Program-made: the position numbers and the translations under genes | Shown here: piece by piece, positions 1-60,585 of the stretch | How the letters are laid out: each line of letters starts with the position of its first letter | Position numbering within the stretch: the first letter of the stretch is position 1 | IMG/VR virus record: IMGVR_UViG_3300034110_000180 | Span: 1 to 60,585 of that record | Length of the DNA: 60,585 nucleotides | Direction: 5' to 3' (one strand) | Origin: a virus | Lineage: Duplodnaviria > Caudoviricetes | Notes under the pieces: generated by a model | Told to the model about the DNA's origin: nothing | Databases searched by the model: none | The model's input: the letters and a program-made list of their open reading frames with translations, nothing else

Positions 1-151
1 AAGTCGAAGACAAGTACCGGCCATGCATCATGCTGGATTCAAAGTACGCTTACTTTGTTGCTGACACGCTCGAGGCGGCGAAAGAACATGTCTTGGTAAT
101 GCTTGCCGCAAACAAACTGGAGGGCGCATGAGATGGGATAGCACATACAAA
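1..151. repeat. Terminal overlap, copy 1 (circular assembly junction)
   Basis: 1-151 matches 60435-60585 except G25 vs T60459; the overlap falls inside a gene pair. Confidence 0.95.
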
Positions 152-355
152 GGCATCAAGAACTACCTCAATTGGCACGACCTGCTGGATGACGAGGAGC
201 AACTGCTTGGCTACGTCAGGGAGAACACCGCCAACGGCGAGTTCATCGCCATGATCAACGAGGGTGGTATGCCCAATGAAAAGTTCGACAACCTCGAAGA
301 CGCCAAGGCTCACATCGTTGCGTACTACGTGACGCAGAAACTGGAGGACACATGA
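128..355 (+). CDS. Small early protein, family A (N-terminal W, FDNLEDAKAH motif), tail QKLEDT
   Basis: GGAGG SD and ATGA overlap with upstream gene; paralogous motif. Confidence 0.85.
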   Translation: MRWDSTYKGIKNYLNWHDLLDDEEQLLGYVRENTANGEFIAMINEGGMPNEKFDNLEDAKAHIVAYYVTQKLEDT

Positions 356-573
356 AAAAACTAACGTGGCGTGGGCAGGACTGCGTGGTGGTAAGCCCGA
401 TAGTAACTATGCGATGTCATGGTTGCTTGTTCGTCAACGCCGAGGACGATGAATGTCCGCACACCGACGAATCCGTTCCAATGAGCTGCGATTCAGATAA
501 CGACGTCATCTTCATCGAAGACACACCAGAGGCGCTGGCTGCTTATGCCGCGCAGAAACTGGAGGGCACATGA
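352..573 (+). CDS. Small Cys-rich early protein, family B (CxxCxF..C..C..IF), tail QKLEGT
   Basis: ATGA overlap, SD, four-Cys pattern shared with paralogs. Confidence 0.85.
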   Translation: MKKLTWRGQDCVVVSPIVTMRCHGCLFVNAEDDECPHTDESVPMSCDSDNDVIFIEDTPEALAAYAAQKLEGT

Positions 574-818
574 GAACCAAGATCAGGGTGGATAACAAGT
601 GGTACAGGCCAGTGCCTTGGCATGTCGATGGCGAATGTGACGGCTGCGTGTTCGATGGCAAAGATTGCATCAACGATTCGAGCAGCAAGTTCGCCGGCCT
701 ATGCGACGACGGCTGCGAGTTCTCCGGGATGATCTTCATCCGCAACACCAAAGAACACTTCGCTGAGTACGTGGCCAAGAAACTAGAAGGACCTGAGGAG
801 GACGACGATGAAGTTTGA
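570..818 (+). CDS. Small Cys-rich early protein, family B, KKLEG followed by acidic extension
   Basis: ATGA overlap, CDGCVF motif, MIFI..EYVAKKLEG. Confidence 0.85.
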   Translation: MRTKIRVDNKWYRPVPWHVDGECDGCVFDGKDCINDSSSKFAGLCDDGCEFSGMIFIRNTKEHFAEYVAKKLEGPEEDDDEV

Positions 819-1074
819 CTGGATGAACTGCGGCTCAGGGTACTACCGGTGTTCCACCACCAAGCCGGTGCAGATCAAGTCATTCACCCAAGGCCTATAC
901 AAGGTCCAAGACATGGGCTACGTCATGCCGAAAGATGGTCGGTACATGGCATGCGTATACGGAAGCGTCAACCCGACCATACCGGGCGAGTACTTCGACA
1001 ACATCGATGAGGCCAAGGCCTATGTCGAGGAGCATGCCCTTGCTGGCATAGCGATCAACAAATTAACGAGGTGA
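808..1074 (+). CDS. Small early protein, family A, tail AINKLTR
   Basis: GAGGAGG SD; FDNIDEAKAY motif. Confidence 0.85.
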   Translation: MKFDWMNCGSGYYRCSTTKPVQIKSFTQGLYKVQDMGYVMPKDGRYMACVYGSVNPTIPGEYFDNIDEAKAYVEEHALAGIAINKLTR

Positions 1075-1087
1075 CCGAGGAGAGATT

Positions 1088-1285
1088 ATGTACACGATTG
1101 AAGAAATGAAGGCTACCCAAGCAAACGCAGGCAAGCCCGGGTTCAATGAGTATGGCGTGCCACTTCACGCATGCAACGGCTACCGCCACGACGAACACTA
1201 CTGGGAACACATCCGAACAGTCGTGAAGAACCACTCCGCGCACTACTGGGCCTACATCCGAGCGATCAACAAGCTAACACGTTGA
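1088..1285 (+). CDS. Small early protein, tail AINKLTR
   Basis: GAGGAG SD; same 7-aa tail as upstream gene. Confidence 0.8.
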   Translation: MYTIEEMKATQANAGKPGFNEYGVPLHACNGYRHDEHYWEHIRTVVKNHSAHYWAYIRAINKLTR

Positions 1286-1436
1286 CGTGTGGCGGTGTAA
1301 GCCTCACGTAAGGCACATACACACAATACGGCTTAGGCCACAACAAGAATTCAGGCTACCCCATCGTTCCAGCGTCACGCTTGGGGGCAGGCATCCAGAC
1401 GCAACACAACCATTCTTCAACACACAAGGAAACACC

Positions 1437-2435
1437 ATGCGTTACAGCAACATCAAAACATCCGTGCTCTCTCAGTTCCAAGTCGACGGCGGCAATGCCG
1501 TCGTGCCCTTCATCCTCGGCGCTCCCGGCGGTGGCAAATCAGCCTGTGCTCGTGACATTGTCCAGTCCCTCGGCATCGAGAACGTGGTCGAGTTCACCGC
1601 GTCACTGCGTGACCCTGTCGACGTGCTGGGTGTGCCGGATATCTCCGGCGAGTACACACGCTGGGTTCCACCTGCAGAGTTCTACCAACTGCGCGAGGGT
1701 ACTGGGCGCTCAGCACTCATTCTGGAGGAGTTGTCCGATGCACCTGTGCCCATGCAGAACGCGCTGTGCGGCGTCATCTACGACCGCCGTGCTGGCAACC
1801 TCAAGTTGTCTGACGAGCTGTTCATCATCGCCACGGGCAACCGCACCGAGGACAAGTCCGGGGCCAACCGCATCACATCCAAGCTGGCCAACCGCACACG
1901 GCGCTTCGACTTCCAAGAGAACATCGACGACTGGACCGAGTGGGCGCTGGACAAGGACATTGACCCTGTGCTGATTCAGTTCCTGCGCTTCCGTCCCGGC
2001 TTGCTGTCTGACTTCTCTGCTGACCGCTTCGCCAATCCCACGCCACGTGCATGGGAGCGCGTCAACCTGATCCCCAAGGCGCTCGACAACGGCCTGTTCT
2101 TCGACAACTGTGCTGGTGAGGTCGGTGAGGGTGCAGCTGCTGAGTACACAGGCTTCAAGCGTATCTACGAATCGCTGCCTGACGTTGACTCCATCTTGCT
2201 CGACCCAGCCAATGCCGACGTGCCTCAAGACCCTGCAACGCTGTACGCCCTGACCGGCGCGCTGGCTCGCAAGTCCACCAAGGACAACTTCGACCGCGTG
2301 TCCAAGTACCTGTCACGCATGTCGCCAGAGTTCAATGTCATGGCCACCAAGGACGCGATCAAGTTGCAACCAGCCGTGAAGCATTCAAGAGCCTTCGTGG
2401 AATGGGCGTCCAAACATGCCGAGGTATTGATGTAA
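1437..2435 (+). CDS. MoxR-like AAA+ ATPase
   Basis: Walker A GAPGGGKS, Walker B LILEEL, sensor ATGN, LANR arginine finger; start moved to ATG 1437 behind AAGGA. Confidence 0.9.
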   Translation: MRYSNIKTSVLSQFQVDGGNAVVPFILGAPGGGKSACARDIVQSLGIENVVEFTASLRDPVDVLGVPDISGEYTRWVPPAEFYQLREGTGRSALILEELSDAPVPMQNALCGVIYDRRAGNLKLSDELFIIATGNRTEDKSGANRITSKLANRTRRFDFQENIDDWTEWALDKDIDPVLIQFLRFRPGLLSDFSADRFANPTPRAWERVNLIPKALDNGLFFDNCAGEVGEGAAAEYTGFKRIYESLPDVDSILLDPANADVPQDPATLYALTGALARKSTKDNFDRVSKYLSRMSPEFNVMATKDAIKLQPAVKHSRAFVEWASKHAEVLM

Positions 2436-2440
2436 AACTC

Positions 2441-2449
2441 TGCTACAAT
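2441..2449 (+). promoter_or_regulatory. Possible extended -10 promoter (TGcTACAAT) for the HNH gene
   Basis: TGn-TACAAT in a short intergenic gap ahead of an AGGAG SD. Confidence 0.4.
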
Positions 2450-2472
2450 GTGCTGACATTTTAGGAGTTCCT

Positions 2473-3111
2473 ATGAAGAAGCGCATTGATATGACCGGCA
2501 TGCAGTTCGGCAGGCTCACAGTTCTTTCCCATGCGGGAAAAGATAAACACGGCAACGCGTTGTGGGTCTGTCGCTGCGAGTGCGGTACAGAGAAAACATC
2601 CAATGGAGCAATGCTCCGCCAAGGCAAGGCAGTAAGTTGCGGCTGTTTGCATAGCGAGATCACATCCAAGCGCATGAAAGTGGAAGCTGTAAAGCACGGC
2701 ATGCACAACACGCCAACCTACTACTCATGGCAGAACATGATGACCAGATGCAACAACCCCAACTTCAAGCAGTACAAAGACTACGGAGGTAGGGGCATCA
2801 AGGTGTGCGAACGATGGCACGAGTTTGCCAAGTTCTACGAAGACATGGGAACGAAACCAGAAGACGCATCACTAGATCGCAAAGACAACGAGGGTGACTA
2901 CACACCTGATAACTGTCGGTGGGCTACTCAAGAGGAGCAACTGTACAACCGAAGATCAACCATTGAATGGGGCGGCAAGACGCTGCTCGAATGGCACAAG
3001 GAAACTGGCATGAACTACTACACCATGTATTCTCGAATCAAACGCTATGGCAACTTGTTCCCACCCCAACTAGAGGGTCTTGGCCGTGCAAAGGCCACGC
3101 ACTTTAAGTAA
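2473..3111 (+). CDS. Free-standing HNH-like (homing) endonuclease
   Basis: FGRLTV..WVCRCECG..SCGC..YGGRGIKVCERW..LDRKDN..NCRWAT pattern typical of phage HNH/AP2-associated nucleases. Confidence 0.8.
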   Translation: MKKRIDMTGMQFGRLTVLSHAGKDKHGNALWVCRCECGTEKTSNGAMLRQGKAVSCGCLHSEITSKRMKVEAVKHGMHNTPTYYSWQNMMTRCNNPNFKQYKDYGGRGIKVCERWHEFAKFYEDMGTKPEDASLDRKDNEGDYTPDNCRWATQEEQLYNRRSTIEWGGKTLLEWHKETGMNYYTMYSRIKRYGNLFPPQLEGLGRAKATHFK

Positions 3112-3114
3112 CCC

Positions 3115-3417
3115 ATGAGCCGCATCTACTCCAACTACAGATGGGAGAAACCCGGTCGCAAGGGTGACCGGTATCTCTACAAACGCGACTGGGTGATTAC
3201 GTTCCACAGCGGCATCGAGGCTCGACGAGAAGAGCAGGTCATAGCTACCGTCACCTACGACGACAACTCCAAGTCACCGCACTGGGGCAAGTGGCACGTC
3301 AACATCGGCGCTCAGACCCCTGAGCTCTACGCACTGGCAGTGTCGGACATACCCAAGTTCAGCAGCAAGGACGACGCCATCGCATGGACCACAGCAATGG
3401 TGAGGCTAAGCATATGA
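3115..3417 (+). CDS. Small early protein, family A
   Basis: FSSKDDAIAW motif and hydrophobic C-terminal helix. Confidence 0.75.
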   Translation: MSRIYSNYRWEKPGRKGDRYLYKRDWVITFHSGIEARREEQVIATVTYDDNSKSPHWGKWHVNIGAQTPELYALAVSDIPKFSSKDDAIAWTTAMVRLSI

Positions 3418-3698
3418 AGATCACAGACCTCAAATGGACGACCAACAACGACGGCGAGACGTGGACGCTAACCGGATACGTCAACCCGACGTCAGACAGT
3501 CGGTCCTTCACTACTACCCGCAGGCTGTTTGAAATCCAATACCTTGGGCGCACGAGAGTCGCCTTCGGTGGTGGACACGAACGCTGGCAGGTCTACGACC
3601 GCCGCTACTGGGTTGACGACCCACACGACCCGCCCGAGTTCAGTGACCTCGATGTGGCCAAGGCTTGGGTGGAGGTTGTAGTAAGGATTGACCAATGA
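3414..3698 (+). CDS. Small early protein, family A
   Basis: ATGA overlap; FSDLDVAKAW motif. Confidence 0.8.
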   Translation: MKITDLKWTTNNDGETWTLTGYVNPTSDSRSFTTTRRLFEIQYLGRTRVAFGGGHERWQVYDRRYWVDDPHDPPEFSDLDVAKAWVEVVVRIDQ

Positions 3699-3964
3699 AA
3701 TACGTCTGGGAAACCGAGGCGCTGCCTCGCCACATCGAAGATGACGGCAAGACTGTATGGCAGGAACACTGGCACCTCAAGCAGTGTCTGTCTAAAAACG
3801 ATGGCTCCGTCTTCGACTACAAGATCACTGTATGTTGGGTAACCAAGATCGGTGATCGCAAGTGGGCATGCCACTTCGTCAACAGCAAGGGTGAGGGTGG
3901 AACATTCCGATCCCTCAAAGCAGCCAAGGCATACGCCACGGCAATCATCACACTGGAGCAATGA
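3695..3964 (+). CDS. Small early protein, family A
   Basis: ATGA overlap; FRSLKAAKAY motif, tail AIITLEQ. Confidence 0.8.
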   Translation: MKYVWETEALPRHIEDDGKTVWQEHWHLKQCLSKNDGSVFDYKITVCWVTKIGDRKWACHFVNSKGEGGTFRSLKAAKAYATAIITLEQ

Positions 3965-3965
3965 C

Positions 3966-4484
3966 ATGGCAACACCAAAGAAAGTCGAGCTTGGAGAACC
4001 AACCCAGCTTCGCAGAGCAACTGTTCATGAGATCGCAGACAAGCTCAAGGATGCGTTTGTAGTCGTGGCCACCGAACGGGCTGACCGCACAGAAGCGGAG
4101 GCTGTCGTTGGTGAAATCATCCGTGACCTTGAGGTACAGAAGCGCGAAGTCACCATGAAACTGCTAGGCCTCGACAATCGTTGGGGTAAGTGGGAGGTCG
4201 ACCACTGCAATGGGAGAACATCCCCAACCACTGACTACCTTGCAAGTGAAGGGCGTGATTTGGTTAAGGCGTGGGTTAACGAGGCGGTCAAGGAAGTCTT
4301 CACCGCCGACGCCAAGGACAAGTTTATGAAGGAGTGCAAGAAGGCGATACTCAACGAGCTCAAAAACGTTAGCGGCAGTTACAAGACTCGCGAGTACGTA
4401 GAGTCTTTGGTGTCAGACATACGCACGGCACTGGTAAACGAAGCAGCCAAAGAACTACGAGCTGAGCTCGGATTACTCAACTAA
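3966..4484 (+). CDS. Hypothetical helical protein
   Basis: ORF fills the gap between neighbours; GGAG SD. Confidence 0.75.
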   Translation: MATPKKVELGEPTQLRRATVHEIADKLKDAFVVVATERADRTEAEAVVGEIIRDLEVQKREVTMKLLGLDNRWGKWEVDHCNGRTSPTTDYLASEGRDLVKAWVNEAVKEVFTADAKDKFMKECKKAILNELKNVSGSYKTREYVESLVSDIRTALVNEAAKELRAELGLLN

Positions 4485-4496
4485 AGGAGCAATGAC

Positions 4497-5369
4497 ATGA
4501 CACACACCAAACTCTCAGACAAGGCAGTCCTCGTCAAGCTGACACTTCGACGTGCAGCACTCACCAAGCGGGACCATGGACTTACAGCAACCTTACAACA
4601 GCAGGAGAACGACACCAGCCTCACTGTGCTGACCAAGCTGTTCCGCAACAAAGAGTCGGCCATCAACCAGATCATGGCCAAGTACGGCGAGGTCTACGCG
4701 TACCACAAGAAGCACACCCTGCCCTACGTTGACGCTGGCCCACGCATCCTGCCAAACGAGATGTACTTCGAGTACACACAGGAGATGAAGCATCGCATCG
4801 CTTCGGTGGACGTTCTGCTCGACACATACATGCCCATGTATGACCAGCTTGTGCTGGACGACGTGACGTACCGCAACAGCGGCAGTGCAGCTGGCCGAGC
4901 CAGCGTGGATGAGTACCCCACTGCTGAGAACTTCCGGTTGTCCATGTCTGCCGAGTTGCGCTTCCAGCCCATGCCCGATGCGTCGCACTTCCTGTTCGAC
5001 CTGAGCGAGGACGACGTTGCATCCTTCAAGCGTGCCGAGGAAGAAGCCGCAGCTGCTGCCAACTCCGATGCAATCAACCGCATGCTCAAACCAATGGCAG
5101 CTCTTGTGACCAAGCTCAAGGACTACCAAGGCGGCCAGAAGGAACGCTTCCACAACAGCCTCATCGACAACGTGATCGAAGGGTGCGACATGGCCAAGCG
5201 ACTGGCGATCAACCCCACGCCTGAGCTGCTGGCTGAGATCGAGGGCATCAAGTCACTGGCTGGCTCCATTCTCGACACGGTCGAGGTGGTCAAGGGTTCT
5301 GCCAATGCACGAGCCAAGGCCAAGGCAGACCTCGATGCTGTGGCTAACAAACTGGCCGGGTTCTACTGA
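4497..5369 (+). CDS. Conserved phage protein (DUF3150-like), typical neighbour of AAA+/vWA modules
   Basis: AAGGAG SD; HTLPY..GPRILP..YP motif pattern; genomic context. Confidence 0.6.
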   Translation: MTHTKLSDKAVLVKLTLRRAALTKRDHGLTATLQQQENDTSLTVLTKLFRNKESAINQIMAKYGEVYAYHKKHTLPYVDAGPRILPNEMYFEYTQEMKHRIASVDVLLDTYMPMYDQLVLDDVTYRNSGSAAGRASVDEYPTAENFRLSMSAELRFQPMPDASHFLFDLSEDDVASFKRAEEEAAAAANSDAINRMLKPMAALVTKLKDYQGGQKERFHNSLIDNVIEGCDMAKRLAINPTPELLAEIEGIKSLAGSILDTVEVVKGSANARAKAKADLDAVANKLAGFY

Positions 5370-5378
5370 AAGACAACC

Positions 5379-5732
5379 ATGAAAATCAAAACAAGTGAAC
5401 TGACAGGTGCCGCCCTTGATTGGGCGGTGGCGAAGTGCGAGGGAGGGGCTATCCGTACAGAGCACGGGGTATTCCTCAACCAAGGCGATGGGTACGACTA
5501 CTACACCCCATCAACCGACTGGGCACAAGGCGGGCCGATCATTGAGCGTGAAAGCATGGGCATCTGGATGTACCAATGGAACGAGCAAGGCGAGGCCGAG
5601 CAGGGCTGGTATGCCGAGGATAAGGATGGCGACCATGTGCAGACAGGGCCGACACCCCTGATCGCCGCCATGCGGTGCTATGTTGCCAGTAAGCTGGGCG
5701 ATGAAGTCGATGTGCCGGAGGAGCTGACATGA
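5379..5732 (+). CDS. DUF2591/NinX-like protein
   Basis: ELTGAALDWAVAKCEG..PSTDWAQGGPIIERE..GPTPLIAAMRCYVASKLG signature. Confidence 0.8.
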   Translation: MKIKTSELTGAALDWAVAKCEGGAIRTEHGVFLNQGDGYDYYTPSTDWAQGGPIIERESMGIWMYQWNEQGEAEQGWYAEDKDGDHVQTGPTPLIAAMRCYVASKLGDEVDVPEELT

Positions 5733-5817
5733 CCTACACACTCTGGCGCTACTGCCCACGAACAGGGTTCCGCGAGACGCTCAACTTCGACGGGCCACTT
5801 AACAACAAACCAAAAGG

Positions 5818-6030
5818 ATGGAGGATCGCCAGATGAACTTCTCTGACCTCGAGTACATCCTGATGGTCGCAGTAGCTGTGCTGCTGTGGCGTAACTCAGA
5901 CGTCAAGCGCTGGGGTGAGCGTGAAGAACGCAGAGCCAACAAGTACGCCAACTGGCTGGTTGGCGTGTACGAAAACAAAGGGAAGATCGTCCTCAAGGAC
6001 GACTCCTACTACTTCGAGGAGAAGACATGA
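5818..6030 (+). CDS. Small membrane protein (start may be the downstream ATG)
   Basis: Hydrophobic YILMVAVAVLLW segment; ATGA overlap with next gene. Confidence 0.65.
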   Translation: MEDRQMNFSDLEYILMVAVAVLLWRNSDVKRWGEREERRANKYANWLVGVYENKGKIVLKDDSYYFEEKT

Positions 6031-6563
6031 ACAGCAATGAACGGGGCCGTATCACCGGCATGCCGGGCACCACAACGACTGTGATGCTGCACCCACAACG
6101 ACTGGGTGCAAGGATGCGTAACAGCATCATCCGGCAACTGGAAAATCGAGCCATCACTGGCGACTGGCAGTCTAAGTCAGCTCAGCTTGCCACGGCATTG
6201 GCTGCCAAGTACGGGCTGCGGGTCAGCAACAACCACTGGACCGGCATGCGAGTCCTCGGCATCACCGAGGGCGCTGGGCCACTGGTGGCTGAGATTGTGC
6301 GAGCCGACTACACCGCTTGGATACTGGAGAGCCCCGGCTATAGTTCCAACCACTACTACAAAGACCGTGCGACGCAATCAATTGCCGACGCCAACGAACT
6401 CAACCCGGACTTCTTCGTCAGCTTGTTCGACAAAGAGTCCATCCGTAAGGTTACAGAAATCTTGGCGGATCATACTTCGCAGGAACTCAAAGACAAAGCG
6501 AAGCACGTGGCCGACCTGCTCAGAGGCACTGAGCCAATCGAAATCACAACTTTTCAGGAGTAA
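6027..6563 (+). CDS. Hypothetical protein
   Basis: GAGGAG SD, overlap coupling. Confidence 0.75.
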   Translation: MNSNERGRITGMPGTTTTVMLHPQRLGARMRNSIIRQLENRAITGDWQSKSAQLATALAAKYGLRVSNNHWTGMRVLGITEGAGPLVAEIVRADYTAWILESPGYSSNHYYKDRATQSIADANELNPDFFVSLFDKESIRKVTEILADHTSQELKDKAKHVADLLRGTEPIEITTFQE

Positions 6564-6566
6564 GAC

Positions 6567-6710
6567 GTGACAGCAGCAACATATGTGTGGGGAATTTTCG
6601 GGTTCATTGGGGCGTTTCAGATTGCCGAAGGTAACAACGCGGCGGCGTTTATCTGCGGTTCAATTTCCTTCGTCGCCCTTATCGTCGCACTCTCACAAAC
6701 CAAGGAGTAA
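6567..6710 (+). CDS. 47-aa two-helix membrane peptide (not in ORF track)
   Basis: AGGAG SD, GTG start, MTAATYVWGIFGFIGAFQ..FVALIVALSQTKE. Confidence 0.6.
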   Translation: MTAATYVWGIFGFIGAFQIAEGNNAAAFICGSISFVALIVALSQTKE

Positions 6711-6713
6711 ATC

Positions 6714-7832
6714 ATGGCAGTAACCAAACTCGATCGTGCCAAGGTAGCTATCGTTACCCAGCATCCGTTCTTCGCATCCATCCTCATGAAGCGCAAGCTC
6801 ATCGAGGACAACACCATCCCTACTGCAGCTGTCGATCAGCGCGGTCAGATTTACTACAACAAGGACTTCGTCGAGAAGCTGTCTGTTGACGAGCTTGTGT
6901 TCCTGCTGTGCCACGAGGTCGGCCACGTTATCGGTCAGCATGCGCTGCGCCGTGGTGCTCGCCAGCCCAAGAAGTGGAACATCGCCGGTGACGCATGGAT
7001 CAACGACATGCTCAAGGATGCAGGCATCGGCTCTGTCATCGAAGGCTGTGTCAACATGCCCGGCTCCAAGGACGAGACAGTCGACGTCATCTACAACAAG
7101 CTGCCCGACATGCCTAACGGTGGCGGTAGCGGTAGCCCCGGCGGTACAGGTGATGACCTGATCGAGCGCGGTGGCCCTGTGTCTGACGAAGAGGCCACGC
7201 GTATCGACGCCGAGACCCGTGTCGAGATCGCCCAAGCTGCCCAAGCTGCTAAGGCTCAGGGCAAGATGCCCGGCTCACTGGCCAAGATCGTCGCTGACCT
7301 GATCGAGCCTGACACCCCATGGCACGAGATTCTCGAGCGCTACATGACCTCGTTCACTCGCGGTGACTACACATGGGCACGCCCCAACCGTCGCTTCGCC
7401 AACGCATACCTGCCCTCTACCGGCAAGGCTGCCGAGATGGGTGAGATCGTCATTCAGGTCGACGTGTCTGGTTCTATCAGCAAGCTCGAGCTCGACCACT
7501 ACAACGGCCACATGCAACGCATCGTGTCCATGTGCAACCCATCCCGCGTTCACGTCATGTACGTCGACACTGGCGTGGCCAAGTATGATGTGTTCGAGCA
7601 GGGCGAAGAAGTAGCACTCACTTTCTACTGCGGCGGCGGCACTGACATGGAAGCCGGCTTCGACTTCATCGCCAAGGAAGGAATCAACCCCGAGGTGTTC
7701 GTCTGCTTGACAGACGGATATTTTGATTGTAATATTGCAAATGCGCCTGACTATCCAGTCGTTTGGTGCATTTCAAGCGACATCACTCCGGCCTACGGGG
7801 ACACCATTCACTTTACCTTGGAGACTGCCTGA
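6714..7832 (+). CDS. HEXXH metallopeptidase-like domain plus vWA domain (DUF2201-like), probable AAA+ partner
   Basis: HEVGH; MIDAS DVSGS; GGGTD; LTDG. Confidence 0.9.
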   Translation: MAVTKLDRAKVAIVTQHPFFASILMKRKLIEDNTIPTAAVDQRGQIYYNKDFVEKLSVDELVFLLCHEVGHVIGQHALRRGARQPKKWNIAGDAWINDMLKDAGIGSVIEGCVNMPGSKDETVDVIYNKLPDMPNGGGSGSPGGTGDDLIERGGPVSDEEATRIDAETRVEIAQAAQAAKAQGKMPGSLAKIVADLIEPDTPWHEILERYMTSFTRGDYTWARPNRRFANAYLPSTGKAAEMGEIVIQVDVSGSISKLELDHYNGHMQRIVSMCNPSRVHVMYVDTGVAKYDVFEQGEEVALTFYCGGGTDMEAGFDFIAKEGINPEVFVCLTDGYFDCNIANAPDYPVVWCISSDITPAYGDTIHFTLETA

Positions 7833-8407
7833 TGGGTATATTTGTTGACCATACCAATAGCAGGTTTGGAAAGCTTGTAGTCGAGTCGTATTTAGGTAGT
7901 CAAACTTGGCTGTGCAATTGCGATTGCGGTTCTTCTACCAAAGTCAAATCCGGGCATCTTGTTAGCGGCAATACTAAGTCATGCGGTTGTAGGAAGCGGT
8001 CTGTACTAGGCGAGTCTACAACTCGTCATGGCATGGCCGGAACTCGCGTACATAGAATATGGAAAGCCATGCTGTCTAGGTGCAACAACAGAAACCACCC
8101 TAGGTTCGCTGACTATGGAGGTAGGGGCATCAAGGTGTGCGAACGCTGGCACGACTTTGCTAAGTTCTATGAGGACATGGGTGACCCACCACATAAAGCC
8201 AGCATTGATCGCAAAGACAACGACGGCGACTACACGCTACACAACTGTCGGTGGTCCAGCACTACTGAACAAAACAACAACCGAAGAAACAGCATATATG
8301 TTGACGGTGTGCCGCTTAAGCAGTGGGCAGCAGATAACAGTCTGCCATACTCTACGGCGTACTACCGGTACAAACTCACCCTTAACTTGGAGCAATCAAA
8401 TGGCTGA
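7832..8407 (+). CDS. Free-standing HNH-like endonuclease, paralog of 2473-3111
   Basis: Same motifs and a near-identical nucleotide core. Confidence 0.8.
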   Translation: MGIFVDHTNSRFGKLVVESYLGSQTWLCNCDCGSSTKVKSGHLVSGNTKSCGCRKRSVLGESTTRHGMAGTRVHRIWKAMLSRCNNRNHPRFADYGGRGIKVCERWHDFAKFYEDMGDPPHKASIDRKDNDGDYTLHNCRWSSTTEQNNNRRNSIYVDGVPLKQWAADNSLPYSTAYYRYKLTLNLEQSNG

Positions 8408-8561
8408 CTCTCTCGACAAAGCAATCACCAACCTCGAAACAAAGTTCAACGCAGTGCTCGAGCAATGCTACGAAGCACTGGCCGCTGACGCACCACAGGA
8501 GAAGCGCGATGCCCTCAGAGAAGCGATCGAAGGCTTCATCGAAACATCCAGCAGTAGCTGA
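8400..8561 (+). CDS. Small helical protein MADSLDK...
   Basis: GGAG SD before ATG 8400. Confidence 0.6.
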   Translation: MADSLDKAITNLETKFNAVLEQCYEALAADAPQEKRDALREAIEGFIETSSSS

Positions 8562-8730
8562 GCGTTCGTCCACAGTAGGCGTTCAGGTAGTCCATAACGG
8601 GACCGGGTGGCATATCAACGTGTCACTCGACGGAACTCCTTGGCAGCATCTGGGGCCATTCGAGGAGAGGGTCACTCTCCCACAAGCCCTGCAACTTATA
8701 GCAACAACCATTCAACTCGAAGGAATCTAA
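8509..8730 (+). CDS. Small protein, tail ATTIQLEGI
   Basis: AGGAG SD; abuts next gene. Confidence 0.6.
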   Translation: MPSEKRSKASSKHPAVAERSSTVGVQVVHNGTGWHINVSLDGTPWQHLGPFEERVTLPQALQLIATTIQLEGI

Positions 8731-8732
8731 TC

Positions 8733-9416
8733 ATGGCAACCGTGTACGTTACCAAAGAACTCAAGGACCGCGTCCGCAACAACATCAACACCATGCGTGT
8801 GGCAGAAATCAACAGCGACCTGCCCGGGTATGACAGAGAGCACCTCATCAACGCCTCGCACATCTACCACCTCGGGTGCTGGGGCAAGGAGCACATGCAC
8901 CTGCTCAATGTCATCCCCAAAGACTGGCTGGCATGCAACGAATCCGTGAACACCCACGTGGCGGCCCCGCACACTGATGCCAACGGCAACAGCGGCGAAC
9001 TTGTGTTCAGCATCAAGTTCCGCAACAAGGACAGTTTCTACAACCGCCCATCGACTGACTACTGGAACCGCGTTAATTCAAGGGTTACGTTGGAAGAAGT
9101 GACTGCACTGCCAGAAGAGACACCGGGCCGCGCCGAGGTTCTTCGGCGGTACGAAGACGAGAAAGTTTTGATTGGCATCAACAGCCGCTGGGAGACAGTG
9201 CAGACCAACATCATGGAGTTCCTCGACAAGTGCAAGTCGCTCAACGAGGCAGTCAAGCTGTTCCCTACGATCACCATGTACCTGCACCAAGACGACATTG
9301 CTCGCCTCAATCGCAAGGTTGAGCGCACCGCACAGCGCAAAGCTATCGTGTTAGATGTTGACGTTGAGGGCATTACAGCAGCGGCCATCGCCGCCAAGCT
9401 GAGTGCGTCGCTGTGA
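8733..9416 (+). CDS. Hypothetical protein, possibly Nmad5-like
   Basis: AAGGA SD; C-terminal CKSLNEAVKLFP pattern. Confidence 0.6.
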   Translation: MATVYVTKELKDRVRNNINTMRVAEINSDLPGYDREHLINASHIYHLGCWGKEHMHLLNVIPKDWLACNESVNTHVAAPHTDANGNSGELVFSIKFRNKDSFYNRPSTDYWNRVNSRVTLEEVTALPEETPGRAEVLRRYEDEKVLIGINSRWETVQTNIMEFLDKCKSLNEAVKLFPTITMYLHQDDIARLNRKVERTAQRKAIVLDVDVEGITAAAIAAKLSASL

Positions 9417-9640
9417 GCCTTGCAGACCAGATAGTCGCGATGGAAGAAGAGCTCCAAAGAGCATTGGAAGATGCCCGCATGTACGAGCGGACGTGCAATA
9501 TTCTGGAAGACCAAAACGAAGACCTGTCCGATGAGCTAATAGACGCTTGTGACTTCATTGATTTCGTTGACAAGACCAACCCCGAGCTGCGTGTTGCGTA
9601 TAACGCAGCCAAAGCATTGGAAGGAAACAAAAATGGCTGA
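9413..9640 (+). CDS. Small acidic coiled-coil protein
   Basis: GTGA overlap; heptad pattern. Confidence 0.7.
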   Translation: MSLADQIVAMEEELQRALEDARMYERTCNILEDQNEDLSDELIDACDFIDFVDKTNPELRVAYNAAKALEGNKNG

Positions 9641-9824
9641 CAAGATCACCTACCCCACGATTCCCGTGGGTCACCCCGACTACAAGTGGACGTCAGGCGC
9701 TGACGTACAGGCTACATGGAGACGCTTCGGCTGGGTGCCGCCGTTCGGCAACAAGTTCGAGCCCATACCTCCTAAGGAGGTAGAGGTTGTGCAAGCCACA
9801 CGTAAGTATTGGAGAGTCAAATGA
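9633..9824 (+). CDS. Small phage protein (DVQATWRRFGWVPP motif)
   Basis: AAGGA SD; overlaps both neighbours. Confidence 0.7.
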   Translation: MADKITYPTIPVGHPDYKWTSGADVQATWRRFGWVPPFGNKFEPIPPKEVEVVQATRKYWRVK

Positions 9825-10468
9825 CACCCATGGAAAGATTCAAGGCACTGACCGCAAGACAGCGCGACGAGATACTGGATAAGCACCGCCAGTTCAACAC
9901 AGAGCACCTCAACTGGTGGGATAGCACATACGACGACTTCAAGAGCGACATGGACGCCATCGGTATCGACGTTGACAGGATGTACTTCAGCGGCTTCTCA
10001 TCGCAAGGTGACGGTGCATGCTTCGAGGGTAATGTCGACGACTGGCCCAAGTTCTTAGAGTCGGTGGGGTACACGTGCCCAGCACTCACTGCACTGGCGG
10101 CAGAGTCGTGGGGTTTGAGCGTCGTCCACCGAGGCCACTACTACCACGAGAACTGCACGCACTTCACGTCTGACATGGTGAGCCCAGACGACTACAGCGA
10201 GTCCGAGATGGATGAGTTCGTGTACGCCCATAGTCCATACAAAACAGACATTCAGAACGCAGCGTTCGTGGCCATCCTCAAAGGATACAACTTCGGCGCA
10301 CTGGAAGACGAGTTCGAGGAAGCCTTCAAGGACCACATGCGCAAGCTGTACCGATCACTCGAAGCTGAGTACGACCACCAAACATCCGACGAGTCCGTGC
10401 TGGAAGCACTGGCCGCCAACGACATGCTTACTGAAATCATTGATGAACTGGAGAGCGAACATGCCTGA
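9821..10468 (+). CDS. Acidic phage protein with YFSGFSSQGDGACFEG motif
   Basis: GGAG SD, ATGA overlap; function unknown. Confidence 0.75.
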   Translation: MTPMERFKALTARQRDEILDKHRQFNTEHLNWWDSTYDDFKSDMDAIGIDVDRMYFSGFSSQGDGACFEGNVDDWPKFLESVGYTCPALTALAAESWGLSVVHRGHYYHENCTHFTSDMVSPDDYSESEMDEFVYAHSPYKTDIQNAAFVAILKGYNFGALEDEFEEAFKDHMRKLYRSLEAEYDHQTSDESVLEALAANDMLTEIIDELESEHA

Positions 10469-10988
10469 CCTGAAAAGCGAACTGATGAAACTGCCCAACC
10501 TGTCCAACCTGTCCAACCTGTCCAACCTGTCCTTTGACGACCCCGGAGAACCTGACATGCAAACAACAATCATCGCCGCCCACCCCAACACACTCGGGGT
10601 TTCCGAGACATTCTTCAACATCATCCGCGACAACCCGGGCCTGCACCGCAGCCAGCTGATTGATCTGGCCCACAAAGCCGGCGTCACAAGGTCGTCGTCA
10701 TCATCACTGCTGGGGCAGTTCACCAAGCGTGGCCTCATCACTACCGTTGACCACGGCACCGGCCTAGTGTTCACTGCTATCGGCTTGGAGTACACCAAGG
10801 GTTACGTCCACAAGCCCAAAGCCAAAGCAGCCAAGGTCAAGCGTGTTGCCAAAGAGACACCTGCCACGCAGTCAATGCCGGACAATCCTATCAGGGTCAT
10901 AGGGACTGTGCCAGAGCTGCTGAACGCCCTGTCCATTGTGCAAGCTCGTGAGCTGTACGACGCACTGAAGAAAATCTTTGGGGCATGA
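10461..10988 (+). CDS. Putative winged-helix DNA-binding protein
   Basis: IIRDNPGLHRSQL..LGQFTKRGLI pattern. Confidence 0.6.
   Translation: MPDLKSELMKLPNLSNLSNLSNLSFDDPGEPDMQTTIIAAHPNTLGVSETFFNIIRDNPGLHRSQLIDLAHKAGVTRSSSSSLLGQFTKRGLITTVDHGTGLVFTAIGLEYTKGYVHKPKAKAAKVKRVAKETPATQSMPDNPIRVIGTVPELLNALSIVQARELYDALKKIFGA
10495..10532 (+). repeat. In-frame 9-bp tandem repeat (CCAACCTGT)x4
   Basis: Encodes NLSNLSNLSNLS. Confidence 0.9.
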
Positions 10989-11290
10989 ACATGTACCTCA
11001 ACTCAGTACCAAGCCCAGTCGAAGGCCCCGACTCATTCAACGTCCGCAGACTGCAGGAATTCTGGCACGTGACCAACAACAACTTCAACATGATTCAAGC
11101 CGAGCTCAACGTAATGAGACTCGAGCTGAGCACGGCCCGGCACGTCAACAAAGAACTCACCCAGCTCCTCAACTGGATTGCAACAACCAACCCGCAAATA
11201 CTTCATGAATTCCAAACCACCGCGCATGCCTTCGACAAACTCGTTCCGCGAAACTCAGGAGACGACGACGTCCCGTGTTCAGCCGCTTAA
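10985..11290 (+). CDS. Hypothetical coiled-coil protein
   Basis: ATGA overlap. Confidence 0.7.
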   Translation: MNMYLNSVPSPVEGPDSFNVRRLQEFWHVTNNNFNMIQAELNVMRLELSTARHVNKELTQLLNWIATTNPQILHEFQTTAHAFDKLVPRNSGDDDVPCSAA

Positions 11291-11396
11291 GTCCTGTGAC
11301 CGATGCAAGACTGAAGCTGACCCAATGGGTGGCGTCGATATGCGCGGCAAGTGGTACTGTGCCAAGTGTTGGATCAAGTTCCTGAACACCAAGTAA
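11205..11396 (+). CDS. Small zinc-finger protein (CDRC..CAKC), start uncertain
   Basis: Two CxxC pairs; stop abuts next start. Confidence 0.55.
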   Translation: MNSKPPRMPSTNSFRETQETTTSRVQPLKSCDRCKTEADPMGGVDMRGKWYCAKCWIKFLNTK

Positions 11397-11397
11397 C

Positions 11398-11868
11398 ATG
11401 AGAAAAAGATCAAAGTACAGACCCAAGCACGTGCTGCTCAACCCCATGGGATTCGTCATGGAGAACTTGTCACCCGTACGGTCGCACACAGCGTTCATGC
11501 TGGACTTGAAGATCAAGAACCACGCAGCGCTGGAAGCCCTGACCAAGGGCAACGCGACACGGGCTGACATCGACACGCTGATTGCCATGGGCAACATCAC
11601 GGAAGCCTTTGCTCGCTTGGGTTTCGGTAAAGACTACAGCGATGTGGTCAATCGAGGACTGCAATCTCTGCGCTCCGTTGGTGCTCGTGGTGCTGAGTCT
11701 GGCCGATTCATTTTAAAGGCCGCTGAGATGTCCGCGCTCAACGAGTTCATGGAACTGCATGATGCACAAATAGAGGTAGTGACCTTGAAGGATATGGACG
11801 CTGCCATTGCATTGGTCCGTGAAGAGTTTCGCTTAAAGAAGATGTCACCTATTACGGAGAAATTATGA
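11398..11868 (+). CDS. Hypothetical protein
   Basis: ORF, tight packing. Confidence 0.75.
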   Translation: MRKRSKYRPKHVLLNPMGFVMENLSPVRSHTAFMLDLKIKNHAALEALTKGNATRADIDTLIAMGNITEAFARLGFGKDYSDVVNRGLQSLRSVGARGAESGRFILKAAEMSALNEFMELHDAQIEVVTLKDMDAAIALVREEFRLKKMSPITEKL

Positions 11869-12029
11869 AGGGCCGAAGATTTCCTGTGTTCTTGGCTGTA
11901 GCATTGTCCGTGTGGGCTTCACTTGCCTACGCTGTCTTTGCTCATGCACCAAGGACACACAACCCGACGGACTGCCGAGAGCTGGCGCAGCCCGACCAAG
12001 ACAACTGTAAGACAAGGAGGAAACTGTGA
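11865..12029 (+). CDS. 54-aa secreted or membrane peptide (not in ORF track)
   Basis: GGAG SD, ATGA overlap, hydrophobic N-terminus. Confidence 0.55.
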   Translation: MKGRRFPVFLAVALSVWASLAYAVFAHAPRTHNPTDCRELAQPDQDNCKTRRKL

Positions 12030-12373
12030 ACAGCAGAACCAAACAGACGCTTGCCCTCGTAGCCATCGCGCTACTGGCCGCATGCGAAAAGGCCCCCACC
12101 CCTGAGGTGGCCACGTACAAAGAGTACACCGACATCGAGCGCAAAAACGTCACGGTGCAGGTCGTGTTCTTGGATGAGCCTACCCGCTACTGCGAAACGG
12201 TTGTCGGCACGCTGCGCAACGAGAAGTCCGAATACTTGGGCTGCTCGACATACATCAAGTCCAAGAACAAATGCGACATCGTGATGCGCAAGCCAACCAA
12301 CTTTAACGACGACCTTCACATGGAAGTGTTGGGCCACGAACTGATGCACTGCTTAGGAGCCAACCATGAGTAA
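12026..12373 (+). CDS. Lipoprotein with HEXXH motif
   Basis: Signal peptide with LLAAC lipobox; HELMH. Confidence 0.75.
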   Translation: MNSRTKQTLALVAIALLAACEKAPTPEVATYKEYTDIERKNVTVQVVFLDEPTRYCETVVGTLRNEKSEYLGCSTYIKSKNKCDIVMRKPTNFNDDLHMEVLGHELMHCLGANHE

Positions 12374-12587
12374 TGGAGAGCCGAACCACAAACTGACCAG
12401 TGATCGTTTCGCTGTGGTGGACGTCAATAACAAGTGGCTGGACGCCAAAAAGTTTTCGCCGCCGAGAGGCGCGAAGATGATGATGATCGACAGAAGGCTG
12501 GGCGTCGCTGTCCTTGGTGTGTGGCGCGACGCAGACGGCTGGACACACTGGTGCCCCCTGCCAACATTTGACCGAGATGGCGAATGA
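12366..12587 (+). CDS. DUF551-like small protein
   Basis: WTHWCPLP C-terminal motif. Confidence 0.65.
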   Translation: MSNGEPNHKLTSDRFAVVDVNNKWLDAKKFSPPRGAKMMMIDRRLGVAVLGVWRDADGWTHWCPLPTFDRDGE

Positions 12588-12835
12588 CAAGGCGCTTCGC
12601 TTCACATGAGATCAGAGCACTGCTGCGGGCCAACCCCGACGGCCTGACACTGAAACAAATTGTGGACGAGTTTCCACAAAGAACACTGGTCAATGTGCGC
12701 AGGTCACTCAAGGCTCTGCCAGACGCATACATTGACCGCTGGGAGTCAGCTCCACGTAAGGCCTACAAGGCAATATGGTGCGTTGTTATCCCGCCAGAAG
12801 ATTGTCCACACCCAACCAAAGGAAAAGTAAGATGA
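12584..12835 (+). CDS. Small HTH-like protein
   Basis: IRALLRANPDGLTLKQI pattern. Confidence 0.65.
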   Translation: MTRRFASHEIRALLRANPDGLTLKQIVDEFPQRTLVNVRRSLKALPDAYIDRWESAPRKAYKAIWCVVIPPEDCPHPTKGKVR

Positions 12836-13143
12836 CTGTGAAGAAGACCAAACCCGTGAGCGCCGACGTGCTCAACCACCCGTTGTACCCCATATTCATT
12901 GCCGCCATCGAGCAAGCCATGTATGGCAAGGGCGAACGCCACGGCGGTGCGCATACACCGTTCATGGACCAGCCATGGGCCCACTACATCCGCATGCACG
13001 GCAGAGGATTTGCCACCGGCCAAGCCGCCAAAAAGCTGGAGGAAGCTGCAAGCACCCGTGATGGCGTGGCCTTCGAGACTGAGGTCTTCGGTGCGCTGGT
13101 GTACATCGGCATGTCCGTCCTCGCAGAGCGCGGTGAAATCTGA
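12832..13143 (+). CDS. Phage protein (GKGERHG..GQAAKKLEEA)
   Basis: ATGA overlap. Confidence 0.75.
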   Translation: MTVKKTKPVSADVLNHPLYPIFIAAIEQAMYGKGERHGGAHTPFMDQPWAHYIRMHGRGFATGQAAKKLEEAASTRDGVAFETEVFGALVYIGMSVLAERGEI

Positions 13144-13490
13144 TGTTCGAAAACATAATGCACGCCTTGATAGGCAACAGCCAGAACCCGCTTCTAAACG
13201 CCGCGAACGGTACGGCCAGCATGGGCTCCGCAATTGGTTCGTCGTACAACAGCCCCGGCACAACAGCCACGGCGGCTATCGCTCAGCAGATTCTGAAGAA
13301 GGAGTCGGCCCCATCGTCCAGAAAAATCTTCCATGGCACAGTGGAAGTCTTGCAGGTGGCCAACGGCTACATCGTCAACATCGGACGCAAAGAGGGCTAT
13401 GCGTACGACACGTACATAGCCGAGACAATTCCTGAGGTGAACGAGCGCATCGCCGCCGCCATCGTCGCATTCCAACTGGAGGGAACATGA
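13143..13490 (+). CDS. Hypothetical protein, tail AIVAFQLEGT
   Basis: TGATG coupling; VANGYIV motif shared with next gene. Confidence 0.75.
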   Translation: MFENIMHALIGNSQNPLLNAANGTASMGSAIGSSYNSPGTTATAAIAQQILKKESAPSSRKIFHGTVEVLQVANGYIVNIGRKEGYAYDTYIAETIPEVNERIAAAIVAFQLEGT

Positions 13491-13765
13491 GTATCAAGCA
13501 AGCAATTCGCAAGTGGCTGATGTCCGACGACAGCAGCGCAGTAAGCCTAGAAGCACCCCGCAGACTGGACGTTAGTGACGATCAGTCCGATCAGACATCC
13601 TTTACCATTCTCAAAGCCGAGAACGGTCGCATCATCAAGGTGTCATCGTACAAGCCAAATCCGCGTGGCCCTGACTGGACGCATGAATTACACATCGTCA
13701 AGGACGACGAGAAAATCCCGGACGTGATCGCTCGCATCATGGCCATCAAAGCACTGGAGAACTGA
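13487..13765 (+). CDS. Hypothetical protein, probable paralog of previous gene
   Basis: AENGRII motif; tail IMAIKALEN. Confidence 0.75.
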   Translation: MSIKQAIRKWLMSDDSSAVSLEAPRRLDVSDDQSDQTSFTILKAENGRIIKVSSYKPNPRGPDWTHELHIVKDDEKIPDVIARIMAIKALEN

Positions 13766-14100
13766 TGATTGACTTTGACATCTACCAACTGCGCGCCATG
13801 CGCACCGCAAAACCAATGGAGCCGCAAGACGACCTCATGCACGCCGCTTACGGCGTTGCCGGGGAAGCCGGTGAGTTCGCTGACTGCGTGAAGAAGAACC
13901 AAGTCTATGGGCGTGAGCTCGACCGTGAGAACGCAATCGAAGAACTCGGTGACCTGCTGTGGTACGTGGCCTTGGGCTGCAGAGCCCTGAACGCGACCAT
14001 GTCCGAAGTCGCTCAGCAAAACCTCGAAAAGCTCAAGGCGAGATACCCGGAAAAATACACCGACGAACTGGCCGCTGAACGAAAGGACAAGGCTGTCTGA
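13765..14100 (+). CDS. mazG: MazG-like nucleotide pyrophosphohydrolase
   Basis: GEAGEFAD..EELGDLLWYV..NLEKLKARYP. Confidence 0.9.
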   Translation: MIDFDIYQLRAMRTAKPMEPQDDLMHAAYGVAGEAGEFADCVKKNQVYGRELDRENAIEELGDLLWYVALGCRALNATMSEVAQQNLEKLKARYPEKYTDELAAERKDKAV

Positions 14101-16055
14101 TGACACCCATCTACATCGACTTCGAGACGTTCTGGAGCACAACACATACGCTCTCAAGAATGTCTCCGACGGAGTACGTCACACACCCGGACACTGAGAT
14201 CATCTCGGCGGCCATCAAGGTGGGCAACTCCCCCACGTACGTTCTGTTCGGCGAGCAGAATATCAGAGAGCATCTCCAGTCGCTCGACTGGTCTGATGCC
14301 ATGGCCGTCGGCCACAACATGTCCGGATTTGACTCGATGATCCTTGCATGGCGCATGGGTGTGAACCCCAAGATGTACGGCTGCACTGCGGCCATGGCAC
14401 GCTCCAAGTATTCCAAGACGGGCACCAAGGTGAGCGGCAAGTTCCTGACCGGCGTGTCCCTCAAGAAGCTGGCTGTCGAACTCGACGTCGGCGCGAAGCT
14501 GGACCTCGAAGCCACGAACACCAAGGGCAAGCACCTGTGCGACTTCAGCGAAGACGAGCTGGCTCAGATGGAGGACTACAACAAAGTCGACACTGACCTG
14601 TGCGCTGCCATCTTCAGAAAGCTGGTCCCGGACTTCCCCAAGTCTGAGTTGCTGCAGATCGACATGACAACGCGCATGCTGGTCGAGCCCAAGTTCTTGC
14701 TCAACTACGCGATGGTGGACAAGGCACTGGAAGACGTCAAGGAAGAAAAGCAGCGCTCACTGCTGGAGCTGGCCAACACCTTGGGTATCGCCGAATACGC
14801 AGCCAACACACTCGAGCATGGCACAACCATCGAGGAGCAGGTTCGCACTGAGCTGGCCTCGTCCGCCAAGTTCTCTGAGTTGCTCAAGCGCCTCGGCGTT
14901 GACGCTCCCATGAAGGTGTCGCCCACCAACCCGCAGAAGATGGTTCCCGCACTGGCCAAGACTGACGACGGCTTCATCAAGCTGCAAGACCACCCGAATC
15001 CTGTGGTGGCCGCTGCTGCAAGGGCCAGACTGGAAGTCAAGTCCACGCTGTTGGAGACACGGTTGCAAGCGTTCCTGCGTGCCGCTGATGCCTGCGACGG
15101 CAAGATTCCTGTGCCGCTCAAGTATGCTGGTGCTGACACCACTGGCCGCTGGTCCGGCGAGCAGTACAACATGCAGAACCTGCCACGCATCGACCCCAAG
15201 AAGCCCAAGCCATCCGACGCCCTGCGCATGTCGCTGAAGGCACCCAAGGGCCACAAGGTGATCGTTGCTGACTTGTCCGGCATTGAGCTGCGCGTCAACA
15301 TGTTCCTGTGGAGAGTCCCCTATGCGATGGAGTTATTTGAGGCCAGCCCAGATAAGGCTGACCTGTACAAGTACTTTGCTGCGCACGACCTGTACAACAT
15401 TACAGAGGCAGAAGTCGACAAGAACCAACGTCAGGTTGGCAAGGTTGCACACTTGGGACTTGGCTTCGGTGCGGGTGGCGCTACGTTCCAAAAGGTTGCC
15501 AAGCTCATGGGCGGCATCGACCTGACACTGGACGAGTCAACCAGCGTGGTGAACAAGTACCGCGATGCCCATGGTGAGATCGTCAACGGCTGGCGTCAAT
15601 TCCAGAACAACCTGACCAACATCCGCCAAGGCATATCGGCATCCATCGACCCGTGGGGTATGTGCCAAGTCGAGCATGAGGCCGTGCGCCTGCCATCCGG
15701 TCGTCGCATCCACTACCCGTCGCTGGTCAAAGAGATCGACAACGGCAAGTCCGAATGGTGGTACGGCAACGGTCGCTCACGGGCTCGCATCTACGCCGGG
15801 AAGGGCGTTGAGAACTTGGTGCAAGCCCTTGCACGAGACGTCATTGCTGAGCATGGCGTTCGGTTCTTCAAGGACACCGGCCTGCGCCCATCACTTGCTG
15901 TGCATGACGAATTGGTTTTCATCGTCCCGGAGCGTTCCGCACAGGAGCATCTGGATCACCTGCAAGGAATCATGCGGCGCGGCGTGTCGTGGTGGCCCGA
16001 GTTGGTGACGTGGTCTGAGGGTGATATAGGAGATTCGTACGGCGAATGCAAATAA
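14100..16055 (+). CDS. polA: Family A DNA polymerase with 3'-5' exonuclease
   Basis: DFET; TGRWS..NMQNLP; motif A DLSGIELR; motif B RQVGKVAHLGLGFG; motif C VHDE. Confidence 0.95.
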   Translation: MTPIYIDFETFWSTTHTLSRMSPTEYVTHPDTEIISAAIKVGNSPTYVLFGEQNIREHLQSLDWSDAMAVGHNMSGFDSMILAWRMGVNPKMYGCTAAMARSKYSKTGTKVSGKFLTGVSLKKLAVELDVGAKLDLEATNTKGKHLCDFSEDELAQMEDYNKVDTDLCAAIFRKLVPDFPKSELLQIDMTTRMLVEPKFLLNYAMVDKALEDVKEEKQRSLLELANTLGIAEYAANTLEHGTTIEEQVRTELASSAKFSELLKRLGVDAPMKVSPTNPQKMVPALAKTDDGFIKLQDHPNPVVAAAARARLEVKSTLLETRLQAFLRAADACDGKIPVPLKYAGADTTGRWSGEQYNMQNLPRIDPKKPKPSDALRMSLKAPKGHKVIVADLSGIELRVNMFLWRVPYAMELFEASPDKADLYKYFAAHDLYNITEAEVDKNQRQVGKVAHLGLGFGAGGATFQKVAKLMGGIDLTLDESTSVVNKYRDAHGEIVNGWRQFQNNLTNIRQGISASIDPWGMCQVEHEAVRLPSGRRIHYPSLVKEIDNGKSEWWYGNGRSRARIYAGKGVENLVQALARDVIAEHGVRFFKDTGLRPSLAVHDELVFIVPERSAQEHLDHLQGIMRRGVSWWPELVTWSEGDIGDSYGECK

Positions 16056-16057
16056 TG

Positions 16058-16085
16058 TTGACAGCACTCACCAAGCTGTTACCAT
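16058..16085 (+). promoter_or_regulatory. Sigma70-like promoter TTGACA-16-TACCAT
   Basis: Consensus -35 in an intergenic gap, followed by hairpin GCCCCCG..CGGGGGC (16103-16132). Confidence 0.55.
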
Positions 16086-16151
16086 AGAGGTTCAGAACAA
16101 AGCCCCCGACCATCAAATGATGCCTCGGGGGCGCAACCGCATTGGAGCAAC

Positions 16152-16808
16152 ATGGCAAACCCCGCATGGACGTACTCGCAATTAGATACGTTCGAGACTT
16201 GCCCCCGCAAGTTCTACCACCTGAAGGTCAAGCGCGACATCGTCGAGCCGCCTACAGTCCACACAGAGTGGGGCACCAAAGTCCACACTGCGTTTGAAGA
16301 GTTCGTCAAAGACGGCGTCATGCTCCCAGAGGGCATGGAGCAGTGGCAGACGTTGGCATACAAGCTGGCCAAGCTGCCCGGTGCGAAGCTGTGCGAACAG
16401 GCCTACGCTCTCGACCGCAACTTCCAGCCAACGGCATGGAAAGGCGCATGGACAAGGGGCATCGCCGACTTGGTTGTTATCCACGGTGACAAGGCCGTCG
16501 TTGCAGACTACAAGACCGGCAAGCGCAAGCCAACCGAGCAGCTTGACCTCTACGCCAACTACGTGTTTGCCCACCACCCAGAGGTCAACAAAGTTACAAC
16601 GGGCTTCATCTGGCTCAAGGAAAAGAAGATCGACTGGAAGCCGCGTGAACGCACTGATGTGCCGATCATCTGGCAGAACTTTGTACCCCGCGTGAACAAG
16701 CTGGAGTCAGCATACGAACGTGATCGCTGGCCAGCAAAGACGTCAGGTCTGTGCAAGGCTTGGTGCCCAGTATTGAGCTGCGAATTCAACGGGAGGAAGA
16801 ATGGCTAG
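16152..16808 (+). CDS. PD-(D/E)XK exonuclease (Cas4/RecB-like)
   Basis: YSQL..CP, IADL, DYKTGK, C-terminal CxxC..C. Confidence 0.9.
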   Translation: MANPAWTYSQLDTFETCPRKFYHLKVKRDIVEPPTVHTEWGTKVHTAFEEFVKDGVMLPEGMEQWQTLAYKLAKLPGAKLCEQAYALDRNFQPTAWKGAWTRGIADLVVIHGDKAVVADYKTGKRKPTEQLDLYANYVFAHHPEVNKVTTGFIWLKEKKIDWKPRERTDVPIIWQNFVPRVNKLESAYERDRWPAKTSGLCKAWCPVLSCEFNGRKNG

Positions 16809-17145
16809 TACCCCAGAAGGCAAGGTCAAAGACGCTTGCAAGAAATACCTCAAGTCCGTCGGTGCTTGGTTCTTTATGCCTGTGTCCAACGGCATGGGGC
16901 AGGTCGGCATCCCTGACATCATCTGCTGCTACCGTGGGTTGTTCGTGGCCATTGAAACCAAGGCTCCGGGCAAGCGAGCGAACACCACGCCCAACCAAGA
17001 TCGAGTCATCGAAGCCATACAAAAAGCTGAAGGCTTTGTTTGGGTAGTGGACAATCCTGATGACATGAAAACCCTGTTCAATTCAATTGACGTCTACTTA
17101 AAAATGGAGAGATCAAATGCCCAAGTCGACACCGCGCAAACTTGA
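16801..17145 (+). CDS. VRR-NUC nuclease
   Basis: TPEGKVK..GIPDII..IETKAPG. Confidence 0.9.
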   Translation: MASTPEGKVKDACKKYLKSVGAWFFMPVSNGMGQVGIPDIICCYRGLFVAIETKAPGKRANTTPNQDRVIEAIQKAEGFVWVVDNPDDMKTLFNSIDVYLKMERSNAQVDTAQT

Positions 17146-17383
17146 ATACCAGAAAGCCTACAACGCTCGCCCTGAAGAAGTGGCCAAGCGCGTGAAGAAC
17201 AACGCAGCACGGCGCGAAGCCATCAAAGATGGCAAGGCCCGAGTCGGTGACGGCAAGGACGTCGCCCACAAGAAGTCCCTCGAGAATGGCGGCGGCAACC
17301 ACAAGTCCAACGTAGCTGTTCAAGACCGAGCAACCAACCGTGGATGGAGGAAAGGCAGTGGCTCTTACAACCCAGATAAGTGA
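17117..17383 (+). CDS. Small basic HNH-like protein
   Basis: GDGKDVAHKK..GG.N..N..NR. Confidence 0.7.
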   Translation: MPKSTPRKLEYQKAYNARPEEVAKRVKNNAARREAIKDGKARVGDGKDVAHKKSLENGGGNHKSNVAVQDRATNRGWRKGSGSYNPDK

Positions 17384-17585
17384 AGGTGTGTGGTTGGAAG
17401 GCTACAAATTTTTCGGTGTAGACCTACCCAAAGGGGTAACTCACTGCCGACTGATGAGAGATCACCTGTGGGACGTTGTAAACGTCCAGTGGATCACAAA
17501 AGGCGGTGTACAGCATTCCATGCCATTTGAACAAACCGACGAAGGAGTCATAGCCGCGCTGACTGCAATGAAACTCACATGCTGA
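17340..17585 (+). CDS. Hypothetical protein (start uncertain), tail ALTAMKLTC
   Basis: ORF fills the gap before the helicase. Confidence 0.55.
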   Translation: MDGGKAVALTTQISEGVWLEGYKFFGVDLPKGVTHCRLMRDHLWDVVNVQWITKGGVQHSMPFEQTDEGVIAALTAMKLTC

Positions 17586-19150
17586 TCCACAAAGAAAAGA
17601 AGGCGGTTGTCCTACGCCTCAAAAACCCAAGTCGGGTGACCACGGTTATCCCGACTGCCAAACTGGTCACACACAACGGAGCGACACTGGTAGCAGTGCC
17701 GCACAGGCCCGACGAAACTCGGGTACTTCGCAACTTAGGCTTTGAGGTTCCTGACCCCATGCCTATGCACTACGACTGGCCCAAGGTCAGCGGACGCCAC
17801 GAACCCTTTGATGCTCAGCGTGAGACGGCATCGTTCTTGTCCATGAACAGCCGTGCGTTCTGCCTCAACGGCATGGGCACCGGCAAGACCAACAGCGCGC
17901 TGTGGGCCTACGACTATCTGCGCCGCACCAAGCAGGTCAAGAAGATGCTCGTGGTCTGTCCGCTGTCCACCATGGAGCGCACATGGGCTGACTCAGTGTT
18001 CAACACGTTCTCACACCTCGATGCTGTCGTGCTGCATGGGACACGTGAGCGGCGCAACAAACTGCTCAAGCAGGACGTTGACGTCTACATCATCAACATC
18101 GACGGGCTAGCATCCATCAAGGCCGAGCTGGCCAAGCGCCCTGACATTGACCTAATCGTGGTGGACGAGCTGGCTCTGGCCCGCAACTCCGGCACTGACC
18201 GATGGAAGATACTGAACGAAATCTGCAACAAGCAGGCCGCCCGCCGCGTGTGGGGCATGACCGGATCGCCGACACCTAACGCGCCAACAGATGCGTGGGC
18301 TCAATGCAAGCTGGTCACACCCGACAACCAGAACGTGCCGAAGTATTTCAGTGCGTTCCGCGACAAGGTCATGCGCCAACTGACTCAGTTCAAGTGGGCA
18401 CCACGGCAGGACGCCAACGACACCATCTACCAGATGATGCAACCGGCCATTCGATTCTCGCTGGATGACTGCACTGACTTGCCCGAGCAGACCTTCATTA
18501 CCCGTGAGGTTGCGCTGACTCCCGAGCAGGCCAAAGCCTACAAGGACATGCTGTCCAAGCTGGCGACGGACTACCAAGGCGGTCAGATTCTTGCGGTCAA
18601 CGAAGCAGTCAAGGCCAACAAGCTGATCCAGATCGCGTGTGGTGTCGCCTACGGGACAAACGGCGAAGAAGTCGTCATCCCGTCCAAGCCGCGCCTCGAC
18701 GTGGTCAAGGAGATCATCGAAGAGTCCGAGGGCAAAGTCATCGTGTTCGTGCCACTGACCGGGGCCCTTGAAAGCGTGGCGTCAGAACTGCGTAAGGACT
18801 GGGCGGTAGAAACGGTACATGGTGGCACAAGCAAGAGCGAACGTGACCGGATATTCGGTGAGTTCCAACGCAATGACGAACCCCGAGTTCTGGTGGCCAA
18901 CGCAGCAGCTATGAGCCATGGACTGACCCTTACGGCGGCGACGACCATTATTTGGTATGCGCCTGTCCACTCGAATGAAACCTACGAGCAGGCCTGTGCG
19001 CGAGTACGCAGGCCCGGCCAGACGAGAACCACGGTGATCGTCCACATTGCAGGCACTGACGTTGAGCGTCGGGTCTACAAGCGGCTTCAGGACAAGCAGT
19101 CAATGCAAGGCCTGTTGCTGGACATGATGAAAGAGCAGATCAAAGATTAA
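17579..19150 (+). CDS. SF2 (SNF2-like) helicase
   Basis: MGTGKT, VVDE, TGSP, HGLTL, QACARVRRPGQ. Confidence 0.92.
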   Translation: MLIHKEKKAVVLRLKNPSRVTTVIPTAKLVTHNGATLVAVPHRPDETRVLRNLGFEVPDPMPMHYDWPKVSGRHEPFDAQRETASFLSMNSRAFCLNGMGTGKTNSALWAYDYLRRTKQVKKMLVVCPLSTMERTWADSVFNTFSHLDAVVLHGTRERRNKLLKQDVDVYIINIDGLASIKAELAKRPDIDLIVVDELALARNSGTDRWKILNEICNKQAARRVWGMTGSPTPNAPTDAWAQCKLVTPDNQNVPKYFSAFRDKVMRQLTQFKWAPRQDANDTIYQMMQPAIRFSLDDCTDLPEQTFITREVALTPEQAKAYKDMLSKLATDYQGGQILAVNEAVKANKLIQIACGVAYGTNGEEVVIPSKPRLDVVKEIIEESEGKVIVFVPLTGALESVASELRKDWAVETVHGGTSKSERDRIFGEFQRNDEPRVLVANAAAMSHGLTLTAATTIIWYAPVHSNETYEQACARVRRPGQTRTTVIVHIAGTDVERRVYKRLQDKQSMQGLLLDMMKEQIKD

Positions 19151-19166
19151 CCACAAAGGAACCACA

Positions 19167-19550
19167 ATGAAACTGTCAGAAGCCGTAGAGATGTACATCA
19201 AGATGCGCGACAAAAAAGCAGCCATGAAGGCTGACTTTGACGCCAGCATTGCGCCCCTTAACGAGAATATGGAAAAGCTGGAAGCCAAGCTTCTGGACGT
19301 ATTCAACAAAACTGGCATGGACTCTGTGAAAACCGAGTTCGGTACTGCGTATGCCACCACACGCAGCACTGCCAGTATTGCCGATCGTGAGGTCTTCATG
19401 GATTATGTGAAGGCCAACGAAGAGTGGAGTTTGCTTGAGGCTCGTGTCTCCAAGACCGCAGTCGAGCAGTTCCGCTCAATCCATGACGACTTGCCCCCCG
19501 GAGTGAATGTCCGGACCGAGCGAGTAGTCAATGTCCGCCGTAGCGCTTAA
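19167..19550 (+). CDS. Conserved replication-module protein
   Basis: AAGGA SD; coiled coil plus LPPGV motif. Confidence 0.8.
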   Translation: MKLSEAVEMYIKMRDKKAAMKADFDASIAPLNENMEKLEAKLLDVFNKTGMDSVKTEFGTAYATTRSTASIADREVFMDYVKANEEWSLLEARVSKTAVEQFRSIHDDLPPGVNVRTERVVNVRRSA

Positions 19551-19577
19551 ACTCTCAACCCCAACCACCTAAGTATC

Positions 19578-20525
19578 ATGAACATCATCCCTTTCGATTC
19601 CGGCAGCAAGCTGCCCGCGTACCTCAAGCAAGTTGACGTCGCATCCCTGAACTCCGACCTGACCAGCCATGCTGGCGGTGGCTTCCCTGCAATCTCTATC
19701 AAGGGCAAAGTCTTTGCCGTGGTGCGTGACGGCGAGCGCGAAGTTCTGCGTAACCCCAAAGACCCTGACAGCGCCGCGACCAGCTTAGACGTTGTGTTGC
19801 TCAAGGCCAACAAGGGCACCAGCAAGGTGTTCTACCTCAAGGGCTACAACCCTGAGCAGAGCGAAGGCCAGAAGCCGGACTGCTACTCCGGTGACGGCAT
19901 CACCCCAGCTGGCGACGCCAAGACACCTCAGGCCAAGAAGTGCGCTACCTGCCCACACAACCAGTGGGGCTCGCGTGTCACTGAGAAGGGTAACTCCAAG
20001 GGCAAGGCCTGTAACGACACTGTGCGTATGGCTGTGGCCGCCGCCGGTCTGTTGAATGACCCCATGCTGCTGCGTGTGCCACCTGCATCCATCCGTGCGT
20101 TGGGTGAGTATGGTCAGACACTGGCCAAGCGTGGCGTTGCGTACAACATGGTTGTCACCAAGGTTGCCTTCGACATGGACGCTGAGTCCCCCAAGTTGAC
20201 GTTCAAGCCTGTCGGCTTCCTCGACGACGCTGCATACGCAGAAGTCCAAGAGACCGTTGAGTCCGACATCGTGGCCAACATCTTGGGTGCCAGCTTCAAT
20301 GCCGTCGAAGCAGCTCCTCCCGCCGAAGACACCGAGGTGCCCGAGGATGCTCCAGCCCCTGCGGCCAAGCCAGCTCCTGCAGCCAAGGAAGAAGTCGCAG
20401 CGGAAGAAGCTCCAGCCCCCGCACCAGTGGCCAAGCCCAAGGCAGCTGCAAAGCCCGCTCCAAAGCCAGCCCCTGTTGAGGACGACCTCGACCTCGATCT
20501 GGACGGTATCAGCTTCGACGACTGA
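19578..20525 (+). CDS. Putative single-stranded DNA-binding protein
   Basis: Cys motifs, Pro/Ala linker, acidic aromatic C-tail DDLDLDLDGISFDD; position in replication module. Confidence 0.65.
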   Translation: MNIIPFDSGSKLPAYLKQVDVASLNSDLTSHAGGGFPAISIKGKVFAVVRDGEREVLRNPKDPDSAATSLDVVLLKANKGTSKVFYLKGYNPEQSEGQKPDCYSGDGITPAGDAKTPQAKKCATCPHNQWGSRVTEKGNSKGKACNDTVRMAVAAAGLLNDPMLLRVPPASIRALGEYGQTLAKRGVAYNMVVTKVAFDMDAESPKLTFKPVGFLDDAAYAEVQETVESDIVANILGASFNAVEAAPPAEDTEVPEDAPAPAAKPAPAAKEEVAAEEAPAPAPVAKPKAAAKPAPKPAPVEDDLDLDLDGISFDD

Positions 20526-20587
20526 TAAACAGGGGGCCAGTGCGTATCTTTTTTGATGCGGTTAAAGTACACTGGCCCTCGATCTCC

Positions 20588-20608
20588 AAGCCCGCCTGCG
20601 GGCTTTTT
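20588..20608 (+). terminator. Rho-independent terminator, preceded by a longer hairpin at 20534-20578
   Basis: AAGCCCGC-ct-GCGGGC-TTTTT. Confidence 0.65.
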
Positions 20609-20662
20609 CCTTTTCTGGAGCAGTCATGAGTTGCGTAAATACAACAGCCGAGAGGGCGAGCA

Positions 20663-23600
20663 ATGGACACCCTTGAGTTTCTCAAAGCCATACTCCCAGA
20701 GCACGGCATCCACTATCTGGCCTTGTTCAAAGAAGGCTACAAATTCCCGGCTCATAAGGTCTACACTGACCTTGAGACCATGGCAGACGCCATTGAAGGT
20801 ATGGCTGGCAGCAAGCAGCTGTCGGTGTACCACGCGTGTGCAACATATAAGAAGGCCGTCATCGAGTTGGACGAGCTGGACAAGAACGGCAACAACAAGC
20901 GCAAGTACCGCATCCCTGAGAACTGGGACAAGGCCCGGTCATTCTGGGTGGACGTGGATTGCGGCCAAGACAAGTTCGACAAGGGTCAGGGTTACCTGAC
21001 CAAGAAAGACGCTGCTGTGGCCATGGCCAAGTTCGCCAAGGACGTCGGCATCCCACGCCCCATGCTTGTAGATTCAGGCAATGGCATCCATGCGTACTGG
21101 CCACTGACCAAGGACATTGGTCCTGAACTCTGGCGCAAGATTGCTACGGTGCTCAAGTCCACGCTGGCCCACTGCAAGGTGATCGCCGACCCAACCCGTA
21201 CAGCCGACTTCAGCTCCATCCTCCGCCCTGCGGGCTCAACCAACCGCAAGAACGGCGACGCCAAGGCAGTCAAGGTGCTGGCCACCTGCGAGGCCATCGA
21301 CCCCAAAGAGTTTGCAACCCCGCTGTTTGCGTTTGCCAAAGAGCACGACGTCAAGCTGATCCGCGAGGCACCGAAGAAACAGTATCAGCCGACTGATCTT
21401 AATTCGGACCTGACCGCCCACCTACCCCAGTACCCTGAGATTCCAGTCGACGCCGACGAGATGGCCAGCAAGTGCCAGCAAGCGGGCAAGATGCGCGACA
21501 CCATGGGCGACGTGGAGTACGAAGTCTGGCGTCGGGTTATCGGCCTGCTGACATTCTGCGAGAACGGTCGTGAGACGGCCCAAGCATGGACATCCAACCG
21601 CGAAGAGTCTGGCCACACCAACCTCGACTGGGATGTGAAGTACGACTCTTGGAACGCCGGTCCAACCACCTGCGAGTCTTTCCAGAGATGCAACCCTGAC
21701 GGGTGCAACGGCTGCCAGTTCAAGGGCAAGGTCACCACGCCACTGCAGCTGGGCAGGGTTATCCCTGAGCCCGCCGAGTCCGTCGAGGAGACCGTCAGCG
21801 AGGAAGGCGTGGCCACCGAGACTGCCATACCGGCCCTGCCGCACAGCTACCAGTGGAACTCGGGCTTGCTCAGCCGAATGCTGCCAGACAAGGAAGGCGT
21901 GCTCCAAGCGTTCCCGTTCTGCGAGAACCTGTTCTACCCGACAACCCGCATCCGTGGTGAGGACGGCACGTTCCGTTACGGCATACGCCTGCACTTGCCA
22001 GACAAGCGCGTGCGGGACTTCGAGATTTCCGGCGAGTCAGTGGCATCCCCCACCGACCTGCTGCGGGCCATGGCCCGTTACGAACTGACCAAGAGCAACC
22101 ACAAGAACGCAGGAGAGCACATGGCCGCATACCTGTTGGACCAACTGCAAGCGCTCAAGCGCAACATCACTGAGACCAACACGCTGACAGCGTTTGGTTA
22201 CAAGGACGACAACAAGTCCTTCCTGATCGGCGAGACACTGTATGAGGCCGACGGCTCCGAGCGTACGGTGCTGGTCGGTGGTAACGCCAAGGAGCGAGTC
22301 GCCACATTCAAGAACAGCCGTGGCAGCCTTGAGGGCTACGCCAAGGCCCTGAACTTCATGTACAACCGCCCCGGCGCGGTCCACTGGCAGTACACCGTCT
22401 GTGCTGGCTGGGGTTCGTTGCTTTCTCACCACTGCGAAGACCTGTACAAAGGTCTTATCCTTGCCCTGCAAGGCGGCAAGTCTGGTCGGGGTAAGACCAC
22501 TGCGTGCCATGCGGCGCTGGCCGCGTTCGGCAATCCAGAGAAGCTGACCCTGAACTCCAAGGACGGCTTTACCACCAACGCCCTGTGGGCTACGCTCGGT
22601 GTGTTCAACAACATCCCGGTGCTGGTCGACGAGCTGACTGGTATGGACTCAGCGGTGTTCAGTGACGTGGCCTACGGCGTGTCCAACGGACAAGACAAAG
22701 TTCGTCTGGTGTCCAAGAACGGCGGCGTGGTGTTCGCCAAGTCGTCCGAGTGGCGTCTGAACGTGTACATCACAGGCAACCGTGACTTCTACGGCCTGCT
22801 GGCGGCCAACCAAGCCAACTCCCAAGCGGAAGCTGTGCGCCTGATCCAGCTCAACGTGGACCGCTACGACGCGCTCATGCTGGTCAAGAGGTCCGACTAC
22901 CCCAAGACCGAAGAGGGCGAAGACGCTTGGAGGGCAGCTTCTGCCATGGTGGCAGCGGAGAACATCAAGAAGATGACAGCCAACTCCGGCCATGCTGGCG
23001 TGGCCATGGTTCAGTACATTCTGGCCAACCGCGAAGAAGTCCACAAGGACATGCAGCTGATGCTCAACAAGTTCACTGAGGTTCTGTCCGACCCCAAGTA
23101 CCGCTTTTACCGTGCGCACAGCGCCTGCACCATCGTCATCGCCAAGATCGCCCGCAAGCTGGGCATTATGGAGTTCGACCTCAAGGAGATGTACAAGTTC
23201 ACCGTCAACTTGCTGCGCGATCTGGCCGAGTCCGTCGACGAGAACAACACAGTGTCCTCCGAAGATGCGTTCCAGCGCATGGTCAGCGTGCTCAGCTCAA
23301 GGATCATCGTCACCACCGAGTGCCGGGACCGCCGCGATGGCCGGGGGCCAGAGACGCCGCGCAACAGGGTCAACGGCCCGATTGCTGGCAGATACATCTT
23401 GGGTACGCAGCACAGCAAGGAAATGGCTGGGCGCTTGATCTTGTCTCAGAAGGAAGTGCGCGAATGGTGCATGGCCAACCGCATGGACTATCACTCCATG
23501 CTCAACAGCCTGCAAGAAGCCGGAGCACTGCTATCCCACGGGGAGAAGTTCGTTGTGACTCGCGGCACTGACTGCACGTCCATGCAGACACGCTGCATCA

Positions 23601-23695
23601 TCGTTGACACCAACAAAATGCACGCGGAGGTAAATGCCCCGGTGTTGTCGCTTGTCAGCAACCAGTTTGACGGTGACGCTGTCGGCAGTGTATGA
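20663..23695 (+). CDS. Primase-helicase (AEP/RepB-like primase plus DUF927-type helicase)
   Basis: WVDVD, SGNGIHAYW, Cys cluster, Walker A GGKSGRGKTT, LVDE. Confidence 0.85.
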   Translation: MDTLEFLKAILPEHGIHYLALFKEGYKFPAHKVYTDLETMADAIEGMAGSKQLSVYHACATYKKAVIELDELDKNGNNKRKYRIPENWDKARSFWVDVDCGQDKFDKGQGYLTKKDAAVAMAKFAKDVGIPRPMLVDSGNGIHAYWPLTKDIGPELWRKIATVLKSTLAHCKVIADPTRTADFSSILRPAGSTNRKNGDAKAVKVLATCEAIDPKEFATPLFAFAKEHDVKLIREAPKKQYQPTDLNSDLTAHLPQYPEIPVDADEMASKCQQAGKMRDTMGDVEYEVWRRVIGLLTFCENGRETAQAWTSNREESGHTNLDWDVKYDSWNAGPTTCESFQRCNPDGCNGCQFKGKVTTPLQLGRVIPEPAESVEETVSEEGVATETAIPALPHSYQWNSGLLSRMLPDKEGVLQAFPFCENLFYPTTRIRGEDGTFRYGIRLHLPDKRVRDFEISGESVASPTDLLRAMARYELTKSNHKNAGEHMAAYLLDQLQALKRNITETNTLTAFGYKDDNKSFLIGETLYEADGSERTVLVGGNAKERVATFKNSRGSLEGYAKALNFMYNRPGAVHWQYTVCAGWGSLLSHHCEDLYKGLILALQGGKSGRGKTTACHAALAAFGNPEKLTLNSKDGFTTNALWATLGVFNNIPVLVDELTGMDSAVFSDVAYGVSNGQDKVRLVSKNGGVVFAKSSEWRLNVYITGNRDFYGLLAANQANSQAEAVRLIQLNVDRYDALMLVKRSDYPKTEEGEDAWRAASAMVAAENIKKMTANSGHAGVAMVQYILANREEVHKDMQLMLNKFTEVLSDPKYRFYRAHSACTIVIAKIARKLGIMEFDLKEMYKFTVNLLRDLAESVDENNTVSSEDAFQRMVSVLSSRIIVTTECRDRRDGRGPETPRNRVNGPIAGRYILGTQHSKEMAGRLILSQKEVREWCMANRMDYHSMLNSLQEAGALLSHGEKFVVTRGTDCTSMQTRCIIVDTNKMHAEVNAPVLSLVSNQFDGDAVGSV

Positions 23696-23743
23696 TTCGA
23701 CCGCCGGCTTGCCATGGCCGGTTCCTTTGTGGTTGAAGACTTC

Positions 23744-23775
23744 GCCCCCGAGCTGCAAAGCCCGGGGGCTTTTTT
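23744..23775. terminator. Terminator at the convergence of the two arms
   Basis: GCCCCCG..CGGGGGC-TTTTTT. Confidence 0.7.
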
Positions 23776-23912
23776 CACTTCTTGGCTTTGGCGAGGCAGG
23801 TGCCTGCTTTGGCGCACTTGGCTGGGTTGGGGCAGCCCTTGCAGGGCTTGAAGGGTGCAGCTTTTTTGCCTGCGGTTTTGGCCGGGGCCATCATCTTTTT
23901 ACCGTACATCAT
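23775..23912 (-). CDS. 45-aa basic Cys4 peptide (not in ORF track)
   Basis: GGAG SD; MMYGKK..PCKGCPNPAKCAKAGTCLAKAKK. Confidence 0.7.
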   Translation of the reverse strand: MMYGKKMMAPAKTAGKKAAPFKPCKGCPNPAKCAKAGTCLAKAKK

Positions 23913-23924
23913 GGGAATCTCCAG

Positions 23925-24179
23925 TTAGCATTTCCAAGCCCGCAGGCTTTTGTTGATCCGACTGTTGGGGTCTTTGGCAGTTTTTTCACTGGTCAGCTTC
24001 TCCTTCATGCCCTCCATGCGAGCGCAGAATGAGTCACGTCGTGGGCCACCTTCAGGTTGAGGGGCCTTAAGCCCGGGCTTGCCGGGGTTGGCTTTATTGT
24101 ATGAGGCGCGCCCCTTGGCGTTGAGTCCGCCTTTTTCGGACTTGCCTTCTTTGCGTGTCCACGCTGGTGTCTTGGCCAT
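23925..24179 (-). CDS. Small basic phage protein (DUF6321-like)
   Basis: AWTRKEGK..GGLNAKGRASY..RRDSFCARM..SLRAWKC; AAGGAG SD. Confidence 0.8.
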   Translation of the reverse strand: MAKTPAWTRKEGKSEKGGLNAKGRASYNKANPGKPGLKAPQPEGGPRRDSFCARMEGMKEKLTSEKTAKDPNSRINKSLRAWKC

Positions 24180-24189
24180 AGGGTTCTCC

Positions 24190-27100
24190 TTAGTTGGCGG
24201 CTACATCTTCGGCCAGCTTGCGCTGGTCCTTGCGGTACTGCACACCACCGACGGTGCGCTGCTCGCGCTGCGCTTGCTCCTGCGGTGCCTTCAGCAGGTC
24301 CGACACTGGCTGTGGCTTGAGGCCGTTGCGCTGGCGAGTCTGCTGCAGTTTAGTCCATGCTTCACGGGCTTCCTGCATGGAGGCGGTGTCCTTCTGGCGC
24401 ACTGCTTTGGCGTACTGGTTCTTGATGCTCTTGGTGCGATCTTGGAAGTTTTCCGTGATGTCGCGCATGCGGTTCTGACGCTCGTAGGTGACAGCCTGTT
24501 TTACAGACGGCACGCCCAGTCCAGTCATGATCGCTGACATCGCACTGATTTCGCTTTCAGGCAGGATCACGTCGCCGTTACGGCGAGTCATACCTTCCGT
24601 GGCCAAGCGGCCAGCCTTTAACGCATCCGACACGCCCTTAGGCATGATCTGCTCAATGCCTTTGTAGTAGTCGCCTTGGCCCATACGGATCAGACCGTCG
24701 GCCATCCGGGTGGTCATACCCAGAGAAGCGCCGCCCAACAATGTTCCAAACGCTTCGGCGCGACCGGCGGTAGTGCTCAGATCAGCATCACTGAACGGCA
24801 TGATGGACAGCATGTTGCCCGAGCCGATCTTGCCGGACAGGTCCACGCCAGCCAGCGTTGGAGCGCCGCGCATAATCATGTCAGCCCACTCAGGGCCGAT
24901 GGCTTTGCGCATGTCGGCAGTCAGGTCGTACGGCTCATCGTCGTCACCGAAGGCACCCAAGACAAACGCAATGGCCGCATACCCGGGCAGGCCCATCATG
25001 CCAGCAAACGCCGCAGTGTGGCCCAACGAGTAGGCCAGTGTCTTCATGGCCGCAGCACGCTCGTCTGGCTTGGTGAATGCATCACGAATCAGCTTGGCAT
25101 AGAACGCGATCTGGATCAACTGGAACTTGCGGAACTGCAGCGCGATCTTGCCCCACTGGGTGTTGAAGACTCGAGGAGCGTTGAACGCTGTGTAGTCGCC
25201 GTGCGTGTCCGTCAGGATGTCAGCAGCGTACTGGGTTGCTGCAGCTCTAGGGTCTGCAATTTTTGGGTCTTTTTTAGCCCGCTCAAACTCCAGACGGTAG
25301 GCGGCGATGGCTGTAGACAGTCGGTTGACCGCTTCAGTTTTCTGCACGGCCATGCGCATGCCCTTGTTCAGGCGCTGCGCGAACTTGCTGAGTTTGTTGT
25401 CGGCGTCGACCTTGTACTCGTTGATCTCAGTGGCCAGACCGATGTCGATCTTGCCTTGGTTGACCAAGTCGTTGATGGCCTTGCGCACGTCGGCAGGCAC
25501 CTTGGAGAAGTCAAACTGCTGGTCGATCAACTTCACGTCCTTGAACAGCGGGGCCAGATCAGTGTAGGCCTTGGCCATTTCCGACGCGGCCTTGGTGTAG
25601 TCATGGCGACCCGCCATGGCAGGCAGCGACATCATGAACGGCTGTGTCAAGTTCTGCAGGTAGTACGCAGGGCTGGAGGCCAAGAAGAACTTGGATGCCA
25701 GATTGGTCAGGCCACTGACCCACGTGTTTACCTTGACGTCCAGCGAGTCTGCGTAGCGCTGGGTCAGCTCGTTGAAGAGTTCCGACTTGCGCTCACGGTC
25801 ACCAGAGCGGGATTCATTGCGCATGTTCTGCAGCTGGTCTTGCACCAGTGGCTCGAACTGTACGTTGGCCATAAAGTTGGCGTCGGCTCGGCCTTGCTGT
25901 GTGAACGACTGGAGCATGTCCACTTCACCGGCGATACCACGGCGGCGCATCTCAGACTTGCGGGCGCTGCCCTCAGCCAATGCCTCCAAGTACAACTGGT
26001 TGATGATGGACAGCATCTTGCCAGCAGTGGGGTCAGCGCCAACCCGCTTGTCCACAGCAGCGCGCATATTGGTCAGCGCCGGCAGAAGCGCCTCGCCACT
26101 GAAAGCTTTTTCAAACGCTTCTGAGCGTGTAACAAGGTTCAGTTCGTCGAACGCGCCCTGCTCTTCCAGCCGGTCTTTCAGGCTGCGGGCTTCCCACTTG
26201 CTGTCAGCAAAGCTCACATGGTAGTGGTCCGGATCAGACTCGAGCGCCTTGACGCGCTTGGTGTCGTTGGCTTTTACGGCGGCCATGTACTCTTTGGACT
26301 TGCCGATCACGACGTGGGTTCCATTGCGCTTGATGGGCGCGTAGGGCATTCCCTCACGCAGACGGAACAGTGTCTGGAACCGCTTGAGCGAAGCTGCCTT
26401 CTCGGCCTTGAGGGCTGCCAAATTTTCTTTGGCTTTCTCCAAAGCTTCTTCGTCGGTGGTGACGTTGACTAAGGCTTGCGACTCTTTAATCATGGCGTCG
26501 TACTCGGACGTTGCCGCATCCAAGACAACCTTCTTCTTGTCGGCCAGCATCTTGTCGCCGTGGGCGAACACGTCCTTGATGAACTTCTGAGCCTTTGACT
26601 CTCGACCGCCGGGCAACGCCATGGCATCGAACGCAGCTCCCATCTTGGGATCGCGGTATTTGCCGTAGCCCCACTTGCCGGTGCGTGTGGACTCGAACAG
26701 GAAGTCGTTGACACTGCCACGGGCGGAGCCTTTGAACTGCTGCTCGATGTTGGCATAGCCGTCGGCGATCTTCTCGATCTCGCGCTCCAGCTCACTGACA
26801 CGGGAGGCCCGGCGGGCCAGCACGTCGGCAAACTTCTGAGCCGATGGCATACCAGCGGCCACTGCACGCTTGACCAAGTCACTGGTGAACACAGCGTAGT
26901 CCAGATACTTGCCACCCAGATCGCCGAGAGCGCCTACAGTGTTGCGGACCGGCTGCCGCAGCTGCTTGGGCAGCTTGCGTACATTGCTGTCGATCAGGCC
27001 TTTTCTTTGGCGACTGGCTCGAGAAACTGCGCCAACAGGCTGCGCCCCTTGCTGTCCAGCTTGAACTTGTCCTGACTGAGCACCTTGCTGGGCACCTTGG

Positions 27101-30100
27101 GTGGCTGCGTAGTTTGTGGCTTTGACTGCTGCATGTGCTTTCTCCATAAAAGCGTGTGTTGTGGGGAGGTTATCACGGAGGTAGTCCATGCCACCACCCA
27201 TGTTGGAAAAAGCCCACACCTGCGCGAAAACTTCCTCACGCAGCTCCTGAGCTGTCAAAGCTCGGTTGAGCTTGTCGGACATGTCCAGCGGGTAGTTGAG
27301 CAGGTAGCCCAACGCCGTTGTGTCGCTGTTGTCCTCGAAGTAAGTCAGCAGTTCGTCCGCGACCGACCCGGGGCGCATGGCCATGGGCTCACCGTTCACC
27401 TTGGACATCTTGAACTCTTTGTCACCAGAGAACTTGCCCAAGCCGCCTTGCACTTCGTCGATCCCATGGCCGGCTTCGTGGAGTGTGGCGATGGTAGACA
27501 GCTCTTTGTCCTTCAGGATCAGGCCGTTGTAGACGATGGTGCGCTTGCCATTCATCATGGTGTAGATCGCGTCCCACTTCACAGGCGAGAACGTAACCAT
27601 CCACGAGTCGATGGCGTCAACAGCGTTGCCCATACCAGACTTGCGCAGGCTACGGATACCAGCAGCAATGCCGTCAGAGTACCCGGACAGGTCTTCCAGC
27701 GAAGCCTCCACAGACTCGAAGTCAACGCCGTCTTGGTCGGTAGTGCGGACACTGCGACGCGACATACGGGTAAACCCTAACTCAGCTTTAACCAGCTTGG
27801 CCAGCTCGGTTTCAACATCGTTCTCGGTCCAGTTGTCCGGGCCGAACTCAATGAACGTCTTGCGCTGCGCGTCAGTCAGGTCCGCGAACTTGGGGGCTGC
27901 TGGGTACGTGCTGGCTACTTTGTCCCACGCTTCGGCTGCTTGCTCGGCTTGGGTGGGGATTTTGGTTGGGGCTTGGCTTTTTTCGGCAGGCTTTGGGGCA
28001 CGCCGTACTTGTCCGCCCACTCCTTGGCCAGCTTCGGCTTTTGGCTGAACAGGTACGCTTGCTGGGCTTTCGACTTGAACGGCATTGGTGTCTCCACGGC
28101 TTTGCAGCTCAGCAGTGATTTTGCCTGCGAGCTCTGTGTTTTTGATGGTGTCGCGCACGTAGGGCAGCAGCAGGCCCAAGTCTTCCGACGAGAGCTTGGT
28201 GATGTCCCGGCCAGCATCTTTCCAGCGCTGCTGGGCTTCTTTGACTGTGGCCGGTGCCTTGGACACTGGAGCAGCCTTGGGGGCGTCCTTCGCAGCCGCT
28301 TCGGCCATCAGAGTATCAAGCTTGGCGCTGAGCTCGTCGATGCGGGCTTGCACGGACTGCGCGGCCTCAACTACGCCAAGCTGAGTGAGTTCAGCTTTGG
28401 TCGCTTTCAGTTCATCAATGGCATCGGCCAGCTTGACAAATTTGACCGCCGTGTCGCTCCCTGCGGTGCTGGACTTTTGCCAGTACCTAGAGTCGTCAGC
28501 GTTTGCATCCACGTCACCTTCAGCGGTGTCGTCAACCGCCGCCTCAGCATCAACCTCCCCATCTACAGACTCTTGCGCCTGCGTGAGGTCAACAGCCCCT
28601 TCCGTGGTGGACTCGATGCCAAGCTCGGTGAACACCTGATTTCGGTCGAAGCCCATGGACACCGCGATGTCTGCAAGCTTTTCTGGGTTTCCGATCTGCC
28701 GAACACGGCTGCCCTTAATGCCAAACGCCGCGCCGACCTTTTCGCTTGTCTTGACTCTTTCCCCTTGGGCTGCCTTGCGTGCAAGAATATAGGCGCGCAA
28801 GATTTTGCGGTCGCGGTCTTTGTTTTTGCCCTTGCCGACTTGCTCTTCGATGATCGCGTCGAGGTCTTCCTTGGTAAATTCTTTCTGGTCTTGGCGCTTG
28901 CCAGCGGCGTCGGCCAGCGTAGCGTCCAGACCTGCGGTGTTACCGGTCTCACGGGCGATCTCAACGTAGTTCGCCAGCGCAGCGTCTTGATCCTCGACGG
29001 CTTCCTGCTTGCTCAGGCGCAGGGTCGTATTGGCCTTTACTGGGGCGGCATCGGTGATGGCGGCAGGCGTTTGTCCTTGCGGCGCTGTTTGGATGGTTTG
29101 AGGGGCTTGAGGGCCACTTGGTGCTCCGGTAGTTACAGTGGTAGATGGTTGGCCGGGGGCGACTGGAAGAACGCCAGCTTGTTGAAGTGCTCCTCCAGCG
29201 ACGGCGGGACTTCTGACCATTGTTCCTGTGACAGGAGCAGCTGGTCCTGCATCTCCCATGCCTCCCGGAACGACAGCGCCCCCGACTCCCACGCCTCCTG
29301 CAGGCTGCTGAACAGCTGGTATTCCTGTGCCACTTGCTGCCTCCTTAGATGCGTTGATCAACGCCTCGTCCATCAGTTCGAGGGCTTTGTTGTAGCGCTT
29401 TTCGGACATGTATTTTTCACCGGCAAAGTTCCACACAGGAACCATGACGGCTGACTTTGGGTCCACACCGCTTTCGGCCATTACATCAAACAGCTTGCGG
29501 CTAAAGCTGTTCGGGATTACCTTCAACTCATCACGGATGAAAACATCCTTGGGGTCGCGGGTAGTAGCTACACTAGCCATCACTTGGGCGGCGGCAGCGG
29601 TTTCTGCAGGCTTTTCCTGAGTCAAGTCCAGCGCAGCTTGTGAGCGCTGAAGAGCTTCGCCAACCGTCAGGGGGCGCTCGATACCTGTTTCTGGGTCGTT
29701 GACAAACTGGCCCGTTGGCTCGTCGTATGCAGCCTTGAATTGAGCTTCATAGTCTTTGGCTTTGCGCTTTGGACGGTTGACGCCCACGTTCTGGTTGATG
29801 AAGGTCTGCAGGCCAACGGTTTGGTCTTGCGTCACAAACTGACTATCCAGCGGGCGCTGCTCCGGGGGTGTCTGGTCTTCGGTAGCGGACGAGGTCAGGT
29901 CGCGCTCACGAGCGGAATCGCGGTAGCCTTGGCTACGACGCCAGCCCCCACCAACACCACCCAGTAGGCCGCCCAGCAGGCCGCCTCCGACAAACGACTC
30001 TGCATAATCGTCCATGGCTTGCGGGCTGAAAAGCTCTACCCGGGGGTCGATGGCCAGACGGCCAACATTGGATATGTACTCTTGGCCGACTTCACCGCCG

Positions 30101-30729
30101 GCTTCAGATATGCCAGTACGAGTGGCAGCTGCACCAGTGCGCGCAGCACCGCCAGTAAACCCGCCGAGATTGTCGAGGTATCGGTTGGCTGCTACCGCAG
30201 CACGTTCAGCCCGAAGGCCGGTTCCGGCCAGCTTGCCGACAACACCAGTCGCAGCTTCAACACCGCCGTAGGCCAAGCCAAGAGGGATCGCAGTGAGGTC
30301 TGTACGACCAGACTGCTCCCGTTGGGCCTGCATAATTTCACCGATACCGCTCAGACCTGCGACGCCATAAGCTGCGGCGGGCCCTGCAAGCAGACCAGCG
30401 CCAACAACAGGTGCCAGCTCAGGAAGTGTCTGAACACCAAGCTCAGCAGCGTAGCGGCCAACGTCGCCGACGCCGGAAATGTTTTTGTACGAGCCCACCG
30501 CATCTTGGTTGGTGTCGTAGTAGCGCTGGGAGGTGCGCTGGGCCTCAGCTTCCTGCTCCAGCCGGTAGTCCCGGGAAAGCCCCAAGGGCTCGAGCATGCC
30601 GTACGCCTTGGCCTGAAGGCGATCTACGGCGGACCCGCCCAATTCAGACAACCCAGCTTCAGGTGCTTCTACACGATACTGCTTGCTGTAGCGCGCTGCA
30701 ATTTCTTCGTCTGTCAGGCGGCGGGACAT
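24190..30729 (-). CDS. Giant internal virion / ejection protein (polyvalent-protein-like)
   Basis: 2179 aa at end of structural arm; HEAGH..EEVFA zincin-like motif; PYAPIKRNG resembles PLxRFG. Confidence 0.8.
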   Translation of the reverse strand: MSRRLTDEEIAARYSKQYRVEAPEAGLSELGGSAVDRLQAKAYGMLEPLGLSRDYRLEQEAEAQRTSQRYYDTNQDAVGSYKNISGVGDVGRYAAELGVQTLPELAPVVGAGLLAGPAAAYGVAGLSGIGEIMQAQREQSGRTDLTAIPLGLAYGGVEAATGVVGKLAGTGLRAERAAVAANRYLDNLGGFTGGAARTGAAATRTGISEAGGEVGQEYISNVGRLAIDPRVELFSPQAMDDYAESFVGGGLLGGLLGGVGGGWRRSQGYRDSARERDLTSSATEDQTPPEQRPLDSQFVTQDQTVGLQTFINQNVGVNRPKRKAKDYEAQFKAAYDEPTGQFVNDPETGIERPLTVGEALQRSQAALDLTQEKPAETAAAAQVMASVATTRDPKDVFIRDELKVIPNSFSRKLFDVMAESGVDPKSAVMVPVWNFAGEKYMSEKRYNKALELMDEALINASKEAASGTGIPAVQQPAGGVGVGGAVVPGGMGDAGPAAPVTGTMVRSPAVAGGALQQAGVLPVAPGQPSTTVTTGAPSGPQAPQTIQTAPQGQTPAAITDAAPVKANTTLRLSKQEAVEDQDAALANYVEIARETGNTAGLDATLADAAGKRQDQKEFTKEDLDAIIEEQVGKGKNKDRDRKILRAYILARKAAQGERVKTSEKVGAAFGIKGSRVRQIGNPEKLADIAVSMGFDRNQVFTELGIESTTEGAVDLTQAQESVDGEVDAEAAVDDTAEGDVDANADDSRYWQKSSTAGSDTAVKFVKLADAIDELKATKAELTQLGVVEAAQSVQARIDELSAKLDTLMAEAAAKDAPKAAPVSKAPATVKEAQQRWKDAGRDITKLSSEDLGLLLPYVRDTIKNTELAGKITAELQSRGDTNAVQVESPASVPVQPKAEAGQGVGGQVRRAPKPAEKSQAPTKIPTQAEQAAEAWDKVASTYPAAPKFADLTDAQRKTFIEFGPDNWTENDVETELAKLVKAELGFTRMSRRSVRTTDQDGVDFESVEASLEDLSGYSDGIAAGIRSLRKSGMGNAVDAIDSWMVTFSPVKWDAIYTMMNGKRTIVYNGLILKDKELSTIATLHEAGHGIDEVQGGLGKFSGDKEFKMSKVNGEPMAMRPGSVADELLTYFEDNSDTTALGYLLNYPLDMSDKLNRALTAQELREEVFAQVWAFSNMGGGMDYLRDNLPTTHAFMEKAHAAVKATNYAATQGAQQGAQSGQVQAGQQGAQPVGAVSRASRQRKGLIDSNVRKLPKQLRQPVRNTVGALGDLGGKYLDYAVFTSDLVKRAVAAGMPSAQKFADVLARRASRVSELEREIEKIADGYANIEQQFKGSARGSVNDFLFESTRTGKWGYGKYRDPKMGAAFDAMALPGGRESKAQKFIKDVFAHGDKMLADKKKVVLDAATSEYDAMIKESQALVNVTTDEEALEKAKENLAALKAEKAASLKRFQTLFRLREGMPYAPIKRNGTHVVIGKSKEYMAAVKANDTKRVKALESDPDHYHVSFADSKWEARSLKDRLEEQGAFDELNLVTRSEAFEKAFSGEALLPALTNMRAAVDKRVGADPTAGKMLSIINQLYLEALAEGSARKSEMRRRGIAGEVDMLQSFTQQGRADANFMANVQFEPLVQDQLQNMRNESRSGDRERKSELFNELTQRYADSLDVKVNTWVSGLTNLASKFFLASSPAYYLQNLTQPFMMSLPAMAGRHDYTKAASEMAKAYTDLAPLFKDVKLIDQQFDFSKVPADVRKAINDLVNQGKIDIGLATEINEYKVDADNKLSKFAQRLNKGMRMAVQKTEAVNRLSTAIAAYRLEFERAKKDPKIADPRAAATQYAADILTDTHGDYTAFNAPRVFNTQWGKIALQFRKFQLIQIAFYAKLIRDAFTKPDERAAAMKTLAYSLGHTAAFAGMMGLPGYAAIAFVLGAFGDDDEPYDLTADMRKAIGPEWADMIMRGAPTLAGVDLSGKIGSGNMLSIMPFSDADLSTTAGRAEAFGTLLGGASLGMTTRMADGLIRMGQGDYYKGIEQIMPKGVSDALKAGRLATEGMTRRNGDVILPESEISAMSAIMTGLGVPSVKQAVTYERQNRMRDITENFQDRTKSIKNQYAKAVRQKDTASMQEAREAWTKLQQTRQRNGLKPQPVSDLLKAPQEQAQREQRTVGGVQYRKDQRKLAEDVAAN
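26994..27134 (-). CDS. Nested +1-frame ORF, 46 aa (MQQSKPQ...)
   Basis: GGAG 7 nt before ATG; overlies a low-complexity stretch of the host ORF. Confidence 0.35.
   Translation of the reverse strand: MQQSKPQTTQPPKVPSKVLSQDKFKLDSKGRSLLAQFLEPVAKEKA
27915..28085 (-). CDS. Nested +1-frame ORF, 56-aa basic protein MPFKSKAQQAYLF...
   Basis: GGAG 6 nt before ATG; N-terminus resembles small phage proteins starting MPFKSxAQ (recall, unverified). Confidence 0.6.
   Translation of the reverse strand: MPFKSKAQQAYLFSQKPKLAKEWADKYGVPQSLPKKAKPQPKSPPKPSKQPKRGTK
29037..29117 (-). CDS. Nested +1-frame ORF, 26 aa (MALKPLKPSKQRRK...)
   Basis: GGAG 6 nt before GTG, just downstream of the previous nested ORF. 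Confidence 0.3.
   Translation of the reverse strand: MALKPLKPSKQRRKDKRLPPSPMPPQ
29133..29333 (-). CDS. Nested +1-frame ORF, 66-aa acidic protein
   Basis: TAAGGAGG 6 nt before GTG; protein-like composition. Confidence 0.55.
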   Translation of the reverse strand: MAQEYQLFSSLQEAWESGALSFREAWEMQDQLLLSQEQWSEVPPSLEEHFNKLAFFQSPPANHLPL

Positions 30730-30772
30730 AGATACCCTTCAATTTGTTGCGTGCGACATTGTCGCATGCCTG

Positions 30773-32356
30773 TCAGCGTCCGTAAATGCTAGGAGCGTTC
30801 GGAGCGACACCGTAGCTAGATGCCGGGCCAAGACCTGTAGTTCGCGCACCCTGAAACCCAGTTGGGCCTGTGGGGTTGCCACGCGCCCTGCCCTCTTCCG
30901 CGATCTTACGATTCATCGTATCGTAGGCTTCCAGTGCCTTGTTCAGCTTGCTCATGTCGCGCTTGTCGGCCACGTTGTACTCTTCGTTGTTAAACATGAC
31001 GGCATCACCGTCGTTGCTCCAAATCAAGCGACTGGCGTTGTTGTCGGACACCCCGGCAGCCTTGAGCGCCGCAGGACGGTCGCTCGGCAGAACACCCTTG
31101 GTGGACATGAACCCGCCCATTCCATCGGTCTGCACCAGCTTACCGTCGACTTTGTACTGCACGCCGGCCTCTTCAACCTTTTGTGGCTTCTCATCACGAG
31201 GCTTGCCAATCAGGCCGAGCGCTGTTTCCTTTTCTGCCGGAGACAGCTTACGACCAAGGACTGTTTCCATCTCGGTAATTTTCTTTGTCAGGCCTTTCTC
31301 AGGCTCGTCTCTGGCGTATCGTGCAGCCAAGGAGTTGTCTTTTGCAGTGGAAGCCTTGGACGCGTCGATGGCAGCCTGATTCTTCTGCAGGGCCAGCATC
31401 CAAGAACCAATGGTCTCAGGCTCGGTGGCCTGCTTGTTCAGGTACTCAGTGGCCAGTGCTTCGTTGTTGAACGACTGCGAGCTGGTGATTTTGTTGGTGG
31501 CTTTGTCGATGAAGTTCAGAGTGACAGCGCCGTTCTTGCCGGGCACGATGGCCAAGTCAGTCTTGTCGTCGAAGTCAGGGTCCGAGTTGTACAGGGAGCC
31601 GAGCTGCTGCAGGTTCTTGCCCTTCAGCTTGTTCTTGATGCCCAGCACGAACTCTTTCTGCTCGTTCTCGCCTATACCCAGACGTGTGTTGACAGCCTCC
31701 TGCCACTGCTTGGGTGTGAACTTGAACTGCTTAAAGGCAGCATCTTTCAACTCGGCTGCGGTTGCGTTGGGATTCTCAGCTGCGTATGCGTTGAAACCAG
31801 AGTAGTTCTGGCGTTCAGCTTCTTCTTGAGTGAGTCGATTGATGCGAAGGCCGGTCTCTGTTTGGCGGGTTGCAAAATCCTGCGCGCTGCGGGCTTCACC
31901 AGCTTTGGCTCGCTCTTCTGCGGCAAGCGCACGTTGCTGTTCGTACGCACGGGTCTCCAGCGCGTCGGCTTTCTCGACGTCGCCATAGCGGCGGTACACG
32001 CCTGCGAGACCTTCGGCACGCAGTGGGGCGGCGGCTTGACGGGCTTCTTGGCGTGTACTGAAATTCTGAGCACCGCTGGCCACCGAGTAGTCAGGGGCTG
32101 TGAGCCCTTGGCGGCGGGTCAGCTCGGCAATGCCTTGGTCGTACGCAGCAAGTCGCTGCGGGTCGTACGAATTTTGGGCGGGGTCAGCCACGCCAGCCCT
32201 GAGGCCTTCGAGCTGCTGGATGTTTTCCTGCAAGCCGGGACCGTAGGCACCTTCAGTGACGTCATAGCGAGCGGCCTCTTTGGCCAAGTCGCTGGCTCGT
32301 TTCGCATCAGCAATACCTTCAAGCCCCTTGCCGATGTTGTTCCAGTTAAGACGCAT
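30773..32356 (-). CDS. Putative internal virion protein
   Basis: GGAGG SD; helical; position. Confidence 0.7.
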   Translation of the reverse strand: MRLNWNNIGKGLEGIADAKRASDLAKEAARYDVTEGAYGPGLQENIQQLEGLRAGVADPAQNSYDPQRLAAYDQGIAELTRRQGLTAPDYSVASGAQNFSTRQEARQAAAPLRAEGLAGVYRRYGDVEKADALETRAYEQQRALAAEERAKAGEARSAQDFATRQTETGLRINRLTQEEAERQNYSGFNAYAAENPNATAAELKDAAFKQFKFTPKQWQEAVNTRLGIGENEQKEFVLGIKNKLKGKNLQQLGSLYNSDPDFDDKTDLAIVPGKNGAVTLNFIDKATNKITSSQSFNNEALATEYLNKQATEPETIGSWMLALQKNQAAIDASKASTAKDNSLAARYARDEPEKGLTKKITEMETVLGRKLSPAEKETALGLIGKPRDEKPQKVEEAGVQYKVDGKLVQTDGMGGFMSTKGVLPSDRPAALKAAGVSDNNASRLIWSNDGDAVMFNNEEYNVADKRDMSKLNKALEAYDTMNRKIAEEGRARGNPTGPTGFQGARTTGLGPASSYGVAPNAPSIYGR

Positions 32357-33314
32357 GACTCACCTCCACCATTTCCAAGCCGAGACCGGCGTAATTTACT
32401 GCCATGAAGCCGTCAGGCATCGTGAAGACCATGTCAGGGTATTTCTCCAGCACGTCCTGAGCCATAACGCCAAGGAAGCGGCGACCAGAGCCGTTGACGT
32501 ACTCAAACTCGTACAGTGGCAGCATGGTGCGCTCGTCACGACCAACCAGCTCGATGTTCTGTTTCAGGCGTCGATCGCTCATCGCAAACGCAGTGTAGGC
32601 TTTAGCGCCGCCCGCCAGCAAACCGCCGACATCCAGACCTTGTTCTTTGTTGGCGTTGGCGTAGCTTGTCTGCGAATTCAGGACCGTCCCCATGGTCTGA
32701 CCAGCCTGCGCCATACCGGACATGGCTTGATTTCCGGGGGCCATAGACGTGTTCATACCGGCGGTCCCTGCACCAGTGGCACCTGCGTACGCAGCAGACG
32801 ACGCACCGGCAAGACCGCGACCGAGACCGACAACGTCCATCTTACGAGCCCAGCCAAGCTGTTCGGCTTGGTTACGAGCGCCTGTGGCCGCGCCTGCGCG
32901 AGCGGAAGCCAGCGCCAGAGCGTTTTGATTCTGCATGGCCATCGCGTTGCCAGAGCCGGGGCCCACGCCACGACGGGCTAGGTTGCGAGCTGTGATGTTC
33001 TCAGCCACACCGAACGCACGAGAGGTATCAGCGGACGCCTGACGGGCAAGCTGCTCACGGTAATTCTCGGTGTCGAACTCTTGAGCCTGCCGCACTAGAC
33101 CCTGCTCCACCGGTCGGAACGTGTTGATCTGGTAGTCGTAGTAGTCCTTGGCCTGACCCATCTGCTGCTCTTGCGCAGCCGTCTGTGAAGCGGCAACGCG
33201 CTCGGCCAGAGGTTTCATCTCTGCGTACTGCTGTTTGGAAAACGCCAGTTGCTCTCGACCGAGAGCTTCCATGCCGGAGTAGTCCGGTGGTGGAGGACTT
33301 GATTTACCGCCCAT
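32346..33314 (-). CDS. Putative pilot/internal virion protein with C-terminal S74-like chaperone domain
   Basis: MGGKS start, Gly/Ala/Gln-rich, SDRRLKQNI..GVMAQDV..VNY. Confidence 0.75.
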   Translation of the reverse strand: MGGKSSPPPPDYSGMEALGREQLAFSKQQYAEMKPLAERVAASQTAAQEQQMGQAKDYYDYQINTFRPVEQGLVRQAQEFDTENYREQLARQASADTSRAFGVAENITARNLARRGVGPGSGNAMAMQNQNALALASARAGAATGARNQAEQLGWARKMDVVGLGRGLAGASSAAYAGATGAGTAGMNTSMAPGNQAMSGMAQAGQTMGTVLNSQTSYANANKEQGLDVGGLLAGGAKAYTAFAMSDRRLKQNIELVGRDERTMLPLYEFEYVNGSGRRFLGVMAQDVLEKYPDMVFTMPDGFMAVNYAGLGLEMVEVSHAS

Positions 33315-33317
33315 GAT

Positions 33318-33734
33318 TTACTCCTTGCGCAGCCAACGACATGTGTCGGGCCGCATTACCAAAACATGCATGTCGGCACCGGGGGCACCGTCCTTCATCA
33401 CGAACTCTTCCTCGAACCCGAGGTGCTTGTCGAACGCTATGACGTGAGGCTCGTTGGATGGAACCATCCCTGTAAGCCGCTTTAGTCCTGCGTAGTTGAA
33501 GGCGTAGTCGCACACCGCCCGTAGCATGGGGATGATCTTCTTGGTCTGCTTGGCGATGGCTATGTGGCACGTCGCATTGGCTCCGTTGAAGTTGTTGATG
33601 ACTACACCCGCAATCACCTCGTCACCATCGACCACACCCAGCGCGTAGAAGCTGCCCCAGCTAGCACCTTGGCCAACCTGCTGGGCAACCCATGCACCGA
33701 TACGATCTGCTTGGTCATAAACGAGTTCTGCCAT
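33318..33734 (-). CDS. GNAT-fold virion-associated protein
   Basis: YAFN..LKRLTG..HLGFEEE; position matches podovirus gp13-like genes. Confidence 0.75.
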   Translation of the reverse strand: MAELVYDQADRIGAWVAQQVGQGASWGSFYALGVVDGDEVIAGVVINNFNGANATCHIAIAKQTKKIIPMLRAVCDYAFNYAGLKRLTGMVPSNEPHVIAFDKHLGFEEEFVMKDGAPGADMHVLVMRPDTCRWLRKE

Positions 33735-33753
33735 AGCGCGTATTATGACGCAA

Positions 33754-33948
33754 TCACTGCAATCTATCCACTACGGCGTTGAGCTGCGCGATTACCTCGG
33801 CAAGAGTTGCGGTAGTAGGTAGTGGCTGAATCCGGCTCACATTCCTAGCCTGCCCGGTGATTGCATCCAAGTTCTGCTTTATGGACGACAGGGCCAAGTC
33901 AAGGTCGTGCTTGCCGGTCATGACGGCGGGGATAGCTGCTTTTGCCAT
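33754..33948 (-). CDS. Small structural-module protein
   Basis: TAATG coupling to upstream gene. Confidence 0.7.
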   Translation of the reverse strand: MAKAAIPAVMTGKHDLDLALSSIKQNLDAITGQARNVSRIQPLPTTATLAEVIAQLNAVVDRLQ

Positions 33949-35963
33949 TAGGATGCCTGCGACAGTTCTGCAACGGTGGTTGCTATGGCGACCGAGTACG
34001 TCTTGACCGAGGCGTTCAAGCCCACGCTGTAGACCTCACTGAGATACCCGGAAGGCAAGCGGAATGGCTTGGTCGATACCACGTTCTTGGTGAACACTGG
34101 GGTGTTGTTGGAATACAACGTGAACTGGACGCGCTTGGCGGTGTTGAGCTCCACCGGCACAATGTTGCTGCCGTTAATTTCCATGCTCAGTATTTCGTGG
34201 CCGTTCAGGTGTCCGGCTACGGCGTCAGCCCCTGCGGCTATGAGCGCGGCGTTTGCTGCAATCTGGCTCGTGTCCACGGGCACGATGTCGCCGAACATGG
34301 CATGAACTTGCGCTACGGCCATATTGACTGGGGACGATAACTGCATGCTGCTGCTGAGCCAGTCAGCATCGTAAGAACGCCCGGGGACCGCGTCCCACTC
34401 ATACAGGACTTCGTCTTTTGCCGCGTAGAGCTTGCCGTCGTACTCGTTTCTGTACAACGCACTGGGAGTCTCTTCGACCTCAACGGCGCTGTCAGGCTCC
34501 CCCAAATCCAGAACCCACGTTCGATTGGTGGTGCCGTTGGTGTACCCAGCGTAATACTGGCCGTCATGAAAGGCAGCAACGAAGGAGGCAGGGTTGAGCT
34601 GCGACCATTCTTCTTCGCGGTACAGCTTGCTGGTGATGCGGTTTACGGCACCGGGGGATACGAGCCACAGCCCGTCGAAGCTGGGGTAGATGGCCTCGCT
34701 GCCAATATCAACAACGCCCCGGGCCGACACGCATGGAGCGTAAGTCTCCAACGTCGTGGCAGACATGGTGTCCGGATCGGAGCCGGTAAACAGCACTGGG
34801 TAGGTGTCAGTCAGCACGATCACCGAGTTGCTCGCGGCCACAGCAGCGACGCCGACGCCAGCGAACGCATAGCGGTTACGCACCGGCCAAGAGTACGGCA
34901 TGTATGGGTCACTGAAGCACAGCTCGTTACCGGCAAGGCCAGCCAAGCAGCCGTTGGGCAGGCTGATCAGGCTGATCAAATTCTTCGGCACGGTTGACGA
35001 ATCCGCCGTCGGCAGCACCTCACCAAGGTCCGCAGCAAGAACGGTGTCTACAAACGACGTGGCGCTTGTGCTGGTCTCACCTACGAACAGGAAATCCCCG
35101 GACGTGCCCACTGTGCGGTACACGCGGTACTTGTAGGTTGCAGTGTCGTAGGTGGCCACACGAGCCACAGTGCCGCCGCTTGTGTACGTCTGAGTTGTTG
35201 TGAGCGCTACGCTGAACTGGTTTGTAGCCGCGTTGACGCTGACGATCCTGAAAGTCCCGTTGAGCGAAGTCATGCCAACAACGCCTGAGATCGTGATCTG
35301 CTCATACTGGTCGAGCGAGAACTGCCCAGCTGCAAGCGTGACTGTGACTATGCCGGGGGGTGTCGTGGCAGCAGCGGCGACCGAAAACGAGTTGGCTGGC
35401 TTGGCGGGCAATGTGGAGATTGTCCAAGTGCCGTTGTGGTGGCCAGATACTACGTCTGTAGGCGGGCTTGGCGGGGACTCCTGCCCGAAGTTATCCACGA
35501 ACGTGACGACGTAGGCGCGGCTCTCAACGGTGCCGCCGCCGCCAGAGACCGTTGGGTTGCTTGGGGCCACCGCAGGCGGGCGAATGCCAAGTGCCAAGAA
35601 CCCAGTTGGGTAGGGCGTGCTCTGAATTGCCAGAGCGTACGTGGACATGCGCGGCGAGAAAGACTCGCTGGCGTAGAAGAACCGACCGTAGGTGTCGTTG
35701 GCGTTTGGCGATAGCGCCACGCTCACGTGTTCCGACCATGTCAGCCAGTTGTCTGTATAGCTGCCATCGATGTATGCGCGGTATCGGTAGATCGTGCCGA
35801 TGTTTCTGCCTGCGTCGTAGACCTGCCCGAGGCCAGCGAGTGGGTCCAGTCGCCCGGATGTGATCTTGCAGTTCAGTGCCCGCAAGGCTTGGTTGGGCTG
35901 CAGCAGGCGATCGCTCACCCGAGGGATTTGACCTCTGAAGGCTTTGATGTTTACTGCTGTCAT
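33948..35963 (-). CDS. Tail nozzle / stabilisation protein
   Basis: 671 aa beta-rich; FSDPYMPYSWP; position. Confidence 0.7.
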   Translation of the reverse strand: MTAVNIKAFRGQIPRVSDRLLQPNQALRALNCKITSGRLDPLAGLGQVYDAGRNIGTIYRYRAYIDGSYTDNWLTWSEHVSVALSPNANDTYGRFFYASESFSPRMSTYALAIQSTPYPTGFLALGIRPPAVAPSNPTVSGGGGTVESRAYVVTFVDNFGQESPPSPPTDVVSGHHNGTWTISTLPAKPANSFSVAAAATTPPGIVTVTLAAGQFSLDQYEQITISGVVGMTSLNGTFRIVSVNAATNQFSVALTTTQTYTSGGTVARVATYDTATYKYRVYRTVGTSGDFLFVGETSTSATSFVDTVLAADLGEVLPTADSSTVPKNLISLISLPNGCLAGLAGNELCFSDPYMPYSWPVRNRYAFAGVGVAAVAASNSVIVLTDTYPVLFTGSDPDTMSATTLETYAPCVSARGVVDIGSEAIYPSFDGLWLVSPGAVNRITSKLYREEEWSQLNPASFVAAFHDGQYYAGYTNGTTNRTWVLDLGEPDSAVEVEETPSALYRNEYDGKLYAAKDEVLYEWDAVPGRSYDADWLSSSMQLSSPVNMAVAQVHAMFGDIVPVDTSQIAANAALIAAGADAVAGHLNGHEILSMEINGSNIVPVELNTAKRVQFTLYSNNTPVFTKNVVSTKPFRLPSGYLSEVYSVGLNASVKTYSVAIATTVAELSQAS

Positions 35964-36040
35964 AGTTTTATCTCAGTATTTGCCTTCAGCAAACACGTTT
36001 ATGAACAAACAGGCGCAGCCGATGCGAACGACTGACTGGC

Positions 36041-36304
36041 TCACAGGACTGATCCGTGGGTTTCATCCGAAGACGGCGTTACTGTGACTTCTGGTGGCGG
36101 CGCAACGTACTCAGCAATTGGACCATATGCGCCAGAAACAATGTCAGCAAAAATGGCGCGGCCATGTGCTTCCACATCGTTCTGGCTTGCTGTAAACGGC
36201 AAGATTTCAGTGCCAAATTGACTGGTCGTGATTTCGCAGTCAATGGTTGTGTGCTCTGCGTTACCCCATTTTGGGTTTGTCAAAGATGTAAGGGTTGCTT
36301 GCAT
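36041..36304 (-). CDS. Tail-fibre assembly-like protein
   Basis: IDCEI..LPFTA..D.E.HG..YGPIAEY; AAGGA SD. Confidence 0.65.
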   Translation of the reverse strand: MQATLTSLTNPKWGNAEHTTIDCEITTSQFGTEILPFTASQNDVEAHGRAIFADIVSGAYGPIAEYVAPPPEVTVTPSSDETHGSVL

Positions 36305-36315
36305 GTTGCTTCCTT

Positions 36316-36663
36316 TTAAGAAATTCTCAAATAAAGTCCTATTGGGTATGTGTAGGGGGTTTGTTGCGGATGAGACATAGCCCTCCAAGTTCCCGACATG
36401 GAAGCTCCCACAGCACCGCCACCGAGGACAAGGCTGCTGCCATCTGTCGATAAGGAAACTGCCTGAAGAATATTGCCAGCAGCGGTTCCACCAAACAAAT
36501 TCGTTCCGCCTGAGTTTCTAAGAAACGCATAAGTACCCACGCCGCCTGCTGTTGCCCCTGCTGTTGCATTAAGCACTGCGGTTGTTGTTACAGCGCCAGC
36601 CGCCGTAGTTTGAACTGTTGCGTCATTGAACGTAATTGACGTTCCGCTTACTGTTACTGCCAT
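36316..36663 (-). CDS. Short tail-fibre-like protein
   Basis: GVGTYAFL..SGTWRAM..LYLRIS. Confidence 0.7.
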   Translation of the reverse strand: MAVTVSGTSITFNDATVQTTAAGAVTTTAVLNATAGATAGGVGTYAFLRNSGGTNLFGGTAAGNILQAVSLSTDGSSLVLGGGAVGASMSGTWRAMSHPQQTPYTYPIGLYLRIS

Positions 36664-36672
36664 GATGGCTCC

Positions 36673-37356
36673 TTATGCGGCACGAAAGCCGGTCGTTTGA
36701 TCCATAGTGAACTTGGTCACGCCGCCGTATTTAAACAGCAGTTGACCGCCTGATTCTTCAACTGTCCAGTTTGTCGATACCAATTTTGTCGCGTTTGTCG
36801 CGTTTGTCGCGTTTGTCGCGTTTGTCGCCGTGGCAGCATTGCCGCTGGTATTCTGGTTGCCTGCGGTGTTTACGCCGGGCAGGTCTATGTTGGTCGACCC
36901 ATCGAAGTTAACACCGCCGATACTTCTGGGGGTAGCTAGCTTCACAGCTTTGTCGATTGTCCCCACTACAGTTTGCAAAAATGTTTGAACCCCGGACCAA
37001 GTATTGGCGCTCTCTTTGATGCCAATGGATGACCCAATATCAGCAGCAGTCAGGCGTAGGCCCACAACAGTGCCGGCACTGAACGCCAACGCAGTCGTGC
37101 CCTCTTGTCCGCGCAGTACGTTAGAAAAAATGCCGGAGCCTGCCGTGCGCGTGCGGACGTATACGATTTCCACTGCACCTGTGGAGTCCTGAAGCGTGAC
37201 CTTGAACCAGTTGGTTGCTGCTGGCACAGACCCAGTGTTGGTGTTGGCCGTTGGGAACAAGTCCGCCTTGGACGCCTCAACCACCATGGATGTGGCGGAG
37301 TCCGTAATACTGGCTGTGAGCAGCGCTCTGGCGTTGTTCGTAAAAAGTTGAGGCAT
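36673..37356 (-). CDS. Tail-fibre proximal protein
   Basis: FTNNA..EIV..RGQEGT..RLTA; (ATN)n repeat. Confidence 0.75.
   Translation of the reverse strand: MPQLFTNNARALLTASITDSATSMVVEASKADLFPTANTNTGSVPAATNWFKVTLQDSTGAVEIVYVRTRTAGSGIFSNVLRGQEGTTALAFSAGTVVGLRLTAADIGSSIGIKESANTWSGVQTFLQTVVGTIDKAVKLATPRSIGGVNFDGSTNIDLPGVNTAGNQNTSGNAATATNATNATNATNATKLVSTNWTVEESGGQLLFKYGGVTKFTMDQTTGFRAA
36785..36828 (-). repeat. 9-bp tandem repeat encoding ATNATNATNAT
   Basis: (TTTGTCGCG)x4 plus partial copy. Confidence 0.85.
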
Positions 37357-37400
37357 TGCCTACTCCTTATGTGCTGGGCACTATTGTACTTGGCGCAGCG

Positions 37401-37913
37401 TTAGGCCGCCATAGTACTGGCGACTGTCTGCACCGCAGCAACGCGTCGACCCCAGCCTTTACCGAATGTACCCCAGTGAGGCAAATCCATCAAGAACGAC
37501 AATCGGCGCTTGGCGTAATCTTCCACCAAATCTGCTGGGTCAAATGCAGCCACTGCGGCCAGAGTCTTCGGGCCGATGCCACCATCTTGGTCCACGCCAA
37601 CGCAGCCTTGCAGCCACTTGGCGGCGCGCCCGGGGCCGCTGTTCACGGCAGCGTCAAACACGCAGTAGTCAACGCCTGCAGGCAGGTCGTCTCCTTTGAT
37701 CTTGTCCCAGTACTTGGCTTTGTACATCGGGCCCACCAGCTCGGGAGTCAGGGCCCGCATGGTTTTTTCGTCTACCTCGTGGCCAACCCACTCTTCCCAG
37801 ACGCGCTTTGTCACGCCGAGGTTGGTCATGCCGCCGGGATCGTCTTTATGAAAAACATAGCCACCCTCGTGGTGCAGCACAGCCTGCAAAGCCTCAGCAA
37901 AATTTTCGCGCAT
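37401..37913 (-). CDS. Endolysin, glycoside hydrolase 108 plus peptidoglycan-binding domain
   Basis: HEGGY..DPGGMTNLGVT..FDAAVNSG..DGGIGPKTL..FGKGW. Confidence 0.9.
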   Translation of the reverse strand: MRENFAEALQAVLHHEGGYVFHKDDPGGMTNLGVTKRVWEEWVGHEVDEKTMRALTPELVGPMYKAKYWDKIKGDDLPAGVDYCVFDAAVNSGPGRAAKWLQGCVGVDQDGGIGPKTLAAVAAFDPADLVEDYAKRRLSFLMDLPHWGTFGKGWGRRVAAVQTVASTMAA

Positions 37914-38403
37914 GTTCAATCCTATGGCAGTTGGCGCACAACAGTACACAACGCTCAATTTCTTGGGCTATGCGCTCCACACTGTTGTTCGATATTAGTT
38001 TGGATGGGTCTTCTTCTTTTTCACCGACATGATGAAAATCAAAAGCAGCCGAAGGAAAAACTCCCCCGCAATTCTGGCAGCATCCACCCATTGCGTCAAC
38101 GAGCGCATCCTTAATGGTTTGCTGCCTAGCTAATTTGAAATGTTTTGCACACCTCAACCAGCCACCTTTTCCATTTAGCTTTTCGCGGCATTCTACGCAC
38201 TCTCCATCAGTGGAATAAGCGCGCAGCGGTGCGTCCATTTTTCTCCCGGCCTTGGCTCTAAGGTAGTGGGCGTTGCACCAGCCTTTTGCAATTGCGTCGT
38301 GTGGGCAGTTATCGGCCGAACAAGACCCACGTTTATCGGCGCTATGACGTGTCTGCTCTTTTGCCATTGCATCAGCAATAGCCTTAACCAGCACGGATTT
38401 CAT
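37894..38403 (-). CDS. HNH endonuclease inside the lysis cassette
   Basis: CQNCG..FDFHH..LLCANCHR; ATGA overlap. Confidence 0.8.
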   Translation of the reverse strand: MKSVLVKAIADAMAKEQTRHSADKRGSCSADNCPHDAIAKGWCNAHYLRAKAGRKMDAPLRAYSTDGECVECREKLNGKGGWLRCAKHFKLARQQTIKDALVDAMGGCCQNCGGVFPSAAFDFHHVGEKEEDPSKLISNNSVERIAQEIERCVLLCANCHRIEHARKFC

Positions 38404-38858
38404 TTCATGTCCTTGAGTTTGCGGTTTTCTTCGCCCTTGTCCTTGGAGCCTTGCGAGCTGCCACGGTGGAAGTTGAGCACAGTACCGCACATGGTAATCA
38501 GGGAGCCGAGGGCCATATACACCAGTTCTTTGTTCTGCTCAGGCACGCCTTTGATGAACGCAAACCAAGCCAAGAAAATGGTGGCTGAGACAATACCGAT
38601 GTCCAGCGCATAAGCCGTGTTCTTGGCCAGCCACGAGGCTTCAGTCGACTCCTGAATCTTGGCGTTCATGTCCCGAGCGCTGTCGGTGTTTGCGTGTTCC
38701 AGTTCGGCCAGCTTGGTGTCGTTAGCCATCTTGGCCAGCTCGCCATCTTGCGCCATCTTGGCAAGGTCCATTTGCGCCTTGGCCTTGGCCTCAGGGTCCG
38801 GAATCAGCTTGTCGATGAGCTTGCCCCCAACATCCAACAGTGCGGTCAATGGAAACAT
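38400..38858 (-). CDS. Holin-like membrane protein
   Basis: GGKLIDKLIPDP..; two hydrophobic segments; F.RGSS.GS. Confidence 0.65.
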   Translation of the reverse strand: MFPLTALLDVGGKLIDKLIPDPEAKAKAQMDLAKMAQDGELAKMANDTKLAELEHANTDSARDMNAKIQESTEASWLAKNTAYALDIGIVSATIFLAWFAFIKGVPEQNKELVYMALGSLITMCGTVLNFHRGSSQGSKDKGEENRKLKDMK

Positions 38859-38860
38859 GT

Positions 38861-39715
38861 TTACCCCTCAATGAGTTTTTCAACCAGCTGCTCAAGTCTG
38901 GCAATCTTTGCGTCTTGTTGGACTATTCGTTGCGCAAGAGCAACAGCAGAAACCAGCGCTGCGCCACCGTAGTTTACTGACATCCGCCCATGCGTATCAG
39001 TGAGCACAGAATTTTGCAGCACAAGCGAAAGTGATTGAGCCGAAACGCCATCCTGCGTAACGTGGGAGTCTGTTCGATCAAACGTGCCGTGTTTGACCTT
39101 TGCAAGCTGCTCTATAAAATCCGCCGGCAGTTCGCGCCAGTTAGTTTTTACTCGCTCATCAGATGATGCGGTGAACGCGACTGCAGTGTAGCTATTTGCG
39201 CTGTTCAACCCATTAGCTGTGGTGGCTGTAGCCGCGTTGCCTGTACAAGAAGCGGAAGAGCCTGAAGTGTTCTGGTTGCCTGCGGTGTTCACACCGGGCA
39301 GGTTGATGTTTGCAGTGCCGTTGAAGCTGACACCGCCGATGAGGCGCGCTGTCTGCAAGGCAGTAGCCGTAGCTGCGTTGCCTCCGTTCGCCTCTGCCGT
39401 CACCACGATGTTTGCAGTGCCGTTGAAGCTTGTGCCGTTGATTGTCCGTGCAGTCTGTAGTGCCGTAGCTGTAGCAGCGTTGCCTGATGTCGAGCTGGAT
39501 GTTGTGGCATTCCCGCTCAGCGAAGCAGTGATCGTCCCAGCACTGAAGTTACCCGAGGCGTCCCGCTGTACGAGCTTGGATGCTGTGTTCGCAGACGTGG
39601 CGTCGCTGGCTACGAGCTTTTGCCCAAGCTCAGTGTTCAGGTTCGTAAAGTTGGTGTCGACCTCCGTGTTGGTCAGCGGAGACCCCTTACCAGCTCGGGT
39701 GACAATCGTAGCCAT
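38861..39715 (-). CDS. Tail fibre with C-terminal intramolecular chaperone (S74-like)
   Basis: Repeated GNAATATALQTAR..FNGTANI; SDERVK..GVSAQ. Confidence 0.8.
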   Translation of the reverse strand: MATIVTRAGKGSPLTNTEVDTNFTNLNTELGQKLVASDATSANTASKLVQRDASGNFSAGTITASLSGNATTSSSTSGNAATATALQTARTINGTSFNGTANIVVTAEANGGNAATATALQTARLIGGVSFNGTANINLPGVNTAGNQNTSGSSASCTGNAATATTANGLNSANSYTAVAFTASSDERVKTNWRELPADFIEQLAKVKHGTFDRTDSHVTQDGVSAQSLSLVLQNSVLTDTHGRMSVNYGGAALVSAVALAQRIVQQDAKIARLEQLVEKLIEG

Positions 39716-39727
39716 GGGCGGCCCCTA

Positions 39728-40165
39728 TCAGGAAACGGTGATAGACCAAGTGACGCTCATGGCGTCGTCTGCACCTTTGTTGACCACCGCGAACACTGTG
39801 CGGCACAGCATCGTGCCAGCCGAAGAAGCGTTGAACACGCCGGCCTCAACCGCAGCGCCAGTGGCGGTGCCTGCAGGGAACGTGGCTGTGTAGGTGACGA
39901 CAGCACCAGAAGCGGTGCTGGAGGCCAGTGCGACGCGACCGAGCTCAGCGCCCAGTGCAGTGTTACCAGCGGCTGCTGCGGTGTTGGTCGAGCCGAGAGC
40001 CATGTGGCTCATGGCCGTGGGGGTGCCGACCATACGGGCGGCGATGAATTCTTTGCCGACAGTGACAACCAAGTTCTTGATTTCGCGCTGGTCTTTGACT
40101 TGGCCGTCCGCGCCGGTGACGATGATGCGCACTTGGCCGGTGATTTTGATCTGATCGTTGATCAT
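39728..40165 (-). CDS. Virion structural protein
   Basis: NLVVTVG..EAGVFN..; AGGAG SD. Confidence 0.75.
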   Translation of the reverse strand: MINDQIKITGQVRIIVTGADGQVKDQREIKNLVVTVGKEFIAARMVGTPTAMSHMALGSTNTAAAAGNTALGAELGRVALASSTASGAVVTYTATFPAGTATGAAVEAGVFNASSAGTMLCRTVFAVVNKGADDAMSVTWSITVS

Positions 40166-40175
40166 GCTGACACTC

Positions 40176-40868
40176 CTAGGTAAAAGTTCTGGATTCGCCG
40201 ACGTAGTCTTCGGCAAAGTACGTCGGGTCGCAGTAGTTTTGCGAAACCAAAAGGCCCTCGTCAGAGGCCCCAATCATATCGCCAAACGGTTTGTTGTGGG
40301 AAAACACTTTGGTGTCTACGGCAAAAACGACGTTGGCCGCATTCTTAGCAAACACAAAAACGGAGCCGTCTGTAGCATCGAATGCGTCGCTCATCGCCAC
40401 GCCATCAAATACGCGCTTTGTCAGGACAGGCCGCGCCACGTCAGAAATCGAGTACGTATCAGCGAACGGCTTGGATGTTGTCTTGTATGGCCTGTCTGTT
40501 GGGGCCACGTAGTCGGCAAACTCCCGGGTAAACACCCGCACAGCCACAAACACTTCCGTGAAGCTGACTGAGTCATTCAGACTCTTGGCAACCTGCAGTG
40601 TCAAGTCATCGACAGTGGTTGCGCCGTCCGCTAACTGCTTGGCGACCGCAAGGGCCACGGCGTCACTGACCACAACGATCTCGGGGACGTACTTGAACTG
40701 CCCTGTCGTATCCAAGAAAGCACTGGTGTTGAGCAGGATGTAGGACACATCCACCGCTGGCGTCACGGCGCTGGCACTGGCCCCGGCAAGCGCGGCGCTT
40801 ACGCTGACTCTGGGCTTTACAACCCGCAGAGACGACGCCGTCGTGTTGCCTGTGACCCGGATTCCCAT
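40176..40868 (-). CDS. Virion structural protein
   Basis: TGATG coupling; beta-rich repeats. Confidence 0.7.
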   Translation of the reverse strand: MGIRVTGNTTASSLRVVKPRVSVSAALAGASASAVTPAVDVSYILLNTSAFLDTTGQFKYVPEIVVVSDAVALAVAKQLADGATTVDDLTLQVAKSLNDSVSFTEVFVAVRVFTREFADYVAPTDRPYKTTSKPFADTYSISDVARPVLTKRVFDGVAMSDAFDATDGSVFVFAKNAANVVFAVDTKVFSHNKPFGDMIGASDEGLLVSQNYCDPTYFAEDYVGESRTFT

Positions 40869-41200
40869 CAGAAGTCCTCACGCACCTTGAAGCGCAGTGT
40901 GTCGTACACGGTCTGAATCTGGCCGTCGGAGAACGTCATCTCGATCTCACCTTCGTAGTCGCCGGGCTCGCCCTGCAGCATCTCTGGAGCAGACGCTGGG
41001 TAAAACACGACTTGGCCGTTGGGCCCGTCAGTCACGGAACCCGTCACAGTGGCGGTGAGCGTGGTAGCCCCGGCAGCCCGAAACTTCAGAACGACCGTAG
41101 CGCCCGTAAGAACTACCGGTGCGCCGGTGGTGTCATCGGTGATGTTGCACACGAGGGCGGGGCGAGTGTCACCCTGAACCAGTTTGATTTTCTCGGCCAT
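40868..41200 (-). CDS. BppU-like structural protein
   Basis: QGDTRP..LTGATV..GDYEGEIE..FKVREDF. Confidence 0.7.
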   Translation of the reverse strand: MAEKIKLVQGDTRPALVCNITDDTTGAPVVLTGATVVLKFRAAGATTLTATVTGSVTDGPNGQVVFYPASAPEMLQGEPGDYEGEIEMTFSDGQIQTVYDTLRFKVREDF

Positions 41201-41208
41201 GTCAGTCC

Positions 41209-41817
41209 TTAGGCAATAGGGCGCTGGCGCACCATCAAGTTGATACCACGGAAGTCGCGGATTCTGGCAGTTGTGATGGCCCGCTCGTAGATGGCCTTCT
41301 GGGTTGTAGCCATGGCCACGTCAGTCCACTCTTTGTTCGGGATCATGGCCAGTCGCGCAACGGTGCCGCTCACGAGGGTGTCGGCCCATGTCTCATAAAT
41401 CCAGTCTTCCACGCCGGAGCCTGTGCGGCTGGGCTTCAGAACGGCGTAGACCTTGAACACCGACCGCTCCTCAGGTACAGGGGCGATGAAGATGCTGCGA
41501 TCGGCGTTGACCCAGAACTCCCGGGGGTCGCCTTTCTGGCCCAGATTCTGGGTGGCGACCAAGCGCAGGTCCGTGCGGTCAAGTGGCAAGTCGTTGTGAA
41601 TGACGGAGATCACGTCCTCGACCACGGCGTCAGCATCCAAGTCGTACTCGACGGTGCCGGAGGTGACATAGATCGCGTCGATCTGCTCGCGCCACAGGTA
41701 CGTGCGGGCGAAGAAGTCTGAGGCCACGATGGCCAGATACTCCTTCATCGTCGCGTTCGGGCAGTCGTTCAGGTGCGGCGACAGCAGCGGAAGAAAGTCA
41801 TCCCATGTTTTTGCCAT
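41209..41817 (-). CDS. Head-tail adaptor-like protein
   Basis: Position; TAATG coupling. Confidence 0.65.
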   Translation of the reverse strand: MAKTWDDFLPLLSPHLNDCPNATMKEYLAIVASDFFARTYLWREQIDAIYVTSGTVEYDLDADAVVEDVISVIHNDLPLDRTDLRLVATQNLGQKGDPREFWVNADRSIFIAPVPEERSVFKVYAVLKPSRTGSGVEDWIYETWADTLVSGTVARLAMIPNKEWTDVAMATTQKAIYERAITTARIRDFRGINLMVRQRPIA

Positions 41818-42494
41818 TACGCAACTCCCGGCTGCGAGGCAGCGTCAACTTGTTGTTTCGTGCCCAGCGCGTTCTGGAACGCTTGGTAGTGCGCGACGGC
41901 CCGCTGCATCATGGCTGTCTGCTCGGCGTCCTTGCTGTACGCACGGTACATCATGTAGTCAAACAGCGCGGTCGCAAAGATGTCGTCGATGCGAATCGTC
42001 TCGGCAGTCGTGGGGTCAAACAGCTGGGTGTCAGTGAGCGTGTGCTCGGCGGGCAGCACGGAGTAGATCACCTCCAGACGCGCAGAAGTCGTAGCTGGCG
42101 GGTACACCAGAAACTCTTTGGGCGTGCGGGGGTCAAACGTGTACAGCTCGATGGTGGCGGTCGGCGTCTCGGAGTACCAAGAGCGGCGCTGGGTGTCGAG
42201 GCTTTTGCGGGATGTCACGTAGATGCTTGACATGTCCGACGTGGGGGCGAGGTTGCGTACAACCTCAACCAACCGGATGGCGTTGGGGAACGACCCGGTG
42301 ATGTTTTGGCGTGGTCCGGCCACGCAGGTGAACTCGGCGGTCTGGGTGTTGACATCGGGCCGCAACCCGATGGTCTCCTTGTACGCGTCGTTGAGCCAGT
42401 ACTGCAGCTCGGCAACGGTCCACCGCACAGAGTCTTCGTCCTGCAAGAGCGTCTGTGCCCTCACGATCAGGTCAACAACTTTCACGGTGGCCAT
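41817..42494 (-). CDS. Head-tail adaptor / tail tubular A-like protein
   Basis: LQD..RW..EL..WLND; YRAYSKD. Confidence 0.7.
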   Translation of the reverse strand: MATVKVVDLIVRAQTLLQDEDSVRWTVAELQYWLNDAYKETIGLRPDVNTQTAEFTCVAGPRQNITGSFPNAIRLVEVVRNLAPTSDMSSIYVTSRKSLDTQRRSWYSETPTATIELYTFDPRTPKEFLVYPPATTSARLEVIYSVLPAEHTLTDTQLFDPTTAETIRIDDIFATALFDYMMYRAYSKDAEQTAMMQRAVAHYQAFQNALGTKQQVDAASQPGVA

Positions 42495-42502
42495 GGTCTA
42501 CC

Positions 42503-42781
42503 TCACAGTTCAGGCTCTACATCAGCCAATTCTACCGCAGCAGGAGCTTCAGGGGTAGCTTCTGCTTTCTTGGCGCGGGCTGGCTTCGCAGCAGTCTTGG
42601 CAGCGGCCTCATCGACAACGGCGTTGGAGTGGGCATTGGCCAAGTCTTGGCCCTCGGGCGTATACACCCATTCGGCACCGTCCATACGGGCCAGAATCAC
42701 AATCTTGCCGTCAACAACAGCGCGGGCTTTGTTGGACAGAATCTCGCCACCGAGGCGTTCGAGCAATTCGAGGATGTTCAT
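42503..42781 (-). CDS. Hypothetical protein
   Basis: GGAG SD. Confidence 0.75.
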   Translation of the reverse strand: MNILELLERLGGEILSNKARAVVDGKIVILARMDGAEWVYTPEGQDLANAHSNAVVDEAAAKTAAKPARAKKAEATPEAPAAVELADVEPEL

Positions 42782-42798
42782 TGTTTCTCCGTTAAATG

Positions 42799-42825
42799 AA
42801 AAAAGGGGCTCCGAAGAGCCCCTTT
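42799..42825 (-). terminator. Rho-independent terminator after the capsid gene
   Basis: GGGGCTC-TTCG-GAGCCCC-TTTTTT. Confidence 0.9.
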
Positions 42826-42838
42826 ATTGTGCCACCGA

Positions 42839-43840
42839 TCAGGTAGCCGAGCCAACTTGGGCAATGACCATGGCTTCGGGCTTGACGACCTTGCGGCCAT
42901 ACACAGCCAAACCACGGACGATGTCGCCGAAGTCAGTCTGGTTGCGCAGGGGCTCAGTCTTGTTCACGGTCATGGCGAAAGACGTTGCCGCCTTCGTACC
43001 AGCGACCATCAAACGACGGGCCTTGGCGCTAGCCACAGCACCACCAGTGGCGGGGTCGGTCAAACCAGCGACCAGCGCCTTGCCTGCAGCGCCTTTGGGC
43101 AACAGGTTGGACACGTACACAGTGAAGCGGTCCAGCATGCCGATCTTGCCACTGCGGATGGTCGACTGGGAGTCGCCAGTGAAGTAGGCTTGAGCGATGT
43201 TGGATTGCATCAACAGGTGGCGGTCGAAGGGGCTGATCACCAAGAAGCGACCATCTTCAGGCACGTTCTGCTCGTCCAACACTGTGGACATGCGCAGGAT
43301 ACCCTTCAGCACGTTCTCAGGAGTGGCTTGGTCGATGGGAGCGGTATCAGTGCCCAAGTTGTAGGCAGCAGAGATCGCACCAGCGGTAGCGCCTTCGTTG
43401 GCAGCGGCAGGGCCTTCGGTCACGAAACTGTTGAAGAACACTTCGTTTTCGATGGCGATCTTCAGCTGCTTGGCGGCGTCTTCAGTGAACATGTTCATCA
43501 AGTTCATGTCGGACTGATAGGCCAGCACGTCGTTGACTTGCACGCCGAAGTACTTGCCCTTGTTCACTTGCATATCTTGGAAGATAGGAGTGGGGACTTC
43601 GTACGACAGGGACTGGCCAACGGTGTAGTCGGAGATGCTGATCGAAGGAGCCAGACGGATACGGATGGTATCGCCTTGGTTCTTCAGTTCACCTTCATAG
43701 TCGGTGTTGGCGATTTCCGACAACATCGTGTTCTGGTAGAACTTGGCCAGCAACTTGCCAGACCACAGAGTGGGAATGAACGCACCGGAGTACGAGGGGT
43801 TGGTGGCAAAGCCACCGGAGACGGGATAAACTGCAGGCAT
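42839..43840 (-). CDS. Major capsid protein
   Basis: FIPTLWSGKLL..YEGE..GDTIRI..RGLAVYGRKVVKPE; AGGAGG SD; follows scaffold. Confidence 0.9.
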   Translation of the reverse strand: MPAVYPVSGGFATNPSYSGAFIPTLWSGKLLAKFYQNTMLSEIANTDYEGELKNQGDTIRIRLAPSISISDYTVGQSLSYEVPTPIFQDMQVNKGKYFGVQVNDVLAYQSDMNLMNMFTEDAAKQLKIAIENEVFFNSFVTEGPAAANEGATAGAISAAYNLGTDTAPIDQATPENVLKGILRMSTVLDEQNVPEDGRFLVISPFDRHLLMQSNIAQAYFTGDSQSTIRSGKIGMLDRFTVYVSNLLPKGAAGKALVAGLTDPATGGAVASAKARRLMVAGTKAATSFAMTVNKTEPLRNQTDFGDIVRGLAVYGRKVVKPEAMVIAQVGSAT

Positions 43841-43889
43841 GATGGCCTCCTAAATTAAGACAGGTTGGGGTTCAACGCTGTGTCACTGG

Positions 43890-44840
43890 TCACGCAACTA
43901 CGCGACCTTCCATGAACGCAGCATCAATTTCAGCTTCAAGTTTCTTTGCCGCGTCGGTTTGCCCTTTGGTCCCCAAATCTGCAGCCTTGCGGAACATCTT
44001 CTCGATGTCCGAGTTGGTGTAGACCTTGCCTTTTGGCGAGGCGCTGGGGGCGCTAGAAGCACCACGATTTGGCTGAAGTTGACGTTCCAGCTCTTCGGTT
44101 TTGTCGGTCTTTTGCTCCACGGGTGCAGTGTTCTGCTTGAACAAGGACACGTAGTGTGCAACGCCTTCAGCATCGCCTCGGTTGAACGCTTGCTGTGCAA
44201 CAGAAGCTCGGGGGGCTCGGAGCAGCGGGTCTACTTCGTTCAGCCAAGCAATCCACTTGGGATCAGCATTGACCACTTCAAAGTCCGGCACCAAACGGTA
44301 CAGGCGCTGCTCGAAACTTGCTTCGGACACTTGGGTGCCGGTACTGGTCAGCTGCTCGCGCAACTTCTCATTCTCGACCCTCATGGCGTCTAGCTCGCCT
44401 CGAAACTCTGCTGCCACTTCGCGGGCAACTTTGCGTTGGACCTCAATGAGGTCGGAACCAAATGCTTCAACATCAGCATCAGTCACCAACTTGGCCGGGG
44501 CTGCTGGCTCGACGGGCTTGGTCTCAGCGGCTTTGCGGAGGCTATCCACTTGGGCCTTGAGTTCGCGCATGTCGGCGTGCAGGCGAGGAACTTCGGCGTC
44601 GTACATGCCCTTGAGCGTTTTGTACTTCTGCTCCCATTTCTCTTCCGTGACCACGGGTTCGGTCGGTGTCGGCGTTGGCTCGGCAGGCTTGGGCTCAGCT
44701 GGCTGAGGCTGTGGGTCTTGGGGAGGCTCTGCTGGCTTCGGGTCAGGGTCTGCGGGTGCAGGGTTCTGGCTCTCTGCGAGCTGCTTTTCCAGTGCTTCCA
44801 GTTCTCGTAACTGCGCTTCTACTTGCTTTGGCAATGCCAT
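43890..44840 (-). CDS. Capsid scaffolding protein
   Basis: Pro-rich and coiled-coil; YKTLKGMY; EGRV C-terminus; upstream of MCP. Confidence 0.8.
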   Translation of the reverse strand: MALPKQVEAQLRELEALEKQLAESQNPAPADPDPKPAEPPQDPQPQPAEPKPAEPTPTPTEPVVTEEKWEQKYKTLKGMYDAEVPRLHADMRELKAQVDSLRKAAETKPVEPAAPAKLVTDADVEAFGSDLIEVQRKVAREVAAEFRGELDAMRVENEKLREQLTSTGTQVSEASFEQRLYRLVPDFEVVNADPKWIAWLNEVDPLLRAPRASVAQQAFNRGDAEGVAHYVSLFKQNTAPVEQKTDKTEELERQLQPNRGASSAPSASPKGKVYTNSDIEKMFRKAADLGTKGQTDAAKKLEAEIDAAFMEGRVVA

Positions 44841-44929
44841 TCAATTCTCCTTGGGCTCCAACTCTGCTTCAGGCTCCTACTGCGGTCTGCCGTTCACATA
44901 ATGGTTTGCTCGGATTTACAAAATTCGGA

Positions 44930-45172
44930 TCATTTGATCCGGTCGAAGACCTCGGACGATTTCTCAACCGCCTCGAGGAAATCTGATAAGACCTGAGCCT
45001 GACCTTGGAGACGGTACAGTCGGTGCGGTTCTTCTGCCTGCATCAACGAGGCCTTGGTCTCGTCTAGCTTGGTTCGGAACAGCGCCAACAGCGCTTCGTT
45101 CTCTTGCAACTTGCAGCGGATCAGCGCTTGCATGTGTTGCCGGTCTGGCTTCATGCCGATGAACGTTTTCAT
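44930..45172 (-). CDS. Small head-module protein
   Basis: YRLQGQAQVL motif; follows promoter. Confidence 0.7.
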   Translation of the reverse strand: MKTFIGMKPDRQHMQALIRCKLQENEALLALFRTKLDETKASLMQAEEPHRLYRLQGQAQVLSDFLEAVEKSSEVFDRIK

Positions 45173-45179
45173 TGTGTGT

Positions 45180-45210
45180 ATTCTATACCAGTGTGTTGGG
45201 GGTGTGTCAA
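45180..45210 (-). promoter_or_regulatory. Sigma70-like promoter for scaffold/capsid genes
   Basis: TTGACA-17-TATAGA(AT). Confidence 0.65.
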
Positions 45211-45863
45211 GAAAACAACAGGGCAATCAGTTCCTGCTCTGACGGATTGCGAATCGACTTGGGCTTCATGACCACGCTGCGGGTACTGATAGAGCCGACA
45301 ACTGTGTGCGCGACCGAGGCCGAAATGCGGATGCCGGCAGACGCCGACAACTTTGGCGGTTCGCATGCCACGACCTCAACTGGGTAGCCGCTGAGCGTCT
45401 CACCGGTGAACGGGGCGATCGCCGACGCGTGGGGCAGCAACATCTCCCATGTCGAGTACGAAACCGATACGGTGAGCGCGGTGCTGCATGCGGTGTTGGG
45501 CTTTTGTTGCGGATTTACAACAGATACCGTGGTGCGGGCGACTGTCGGAGAAATGACACCTGAGACCGGCAGCGGCACAAGGCCGAGCAGGACGCTTGGG
45601 AAATCGACGTTCCATCCGAAGTGGGCCTCGGCCACAACGCTCGGGGTCGTGACCATGCGTCGGAATTTTGGCACCCCGCCGGCAGCCTCGCGCTGCACCG
45701 TCTGCAGCAGGTGAACGATAGCCGTGGCCGTGGGCAACTGCGAGTAGGAAACCAGCAGCTCCCCGGCAGTACTGCCGGTGACGCCAGCCGCACGCAGGTG
45801 CTGAGCAGCCGTGCCGGTGCTCAGTTGCGATATTTCTACAAGCCGTTGCCCGGTTGTGGTCAC
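45207..45863 (-). CDS. Hypothetical structural protein
   Basis: GGGGAG SD, GTG start. Confidence 0.65.
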   Translation of the reverse strand: MTTTGQRLVEISQLSTGTAAQHLRAAGVTGSTAGELLVSYSQLPTATAIVHLLQTVQREAAGGVPKFRRMVTTPSVVAEAHFGWNVDFPSVLLGLVPLPVSGVISPTVARTTVSVVNPQQKPNTACSTALTVSVSYSTWEMLLPHASAIAPFTGETLSGYPVEVVACEPPKLSASAGIRISASVAHTVVGSISTRSVVMKPKSIRNPSEQELIALLFS

Positions 45864-45875
45864 GCTAGGCTCCCC

Positions 45876-48746
45876 TTACGGCAGGACTTTGGCCCACACG
45901 GCGTCAGCGTTCTGCTCTGCAGTTGGGACGTCGGCAGCCGTGGCCAGTACCGTGGAGGCCTCCATCTCAGCTAGCGTAGGCTTGGTGTCCACAGCGGCGC
46001 GCAGTGCGTGCAGGTTGTCTGTGGCTTCCACGAACCCGGTGGTCACGCTGTTGACGTCCGCGTAGAGGTCGTTGACCTTGCTCACCATGGTGGCGAAGTC
46101 GGTGTTCTGGCTCTGGGTCAAGCCGCCCGTGGCTTGGTCGTACACGTACCAGCCAAGCGTGTAGTTGCCTTTCAGCATGCTGCAGTCGCGGGCCAGCAGG
46201 CTGTTCTTGTCGTAGAAGATCAGCTTGAAACCGCTTGTGCCCGTGAAACGGAACTTGCCTGCAGAGATGTTGCTGGCGATCTTGGTGCCGGTGGCGAAGT
46301 CGGCGTTGACCGTGCCGTTCACACACTTCCAGACATCCACGAGGCCGCCCACAGTGCCCTGCACGTTCACAGAGCTGTCGCCGTTCGCGTCTTCCACGTC
46401 GATGTTGATCAGCTCGTTGTCGAACGCAGTGAAGGTGCCGCCACCTGTCACGATCTCTTTGATGAACTTGGCATCGGCGTCGTAGCTTGCGGCCTTGATG
46501 GTGATGACGTTGCCCAACACCGAGTACACGGCAGGCGCGTCGTCGCGCACCTTGACGCTGAAAGTGCCTTCAATGCTGGTGCCGCTTCGAGTGGCGATCT
46601 GGCCCAATTTGATGCCCTGCTCGGTGAGCCGGAACACCGCCGTGCGGTCGTAGCGCTTGGATGGGCCTTCGATGGTGGTGTATGCGGCCACAGTGGCCTG
46701 CACCGGCTCGCTGATGCCCACATCGGGGATGTCCACGAAGTCGATGGTGTTGAGGCCAGCGGCCAGCGTGATGGTGCCTTCCACTCGCTGGGTGCCGTAC
46801 AACTCACGGGCGTACTTTTTGACGAGGCCAACAGAGCCGGGTGGGTAGTACACGGTGTAGTCCGCCGCGCTGCCGGACACGTTGGTCTGGAACAACTCGG
46901 TCGCGCTGGTGCTGGGGTGCCACACGCCTGCCACGCCTGCGGTGGTGACGTTTTTGAGCGTCAGGATGGAGGACGACTGCCCGCCTGAAAAATACAGGGC
47001 GGTGATCGTGCCGTTGTTGGTAATCGTATTTGCACCAATCTGCAAGTTTCCAGCTCCGGCAGTGATCGTGCCGTTGTTGATGCCAGTCCACCCAACCCAG
47101 TTACGCAAGCTGCCCGTTACCACGCAGTCGTCAGGCTGACCTAAGTTTGCGGGTTGATTGCGCTGGTATTGATAGACATCGTAAATGTCCTGCACCGGAT
47201 GAACACCCGTGCTTGTCCAAATTTTATTGGGAAAGTCGAAGGTGACACCAGTGATGGCCGCTGCGTTGGCAATCACCTTGTCGCTGGTGGGCAGGCTCAC
47301 ATGCACAAATGTGGGGGTTGCATCATTGTTGCCAGCCAATGAAACTAACGTGCTTTGCTTGTCGTAGCCATAGCGGCTTGAGCTAATGACATGGGTTTCA
47401 GCGCCTCGCGTCGTGCCCGTGCAAAAGTAGCTGTATGAGGACAAGTTTGTCGTGGCTGTTGTGAAGCCCCACGCAAACACAAATTCACTCGTCGCTGCAC
47501 CGCCCACGGTTGCAATGGCTTGCTGAGACAGGTCAAACGTGATGTCTGACGTGATGCCCTTGGCGCGAACACCGGCCACGTTTGAGCCGACTGGCTGGTA
47601 GTACATAAAGCCATCACTGAGCAGGTTGCCAGCGGTGTCTTGCACCCGAATGGTGATCTGTTTGGAGAACTCCAGCACGTTATGGCGGCCACCCGATGAA
47701 CTGGAAGACCGCCACGCGATGTTTGTCCCGAGCAGGTTGTTTTTTAGGCGAGTCCATGCGGAACCCAAAAGCACGATCTGAACGCCAGCGTAATACGATG
47801 GTAGCACGTAGGTCGTGAGGTAGTCCTCGATGACAATCCGCGAAGCCGTGGGGACGCTTGCCAAATTGATCTCAGGCCCGTCCGTGTCGATGGGGGTGTA
47901 GCCCTTGATGCTGAACTGGGGCACGCCAAAGTTAAGCCACACACCGACAAAGGTTTTGTTGGCTTGGAAGTCAATCGAAGCCGTGGTGTTGTCTTGACGC
48001 AAACGCGCTTGGCTTGTACCTGTGCCACGAGCGCAAAGAATCCAGCACACATCCCCTTGAGTCGTGATTTTGGAGAAGTTGCCTGAGTCGGTTGTTATCC
48101 AGTCAGCGCCATAACGAATACAAGCATCAATGATGGTGAACTTGGCAGGGAAGCTCGCATTGGTGCTGACCAGCCGCATGATCTTTTGGCCGTTTTGCCC
48201 AAGCCAATCAAAACCCGGATACGGAAATGGTGCGTTTGCTGCGGCTGCTTTGCGACCGTTGACGATGATTTCACCACCGCTTGCGCTACCACGAACTTCA
48301 AATCGGTTGGAGCAAGACCCATCGTTGCGAAGCTGTGCAACCCGTGAGTCCACGGTCAAAGTGCCTTCAATAAAGAAGTCTTGGCCACCCACATCAAAGA
48401 TTCGATAAAGGTCAGCACGGTTTGTAATGACAATGCCTGTCGCAGCGCCCAGACTCAAATCCATTCTGTCCGTGCCCGTTTGCGTGATACCCGTCTGACA
48501 GGTAAACGCTTGGCCTGAGAACGTGCCAAAGGCTGAATCAACTGTCAGCGATGTAGCCGAAGTAATGGCTGTGATTGTCTTGGTCACGCCGCCCACGGTG
48601 ATCGTGCCAAAAACCCGAGGCTGCGAAGTTGAAGGAGCGCCGCCAATGGCAAAGGCAAAGGCCGTACCGCTGCCAGTTACTGTGGTCGTGCCAGCGCATG
48701 AAACTGTGCCCGTTCCCGCTACCGCTGCTGTTCGTGCGAATGTCAT
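45876..48746 (-). CDS. Large Thr/Gly/Ser-rich fibre or spike-like protein
   Basis: 956 aa beta-rich; N-terminal VTGSGTAF; C-terminal ADAVW. Confidence 0.7.
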   Translation of the reverse strand: MTFARTAAVAGTGTVSCAGTTTVTGSGTAFAFAIGGAPSTSQPRVFGTITVGGVTKTITAITSATSLTVDSAFGTFSGQAFTCQTGITQTGTDRMDLSLGAATGIVITNRADLYRIFDVGGQDFFIEGTLTVDSRVAQLRNDGSCSNRFEVRGSASGGEIIVNGRKAAAANAPFPYPGFDWLGQNGQKIMRLVSTNASFPAKFTIIDACIRYGADWITTDSGNFSKITTQGDVCWILCARGTGTSQARLRQDNTTASIDFQANKTFVGVWLNFGVPQFSIKGYTPIDTDGPEINLASVPTASRIVIEDYLTTYVLPSYYAGVQIVLLGSAWTRLKNNLLGTNIAWRSSSSSGGRHNVLEFSKQITIRVQDTAGNLLSDGFMYYQPVGSNVAGVRAKGITSDITFDLSQQAIATVGGAATSEFVFAWGFTTATTNLSSYSYFCTGTTRGAETHVISSSRYGYDKQSTLVSLAGNNDATPTFVHVSLPTSDKVIANAAAITGVTFDFPNKIWTSTGVHPVQDIYDVYQYQRNQPANLGQPDDCVVTGSLRNWVGWTGINNGTITAGAGNLQIGANTITNNGTITALYFSGGQSSSILTLKNVTTAGVAGVWHPSTSATELFQTNVSGSAADYTVYYPPGSVGLVKKYARELYGTQRVEGTITLAAGLNTIDFVDIPDVGISEPVQATVAAYTTIEGPSKRYDRTAVFRLTEQGIKLGQIATRSGTSIEGTFSVKVRDDAPAVYSVLGNVITIKAASYDADAKFIKEIVTGGGTFTAFDNELINIDVEDANGDSSVNVQGTVGGLVDVWKCVNGTVNADFATGTKIASNISAGKFRFTGTSGFKLIFYDKNSLLARDCSMLKGNYTLGWYVYDQATGGLTQSQNTDFATMVSKVNDLYADVNSVTTGFVEATDNLHALRAAVDTKPTLAEMEASTVLATAADVPTAEQNADAVWAKVLP

Positions 48747-48749
48747 CGA

Positions 48750-49091
48750 TCAGCCCTCGAAAAAGGATTCTTTGGTTGCGTCGGCTGTTGGCTCAAACTC
48801 AAAACCAAGTGCTTGCGCCACGATGATGTACGCGCCTTCTGCGCTGGCATCCCACGTGCAAGTCATTGTGCCGGAATCATCAAGGCCGGTGTACTTGCTT
48901 TCGGCGTCGCTCGTGTACTTGAAAGTGTGCGAGGCGCTGCACGCGAACAGGCCGGACTCGGTCAGCAGTTCGTGCTTGAAGCTGACGGTGTCGAACAGAT
49001 TGTCCTCCATGCTACGGACGTTGTAGCTGGTGGCTTCGACACGGCCCATGCTGCCGTAGGCAACGACTGGTTTGATGCGTTTGGTGATCAT
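48750..49091 (-). CDS. Hypothetical protein
   Basis: ATGA overlap. Confidence 0.7.
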   Translation of the reverse strand: MITKRIKPVVAYGSMGRVEATSYNVRSMEDNLFDTVSFKHELLTESGLFACSASHTFKYTSDAESKYTGLDDSGTMTCTWDASAEGAYIIVAQALGFEFEPTADATKESFFEG

Positions 49092-49390
49092 GACTTGACC
49101 TCTTTAGGATACACGAATGCGTAGTAGTAAACGTGGCAGAAATAGCCGATGTCTTTGGTGATCCACGTCGGGAAGAATACATCAACTGGATACGCCCCGG
49201 TGTCGATGTAGTGCAACGAGCGCACAATCTGAATGGTACACCCAACCGTCATAAACCCGAAGCCCGTTTTGAGCAGCCAGTGCATGTTATCGTTGTCGCC
49301 AAGGAAGACCTTGATGATGGCGACGGGCAGGAAGTACGCTGCCGCTACGAGCATTATCCACAACCACACGACGACATTGGCGTCCTTCAT
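49088..49390 (-). CDS. Three-helix membrane protein
   Basis: Hydrophobic segments; ATGA overlap. Confidence 0.7.
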   Translation of the reverse strand: MKDANVVVWLWIMLVAAAYFLPVAIIKVFLGDNDNMHWLLKTGFGFMTVGCTIQIVRSLHYIDTGAYPVDVFFPTWITKDIGYFCHVYYYAFVYPKEVKS

Positions 49391-49854
49391 GGTGCGGCCC
49401 TTCTACGAACAACCTTTTTGGCCGGAGCTTTCTTGGCCGCCGGCGTGGGGTTCACAGCCTTTTCAACCTCGGCCTTTGCTGCCGTAATAGTCTTGGCTGC
49501 GGCCACGGTTTCTGTGGCCACCTCAATGATGTCTTTGCCGTCCCATTTATCGAAGAGCATGACGATGGCTTTGACCACCGGGAACGCCAAGATGCCGCAC
49601 GCGCCTGCAATGGCAAAGGCCACGTTGACGTCGTAGGGACTCATACCCAGCCAAATGGCGATGGCCCCGCCGAATGTCACACTGGTGCCCACCGCTGTGC
49701 CGCCGACGATGACTCCGGTGGCCAGCTTACCGTGCCCCGGGAGCGCCGGAGTTCTGCGTATGAACAGAACGAGGATCGAAATCACAAGCGCTGGGACGGC
49801 GTAGTACACCTTGGACAGGACGAATCCGCTGGCTGAGGTTGTCGTGGGTTCCAT
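49387..49854 (-). CDS. Membrane protein, holin-like
   Basis: Three hydrophobic segments and a basic C-tail. Confidence 0.6.
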   Translation of the reverse strand: MEPTTTSASGFVLSKVYYAVPALVISILVLFIRRTPALPGHGKLATGVIVGGTAVGTSVTFGGAIAIWLGMSPYDVNVAFAIAGACGILAFPVVKAIVMLFDKWDGKDIIEVATETVAAAKTITAAKAEVEKAVNPTPAAKKAPAKKVVRRRAAP

Positions 49855-49868
49855 CGGTAGCTCCGCGC

Positions 49869-50261
49869 TTAAGAAAACGTGATTTGGTCTTCTGCGATGT
49901 TAACCGTAAACGGGCCGTTTGTGCTACTGTAATTTGAGCCCCATGAGCCGACAAACAGCACTGTGTTGTCCTGCGAAGCGTCATAAATCATAAAACCGCC
50001 AGCAGTGATAGTGGCGTTCTGCCAGACGGCGTTGTCCCATGTGAGGCAGGCTGCGTCGCCCTGAGTCCAAGCCTTGCCGTTGCGCAGCAACTGGCCGCCG
50101 GCCTTGTAGCCCTTGCCGTCGACTTCACCGACGGGGGTGTATCGCTTGGTGTTGGGCCCGATGCTGGCTTCGCTGGTGTACAGCGCAATCATGCACTTGT
50201 CTTGCGCGACGGTCTCAAGGAAGAGCAGCTTGGCTGCGGTGGCAATGCCTGTGTCAATCAT
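49869..50261 (-). CDS. Virion structural protein
   Basis: IALYT..GEV.G.GY.AGG..IY..S.TNG.FTV. Confidence 0.7.
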   Translation of the reverse strand: MIDTGIATAAKLLFLETVAQDKCMIALYTSEASIGPNTKRYTPVGEVDGKGYKAGGQLLRNGKAWTQGDAACLTWDNAVWQNATITAGGFMIYDASQDNTVLFVGSWGSNYSSTNGPFTVNIAEDQITFS

Positions 50262-50263
50262 GG

Positions 50264-52390
50264 TCAGACTCCGTTAGGACGTGGGGACATAGTGTTTGAT
50301 TCTCTGCCGCCCACAGCGCTCCCGTCCGGGAGCATGTTCTTCGGCTTGCGAATCTTGGTGGCACCGGTGACGTTACCGTCTGCGTCGCGCTTGAATTCTA
50401 CCTCCATTGGATCGGTCGGGTTCTCCAGTTCCTGCATGGCCATGGCCAGCTGTTCTTGGAGCTGCGCGTTCTGCTGCTGCAACTGCTGCATGGCTGTCAG
50501 GGTCGGACGGTCGGGGACAATCCGGTTGACGTTGCCGCTCAGGTTGCGAGCCTGCTCGCGCAGGAGCTCTGCCGCGCCGTCCATGCCGACGATCTGCTGG
50601 GCCACTGGGCTGTTGAGCACGACCTGCATGAACTCGTTGCGGCGCACGGCTTCGGCTTCCTTGACCACCAAGCTGGTAGCGCCACGGGCCACGGCCTTGA
50701 CGTCACCGATCAGGTCTGGGTCTTTGCTGTATCGCAAGTTGTCTTGGTACAAGCGCTCAATGCACGGCACGATGACACTGCGGTCGATGTTGCTGATCAC
50801 CTGCTTGATGCCCTTGCCGGCGTTGGAAATCAGCATGGACAGGCCAGACGACGTACGGCCAACCCCGGGGCTGCTCTCGCCGGTCATGTAGCGCGGGATC
50901 ATGGTGTCTTCGTCAGCGCGGGCCGAGAACTTCTCAAACACCGCCATCAACTCTTGCGCGTTGCTGTTGGGCTGGAAGAACGTCAGTGGCTGCGAGCCGT
51001 CGTTGAACTCGGAGCTCTGAAACTGCCAGATTTTCCAAGGGTACATCTCGGTGATGTCTTCGCCCGGTGGCAGGCGCGACACGTTCACACCCACCTGAGG
51101 GCCGGAGCTGATGCCCATGTTGTTGGCCAAGCTGCGCGCAGCGGCGTTCACCATGTTCTGGGAGTCGCGGCACAAGTCAGCCACGCCCTTGCCCGCCACA
51201 GCGCCCGGTACGCGCTCATACGAGGTCACGTAGTACGGCTTGCGGCCCAGCGGGTCGTAGTTCAGCACAGCACGGATCACCGTGGAGCCCACCAGCCACA
51301 CCTCGCAGGGGTAGCTCAGGTCTGGGTCAGGGATGTCTTTGGCAGACAGGCCCCAGTCCAGCAGGTCTTTACCCTGCACGCTGTCCCACATCTGCAGGGC
51401 GTCGATCAGGTCTGTCGTGAAAATCGTCTGGGTGGTGTCCTTGCCCTCGGCAGTCGCCTGCGCGCTGTCGGTCCACAGCCACTCGTTGAGGTTGCCCTGC
51501 TCGAATTTGTTGAGCACCGAGCGGATCGCGTCGTCGTTGTACCCGGGCACGCCGATCAGCGCCTGCAGGTCGTCACGAGTCATCTTGTGGCGCTCAACGA
51601 TGAAGCCATCTTGCACGTCCGAGGACCAAGGGGCCCAGTAGAACATGAACGGATCAACCCGCTCCCACTCGTTACGAATCTCTTCTGTGGGCACCAACTC
51701 GCCGTTCTTCCACTCCATGGTCTTGCGTTTGCGCTTGACCGGGCCCTTCAACACAGCGTAAGGAAATGTAACAACGTCATCAAGAAACGCATTCAGCGCA
51801 TCGGTCCAGCCGCCTTCAACGAGCTGGTCTTCCATTTTCAGCTCCATGCGGTCAACGCGCTCGTTGGCCTCTTCACGCAGTTTACGCATCGCTGCGTCTT
51901 TCATCTGCATGGCCGCCTCGCGCAGCTGTGTGGGGTCCGGAGGGGTTAGGCCCTGCTCCATCATCGTCTGCAACTGCTGCTGCATGTTGGCCATCAACTC
52001 TTGGATGATCTCAGGCGGCAGTGTCGGCTCTGGCGTAGCCTCAAGGCTCCACGGTTTGTCCGTGCCGGTGCCCAGCAGGGTATCGCGCAGCCAGCTCGTA
52101 GCAGCGCGGCATTTGACCGACGTCAGCTGGATGTAAATCTCCGAGCCGCCTTGGCGCTTGATGTCCGCCATTTTGTCAGGATCGTACTCACCGTTGCGCT
52201 GGCGCAAGCACTGCAGCATGCGCTCCTCGATCGTCCGTTTGGCTTCACGGGCAGACTCCCAACGCTTGCGTGCGTGAGCGGCAAGGCCCTGAATAACAGG
52301 CTGAGCCTGCATGTCAGTGTTGCGTTTCTGCGACTCCCGCTCCAGATCACTGGAACGGGCTACGGGGATGAGTGCGATGCCAGTGGCCAT
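50264..52390 (-). CDS. Portal protein
   Basis: 708 aa directly after TerL; ERVDPF, GKGVADL, GRTSSGLSML. Confidence 0.88.
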   Translation of the reverse strand: MATGIALIPVARSSDLERESQKRNTDMQAQPVIQGLAAHARKRWESAREAKRTIEERMLQCLRQRNGEYDPDKMADIKRQGGSEIYIQLTSVKCRAATSWLRDTLLGTGTDKPWSLEATPEPTLPPEIIQELMANMQQQLQTMMEQGLTPPDPTQLREAAMQMKDAAMRKLREEANERVDRMELKMEDQLVEGGWTDALNAFLDDVVTFPYAVLKGPVKRKRKTMEWKNGELVPTEEIRNEWERVDPFMFYWAPWSSDVQDGFIVERHKMTRDDLQALIGVPGYNDDAIRSVLNKFEQGNLNEWLWTDSAQATAEGKDTTQTIFTTDLIDALQMWDSVQGKDLLDWGLSAKDIPDPDLSYPCEVWLVGSTVIRAVLNYDPLGRKPYYVTSYERVPGAVAGKGVADLCRDSQNMVNAAARSLANNMGISSGPQVGVNVSRLPPGEDITEMYPWKIWQFQSSEFNDGSQPLTFFQPNSNAQELMAVFEKFSARADEDTMIPRYMTGESSPGVGRTSSGLSMLISNAGKGIKQVISNIDRSVIVPCIERLYQDNLRYSKDPDLIGDVKAVARGATSLVVKEAEAVRRNEFMQVVLNSPVAQQIVGMDGAAELLREQARNLSGNVNRIVPDRPTLTAMQQLQQQNAQLQEQLAMAMQELENPTDPMEVEFKRDADGNVTGATKIRKPKNMLPDGSAVGGRESNTMSPRPNGV

Positions 52391-52452
52391 GGGTTAGTCC
52401 TGCTTATGCGTGGAGGCACAATTGCCTAATTGTACGCTGCCGTGCAGTCGGG

Positions 52453-53925
52453 TCAAGTGTACGAGTACCCGGACTTCTTTATCTCCCGCCTGCCGGTCTG
52501 CAATCCAGCCCCACGGATGTTCATGTCGATTATGGAATCGGCGTACTGGTTGGCGTCGTGGACGTGGGAGAACTCGTTCTTGTCCGGCTTGTCCTCCATC
52601 TCCCCGTTCTTCTTGATTTTGTACCGGTATCCGTACCGGAACCCCTTGATCAACATGGTGCATCCCGGGTCGATGAGGTACATCGCCTTGCCTTCCAACT
52701 GCTGCACAAGCAAGCGCTCGACGCCTTGCACCCGCTTCTCCGGGTCGTTCGTCGGAGGTTTCTGGCACTTGAACCCCGCCTGCTTGACGATATCCACCAG
52801 CGACACCTCGTTTTGCTGCTGCTTGGCATACCCGGCTGGGTCCGGAGCCACGAGGAACGTGCAGCCCTGCATGTGATTGGCGATGAACGGGTTGAGCTTG
52901 GTGCGCAGGAAAGTCTCTATACCCATGTTCTCTGACGTCAGCTCGGCCAGAGTCACCACGCGCCCACGTGGGTCACGCTGCTTGAACACCGCCGCCGGCG
53001 TGCGCCCGAAGTCCAACCCGATGATCACCGGGTAGTCTTGGCTCTTGATCGGCTTGATCGACTCCTTGGACACGTGGAACTCGTGCGTGAACGTCTTCTC
53101 GTACACCGGGGTGCCCGACAGGCTGCGGCCATACTCCGACCGCAGGTACACGCGCAGCCAGTCCTCCGACTTGCCCGGGATGATGTTCGGGTAGTACTGC
53201 TTGGGCAGGTGGTTGTAGTTGTCGCACTCTGGGTTGACCGCCCACTCGACGCCGTCCTTGTCCAGCAGCAGCTCCTCCGGGTCTTCCCCGAACTTCTCAA
53301 CGTACACCTCGGGCTTGATGATCGCCGCTGGCTGCTTGTGAATCGCCCAGTTCGATGGCGGCTCTTCCATTTTGTTGTGCCACCACGTGTCCTCATCGGG
53401 CATGTTGGTGTCGAACAGCGCGCACGACCGGGTGGGCCCGCCGTCCTTGGCCGAGGGGTATCGGTTCAGACGCGACAGCAGGCCGTCCACAACCTCACTG
53501 TTGAGCTCTCGGCTCTCGTTACCCCACAGGAACGTGGTCTCCAGCGACAGGGCCTTACGCACGTCATCAGGGGTGTCCAGCGGGATGAAAATCCATTCCG
53601 ACTCCACCTGCGTGCCATCTGGCAGTTTGGCCATCAGGATGAACGTCTTCTCCACGGCCTTCCAGATACCAGCCTCGCCCGGGGGCAGCCAGTCGAACAC
53701 CGTCTTTCGGGTCGTCAGTGCCAGCTGGTCCGCCGTGTTACGCACAATGATCGCCCGCGTCTTGCGAACCCCCTTGGCGTTGGGCTTCTGGCCACAGGCC
53801 AGCCGCACCAGCTCATGCACGCAAGTGACCGACTTGCCACCGCCCACAGGCCCCGCCAGCACGCGCACGTAGGACTCGTCCAGCATGAAGTTCCGCTGTG
53901 TATGTGTGGGTTTGTAGCTGCTCAC
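52453..53925 (-). CDS. terL: Terminase large subunit
   Basis: GPVGGGKS, WGNE, DTN, GLDFG, SHVHDANQY. Confidence 0.95.
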   Translation of the reverse strand: MSSYKPTHTQRNFMLDESYVRVLAGPVGGGKSVTCVHELVRLACGQKPNAKGVRKTRAIIVRNTADQLALTTRKTVFDWLPPGEAGIWKAVEKTFILMAKLPDGTQVESEWIFIPLDTPDDVRKALSLETTFLWGNESRELNSEVVDGLLSRLNRYPSAKDGGPTRSCALFDTNMPDEDTWWHNKMEEPPSNWAIHKQPAAIIKPEVYVEKFGEDPEELLLDKDGVEWAVNPECDNYNHLPKQYYPNIIPGKSEDWLRVYLRSEYGRSLSGTPVYEKTFTHEFHVSKESIKPIKSQDYPVIIGLDFGRTPAAVFKQRDPRGRVVTLAELTSENMGIETFLRTKLNPFIANHMQGCTFLVAPDPAGYAKQQQNEVSLVDIVKQAGFKCQKPPTNDPEKRVQGVERLLVQQLEGKAMYLIDPGCTMLIKGFRYGYRYKIKKNGEMEDKPDKNEFSHVHDANQYADSIIDMNIRGAGLQTGRREIKKSGYSYT

Positions 53926-54431
53926 TTGATCTCCTTGACTTCTGCGTCCAGTGTAACGGGTGTGAAGCCTTGCTGGTTGCTGAGACTGACCGACTGGCCA
54001 CCGCCCAAGTCAATGCTGATCGTGAACCCGGGCCCTGAGCTGACTGCCTTCTCTTCCTTGGGCTCGAGCCCGGCGGCCTTGATGAGCGTCTTCAGGATGT
54101 CGTGTTTCTGGTTCAGGCTCGCATCTGGGCTGGCAGCTTGGACGTACACCTGATCGAGCAGCTCACCGGCCATCCACGCCGCTTTCGCTTTGAACGTGAT
54201 GCCGTTTTTCTCGTACTCGGAGCGTTTGACCTGAACTTGCAGTTGGAACCACTTCTGGGACTCGAGCTCCTTGAACTGCTCGATGCTCAGGCCATGCCGG
54301 GCGGCCACAACTAGGTCATCTTCCATGCCAAGGGCAATGGATGCAACCATTTCATCGCTGATTTGCGGGAACGACAGGGTCTTTGGCTTGTACTCCAGAG
54401 GCGTATCGTCCATGTCGTCATCAAGACCCAT
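53922..54431 (-). CDS. terS: Putative terminase small subunit
   Basis: GTGA overlap with terL; GAGGAGG SD; FTISIDL C-terminal strand. Confidence 0.65.
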   Translation of the reverse strand: MGLDDDMDDTPLEYKPKTLSFPQISDEMVASIALGMEDDLVVAARHGLSIEQFKELESQKWFQLQVQVKRSEYEKNGITFKAKAAWMAGELLDQVYVQAASPDASLNQKHDILKTLIKAAGLEPKEEKAVSSGPGFTISIDLGGGQSVSLSNQQGFTPVTLDAEVKEIK

Positions 54432-54606
54432 GTTGAGCCTCCTCTTGTTGCATGTCGGACGTATGTTTTTTGGCTTTTTGGTACGCCAAATGGTACTTTT
54501 CCATGGCAATTCGGGTCATTTCAGCCGAGGAAACGCCCTTTTCTAAGGCCATAACACGGTATTTTTCGATCAAATCTTCCGGCAAAAACATGTTGCAGCG
54601 CTTCAT
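54421..54606 (-). CDS. Ribbon-helix-helix DNA-binding protein
   Basis: MKRCNMFLPEDL..GVSSAEMTRIAMEKY; AAGGA SD. Confidence 0.75.
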   Translation of the reverse strand: MKRCNMFLPEDLIEKYRVMALEKGVSSAEMTRIAMEKYHLAYQKAKKHTSDMQQEEAQHGS

Positions 54607-54770
54607 TTTTGGTCCTTTTCGGCGGTTTTTGGGGTGGTGTGTATGTGTATGGTAAGGCTTTTTTTGTTTTTTGGGGGAATTTTGAGGGGGTGGGGGCTTT
54701 GCGGCGTAAAGGTGTGTATACACACAGTTGTAATTCTTGTCGGGCTCGGCGGGAGCGTCGTAAGCATACC

Positions 54771-54807
54771 GGGGGCCGGGGGGTGGGGGTGGGGGGCCTG
54801 TGGGGGG
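54771..54807 (+). other. G-run cluster (five runs of 5-6 G) in a G/T-skewed tract
   Basis: GGGGGccGGGGGGtGGGGGtGGGGGGcctgtGGGGGG. Confidence 0.8.
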
Positions 54808-54812
54808 TGCCC

Positions 54813-54864
54813 GATTATCAAGGATGCCTAGGTTGTAGGGACTCTGGATTATCAAGGTTGCCTA
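54813..54864 (+). repeat. 18-bp direct repeat GATTATCAAGG(A/T)TGCCTA x2
   Basis: 54813-54830 and 54847-54864. Confidence 0.9.
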
Positions 54865-54867
54865 CAG

Positions 54868-55462
54868 TAGAGCGATGATCGCATCGTCTCACCCCGCTAA
54901 GTGCAAGCGACTTGTGCCGGTATCAATCACATGACGTAAGTCATCGTGGCTATGCTGGGCAACACGGGCCAAGTGCATGGGGAAAGTGTCCTTTAAAAAT
55001 CTGCAATCAGGTGTCAGTATGGTGCGGTGACAGCGCCCTGAAATTGACCTGACCTAAGTTCACCGGGTAAGTGTGGGCTGACAAGCATCCGGGGGCATAG
55101 TCTCACGGCCAAGCCAAGATACTGCACTGGGGTATCTGTACGGCACTGCGGTATCTGTCGGGGTAAGAGTCCCTGCAGGTAGGGCGGTAGCGGAAAGACG
55201 CTACACGGGCAAAGTGTTCGCCGTAAAGGGACACGAGGGTATCAACGTCACCCGGTACAGAAAGACGAGAAAGCCACCCCACGAAACAAAAGCAAAAAGC
55301 TGGCCTAACCACCGACATACGGAGTGGAGGGTGCGCGAACACGGGCAGGTTACGTCACAACGTAGCGAAATCCCCTAGTAGGCTATACGGTTTTGCCAAA
55401 CCAAAACGTGGGGTGGGCTTTTGAGAGCGCATTGCATGGTGTAGTGCGTTCTTTCAAGCTCA
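54868..55462 (+). ncRNA. Candidate large structured RNA / early leader
   Basis: No credible ORF; many hairpins with G-U pairs, GNRA loops and long-range stems. Confidence 0.55.
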
Positions 55463-55491
55463 TTCAATCATTCAACCTCGAAGGAATAATC

Positions 55492-55941
55492 ATGTCCAAC
55501 CAAATCGCAGTCCAAGAAATGCAAGTGTCGATCTATAACAACGCCGCCAATGGCGGCACGGTCACAATGAATGCCAAGGGTAAGTCCGGCTCGTTTGCCC
55601 GTGCCATTGCGTTTGCGAGTCGTGAAGCCCGTCAAAACCTCTCAGCAGGCATGATGCTCAGCCAACTGCAAAACGGCCAGTATCGCCCTCTCGTTGCCGA
55701 CATTCTTTCGTGTGGCCTGATTCCCAAAGCCAACTTGGATTGGGTGTCTGCTTCCATCCCTGCAACTGGCCCCGTGAACAAAGAGGCATTGATCGGTCTG
55801 TGCAAGCAAGTCAAGACCGTGTACGACAACAAGCGCACAAAGAACGGCGACCCCGTGGTGCTCAAGGGTGAGAAGGCTTTCGTCATGGGTTTCGTCCAAG
55901 CCATCGTGGCTGATGTGGCCGAGGTCACCATTGACGCTTGA
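55492..55941 (+). CDS. First early gene, hypothetical
   Basis: AAGGA SD before ATG 55492. Confidence 0.8.
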   Translation: MSNQIAVQEMQVSIYNNAANGGTVTMNAKGKSGSFARAIAFASREARQNLSAGMMLSQLQNGQYRPLVADILSCGLIPKANLDWVSASIPATGPVNKEALIGLCKQVKTVYDNKRTKNGDPVVLKGEKAFVMGFVQAIVADVAEVTIDA

Positions 55942-55957
55942 TGTTTCGTCCCCTCTG

Positions 55958-55977
55958 CTCCCTGCGTACGCAGGGAG
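55958..55977. repeat. Perfect 20-bp palindrome CTCCCTGCGTACGCAGGGAG
   Basis: Self-complementary; followed by AGCATGCT-TTTT. Confidence 0.85.
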
Positions 55978-56020
55978 TGTAGCATGCTTTTTGCCCATGT
56001 CAAGCGTGTGTATGTGTAGG

Positions 56021-56390
56021 TTTTCATAAAATCCAAGGGTTTTGGGCTGGATAGTAGGTTTGGATTTCAAGAAACCCATTAACCATGCGTGTTATATAGA
56101 TGAAGTCATCCAATTATCCAGAAAGACAATGTTTTTAGAGTTTTCGTATATGGAAAAGGGAGAGGGGGGTCGAGGGTCTTGGGGCTACCCCCTCTACCCC
56201 TAAAGTTTCCGCACCCCCTTTTCCAGACTTGGATTATTCGATTAGGGTAAACCCTAACATCGCTGAAACCCGCATGGTTACTGGCTTCCAGAGCATACAC
56301 ACCTAAATTCCTGCTATCCAAGCATGAAATCCAAACGCTCAACATGAGCACAGACACCCACGAATTCCTAAAATCCAAGGGAAAAAGTGC
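56021..56390. other. Candidate replication origin
   Basis: AT-rich and non-coding; about 11 WTCCAR boxes plus direct and inverted repeats. Confidence 0.45.
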
Positions 56391-56410
56391 AGAAAAACCA
56401 CACTTGCGGG

Positions 56411-56449
56411 TATACTTTATGTATACGCTGACTATACTTCATGTATAAT
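56411..56449 (+). promoter_or_regulatory. Two TATAC-N5-GTATA palindromic operators overlapping a TATAAT -10 box
   Basis: 56411-56425 and 56433-56447; TATAAT at 56444. Confidence 0.6.
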
Positions 56450-56499
56450 TCAAGTGTGTTCAAAACACACTCCGTAACTACTCCCTGATAGGACCAAAG

Positions 56500-57003
56500 A
56501 TGAAATACGTGAACCTCCGCCTCCAAGATGACGAGCATGCCCGAATGGTTGCTATGGCTGAGTCCAAGTTTATGCCTGTGACTTCCATGCTCCGCATGCT
56601 GTTCGCCGACCATGAGGCCAAATCAAGGGCGCAGCACTCATCCGCGCCAGCCCCCAAGATGAACAAGCGAGACCAAGCTTTCGCCGAGTACCACAACCTC
56701 ATGGCCAATTTGCCAGCACAGTGGACGAAGGAGCTGTTTGACTCAACACGCAAAGCCATCAATGACTTGCGAACCCAAGGCGGCAACATCCACCACACAG
56801 ATATGCCACTGCCTGAGTCCATGGTCAAGTGGAACAACGCACAGCACCCCAATGCGGCAGACCCCAAGTATGCGAGCTGGTCAATTGAACAACTCAGAGC
56901 AGAGGTGGATGCTACCGGCAACTCAAGCGCTCAGGCATACCTGACCTTTAAACTTCAACGAGCGGCAGGTGACCTGCAAGACCTCGATTTCCCGGAGGAC
57001 TGA
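56500..57003 (+). CDS. RHH-domain regulator, paralog 1
   Basis: MKYVNLRLQDDEHARM. Confidence 0.8.
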   Translation: MKYVNLRLQDDEHARMVAMAESKFMPVTSMLRMLFADHEAKSRAQHSSAPAPKMNKRDQAFAEYHNLMANLPAQWTKELFDSTRKAINDLRTQGGNIHHTDMPLPESMVKWNNAQHPNAADPKYASWSIEQLRAEVDATGNSSAQAYLTFKLQRAAGDLQDLDFPED

Positions 57004-57357
57004 ATGGCCATGAAAACCTTCACACTTCGCCTGCCAGATGACGACCACGCACGACTGATGGCAGCAGCTAGCGCCGCAGGGCTGTCGATGGGTAGCTACC
57101 TGATTAAGCTGCTCGATGCAGACACAGGGCACACACGACCTCTCAAGCCAACGAAGGTTGGCCGCAGAGAGCTGGCCTTCGCCAAATACAACGAGCTCAT
57201 GGCAAACATCCCACCGAAGGACACATGGACTACGCAGATGTTTGTTGACCTGTGCTATCAGATACGACTGCTCAGGTACAGCGGGGGTCAGATACCGCTG
57301 GCCGAGATGCCATACCCTGAAGAGTTTCAGGAATGGTACAGGCTACCACCCACATAA
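57004..57357 (+). CDS. RHH-domain regulator, paralog 2
   Basis: MKTFTLRLPDDDHARL; GGAGG SD. Confidence 0.8.
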   Translation: MAMKTFTLRLPDDDHARLMAAASAAGLSMGSYLIKLLDADTGHTRPLKPTKVGRRELAFAKYNELMANIPPKDTWTTQMFVDLCYQIRLLRYSGGQIPLAEMPYPEEFQEWYRLPPT

Positions 57358-57362
57358 CAACC

Positions 57363-57399
57363 AACCCGCCAGCAACCACTGAGCGGGTTTTTTTTTTTT
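57363..57399 (+). terminator. Rho-independent terminator
   Basis: AACCCGC..GCGGG followed by a long T run. Confidence 0.85.
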
Positions 57400-57417
57400 G
57401 ACCCAAAGGAGCCCCTC

Positions 57418-57594
57418 ATGGCACATACACACCAACATCTCATATACACACCTCGTGATGAGCGCATGGATTTCATGGGCGACGACGAGCCCTTTGTCTT
57501 TGAGACTCATACACATACACACGTCAATCCCTTCGAGTCCGATGACCCAGAGGTGGCCTATCACGAATACTTGGCCGAACGATTCAGCCGGTAA
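57418..57594 (+). CDS. 58-aa acidic His-rich protein (not in ORF track)
   Basis: AAGGAG SD; MAHTHQH..EYLAERFSR. Confidence 0.65.
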   Translation: MAHTHQHLIYTPRDERMDFMGDDEPFVFETHTHTHVNPFESDDPEVAYHEYLAERFSR

Positions 57595-57646
57595 CCCCCT
57601 AAAACCTACACGTACACAAGGTGTGTATTTATCCAAGGAGGAACTC

Positions 57647-57868
57647 ATGAACACACAACAATCAAAAGCCTTGCGATTGGCTGATTGGTTAGTAGACGGA
57701 GAACCCTACAATGCAGCGCCTGAAGCAGCCGACGAACTGCGCCGCTTGCACTCAGTCAACGCTGAATTGTTGGCAGAACTCCGTAAAGCGCTGCCCTGTT
57801 TGCGAGAGTTTGGCATCGGAAGTCAATTCAAAGACGCCAGCGCCGCCATTGCCAAAGCACAGGAGTAA
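57647..57868 (+). CDS. Small phage protein (ALRLAD..AADELRRLH)
   Basis: AAGGAGG SD. Confidence 0.8.
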   Translation: MNTQQSKALRLADWLVDGEPYNAAPEAADELRRLHSVNAELLAELRKALPCLREFGIGSQFKDASAAIAKAQE

Positions 57869-57871
57869 CAC

Positions 57872-58093
57872 ATGGCCGTGTCCACATACAACCTCCCCGA
57901 CAAACCCGACACCAACACACTGACCCTGACCGTACGCCTCCAAGACGTGTATGGGAAACAAACCGTGTACCCGGTGTGTCACGTGGCCAAAACATTTGCA
58001 GCACTCACTGGCTGCAAGACGCTCACAGACGAAGCGATCAAGCACACCAAGACTCTTGGCTACACCATCGTGGTCGAGCAACGAACCCTCTAA
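57872..58093 (+). CDS. Small phage protein (VYG..VYPVC..FAAL.G.KTLT)
   Basis: AGGAG SD. Confidence 0.8.
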   Translation: MAVSTYNLPDKPDTNTLTLTVRLQDVYGKQTVYPVCHVAKTFAALTGCKTLTDEAIKHTKTLGYTIVVEQRTL

Positions 58094-58102
58094 GGAGAAA
58101 AC

Positions 58103-58555
58103 ATGACACACATGACACACATGACACACATGACACCAGAGCGCATTGATGCCCTTTGGAAGCAGGCATTCGACAACACCGAGGATGGCGGGAAAACGTC
58201 ACACCGATTTGCCGCTTTGCTTTTTGCGGAGGCCGCAGCACCTACTGTGCATAAGTCAGTAGCTGAGACTGAAATAGATAGTCCCGCAGGGCATTGCGGG
58301 ACTATCTATTCAGAGGTATTCCTCCCTGTAGGAACAAAACTCTACACCACACCACCCGCAGCACCTGTGCCGCTGACGGATGACCAGATTTGGCGGCTTT
58401 GGTGGTCACGCCACGACGGGTGTTGTGGGCTTGAAGGAAAAAAGCTTGGGGAAATTCCCGTCACAAAAGAAGAGTTTGTTGCCATTGTGCGCTCGGTTTT
58501 ATCCTACTACGGCATCACAGAGAAAGGCATCAAGATCATGGACAAGATCGGATAA
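58103..58555 (+). CDS. Hypothetical protein with N-terminal (MTH)x3 repeat
   Basis: TAAGGAG SD; LYTTPPAAPVPLTDDQI motif. Confidence 0.75.
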   Translation: MTHMTHMTHMTPERIDALWKQAFDNTEDGGKTSHRFAALLFAEAAAPTVHKSVAETEIDSPAGHCGTIYSEVFLPVGTKLYTTPPAAPVPLTDDQIWRLWWSRHDGCCGLEGKKLGEIPVTKEEFVAIVRSVLSYYGITEKGIKIMDKIG

Positions 58556-58559
58556 CGCC

Positions 58560-58857
58560 ATGGCCGAACCAACCCCACTGGAGGCAGACTACTACCCACG
58601 CATCAAACACAACAAGCGCTGGTATCTACTGGTATCTACTGGTGCCTGAGGTCCTCATTCACGAGGGCTGTGCGTTCTACATACCGGATAGCGACGAGCA
58701 CTGCAAGCTCATTAACGAGAACGGCGGGACAACCGATGAACTGCCAATGTTCAAGCGGCATGACTGCGGGGACCACGGCACCATCTTTCTTGCACCATCC
58801 AAGTTTCCTGAGTACCGGGCCCATCTCGTGGCTAAGAAACTGGAAGGTAAGACATGA
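58560..58857 (+). pseudogene. Family B gene frameshifted by a 10-bp tandem duplication; tail KKLEGKT
   Basis: CTGGTATCTA x2 at 58619-58638; removing one copy gives a continuous 95-aa ORF. Confidence 0.7.
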
Positions 58858-59105
58858 ACACCGGCAAGGTTGAATGGCGGCTAAACAAGAGCTTGGACCA
58901 TAAATCGTTGGAGTACACAGACCTGTTCATCGACGATGTGTATCAGTCCATATGGCTGGAGCGCGACCGAAACTGCGGCACATGGCAATTCGTAGGGTAC
59001 AAACCTTCCGGGTCGTACCGTTCGCCGACCGAGGCCACCATGGAAGCGGCCAAGGAGCACGGCACCACATGGATGGTCATCAACAAACTGGAGGGTAAGA
59101 CGTGA
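58854..59105 (+). CDS. Small early protein, family A, tail NKLEGKT
   Basis: ATGA overlap; TMEAAKEH motif. Confidence 0.8.
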   Translation: MNTGKVEWRLNKSLDHKSLEYTDLFIDDVYQSIWLERDRNCGTWQFVGYKPSGSYRSPTEATMEAAKEHGTTWMVINKLEGKT

Positions 59106-59380
59106 AGCAGCACCCAAGATTCCCCGACCACATAGCGGTCAACCATCAGACACTGCCTAGCGCAGAAGAACGCGTTGCCCTGACAGGTGAAGCAGCTTGG
59201 CGTCATGGTGTATGCGTCGAGTGCCCTGAGAGATTGTGCGCCCGTTCAGAAGATGACACGCAGTATGCGCACTGCCTGCTGTCGTCACCAAATGACAACA
59301 AGTCCATGGGCGTATGGATGACGCAGACCACGTACGCCATATTCAAACTACACGATGGAAAAGTGAAGGCGCTCAAATGA
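59102..59380 (+). CDS. Small Cys-rich early protein, family B-like
   Basis: GTGA overlap; CVECPERLC..HC; YAIFKL. Confidence 0.75.
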   Translation: MKQHPRFPDHIAVNHQTLPSAEERVALTGEAAWRHGVCVECPERLCARSEDDTQYAHCLLSSPNDNKSMGVWMTQTTYAIFKLHDGKVKALK

Positions 59381-59502
59381 CCAAACACACCACAAGAGGC
59401 AGCATACCCTCGGTATGGCAGGACGATGGGTTCGGGACACTGCACCGCATCACATTCGCAGCACTCATTGCCCGCGTTGAGTCTGGGTGGAGAGAGTTGT
59501 GA
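59377..59502 (+). CDS. 41-aa protein
   Basis: ATGA and GTGA overlaps on both sides. Confidence 0.6.
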   Translation: MTKHTTRGSIPSVWQDDGFGTLHRITFAALIARVESGWREL

Positions 59503-59729
59503 AGCTCGGCCACTACCAGAAGCTGCGGCAACACCCCGACGACCCCAACGTGTGGGAAATAACCACCGATACGCTTAGAAAGATGGGCCACATCGGGTCA
59601 GTGTGCCGTGGATGCCCTTACCTGCCGAACCTCGAATGTCCAATTCTGGGAGACGAAAGGTCTTGTCGTTCAGGCACCGTGTGGTACGGCGAACACATCT
59701 TGATTGCAAACAAACTGGAGGGAGCATGA
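59499..59729 (+). CDS. Small Cys-rich early protein, family B-like, tail NKLEGA
   Basis: GGAG SD, GTG start; CRGC..C..C. Confidence 0.75.
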   Translation: MKLGHYQKLRQHPDDPNVWEITTDTLRKMGHIGSVCRGCPYLPNLECPILGDERSCRSGTVWYGEHILIANKLEGA

Positions 59730-59998
59730 CCATACAAAAGCAACCATTCCTGTTGGCTGACAACCTCGTTGTTGTGGCCACGCAGATGAAATCAGCAAGC
59801 GTCCTACCCGGCGGAAACAGGAACCCAGTCGCTCCAAGTCTATTCATCATGCTTGGGGGTACTGAGCCTGATCATGGAGTTCAAGCCATACCCCCATGCA
59901 GTATGTATGTGTACGGGGAGAAAGCCATCGAGGAACTGCAAGCAGCGTGTGCCTTCGCACTACTGCCGAAGGTCGTTAACAAACTGGAGGGAGCATGA
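59726..59998 (+). CDS. Small early protein, tail NKLEGA
   Basis: GGAGG SD, ATGA overlap. Confidence 0.75.
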   Translation: MTIQKQPFLLADNLVVVATQMKSASVLPGGNRNPVAPSLFIMLGGTEPDHGVQAIPPCSMYVYGEKAIEELQAACAFALLPKVVNKLEGA

Positions 59999-60090
59999 TC
60001 TACTGGAAAATCTGTCTGGCGTGGCTGGTTGTCTACGCCGTGGGCACTGCTGTCCTGCTCATGGATTTGCTTTGGTGGAGGCCGGGATGA
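59995..60090 (+). CDS. 31-aa membrane peptide (..LLMDLLWWRPG)
   Basis: ATGA overlaps at both ends; hydrophobic. Confidence 0.7.
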   Translation: MIYWKICLAWLVVYAVGTAVLLMDLLWWRPG

Positions 60091-60359
60091 TTGGCCGAGT
60101 CATACATGGCAAGCGCTACTGGATGGTGCCGTCCATACGGGACTCAAAGATAGGTGGTGGCTGCGACCACTGCGTGTTCGATGACCGTGATACAAACGGG
60201 TGTACGTTGATTGACGATGCACCGGAAGACGACAAACGCTACGGAGACACGCACCGTACTGGGTGCAATCCACCAGAAAGCAACGACGACTTCATATTCA
60301 TCAAGCGCACGAAGGCGGCCATGGCCGAGTACATCGCCAAGAAACTGGAGGGCACATGA
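60087..60359 (+). CDS. Small Cys-rich early protein, family B, tail KKLEGT
   Basis: CDHCVF..C..C..FIFI..EYIAKKLEGT. Confidence 0.8.
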   Translation: MIGRVIHGKRYWMVPSIRDSKIGGGCDHCVFDDRDTNGCTLIDDAPEDDKRYGDTHRTGCNPPESNDDFIFIKRTKAAMAEYIAKKLEGT

Positions 60360-60565
60360 GATGGGTACCACTTGAAAGCGGCACAAGCTGGTGGCTGGAG
60401 AACGCCGAAGGCATCTCACAGGCCTACGTCGTAAAAGTCGAAGACAAGTACCGGCCATTCATCATGCTGGATTCAAAGTACGCTTACTTTGTTGCTGACA
60501 CGCTCGAGGCGGCGAAAGAACATGTCTTGGTAATGCTTGCCGCAAACAAACTGGAGGGCGCATGA
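60356..60565 (+). CDS. Small early protein, family A, tail NKLEGA
   Basis: ATGA overlap; TLEAAKEH motif. Confidence 0.8.
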   Translation: MRWVPLESGTSWWLENAEGISQAYVVKVEDKYRPFIMLDSKYAYFVADTLEAAKEHVLVMLAANKLEGA

Positions 60566-60585
60566 GATGGGATAGCACATACAAA
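60435..60585. repeat. Terminal overlap, copy 2
   Basis: Matches 1-151 with one mismatch. Confidence 0.95.

Follow-up and report, generated by a model that had tools for sequence, protein, structure and literature searches.

Small genes likely nested in the +1 frame of a giant virion-module gene of a 60-kb double-stranded DNA phage

In the Rz/Rz1-type gene pairs of phage lysis cassettes, a small gene with its own start lies wholly inside a larger gene of the same strand, in its +1 frame, and the arrangement is retained across many phages. Overprinting is also known from small viruses, for example gene B within gene A and gene E within gene D of phiX174, and in such classical cases the nested frame is young and arose de novo in a tiny genome. 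The locus described here, found in a complete 60,585-bp phage record (the whole stretch of DNA that was analysed, referred to as the window), comprises four small open reading frames, ORF1–ORF4, within the gene of a giant protein, the host gene. The locus resembles Rz/Rz1 in its full +1-frame, same-strand embedding with own starts. However, the lipoprotein Rz1 carries a signal sequence and a lipobox cysteine whereas the ORF1–ORF4 proteins lack cysteine, and the enclosing gene there encodes a spanin whereas here it encodes a virion protein and carries several nested genes. As in phiX174, one DNA encodes two proteins in two frames, one of which bears most of the constraint; unlike phiX174, the nested ORF3, a member of the MPFKS family, looks older and the linker of the host protein looks like the younger reading, and the genome is that of a 60-kb dsDNA phage. 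A further likeness is to out-of-frame homing-endonuclease segments, where the host gene remains open across a segment coded in another frame, which the host protein presumably accommodates as a loop, as here. Those segments encode a homing endonuclease and behave as mobile insertions, whereas ORF1–ORF4 show no nuclease or mobility function and the MPFKS gene is found in ordinary free-standing form as well.

The host gene adjoins genes for internal-virion and ejection proteins. The C-terminal third of its product is related to giant phage proteins that carry the GenBank annotations 'PLxRFG' or 'DarB-like'; residues 1420–2176 match phrog_10089 in a profile search (E 3.6e-58), and tblastn with the host protein yields matches in the giants of PEp14, LASTA, Parlo and Mwe-JY07, the C-terminal ~750 residues being 25–28% identical to the PLxRFG/'DarB-like' giants. 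The giants of Bcep22-/PEp14-like podophages occupy the same gene place, behind internal virion protein genes, and one of the proteins concerned, Bcep22 gp75, we take to be virion-associated. Embedded genes of the Rz/Rz1 type are annotated in PEp14. The window host protein is half as large as these giants, its N-terminal half is unrelated to them, and in place of a literal PLxRFG motif it has ALQFRK at residue 1863. It contains a HEAGH motif at residue 1084 and no cysteine.

An earlier note on this DNA had listed four same-strand ORFs led by Shine-Dalgarno (SD) motifs, and their coordinates, starts, lengths and 6–7 nt spacing were all confirmed (Table 1). The distance of each ORF start from position 30729 equals 1 modulo 3, and therefore all four lie in the host +1 frame. 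The same note described them as an operon, a loose term here: ORF1 and ORF2 are neighbours (ORF2 starts 16 nt past the ORF1 stop), but ORF3 and ORF4 each follow ~1 kb later; the only transcript shared by all four is the mRNA of the host gene. Six sites in frame +1 of the giant gene combine GGAG with a start codon 5–9 nt downstream and an open frame of 25 aa or longer: four are the ORFs described here, a fifth is a Met inside ORF1, and one is an additional site. Frames 0 and +2 have none.

Table 1 Features of the host gene and its four nested ORFs in the window.
Feature	Position	Strand	Frame or basis
Host gene, giant virion-module protein, 2179 aa	24190..30729	-	ORF listing
ORF1, GTG start, 66 aa	29133..29333	-	+1 frame of host
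Shine-Dalgarno motif TAAGGAGG, 6 nt before ORF1 GTG	29340..29347	-	sequence reading
ORF2, GTG start, 26 aa	29037..29117	-	+1 frame of host
GGAG, 6 nt before ORF2 GTG	29124..29127	-	sequence reading and relatives
ORF3, ATG start, 56 aa, MPFKS family	27915..28085	-	+1 frame of host
GGAG, 6 nt before ORF3 ATG	28092..28095	-	sequence reading
ORF4, ATG start, 46 aa	26994..27134	-	+1 frame of host
GGAG, 7 nt before ORF4 ATG	27142..27145	-	sequence reading and relatives

Selection acts on the +1-frame peptide in all four stretches. The nested stretches were compared among up to 42 related loci, and Nei-Gojobori pN/pS values were calculated for each frame. The +1/host values are 0.35/1.52 for ORF1 (29 unique sequences), 0.06/1.31 for ORF2 (8 unique sequences, selected via +1-frame similarity), 0.15/2.24 for ORF3 and 0.25/0.90 for ORF4 (8 unique sequences). 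Seven control stretches of the host gene exhibit the reverse pattern, with +1-frame values of 1.02–1.85 and host-frame values of 0.18–0.43. Conservation within the nested stretches is three-periodic, with a +1-frame pS of 0.28–0.48 against a pN of 0.02–0.15. The frame-specific dN/dS comparison proposed earlier, run here as pN/pS, is thus in agreement with +1-frame coding for all four ORFs. Inspection of homologues for +1-frame stops and lost starts showed conservation of the start codons, the SD motifs and the stop codons.

In alignments built on the host protein, differences at host codon positions 1/2/3 follow the normal pattern in the flanks (about 0.46/0.42/0.63) and amount to 0.279/0.166/0.135 in ORF1 and 0.249/0.067/0.037 in the ORF3 core. 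The ORF4 values of 0.145/0.116/0.080 compare with ~0.12/0.11/0.37 in its flanks (window, L005 and L006). ORF2 appears host-like in the host-protein alignment (0.44/0.39/0.54, no +1 signal), probably as a result of misaligned linker, and is the weakest supported of the four. A sliding scan of these alignments for substitutions concentrated at the first position of host codons, equivalent to the third position in the +1 frame, flagged ORF1, ORF3 and ORF4 (host residues 466–535, 876–935 and 1191–1235); its sole other flag was a lone 20-codon window at residues 1651–1670 in a three-sequence subset. The host-frame peptide over each ORF is of low complexity and rich in G/A/V/P/Q/T, which bears out the remark that the host protein turns into odd linker there. 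The host-frame pN/pS of 0.9–2.2 in these stretches fits the further idea in the note that such linker arises where the other frame is constrained. The host frame over the nested genes is stop-free and otherwise unconstrained, and the giant protein reads through them as flexible G/A/V/P/Q/E-rich linkers, which sit at junctions of modules exchangeable between related phages.

ORF3, the single MPFKS copy in the window, encodes a basic protein (pI 10.5) with the invariant family residues M1, P2, F3, K4, S5, Q8, P17, A20, K21, K26 and L33. Nineteen homologues of 39–80 aa have been called as genes (E 6e-18 to 9e-5), and 18 of these 19 family members match phrog_1375 (best E 3.1e-6). Searched alone, ORF3 matches the PHROG profile with an E value no better than 0.0037; it shares with that family the invariant residues, the size and the basic tail. 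The family is catalogued without function, and a literature search found no paper on the phrog_1375 sequence or its nesting. Pfam returned only sub-threshold matches (PF10668, 15.5 bits versus a cut-off of 22) and a PDB profile search gave no match. The predicted structure consists of a two-helix N-terminal part and a disordered Lys/Pro-rich tail, the AF2 model placing helices at residues 6–15 and 17–27 with moderate confidence (pLDDT 70.7). MPFKS was confirmed in 379 of 600 scanned IMG/VR stretches, from which some 3100 are estimated for the whole collection, and protein homologues at 40–60% identity occur in genomes with a GC content of 0.32 to 0.66. ORF3 homologues occur both nested and free-standing, in many phages as free-standing genes within head and packaging gene clusters. 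The MPFKSxAQ..W start that the earlier note gave for small proteins of aquatic phages is indeed present in free-standing ORFs of 34–39 aa in C75C1, Synechococcus phage S-CBS2 and seawater phage 023Pt_psg01, which score 34.6–52.6 bits against the MPFKS family profile. The GGAG before ORF3 is conserved in close relatives; in several AT-rich lineages the SD motif upstream of nested MPFKS genes is weak or absent.

Database searches with ORF1, ORF2 and ORF4 found no free-standing or distant homologues, and their candidate status as genes rests on selection signatures inside one phage clade. ORF1 encodes an acidic protein (pI 4.3) for which three helices are predicted (AF2 pLDDT 59.9, low confidence). 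Its start codon, SD and stop codon persist in 6/6 loci and in 31/31 IMG/VR loci, AAGGAG-like motifs before it are conserved in relatives, and each of the 31 IMG/VR relatives examined has it nested. A collection of 5.8e9 proteins yielded 14 matches, the query included; this is an orphan family seen only nested. ORF2, basic and Pro-rich (pI 11.8), is restricted to a subclade, being present in 22 and absent from 20 of 42 loci. Its 16 unique versions share the core (V/M/L)(A/P)LKPLKPSKQ(R/K)RKD(K/R) and all have an aligned start codon preceded by GGAG or GGAAG. The basic ORF4 protein (pI 10.0) is likewise subclade-restricted and co-occurs with the HEAGH module upstream. The ATG and GGAG are conserved in nine unique versions, the eight uncut ones being 46–47 aa long, and three database homologues have 45–46 aa.

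The nesting of MPFKS recurs in other phages. The gene is fully nested, always in the host +1 frame, in 13 giant ORFs (GC 0.32–0.57), and also in nine ORFs of ~400 aa that have a portal gene on one side and a structural gene on the other. In the cultured Flavobacterium phage elemoF, the gene for the 3694-aa gp18 encloses, in its +1 frame, an MPFKS ORF of 42 aa with a family-profile score of 30.9 bits. No MPFKS gene was found in the giants of PEp14 and Microcystis phage Mwe-JY07, which are related to the host protein, and therefore MPFKS is not obligatory for the giant protein family. The giant ORF might instead represent a row of separate genes interspersed with ordinary small ones, across which the host frame is merely open. 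Host-frame pN/pS values of 0.9–2.2 across the four stretches, which indicate no amino-acid constraint, agree with such a split, as do two loci (L041 and L074) in which the MPFKS gene directly follows the stop of the giant gene and phages in which it lies between separate genes. The comparison of the 22 nested loci with free-standing ones (79 loci in total) makes this improbable. The nested loci (22/22, including all 14 with GC below 0.42) encode Phe-3 by TTC and have no stop in the -1 frame; of 23 free-standing loci with GC below 0.42, by contrast, 16 use TTT and every one has a stop in the -1 frame. TTC is thus forced, and in the absence of a host-frame stop the host-frame ribosomes must read through. 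Moreover, the segments flanking each nested gene evolve as host-frame coding. In the nine ~400-aa ORFs, the 50 codons before the nested gene show 0.378/0.236/0.498 at host positions 1/2/3, while the MPFKS core is flipped to 0.211/0.092/0.119. The nesting of MPFKS is selected rather than accidental.

Frameshift products are common among phage structural genes, and the +1 peptides could be made by programmed frameshifting from the giant gene, as shortened forms of the giant protein with these peptides at their ends. Upstream of the starts, the +1 frame is open over a median of 13 (ORF1), 20 (ORF3) and 21 (ORF4) codons. However, in every relative an SD-led start codon marks precisely the conserved N-terminus, and free-standing MPFKS genes begin with the same Met. 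Only 3 codons separate the upstream +1 stop from the MPFKS ATG in 11/36 relatives, and 0–6 codons separate it from the ORF2 start in 17/22, so there is almost no room for a shift site, and we attach little probability to this mechanism.

It is very unlikely that the stretches are solely recombination linkers, RNA structures or internal promoters with no +1 coding. No other parts of the region are as widely shared, and module-exchange breakpoints lie at their edges. Contigs from other lake metagenomes show depth maxima over the MPFKS core and at the ORF1/ORF2 boundary, and they diverge exactly at 28085 to rejoin at 29069 or 29217, the 28085-to-29217 joint enclosing 849 other letters. Such elements would nevertheless be conserved evenly at the three codon positions, whereas the observed conservation is three-periodic in the +1 frame; the three ORF1 variants listed from the lake contigs (3/3) fall at +1-frame third positions. 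A TCC-to-AGC serine switch among ORF2 sequences, an in-frame 13-codon deletion in L150 that preserves both frames, and the protein-level homology of MPFKS across the GC range given above also speak against a purely nucleotide-level role. A role of this kind and +1 coding could coexist. Lastly, frame +1 of the giant gene holds 16 ORFs of at least 25 aa and long off-frame ORFs are usual at 57–59% GC, but chance has a negligible probability of accounting for the four ORFs and is already refuted for ORF1 and ORF3, given all the comparative results and the excess of SD-led +1 ORFs (none of 500 codon shuffles of the giant gene reached six, and with 4–9 nt spacing eight were found versus 1.35 ± 1.18 in the shuffles).

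The scan, the pN/pS values, the conserved signals and the ORF3 homologues support the proposal that these are overprinted +1-frame genes missed by standard gene callers. Judged from the sequence comparisons, the window most probably contains four real genes nested in the virion gene, each likely translated independently from its own start. The late structural mRNA would serve as template, with a Shine-Dalgarno motif and a start codon for each small gene. The MPFKS gene may be the older frame, across which large genes came to read. A large gene can do so because the AAG/AAA codons of the Lys-rich tail, when read one base earlier, give a linker rich in Glu and Gln, and because TTC rather than TTT at Phe-3 avoids a TAA stop in the host frame. 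The ~400-aa carrier ORFs sit where a scaffold gene would be. With its predicted two-helix head and polybasic tail, MPFKS might, as a tentative suggestion, act inside the assembling head, where it would bind DNA or acidic scaffold or internal proteins.

The window is a complete virus record of 60,585 bp from lake-water metagenomes; its replication module lies on the plus strand, its structural module on the minus strand. The structural genes are arranged in the order large terminase, portal, structural proteins, tail fibres, internal virion protein (phrog_511), acetyltransferase, ejection-type protein, a 527-aa protein and the giant ORF that hosts the small genes described here. The C-terminal third of the giant protein (aa 1420–2176) matches phrog_10089 ('DarB-like'; E 3.6e-58) and, with 25–28% identity, the giant 'PLxRFG' proteins of PEp14-, LASTA- and Parlo-type podophages (tblastn, best E 2e-47). 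By these matches the host gene has a C-terminal domain homologous to those of the PLxRFG/DarB-like proteins. A search for the literal motif (PL.RFG) found none in the host protein, which has ALQFRK at position 1863 instead. P1 DarB contains methylase and helicase domains; Pfam identified neither in the host protein, nor any other significant domain. The giant protein is devoid of cysteine over its entire length. Its single HEAGH (HExxH) motif, at aa 1084, falls within a module that co-occurs with ORF4 and may represent a zinc-peptidase-like domain. Internal GGAG-led starts in the gene's own frame number 0, compared with 3.7 ± 1.9 in codon shuffles, which hints that the giant gene avoids internal in-frame initiation. 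The 84-aa ORF aligns with the very C-terminal ends of eight PHROG families that differ greatly in length (for phrog_3477, positions 850–928 of 928, E 5e-37). On these alignments it resembles a terminal domain that other phages carry as part of larger proteins and that has its own gene in the window.

Features of the structural module, with properties of the nested ORFs and their Nei-Gojobori pN/pS values
Feature	Coordinates	Strand	Length (aa)	pI	pN/pS, +1 frame	pN/pS, host frame	Unique sequences	Remarks
Giant ORF	30729-24190	-	2179					directly after the 527-aa protein gene
ORF1	29333-29133	-	66	4.3	0.35	1.52	29	model of three helices, pLDDT 59.9
ORF2	29117-29037	-	26	11.8	0.06	1.31	8	Pro-rich
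ORF3	28085-27915	-	56	10.5	0.15	2.24	12	two short helices (6-15, 17-27) and disordered Lys/Pro tail, model pLDDT 70.7; pN/pS for aa 1-36
ORF4	27134-26994	-	46	10.0	0.25	0.90	8	
84-aa ORF	23925-24179	-	84					directly downstream of the giant gene
Acyl-CoA N-acetyltransferase-like gene	33318-33734	-						phrog_4470, E 2.8e-26; between the internal virion protein gene and the ejection-type protein gene

The earlier note had proposed four genes led by Shine-Dalgarno (SD) sequences and hidden in the +1 frame of the giant ORF. All four ORFs are present in that frame at the coordinates listed in the table, each with GGAG or TAAGGAGG 6–7 nt before its start codon. Off-frame ORFs are common in the giant gene (59% GC), and 16 of at least 25 aa lie in frame +1. 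The combination of GGAG, a 5–9 nt spacing, a start codon and at least 25 open codons occurs six times in the +1 frame and is absent from the other two frames. With the spacing set to 4–9 nt, eight SD-led +1 ORFs were observed compared with 1.35 ± 1.18 in codon shuffles, none of which reached six in 500 trials. Another +1 candidate with an SD, 45 aa long at giant nt 4103 and within a 141-aa ORF at 26915–26490, lacked the flipped substitution pattern described below and was dropped.

Selection was analyzed in a clade of 42 loci that comprises the window, five close IMG/VR relatives (L004–L008) and 36 metagenome loci retrieved by searching with the ORF1 family. In the six-sequence alignment of the host protein, normal regions exhibit ~0.46/0.42/0.63 differences at host codon positions 1/2/3, compared with 0.279/0.166/0.135 along ORF1 and 0.249/0.067/0.037 along the ORF3 core. 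For ORF4, the window and relatives L005 and L006 yield 0.145/0.116/0.080, against ~0.12/0.11/0.37 in the flanks. Host position 1 corresponds to position 3 of the +1 frame, and the flipped pattern is therefore a signature of +1 coding. A sliding scan over the whole gene flagged host aa 466–535, 876–935 and 1191–1235; the sole other flagged window was an isolated 20-codon stretch, 1651–1670, in a three-sequence subset. A frame-specific test of the kind proposed in the earlier note (here Nei-Gojobori pN/pS) found the +1 frame constrained, with values of 0.06–0.35 compared with 1.02–1.85 for the same frame in control stretches, in agreement with the unbiased scan. The seven controls gave host-frame values of 0.18–0.43, and an eighth contained one sequence only. 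ORF sets were picked by +1-frame tblastn and control sets by host-frame tblastn; since each was picked in its own frame the bias is symmetrical, and it weighs most on the short ORF2. In the six-sequence alignment ORF2 is host-like (0.44/0.39/0.54), the linker there including an indel and a replaced segment, and its pN/pS was computed on gapless segments anchored in the +1 frame. Changes in the ORF2 core are nearly all synonymous in the +1 frame, including a TCC-to-AGC serine switch.

The four ORFs differ in their distribution. ORF1 is uninterrupted in each of the 39 loci that span it, and its start, AAGGAG-type SD and stop are kept in 6/6 close loci and in 31/31 further IMG/VR loci. In each of the latter 31 it is nested in a large ORF, one locus having an in-frame 13-codon deletion. 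In some ORF1 variants (relatives P0028 and P0036, loci L151 and L152) about 11 residues, SQEQWSEVPPS, are exchanged for the unrelated LGEGEFDPPTL or LQEGMYSPPEP of equal length, a swap that two mutually compensating frameshifts within the nested gene could explain. ORF3 occurs in 36 of the 42 loci, and the remaining six loci end soon after ORF1. ORF2 is found in 22/42 loci and in two positional contexts; in all 16 unique versions the initiation codons (GTG, ATG or TTG) align with each other and follow GGAG or GGAAG. ORF4 accompanies the upstream HEAGH module in 11/42 loci, its nine unique versions conserving ATG and GGAG and the eight uncut ones encoding 46–47 aa. None of the four peptides contains Cys and thus none has the lipobox of an Rz1-type o-spanin, and no Pfam or PHROG match to a nuclease was obtained of the kind expected of a ShiLan-type mobile insertion.

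A phmmer search of 5.8 billion proteins with ORF3 identified 19 called proteins of 39–80 aa, with E values from 6e-18 to 9e-5. The residues common to ORF3 and its homologues are M1, P2, F3, K4, S5, Q8, P17, A20, K21, K26 and L33, followed by a basic tail. ORF3 itself begins M-P-F-K-S and continues with Q8, P17, A20-K21, W23, K26, L33 and the basic tail; its 56 residues, 15 of them K or R, fall within the ~35–60 aa adopted for the family. The profile phrog_1375 matches ORF3 (E 0.0037) and 18/19 sequences of the family alignment, which consists of ORF3 and 18 hits with one hit left out; the window itself reaches 82.9 bits against the family profile. A scan of IMG/VR yielded at least 600 matching stretches, 379 of them confirmed among the matches listed, with ~3100 estimated in the whole collection. 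On this similarity MPFKS (phrog_1375) is a large, real family and ORF3 is a member. The motif MPFKSxAQ..W, which the earlier note had linked to small proteins of other aquatic phages, was located in free-standing copies in C75C1, Synechococcus phage S-CBS2, where the gene is unannotated, and seawater phage 023Pt_psg01, where it is annotated as hypothetical. Free-standing homologues were found for ORF3 alone: the database searches made returned neither distant nor free-standing relatives of ORF1, ORF2 or ORF4, and ORF1 has no usable match in the Atlas and a single match in PHROGs (E 0.043). A blastn search of the region against phage records returned no match. Our full-text literature search found no paper on the MPFKS family or its nesting, most subscription journals lying outside its coverage, so an earlier report is possible.

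Some free-standing MPFKS copies lie directly upstream of the large terminase gene, but the small terminase N-terminal HTH (PF10668) stays at 15.5 bits (E 0.014), below the cut-off of 22, and matches only 1/19 members. DUF3008 (PF11450) has no profile match at E ≤ 1 in any of the 19 members; the sole link to it comes from the Atlas, where the feature score is 0.82 to a cluster with DUF3008 in 37% of its members. Ish1 matches weakly in 7/19 members, and a profile search of the PDB returned no hits.

Nesting of MPFKS was surveyed in 79 loci with a recognisable ORF (76 from IMG/VR and three isolates), after two loci with ORFs over 120 aa and two without a motif match were left out. In 13 loci the small gene is fully contained in an ORF of 1248 to 4373 aa, some of these ORFs being cut by the contig end, and in nine it is contained in an ORF of about 400 aa; in every nested locus (22/22) it occupies the +1 frame of its host. 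The giants that carry it range in GC content from 0.32 to 0.57 and their other domains are diverse; the giants of PEp14 and Mwe-JY07 contain no MPFKS gene. The ~400-aa ORFs are located between the portal gene and the gene for a 468-aa structural protein, which would be the position of a scaffold gene. Their first 50 codons exhibit host-frame coding (0.378/0.236/0.498 differences at positions 1/2/3), and the pattern is inverted over the MPFKS core (0.211/0.092/0.119). The host frame over the small gene reads [D/N]A[V/I]Q..S..VPVQ and then an acidic, Gln-rich stretch, because the AAG/AAA codons for Lys, read one base earlier, become GAA/CAA-type codons. By the same shift, TTT at Phe-3 creates TAA in the host frame. 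All 22 nested copies have TTC at Phe-3 and a stop-free -1 frame, whereas the 23 free-standing copies at GC below 0.42 have TTT in 16 cases and a stop-free -1 frame in none; therefore openness of the host frame is itself selected.

Free-standing copies occupy several positions: some separate the gene of a ~640-aa protein from that of the major head protein, some lie just before or after the large terminase gene, and others follow directly on the stop of a giant gene. The last setting is that of two AT-rich loci (L041 and L074), in which MPFKS starts 2–10 nt after the stop of a ~2600-aa giant gene. The giants of these loci have the phrog_32588 C-terminus in common with those of two loci with nested MPFKS (L053 and L065), therefore one gene pair exists in tandem and nested layouts. 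In GC-rich loci, MPFKS copies before the large terminase seemed to be nested in ORFs of 125–186 aa, but this reading was discarded. There the next gene begins at or beside the MPFKS stop, the -1 frame is open because of high GC, and the layout is an ordinary end-to-start overlap.

The nested gene has a cultured carrier too. In 68 records of the Flavobacterium phage 'elemo' group an MPFKS match lies under an annotated 'structural protein', and the annotation lists only the 3694-aa host gene. In elemoF the matching ORF encodes 42 aa in the +1 frame of gp18 (3694 aa; GC 0.32) and reaches 30.9 bits against the family profile. A term search of PMC7077304 found no mention of the elemo phages. The host-frame motif EDAVQKQ, a marker of the MPFKS start, is present twice in elemoF gp18, and the one further upstream may be the decayed remnant of another nested copy. 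A further deposited record, MW202828.1 (Caudoviricetes sp., 60,850 bp), is probably a nested case as well: its MPFKS-like match falls within a giant gene that automatic annotation misleadingly names 'reticulocyte binding/rhoptry protein'.

The nested genes are located at junctions between modules. BLASTP comparison of the giants indicates that segments between nested genes are replaced among relatives and that the nested genes persist. Summed contig depth from four other lake metagenomes peaks at 27992–28075 (MPFKS core) and at 29084–29167 (end of ORF1 and start of ORF2). Lake contigs depart from the window exactly at 28085, the MPFKS ATG. They return at either 29069 or 29217, in the second case after 849 letters of other sequence; a further joint connects 27763 with 27967 across 1295 letters. 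The three ORF1 variants listed from lake contigs all fall on third positions of the +1 frame, and the presence or absence of ORF2 and ORF4 tracks swaps of whole modules.

At the level of sequence comparison, these stretches code in two frames, with amino-acid constraint on the +1 frame and selection on the host frame to stay open. From the conserved SD and start codons and the free-standing homologues, we infer that each nested gene would be translated independently. That the +1 peptides are instead frameshift isoforms of the giant protein is unlikely, as little room exists upstream of the nested starts. If the giant ORF were a set of separate genes rather than a fusion, stop codons would be needed, and the host frame of the nested loci has none. 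Purely nucleotide-level elements would not be expected to produce the three-periodic pattern that is observed. Chance ORFs are excluded for ORF1 and ORF3.

We regard independently translated nested genes as the likely reading; on it, MPFKS would be the older gene, captured by larger genes. Its gene neighborhood and charge prompt the guess that it acts in the head, binding DNA or acidic proteins. A broader proposal, which we regard as improbable when taken as a whole, is that the giant virion proteins of many aquatic phages are strings of exchangeable modules whose joints are small, independently translated genes in another frame. The nested genes, being the most conserved DNA of the region, would therefore serve as homology patches for module recombination. 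MPFKS would have been captured repeatedly by unrelated virion genes (giant internal and scaffold-position proteins), a capture made possible because Lys-rich coding yields an acidic linker one base earlier. The small basic protein would then have as its binding partner the acidic linker, or the scaffold, specified by its own stretch of DNA, so that dosage and inheritance of the two would be coupled.

Phage genes embedded in the +1 frame of another gene have precedents, among them Rz1 within Rz, and an Rz/Rz1-type pair is annotated in PEp14. For the ShiLan HNH element, the host gene is reported to read through an out-of-frame inserted gene (PMC11855218). The present arrangement differs from these systems in that a single giant virion gene holds several nested genes, a widespread family recurs in nested form in unrelated hosts, and, of the two frames, the nested one looks older.

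Because gene callers do not allow one gene to lie entirely within another on the same strand, annotations lack these proteins. A host gene with three to four embedded genes is a clear natural case of embedded-frame constraint, in which the host frame is selected only for openness and the amino-acid constraint is on the embedded frame. The embedding of the same small-protein family in unrelated host genes, always in the same relative frame and at GC contents of 0.32–0.57, offers a test bed for the origin of overlapping genes, by capture of an old gene by a growing one or by de novo birth, and for the assembly and shuffling of giant modular virion proteins. It also bears on the role of a very common uncharacterised protein of the phage head module, a question that the existence of a cultured carrier opens to bench work.

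Follow-up and report, generated by a model that had tools for sequence, protein, structure and literature searches.

What is encoded in the long gap that separates the two gene arms of this virus? The window, meaning the whole stretch of DNA that was analysed, is an entire virus record (60,585 nt) whose completeness is rated at 100% and in which no end repeats were found. Its genes diverge from a gap of 880 nt (54613-55491). On the - strand, they run from 54612, where an RHH gene starts, down to about 24190, and encode an RHH-like protein, a 195-aa putative terS (named by position only, and without a PHROG or Pfam match), TerL, an SU10-like portal, adaptors and a 2179-aa protein. The best cultured relatives of the TerL are at most 40% identical to it. 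On the + strand, genes run from g1, whose ATG lies at 55492, and wrap round to about 24000; this arm carries a family A DNA polymerase, an SNF2 helicase and a DUF927 primase.

An earlier reading of the letters alone, the original prediction, proposed that the gap holds a large structured RNA, either a new noncoding RNA or an antitermination leader for the + strand arm. The parts into which the locus can be divided are listed here.

54813..54880 (+): tandem repeat of about 34 nt directly 5' of the RNA, with cores GATTATCAAGGWTGCCTA at 54813-54830 and 54847-54864
54870..54890 (+): 5' hairpin P1, GAGCGAUG-AUCG-CAUCGUCUC, missed by the original prediction
54892..54986 (+): 5' domain, a long irregular hairpin CCCC...GGGG with AUGAC-GUAA-GUCAU at 54931-54944 (RNAalifold, window and four relatives)
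54992..55000 (+): single-stranded junction UUUAAAAAU, near-invariant across subgroups (family consensus YWUUAAAAAUY)
55001..55158 (+): central variable domain, whose length and sequence vary among subgroups, including the hairpin AGAUAC/GUAUCU at 55117-55137
55159..55271 (+): conserved 3' domain of 113 nt, the best-conserved part, with covariation and the match to covariance model R1
55160-55174 (+): hairpin Pa, within the 3' domain
55187-55204 (+): hairpin Pb, loop GAAAGA, within the 3' domain
about 55206-55234 (+): pseudoknot 1, with the pairings of the window subgroup drawn by eye
GGGU 55237-55240/ACCC 55250-55253 (+): pseudoknot 2, crossing helix Pe (CGUC 55246-55249/GACG 55264-55267), with an A-rich loop
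55274..55416 (+): terminal hairpin, a 10-bp stem CCACCCCACG/CGUGGGGUGG round a window-specific insert of 123 nt (55284-55406)
55425..55451 (+): second tail hairpin, GAGCGCAUUGCA-UGG-UGUAGUGCGUUC; its positional counterpart in relatives covaries
55454..55491 (+): conserved CAAGCUCAUUCAA, then ribosome-binding site GAAGGA at 55480-55485, just 5' of the g1 start codon
55492..55941 (+): g1, a gene of 149 aa that opens the + strand arm, without a PHROG or Pfam match

Coding Potential and Folding Energy

The gap holds short overlapping ORFs only, and the view that 54868-55455 (+) contains no credible ORF stands. Any reading frame in it would be broken by the 1-nt insertions and deletions that separate close relatives.

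Folding energies can be expressed as z-scores against dinucleotide shuffles. As had been anticipated, the + strand of 54868-55462 folds better than its shuffles (-224.9 kcal/mol, z -2.99, 1 of 100 shuffles as good), in contrast to the - strand (z -0.19, 37 of 100 as good). This energy signal comes largely from the 3' end, 55272-55455, where z reaches -4.17 and none of 200 shuffles does as well. The nested-fold signal of the conserved core, 54868-55272, is weak, with z only -1.77 on the + strand and -0.96 on the - strand. Energy alone is therefore weak evidence, and it is the comparison of relatives that decides.

Relatives of the Element

A search of viral contigs with the putative terS yielded 59 related loci. 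In related phage contigs the position of the homologues is constant: they lie between the divergent RHH/putative-terS/TerL block and the first + strand gene. When the gap is compared with these loci by blastn, 54712-54887 proves widely conserved, and the body (54892-55267) finds L011 and L023 only, at about 80% identity, with L030 and L032 matching in part. Profile searches then placed the family in many more loci. Where at least 900 nt of flank is available, the RNA is present in 25 of 38 related loci; the other 13 carry different leaders, so the RNA is not essential to the genome design.

Pattern scans extended the set. A viral scan gave 11 matches and 2 new loci, and 13 of 61 matches in metagenomes were true members. 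In prokaryote genomes, where members bearing the motif are the ones detectable, nhmmer confirmed none of 35 pattern matches, and neither a prophage copy nor a clue to the host was found. GenBank phage DNA, queried with the window region and with a relative of the majority type, gave no match. The pooled set comprises 33 non-redundant sequences, two of which (L032 and L066) share the 5' half only.

The covariance model R1 was built from four nested helices of the 3' domain only. Over 77 sources it gave 44 matches, 30 of them distinct, including three loci absent from its seed (L051-L053). In the window it has exactly one match, at 55159-55271 (+), with 57.6 bits and an E-value of 3.4e-13. Global RNAalifold on all 30 sequences returned almost no structure; since the body is too variable for global alignment, the RNAs were analysed domain by domain.

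Twenty-four sequencing runs are listed as containing all or some of the stretch. All are DNA runs, from lake-water, freshwater or unspecified metagenomes, and one is probably its source. The carriers are a clade of uncultured freshwater podophage-like lake viruses.

A Conserved Domain with Two Pseudoknots

The 3' domain consists of two hairpins followed by two consecutive H-type pseudoknots. On a MAFFT alignment of 27 sequences (699 cells), 86.6% of the cells are standard pairs, against 30-38% when the partners are slid by 1-3 columns. Compensatory changes occur at 18 of the 26 pairs, and the covariation score of 0.427, compared with 0.166 +/- 0.013 in shuffles, is reached by none of 500 shuffles. 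On the model-based alignment (769 cells), which leans towards the four modelled helices, 92.3% of the cells are paired against 32-39% when slid, and compensatory changes, the covariation that the original prediction called for, are found at 23 of 26 pairs. Several pairs show four standard types, for instance GC 11, CG 9, AU 4 and UA 4. Such cell counts overstate the number of independent events, since the sequences are phylogenetically clustered, perhaps into eight subgroups.

In an H-type pseudoknot, the loop of a first stem pairs with a downstream segment. Such pairing is found here, and both stems are kept by compensatory change. Helices 3 and 5 of the pseudoknots were left out of R1, so the model-based alignment is not fitted to either of them. 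On that alignment, helices 3 and 4 of pseudoknot 1 are 95.7% and 93.3% paired, with 3 of 4 pairs compensatory in each. For helices 5 and 6 of pseudoknot 2 the values are 100% and 91.0%, with 2 of 3 pairs compensatory in helix 5 and 5 of 5 in helix 6. The loop of helix Pe supplies the partner of a GGU-type stem in pseudoknot 2, and the A-rich loop that is left reads ACCAAGAACAGCAA in most members. The window subgroup spells pseudoknot 1 with other letters (GGC/GCC, GUGU/ACAC) and leaves its topology, judged by eye, unchanged; L051-L053 retain it with changes. The loops of the pseudoknots are near-invariant.

The 5' Hairpin and the Body

All 8 pairs of P1 persist in each of 13 sequences, and 3 of these pairs show compensatory changes. 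The body between P1 and the 3' domain (54892-55158) can be resolved in the five-sequence subgroup of the window only, where 25 of 122 predicted pairs are compensatory; the layout of the 5' domain differs in other subgroups. Within the body, a near-invariant single-stranded UUAAAAAU occupies 54993-55000, and this junction recurs in one type of alternative leader (class C, below).

Whole stems are swapped between relatives. ATGAC/GTCAT is replaced by ATGGT/ACCAT, GTAGCG/CGCTAC by CACAAGG/CCTTGTG and, in L011 and L023, AGATAC/GTATCT by AACGC/GCGTT. These three stems (54931-54944 with loop GTAA, 55187-55204 and 55117-55122/55132-55137, respectively) are among ten helices listed in the original prediction, and the compensatory changes in relatives uphold them. 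For two more of the ten, CCACCCCACG/CGTGGGGTGG and the 3' hairpin at 55425-55451, support comes from relatives, in which a covarying hairpin occupies the same position; for the former this is CCCAC-GCAA-GTGGG and variants of it, seen by eye. A further helix, GTGCAAG/CTTGTGC, is compatible with the relatives, but RNAalifold favours a long-range alternative. GTTACG/CGTAGC falls inside the insert found only in the window, and GCT-GACA-AGC has 3 bp only. The remaining two fail: TCTGTAC/GTACAGA has two mismatches in L011 and takes as its 3' arm the conserved loop of a pseudoknot, and GTCCCT/AGGGAC conflicts with hairpin Pa and pseudoknot 1. Absent from that list were the hairpin at 54870-54890 and both pseudoknots.

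Strand of the RNA

The tested helices hold 64 G-U cells against 13 A-C cells, as expected from the G-U excess on the + strand that had been noticed in the window. By part, the counts are 30 against 13 in the 3' domain, 13 against 0 in P1 and 21 against 0 in the tail hairpin. This excess, the asymmetry of folding between the strands and the orientation of the GNRA-type loops together assign the RNA to the + strand.

A DNA-level element could also be imagined here: a replication origin, a packaging site, or hairpins of single-stranded DNA. The structure sits in a divergent intergenic region beside putative terminase genes, and repeats, a G-rich tract (54771-54809) and palindromes lie nearby. The G-U excess makes such an element unlikely, being strand-specific and therefore meaningless for duplex DNA. 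Against it, too, are the pseudoknots preserved by compensatory changes and the different fold z-scores of the two strands, and the repeats and G-tract are found upstream of the structured part, not inside it. Altogether a DNA-level function is very unlikely, and a conserved RNA structure on the + strand is very probably real.

Comparison with Known RNAs

A strong match in Rfam would have removed any novelty. At gathering scores, Rfam 15 matches nothing anywhere in the window; with E relaxed to 10, the sole match in 54500-55600 is to a model of a vertebrate lncRNA, on the - strand and with 11.2 bits, and can be put down to chance. Among the titles and abstracts listed by literature searches on large structured phage RNAs, none describes this element. 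Strong covariation, one constant genomic position in related phages and the lack of an Rfam match at E up to 10 support the first of the two original proposals, a new large noncoding RNA. From this comparison of sequences, 54868-55455 (+) is predicted to encode a member of an undescribed family of large, structured, pseudoknotted RNAs.

Two kinds of RNA were considered and set aside. HDV-like ribozymes contain a nested double pseudoknot; the pseudoknots of the leader are consecutive, not nested, and no Rfam ribozyme matches. A tmRNA combines a tRNA-like domain with a tag reading frame, and none was found by ARAGORN.

The packaging RNA of phi29 (pRNA) offers a partial likeness, being a phage noncoding RNA beside packaging genes, near the early promoter region, with pseudoknot-type interactions. 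The leader RNA differs in having no Rfam match, in lying on the strand opposite the packaging genes and in being joined to an early gene. The genome of phi29 is protein-primed, and the phage of the window differs from it in having a classical TerL.

GOLLD and ROOL are large ornate RNAs, often borne by phages or prophages, where they frequently neighbour tRNA genes. ARAGORN detects no tRNA or tmRNA gene in the 60.6-kb window, so this tRNA neighbourhood is absent here. The leader RNA further differs from GOLLD and ROOL in that it matches no Rfam model, theirs included, at E up to 10, and in that it holds a fixed place heading an early transcription unit, where relatives substitute other leaders. 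It resembles them in being a large (>400 nt), multi-domain, pseudoknotted phage noncoding RNA from environmental (lake) sequence, with no assigned function. A cryo-EM study of such RNAs is given in 10.1101/2024.12.08.627333.

A catalogue of candidate structured RNAs from IMG/VR (Fremin et al. 2023, PMC10690425) draws on the same data source and rests on evidence of a like kind, namely covariation in viral intergenic regions. Its entries are 29-151 nt long, so none can equal the whole leader RNA. The motifs of the family were not found in the six supplementary files of PMC10690425 that were searched. It is possible that single hairpins of the leader are among the unnamed entries of that catalogue.

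The Upstream Repeats

The core of the tandem repeat, GATTATCAAGGWTGCCTA, has two matches only in 60.6 kb when up to 3 mismatches are allowed, and none of 100 shuffles reaches two. Relatives carry a tandem pair of several sequence types, always just before P1, which starts a few nt after the second repeat. This arrangement suggests that the repeats serve as a promoter or as a protein-binding or control module. A link between the type of repeat and the identity of the RHH protein or of the putative terS was looked for, and none was seen. Sigma-54 and T7-like promoters were dropped by eye, since spacing or sequence did not fit and Pfam finds no T7-type RNA polymerase.

Other motifs occur in the same region. 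The motif GTGTGTATRYRYA is present in 8 copies against 0.8 expected, mostly in gaps of the early region (54637-54649, 54712-54725, 56006-56018, 57420-57432, 57510-57522, 59901-59913 and 1312-1324). The copy at 54712 is palindromic as GTGTGTATACACAC, and relatives, too, keep the motif beside the RHH gene. Its probable role is that of an operator for an RHH-type regulator, for which the candidate genes are 54424-54612 (-), 56500-57000 (+) and 57004-57354 (+). The ORF at 56500 is RHH-like by eye only and has no Pfam match. Just 5' of the tandem repeats, a G-rich tract on the + strand (54771-54809; GGGGGGCCTGTGGGGGGTG and neighbouring runs) is conserved in relatives. It might form a quadruplex, or serve as a promoter element or packaging signal.

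The Tail and the First Gene

The RNA ends in two hairpins. At the position of the terminal hairpin, relatives have a short hairpin of the CCCAC-GCAA-GUGGG type followed by CUUCA; variants seen by eye in this first tail hairpin are CCCAC/GUGGG, CCCUC/GAGGG, CCCCUG/CAGGGG and GCCCU/AGGGC. The insert that the window carries there (55284-55406) has no blastn match among the related loci fetched, and is very stable when folded with the second tail hairpin (z -4.17). The second hairpin has 9 pairs in relatives, 5 of them compensatory. Together with the CAAGCUCAUUCAA-ribosome-binding-site segment, the tail hairpins are conserved up to the start codon, whatever first gene follows. Homologues of g1 are found 3' of the leader in 9 of the terS loci, and in 6 loci found using g1 as the query.

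A scan of the + strand from 54400 to 55500 detected nothing like a sigma-70 promoter, and called no canonical terminator between the RNA and g1. In the window, the tail hairpins are followed by UUUU and UUCUUUC; most relatives have no U-tract there (CUUCAGUGUG).

The most likely reading, to which an even chance can be given, is that the element is a co-transcribed, cis-acting 5' leader of g1. It is favoured because the conserved tail runs straight into the ribosome-binding site regardless of the gene that follows, and it is backed by two further points: the RNA is separated from g1 by neither a canonical terminator nor a sigma-70-like promoter, and P1 always begins a few nt after the second repeat. 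The first early transcript would open with this RNA as its 5' leader, starting right after the tandem 34-nt repeat and running through the tail hairpins into the g1 ribosome-binding site. The RNA may then act in cis on that transcript, by controlling elongation or termination at the tail hairpins, or by protecting or processing early mRNA.

The same tail can be read as part of a sensor. A riboswitch has a ligand-binding aptamer whose pairings are mutually exclusive with those of an expression platform. The 3' pseudoknot domain would bind a ligand or protein and thereby set termination at the tail hairpins or the masking of g1 translation. Indeed, the pseudoknot domain lies directly 5' of the conserved hairpin and ribosome-binding-site segment, and this downstream segment is common to leaders with different bodies, which resembles different sensors mounted on one expression platform. 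However, no Rfam riboswitch matches, and inspection by eye did not reveal a conserved alternative in which the 3' domain pairs with the tail; Pb resembles the terminal hairpin in some subgroups, but not in the window or in L056. More than 400 nt also far exceeds known aptamers, and g1, to which no function is assigned, points to no ligand. A riboswitch-like sensor is thus a weaker rival, and quite unlikely.

Antitermination and the Polymerase

A leader acting in cis recalls put of phage HK022, a cis-acting antiterminator leader RNA of about 70 nt with two stem-loops. In both cases a structured RNA stands at the very start of an early transcript in a phage without a recognised RNA polymerase of its own, and the leader RNA could act in cis on the polymerase that makes it. 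Its place at the head of the + arm fits; no sigma-70-like promoter is seen there, and the tandem repeats may take that part. In size and build it differs from put, having about 405-590 nt (about 405 in the conserved element), several domains and two pseudoknots. Nor are terminators clearly enriched 3' of it.

This last point leaves unsupported the second of the two original proposals, an antitermination leader for a 29-kb arm with internal terminators. By a simple and crude scan, there is 1 terminator-like site on the + strand in 25.2 kb of the arm, and the totals of such sites differ from those in shuffles by no more than about 2 sd (17 against 20.6 +/- 4.5, and 10 against 5.9 +/- 2.1). With so few sites in the early arm, antitermination appears to lack its premise, and put-like processive antitermination in particular is rather improbable.

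Directly after g1 comes a second noncoding gap of about 550 nt (55942-56499), with a perfect palindromic hairpin at 55958-55977 and several direct and inverted TTCATAAAATCCAAGGG-like words. From its sequence, this gap looks like a terminator together with a regulatory region. If so, g1 and the leader may form a unit separate from the rest of the + arm, and the RNA need not head the whole arm.

The phage had also been said to have no RNA polymerase. This part holds for recognisable domains: Pfam finds no RNA polymerase domain in 43 of 81 candidate ORFs, which include all the long ones. Two virion proteins of 2179 and 956 aa are unassigned, and a virion RNA polymerase might be among them. In the 2179-aa protein (24190-30729, - strand) of the structural arm, only the C-terminal 750 or so residues match PHROGs; these are groups of giant virion proteins, and one carries the label DarB-like. 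The protein has no Pfam match and no PDB sequence match, N4-like or other virion RNA polymerases having been sought. It is possibly an ejected enzyme, for example a virion RNA polymerase.

Alternative Leaders

Relatives without the window's RNA (class A) carry other leaders in its place. One type, class B, is an unrelated noncoding leader of about 370-450 nt, found in L003 (1819-2254, - strand of the locus) and also in L005, L024, L025, L028, L029 and L055. It has the same tandem repeats 5' and a different first gene 3', and shares with the window family only the tail hairpins and the CAAAGCUCAAUCAACC-ribosome-binding-site segment. RNAalifold predicts 97 pairs in it, 24 of them compensatory. 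Just 5' of its terminal hairpin, an H-type pseudoknot can be drawn by eye, with AGCGCC/GGCGCU and with CCGGG/CCCGG, UAGGG/CCCUA or CCGAG/CUCGG.

A third and shorter type, class C, is found in L032, L066, L045, L046, L047 and L049. Its 5' part, up to UUAAAAAUU, is common with the window family, and its 3' part is different (GGGUGAAGUAAC ... CACCUAACCC ... GGUSUAAAC) and runs directly into a g1-like gene. L039 has the class C 3' part with a diverged junction (UUUAACAAUU). Taken together, the leaders look modular.

This replacement bears on another explanation, that the element is a free-standing, trans-acting noncoding RNA, ended or processed at the tail hairpins, which acts on a partner of the host or of the phage. 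It might be a decoy for host takeover or anti-defence, or form RNA-protein or RNA-only assemblies as other large phage-associated RNAs do. Behind the same repeats, relatives exchange its body for structured leaders unrelated to it, as would be expected of cargo in an arms race, and the element stands at the very start of the early region. A size of more than 400 nt, a fold of several domains and two covarying pseudoknots whose loops hardly vary are features typical of RNAs with a specific binding partner, and the two GC-rich hairpins that close it, with the U-runs that follow in the window, could end a free-standing RNA. On the other hand, the tail hairpins of most relatives have no U-tract (CUUCAGUGUG), the scan calls no terminator at the tail, and there is no promoter for g1 downstream of the RNA. 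A trans-acting RNA is a serious rival to the cis-acting leader, and may be called possible though doubtful.

Significance of a Proposed Leader RNA Family

To our knowledge, structured RNAs of more than 400 nt with covariation-supported tertiary pairings are rare, and each class of them has brought either new biochemistry or an open puzzle. The setting of this one is unusually clear: it has a constant place heading the early region in a clade of phages and a well-defined double-pseudoknot core, and it is replaced by other structured leaders in relatives.

Tentatively, the leaders can be seen as functional cargo, with at least three unrelated, large, pseudoknotted RNAs (classes A, B and C) being interchangeable between the same repeats and the same tail and ribosome-binding-site segment. 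With similar reserve, such cargo might consist of RNA-only devices for host takeover or anti-defence, or of modifiers of the polymerase, delivered as the first product on infection. If true, the leaders would amount to a new functional class among large phage RNAs. Given a host or an in vitro system, the clear setting makes the leader RNA directly testable. It also hints that, in these phages, an early function in infection may be performed by RNA, not by protein.

Follow-up and report, generated by a model that had tools for sequence, protein, structure and literature searches.

ssrA-type degrons are short C-terminal tags that occur on different proteins, are unstructured and are separable from them. 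T4-type phages reportedly carry PeSL-type cassettes, a subject treated by Comeau and colleagues in 2014. In the outline given by Arbiol et al. (2010; PMC2839356), the PeSL cassettes of T4-type phages are units of a promoter and a stem-loop terminator located between genes. The array of small phage genes described here is similar to such regions in that it is hyperplastic, its ORFs are small, non-essential and of unknown function, a short regulatory sequence is repeated at each gene boundary, and gene content and order differ among close relatives of this phage. Unlike the intergenic PeSL units, the repeat in the array, as read directly from the DNA, consists of 18–24 coding bases, a Shine-Dalgarno sequence (SD) and an RTGA overlap, without intergenic space. 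With translational coupling by ATGA or GTGA overlap the array shares the RTGA overlaps, an SD within the upstream ORF, and the disappearance of the SD-encoded residues where no gene follows. It differs from ordinary coupling in that pairing with the SD would not by itself call for the fixed AAA and CTG on its flank, and in that L-E-G, a single reading of the SD, is repeated in many small helix-ended genes and therefore mimics a protein motif. As with ssrA-type degrons, a short C-terminal peptide is shared by different proteins, but here the peptide combines the terminus of a folded helix with a dipeptide encoded by the SD, and it varies with gene context. We consider it likely that the shared ending is a composite, in which a signal for translational coupling is overprinted on the end of a structural helix, and not a separable module.

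The window, a stretch of 60,585 nucleotides from an IMG/VR virus record (IMGVR_UViG_3300034110_000180), holds a circularly closed phage genome of ~60.4 kb in which positions 1–151 equal 60435–60585 with one mismatch. Since the nearest named phages are only 36% identical in the portal protein (Rhizobium phages) and under 35% in the ATPase, there is no usable cultured relative. A megablast search of the array against GenBank phages gave no match, nor did tblastn of p5 and of P0072, a distant homologue of superfamily B, against the same phages. The array is tightly packed on the + strand, at 58560–60565 and then, past the join of the circle, at 128–1285. It comprises 14 ORFs, 11 with the shared tail (p1 to p11) and three without it (59102–59380, 59377–59502 and 59995–60090):

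58560..58649, + strand: N-terminal piece of p1, 29 aa, superfamily B; matches the N-termini of orthologues
58620..58639, no strand: 10-base unit in two tandem copies, read directly; accounts for the +1 offset of p1
58642..58857, + strand: C-terminal piece of p1, superfamily B (F19, by hhalign F8–F19), tail HLVAKKLEGKT, ATGA overlap with p2
58854..59105, + strand: p2, superfamily A (F46, by hhalign F46–F48 and F0–F46), tail WMVINKLEGKT, GTGA overlap with the next gene
59102..59380, + strand: array gene without the tail, ends KVKALK; one orthologue, in L042
59377..59502, + strand: small tail-less array gene, ends ESGWREL; F12, 12 unique members
59499..59729, + strand: p3, Cys-rich, F47, weakly linked to superfamily B (hhalign F8–F47), tail ILIANKLEGA
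59726..59998, + strand: p4, own family, tail KVVNKLEGA; 21-base junction identical on both flanks
59995..60090, + strand: hydrophobic mini-protein of 31 aa, ends LWWRPG; F4, 23 unique members
60087..60359, + strand: p5, superfamily B (F8, four Cys), tail YIAKKLEGT; AF2 helix 76–87
60356..60565, + strand: p6, superfamily A (F48, by hhalign F0–F48), tail MLAANKLEGA
128..355, + strand: p7, superfamily A (F0), tail YYVTQKLEDT; AF2 model
352..573, + strand: p8, superfamily B (F8), tail YAAQKLEGT; match to PHROG 33085
570..818, + strand: p9, superfamily B (F8), YVAKKLEG internal, then PEEDDDEV; KLEG is AAA CTA GAA GGA
808..1074, + strand: p10, superfamily A (F0, of the 'last gene of the array' type), tail IAINKLTR
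1088..1285, + strand: p11, orphan, tail RAINKLTR; no family member among the loci

Eleven consecutive 4-base RTGA overlaps run from 58854 to 570, the exceptions in the array being one 11-base overlap (808–818) and one 13-base gap (1075–1087). The end of p6 is seen a second time at 3–131, within the terminal overlap (60565 = 131). The first gene, p1, is in two pieces owing to the 10-base tandem duplication, 58560–58649 being out of frame by +1 with 58642–58857. Its orthologues run uninterrupted through the duplication point, and intact versions of 95–113 aa are present in L031, L035, L038, L040, L042 and L045. The first scan pattern for relatives gave 30 loci, of which 12 were true relatives on translation, and the 18 unrelated ones were dropped from all counts. 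Loci among L001–L030 that duplicate contigs of L031–L079 played no part in the family references, in the tests of junctions and breakpoints, or in alignments A2–A4; they stayed in the clustering pool, so a few L005 and L026 rows occur in the tail table.

The sequence-only reading of the window had listed 11 proteins ending in (N/K/Q)KL(EG/ED/TR) after a hydrophobic helix, and all were found where it had put them. A scan for [NKQ]KL(EG|ED|TR) in the last 14 residues of the 440 + strand stop-to-stop frames of at least 40 aa returned 12 rows, equivalent to 11 distinct places as one is doubled by the circular extension. All of these fall inside the array, no other frame of the genome has the tail, and the 435 such frames of the − strand contained none. 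The codons reported for p9 (AAA CTA GAA GGA), p1 (GAA GGT) and the two NKLTR tails (AAA TTA ACG AGG versus AAG CTA ACA CGT) were likewise correct.

The heads that precede these tails had been described as at least three unrelated types; nine of the proteins belong to two superfamilies, and two are orphans. Superfamily A (p2, p6, p7 and p10) has a sheet and a C-terminal helix, and superfamily B (p1, p5, p8, p9 and perhaps p3) has four Cys and an IFI strand followed by a helix. In profile–profile comparisons p3 was weakly linked to B, and p4 and p11 to neither superfamily. The hhalign probabilities within A were 95% (F0–F48), 94% (F46–F48), 89% (F0–F46), 88% (F0–F3) and 92.5% (F3–F25), and within B 96% over 82 columns (F8–F19) and 63% (F8–F21); F8 against F47 (p3) reached only 15%, yet spanned 72 columns. 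Profile similarity reaches past the tail, with A-internal and B-internal alignments of 37–82 columns at 88–96%, and alignments of A versus B are confined to the last 8–13 columns, the tail itself, at 2.4–49%. In each superfamily the C-terminal helix is a family feature. Homologues of p4 (n = 11, 65–94% identity) all end in [NQ]KLEG plus 1–2 residues.

Both superfamilies are unannotated. For ten of the 11 proteins (p1 to p10), the best E-values against Pfam-A were 0.13–0.16, below the cut-offs, and PHROGs gave no significant match of known function, the matches being p8 to phrog_33085 (function unknown, E 4.2e-05) and p3 to WhiB-like (E 0.011). An ESM Atlas look-up of p5 found only viral clusters named 'hypothetical protein', and the A and B profiles against PDB sequences gave meaningless best E-values of 0.71–0.82.

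The AF2 model of p7, built on a 44-row alignment (pLDDT 89.8, pTM 0.79), has a compact sheet-plus-helix fold with strands at 2–8, 14–20, 26–33, 38–43 and 51–53 and a helix at 56–72. This helix stops exactly at the invariant L72, residues 73–75 being non-helical. The tail helix of p7 is thus predicted to lie inside, not outside, the folded domain and, judging by pTM and secondary structure, may be buried. As the superfamily B model, that of p5, is poor (pLDDT 60.8), its helix at 76–87 does not show how the helix packs in B. Distant homologues of B comprise 245 representatives at E ≤ 1e-3; among the best 150 of these 245, 142 are ≤125 aa, and in 111 of the 142 the last 22 residues contain aromatic-x4-[L/M]; the preceding residue is K/R in 100 of these 111, and the [L/M] position is L in 98. 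The A model aligns with YkuJ of B. subtilis (2ffg) and with MmoD (6d7k_H) over 54–68 residues, helix included. For 2ffg_B, Foldseek gave a probability of 0.99, TMq 0.57 and rmsd 2.2; VIA aligned 68 residues with 2ffg_B (Z 5.8, rmsd 3.3) and 63 with 6d7k_H (Z 6.1, rmsd 2.8), and a Z below 8 may mean a mere common arrangement. Foldseek of the A model against PDB and BFVD returned none at E ≤ 1e-3, the BFVD matches (TMq ≤ 0.73) being phage proteins that are uncharacterised. The likeness to YkuJ and MmoD is without sequence relation (best profile E against PDB 0.82), and no function can be transferred from it.

In the upstream frame, CTG GAG GGN NNA TGA reads L-E-G-x-stop. Since the SD of the downstream gene lies inside the final codons of the upstream one, 'EG(x)' is a ribosome-binding site seen as protein. 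GGAGG sits 4–7 nt before the downstream start at the array junctions, and CTGGAGG is present at 7 tail junctions of the window. We tabulated 136 tails from 13 families, scoring a tail as coupled when the next start lay 5–16 nt past the codon following Leu. Among the 86 coupled tails the first residue after Leu was E in 77 and the dipeptide EG in 51, with CTG as the Leu codon in 63 and GAG as the Glu codon in 68; as the sequences are phylogenetically related, these are not counts of independent events. E-G tracks the downstream start; the earlier reading had already explained part of the motif (LEG plus stop) by the GGAGG/ATGA of the next gene. In uncoupled last genes, Leu is followed by TR, NV, HV, NQ, SH, SR, ST, HVDV and others; p10-type last genes end in TR, NV, TM, SH, SR or H[VIA]DV, with a pN/pS of 0.88 at +1 and 0.88 at +2 after Leu. 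Within a single orthologous family, F25, ...VRLSI (SD in GTG AGG) alternates with ...IRLEGAI (SD in CTG GAG GGT), and a distant B homologue in L085 ends in ARRLK with its SD in AGG AGA.

When the reading frame of the SD and the peptide it encodes were compiled for 36 families, frame 2 of GGAG read as L-E (about 11 families) or E-E (about 8; hand counts from the table), frame 1 as W-R (F4, F5, F10 and F12) and frame 0 as G-G. Two tail-less genes of the array show the W-R reading: in ESGWREL (59377–59502) it is the SD TGGAGA read in another frame, and in LWWRPG (59995–60090) it comes from TGGAGG. Other ATGA junctions of the genome encode PEELT, FEEKT, TRRKL and YWRVK. A and B are joined by no fewer than four more families (F32, F34, F13 and p4) in placing K/Q-L directly before the SD, a convergence that is notable if these cases are independent. 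Programmed frameshifting or read-through fusing neighbouring genes was dropped as a candidate, no slippery heptamer having been seen on reading the junctions of the window.

Selection on the peptide beyond the SD and ATGA bases, also proposed by the sequence-only reading, was evident at Leu. This column had a pN/pS of 0.00–0.16 in all six groups tested, where pS was 0.21–0.92, and six Leu codons are in use. Leu is CTA, TTA or CTC in 30 of the 50 uncoupled tails (genome-wide, CTA makes up 2% and TTA 1% of Leu codons), a class whose counts are approximate because its miscalled rows (WIN p7, five of F21, one of F25 and three of F34) visibly have a start nearby. The helix (−16..−2) had a lower pN/pS than the body in every family tested (0.19–0.64 vs 0.40–0.71). 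LEG is kept without an SD role in at least three rows, namely p9 (CTA GAA GGA), L035 4586–4831 (CTC GAA GGT) and L074 5601–5843 (TTA GAA GGC), and since all three have changed synonymously, E-G in these rows is not only a shadow of the SD. In p9, the actual SD of p10 (GAGGAGG) lies in the PEEDDDEV extension. The L035 gene is an orthologue of p9 and the L074 gene is the last of its array; the three rows come from two lineages. Of the two residues K and L, L is constrained in the six groups, and K is free in B8 (pN/pS 0.98) and F13 (1.12). Where no gene follows, Leu persists and E-G is lost, save in the three LEG rows. A separable tag would keep its peptide whatever the DNA context; we found instead that L is kept, E-G is context-dependent and K is free in those two groups. 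The tail has three layers: the family helix, the downstream SD read in frame, and a peptide-level Leu, often with Lys/Arg.

These results bear directly on the idea that helix plus KLEG is one constant docking, localisation or degradation tag, set on variable heads and addressed to a single phage or host partner, which we judge very improbable. As first put, with unrelated heads, it was not supported, as nine of the 11 proteins are in two superfamilies, the helix belongs to the family, and EG follows the next start. The low helix pN/pS in all tested families and the nearly invariant Leu speak for a tag; Lys, which is not conserved in B8 and F13, speaks against one. Three rows keep LEG without an SD, but elsewhere E-G is gone where no gene follows, at a pN/pS of 0.88. 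At least six unlinked families carry x-L-E-G; against this, post-ATPase members of A end in ITLEQ, VRLSI, VRLDP or VLLNQ, and the other-frame reading of the junction gives recurring W-R tails that no one would take for tags. The B helix is the most conserved part over 245 clusters and a conserved, exposed helix face could bind. Against this, the A helix forms part of a single domain predicted with confidence, in which it makes up one of six elements of secondary structure, and no partner was identified. A complex prediction for p8 (alignment A4) with p7 (alignment A2) scored 0.01 against a mark of 0.32, which counts neither for nor against binding. We would give equally little credence to a version in which the helix (hydrophobic-x-x-[K/R]-L) of A, B and the orphans forms a common interaction surface for one host or phage hub, the SD being fixed in the L-E-G frame because this preserves the epitope during cassette exchange. 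If it were true, the array would act as a library in which heads are shuffled on a single adaptor helix, and its small early proteins would compete for, or be delivered to, the hub.

The junction DNA is more uniform than the overprint requires. AAACTGGAGG has 8 matches, which represent 7 places since 114 and 60548 are one site in the terminal overlap; all lie in the array and on the coding strand, with none on the − strand, and 100 shuffles gave an expectation of 0.17 ± 0.40, 0 of them getting to 8. Lys in coupled tails is AAA in 40 cases and AAG in 6, AAA accounting for 28% genome-wide. The exact 10-mer and the AAA bias exceed the needs of 16S rRNA pairing and amount to an added nucleotide-level constraint. 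T4 RegA and RegB provide an analogy for a repressor or endoribonuclease that acts on initiation regions, and AAACTGGAGG might by that analogy be an RNA operator at which a phage translational repressor or endoribonuclease shuts off the early array genes together. The seven copies, confined to the coding strand of the array, would suit such an operator, as would the 40:6 ratio of AAA to AAG and the intergenic SDs of the same genome, which are AAGGAG or CAGGAG instead. However, the AAACTG portion doubles as the K-L codon pair, itself under protein-level selection, and orthologues accept AAG (the 6 coupled cases) as well as AGA/AGG. An A-rich tract ahead of an SD is a general translation enhancer, and no candidate regulator was identified. 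An RNA operator is in our view extremely doubtful.

A junction of ~18–24 bases could alternatively be a recombination joint at which cassettes enter, leave or swap through homologous exchange between copies of the junction, much as PeSLs mediate shuffling in T4-type phages, the last 4–7 codons being copied onto the upstream gene. We regard this as rather unlikely to be the explanation; it is compatible with the composite reading as an added layer. Several observations speak for it. The listed arrays of relatives hold 0 to 11 tail genes, and the p6/p7 order is inverted between the window and L035/L042. L040 and L042, 96.9% identical in the flanking block, differ in the presence or absence of the p6 cassette, which has CTGGAGGGCACATGA to either side; the homology block begins 19 nt ahead of the p6 stop. 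Three junctions in a row in L035 have a variant found in no other genome (G-K-A-I; GG[GT]AAAGCCATATGA). The p2 junction is that of its own genome's p1 in 3/3 genomes, with one mismatch in the window, and p8 of the window has CAG AAA as in its neighbour p7, p8 orthologues having AAG AAA or CGT AGA. The last codons of p11 and the DNA beyond match the 3' end of relatives' p10-type genes: matches to p10 end at 1040–1067, homology resumes at 1266 (L034, L035 and L044) or 1268 (L037, L038 and L039), and the p11 tail codons are as in L038. p4 is bracketed by the identical 21-base junction, and since its homologues elsewhere already have the tail, the tail was not grafted at the p4 insertion here.

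The global comparisons were weak or negative for such a joint. Junctions of adjacent non-homologous tail genes differed by ≤1 mismatch in 12/20 pairs vs 59/123 cross-genome pairs and were identical in 5/20 vs 28/123, and at the two codons before Leu the mean mismatch was 1.65 vs 1.90 (one-sided Wilcoxon p 0.034, on non-independent data). Systematic homogenisation of adjacent junctions was accordingly rejected, having failed the global test with weak Wilcoxon support. Blocks of ≥90% identity ended within 25 nt of a gene end in 46/72 cases (null 10.9 ± 3.1). LEG-type ends made up 7/46 of these block ends vs 22/136 of gene ends, so there is no breakpoint excess at LEG ends over other gene ends, and LEG junctions as recombination hotspots are unsupported; the p6 indel, p4 and the G-K-A-I junctions of L035 fit breakpoints at the repeats as single cases. 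Cassette shuffling at array junctions is possible.

In the composite reading, which we favour, the array is a hyperplastic block, made up of small early genes, in an uncultured clade of ~60-kb phages; it is drawn mainly from two expanded superfamilies that each end in their own amphipathic C-terminal helix, in A together with a five-stranded sheet. Purifying selection on the protein holds Leu and, in some families, K/R. Leu would be the final helix residue to be buried, with CTG as the Leu codon that gives the first G of GGAG. The 10-mer and AAA for Lys reflect a further constraint on the nucleotides, caused perhaps by an A-rich enhancer before the SD and/or by junction copying between neighbouring genes. 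The shared ending is then largely ordinary, being mostly the last helix of two expanded families plus the next gene's ribosome-binding site read as amino acids.

The array is a worked example of how a conserved protein motif can be imitated by a ribosome-binding site in a coding region that coincides with a terminal helix. Before a C-terminal 'tag' is called, motif searches and annotation pipelines should take account of the reading frame and of where the next gene starts. The array is mosaic gene by gene, its breakpoints falling at the ends of genes, which is relevant to the way phages exchange small accessory genes. The analysis also brings forward two superfamilies of small proteins, both unannotated, from a phage clade that is abundant and uncultured, B alone forming 245 clusters at 50% identity in public data, and the A and B proteins are candidates for host takeover or anti-defence.

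The window closes on itself as a circular phage genome of ~60,434 bp (GC 56.7%), in which 60435-60585 recurs as 1-151 with one mismatch (25 G vs 60459 T). This mismatch alters one residue (Cys vs Phe) of p6, the sixth of the tail-bearing array proteins, which are numbered p1 to p11 in gene order, and suggests that the sampled population was mixed or that a read was wrong where the circle closes. The genome is organized as follows:

~55.4 kb across the join to ~23.7 kb, + strand: early and replication genes
58560 across the join to 1285, + strand: array of 14 tightly packed ORFs
directly downstream of the array: MoxR-like ATPase
− strand: large virion genes
recognisable genes of the window: family A DNA polymerase, SNF2-type helicase, DUF927 protein, SU10-like portal

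The closest named phages are very remote (portal 36% identical to those of Rhizobium phages), and no nucleotide match of the array to named phages was found in the GenBank phages. The first array gene (58560-58857) is split into two frames by a tandem-doubled 10-base unit at 58620-58639 and is intact (95-113 aa) in six relatives; the duplication may truly inactivate the gene, may reflect a heterogeneous population or may have arisen in assembly. At 58103-58132, a 9-base tandem repeat opens a 150-aa gene with three M-T-H units, and its overlapping frames give H-T-H-T. Between the array and the ATPase gene lies a non-coding stretch, TGACGTGTG.C.GTGTAAG... (1283-1330), that is also conserved after the last array gene in four relatives (L038, L039, L040 and L045). 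Words like GTGTGTATA repeat downstream of other early genes in relatives, and both may serve as promoters or terminators of the phage.

Eleven of the 14 array ORFs carry the shared tail, a C-terminal hydrophobic helix followed by (N/K/Q)KL(EG/ED/TR), exactly where the sequence-only reading had placed it. The pattern occurs at 11 places among the 440 + strand frames of at least 40 aa, all in the array, and in none of the 435 such frames on the − strand. The 10-mer AAACTGGAGG was found at 7 places, every one in the array (expected 0.17). The tail pattern is thus far above chance. A junction-motif scan of IMG/VR yielded 30 loci, of which translation left 12 true relatives, and an ATPase scan yielded 49 loci of a single clade (ATPase identity 52-94%). 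A simple codon-usage gene caller gave 966 small ORFs (685 unique), which were clustered into 203 families. The array is hyperplastic, with 0 to 11 tail genes per listed relative array in differing sets and orders. The p6-p7 order of the window is reversed in L035 and L042, and presence or absence of a p6 cassette, flanked on both sides by the same 15-base repeat, distinguishes L040 from L042. The block of at least 90% identity common to L040 and L042 stops 11 nt past the p1 stop, which resembles a joint left by deletion or recombination, placed shortly inside the following gene; an 82-aa ESGWREL-type gene of L040 (5011-5259) shares its first five residues, MNGGK, with p2 of L042 (1223-1474).

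The proteins bearing the tail had been described as unrelated, with heads of at least three types. Profile-profile comparison instead placed most of them in two superfamilies, A and B. Superfamily A comprises p7/p10 (family F0), p2 (F46) and p6 (F48), as well as the small post-ATPase genes F3, F25 and F41 (links of 88-95% probability over 23-48 columns). Superfamily B comprises p5/p8/p9 (F8) and p1 (F19; 96% over 82 columns), with F8-F21 at 63% and p3 (F47) weakly linked (15%, 72 columns). The comparison left p4 and p11 unlinked, and profile alignments of A against B span just the last 8-13 columns. The p4 family consists of 11 homologues (65-94% identity), all ending in [NQ]KLEG plus one or two variable residues. 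Both superfamilies are new to annotation; B is absent from Pfam, lacks a relative of solved structure and gave no match in 50,697 GenBank phage records. It is a family of small four-Cys proteins (in the window, for instance, 60087-60359, 352-573 and 570-818) that forms 245 clusters in public metagenomes when grouped at 50% identity.

An AlphaFold2 model of p7 (pLDDT 89.8, pTM 0.79; 44 aligned relatives) has five strands and one helix, residues 56-72, whose end coincides exactly with the invariant Leu, leaving a non-helical C-terminus of three residues. Structure matches that include the helix are small sheet-plus-helix proteins, among them YkuJ (2ffg_B; Foldseek probability 0.99, TMq 0.57, VIA Z 5.8) and MmoD (6d7k_H; Z 6.1), and uncharacterised phage proteins, none strong enough for function transfer. 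The superfamily B model was poor (pLDDT 60.8), and a B profile search found 245 clusters at E<=1e-3 among 1.84 billion representatives. Among the best 150 of these 245, 142 are at most 125 aa, and 111 of the 142 have aromatic-x4-[L/M] in the last 22 residues. In these 111 the final motif residue is preceded by K/R in 100 and is L in 98, while EG follows it in only 24 and E plus any residue in about half. Since the motif is prevalent among small distant homologues, ...EA-x-A-x-Y-[VI]-A-x-[K/R]-L is a superfamily B hallmark far outside this clade. The helix belongs to each family, A and B alike, and its pN/pS, computed in six groups, is below that of the body in every group.

Selection on the tail peptide itself, also proposed earlier, holds for the Leu, where pN/pS is 0.00-0.16 in all six groups at a synonymous diversity of 0.21-0.92, and fails for EG, which depends on the downstream Shine-Dalgarno sequence (SD). 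The Lys is kept in p7-type (pN/pS 0.0) and p1-type (0.09) genes and free to vary in B8, a superfamily B group (0.98), and F13 (1.12). We tabulated 136 tails from 13 families and called coupled the 86 whose next gene starts 5-16 nt after the codon following Leu. In uncoupled tails, a class that includes misclassified rows with a nearby start (window p7, F21, one F25 and three F34), 30 of the 50 rows encode Leu with CTA, TTA or CTC, although CTA and TTA make up 2% and 1% of genome Leu codons; this pattern is what synonymous-only departure from CTG leaves behind. Only three rows were counted as keeping LEG without an SD role: CTA GAA GGA in p9 (22 nt from the start), CTC GAA GGT in the L035 orthologue of p9 and TTA GAA GGC in the final array gene of L074. 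Synonymous differences between the two NKLTR tails, p10 and p11, had been taken as a sign of selection on the peptide. The final codons of p11, together with the DNA that follows, match the 3' ends of p10-type genes in relatives; the two tails therefore descend as copies from diverged lineages and are not convergent. Homology to relatives restarts at 1266-1268 in p11, p10 matches end at 1040-1067, and among p10-type orthologues the codons for K, L, T and R show synonymous variation.

What reads as 'EG' in the protein is the ribosome-binding site of the gene downstream. Four-base RTGA stop/start overlaps occur at 11 consecutive junctions. In the 86 coupled tails Leu is CTG in 63 and Glu is GAG in 68; EG follows Leu in 51, and E comes first in 77. 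Genuinely uncoupled last array genes have TR, NV, TM, SH, SR or H[VIA]DV after Leu, with pN/pS of 0.88 at both positions. Orthologues of F25 alternate between ...VRLSI, with the SD in GTG AGG, and ...IRLEGAI, with the SD in CTG GAG GGT, and a distant B homologue in L085 ends in ARRLK with its SD within AGG AGA. An SD in another frame gives a W-R tail (TGG AGR) in F4, F5, F10 and F12, a G-G tail in two B8 genes and an E-E tail in about eight families; other ATGA junctions of the window genome encode PEELT, FEEKT and TRRKL. EG thus shows the outcome that the sequence-only reading had itself set against a peptide tag, conservation tied to the SD/ATGA bases, and Leu does not. Outside the array, F13 and F34 have x-L-E-G ends (9413-9640, AAKALEGNKNG; 13143-13490, AFQLEGT) whose codons contain the next gene's SD. 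W-R-x-x is a second recurrent 'tail' on several unrelated small genes (59995-60090, 59377-59502 and 9633-9824); the hydrophobic 31-aa mini-protein at 59995 has 23 unique conserved sequences across the clade.

Two features follow from neither SD pairing nor protein selection: Lys in coupled tails is AAA in 40 and AAG in 6 (AAA is 28% genome-wide), and seven junctions share the exact 10-mer. An A-rich tract before the SD can act as a translation enhancer, and such an enhancer is one possible cause; an RNA operator is another. It is also possible that junctions were copied between neighbouring genes. An identical 21-base junction lies on either side of p4, a variant unique to L035 recurs in three successive junctions, the p2 junction equals its own genome's p1 junction in 3/3 genomes, the p6 cassette indel falls between copies of one repeat, and window p8 has CAG AAA as in its neighbour p7. 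However, global tests of copying were weak or negative: junctions are within one mismatch in 12/20 adjacent pairs vs 59/123 cross-genome pairs, and the two codons before Leu have a mean mismatch of 1.65 vs 1.90 (p 0.034, on non-independent data). Gene-by-gene mosaicism is found in many phages. Here 46 of 72 homology-block end points fall at gene ends (null 10.9), with LEG-type ends at 7/46 of these vs 22/136 of all gene ends. Since block ends favour gene ends generally, mosaicism is gene-by-gene and the LEG junction is no demonstrated special hotspot. Among described systems, PeSL-mediated shuffling in T4-type phages comes closest; there the PeSL is an intergenic promoter-terminator unit, unlike the LEG junction (PMC2839356).

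The tail is a composite with three ingredients: the C-terminal helices particular to each of the two expanded superfamilies and to some orphans, a translational-coupling signal that reads as L-E-G in the upstream frame, and a fixation of junction bases beyond what SD pairing and protein selection would give. The analysis gave no support for a separable docking tag, though one is conceivable. The helix, the best-conserved part of A and B, could be a binding surface.
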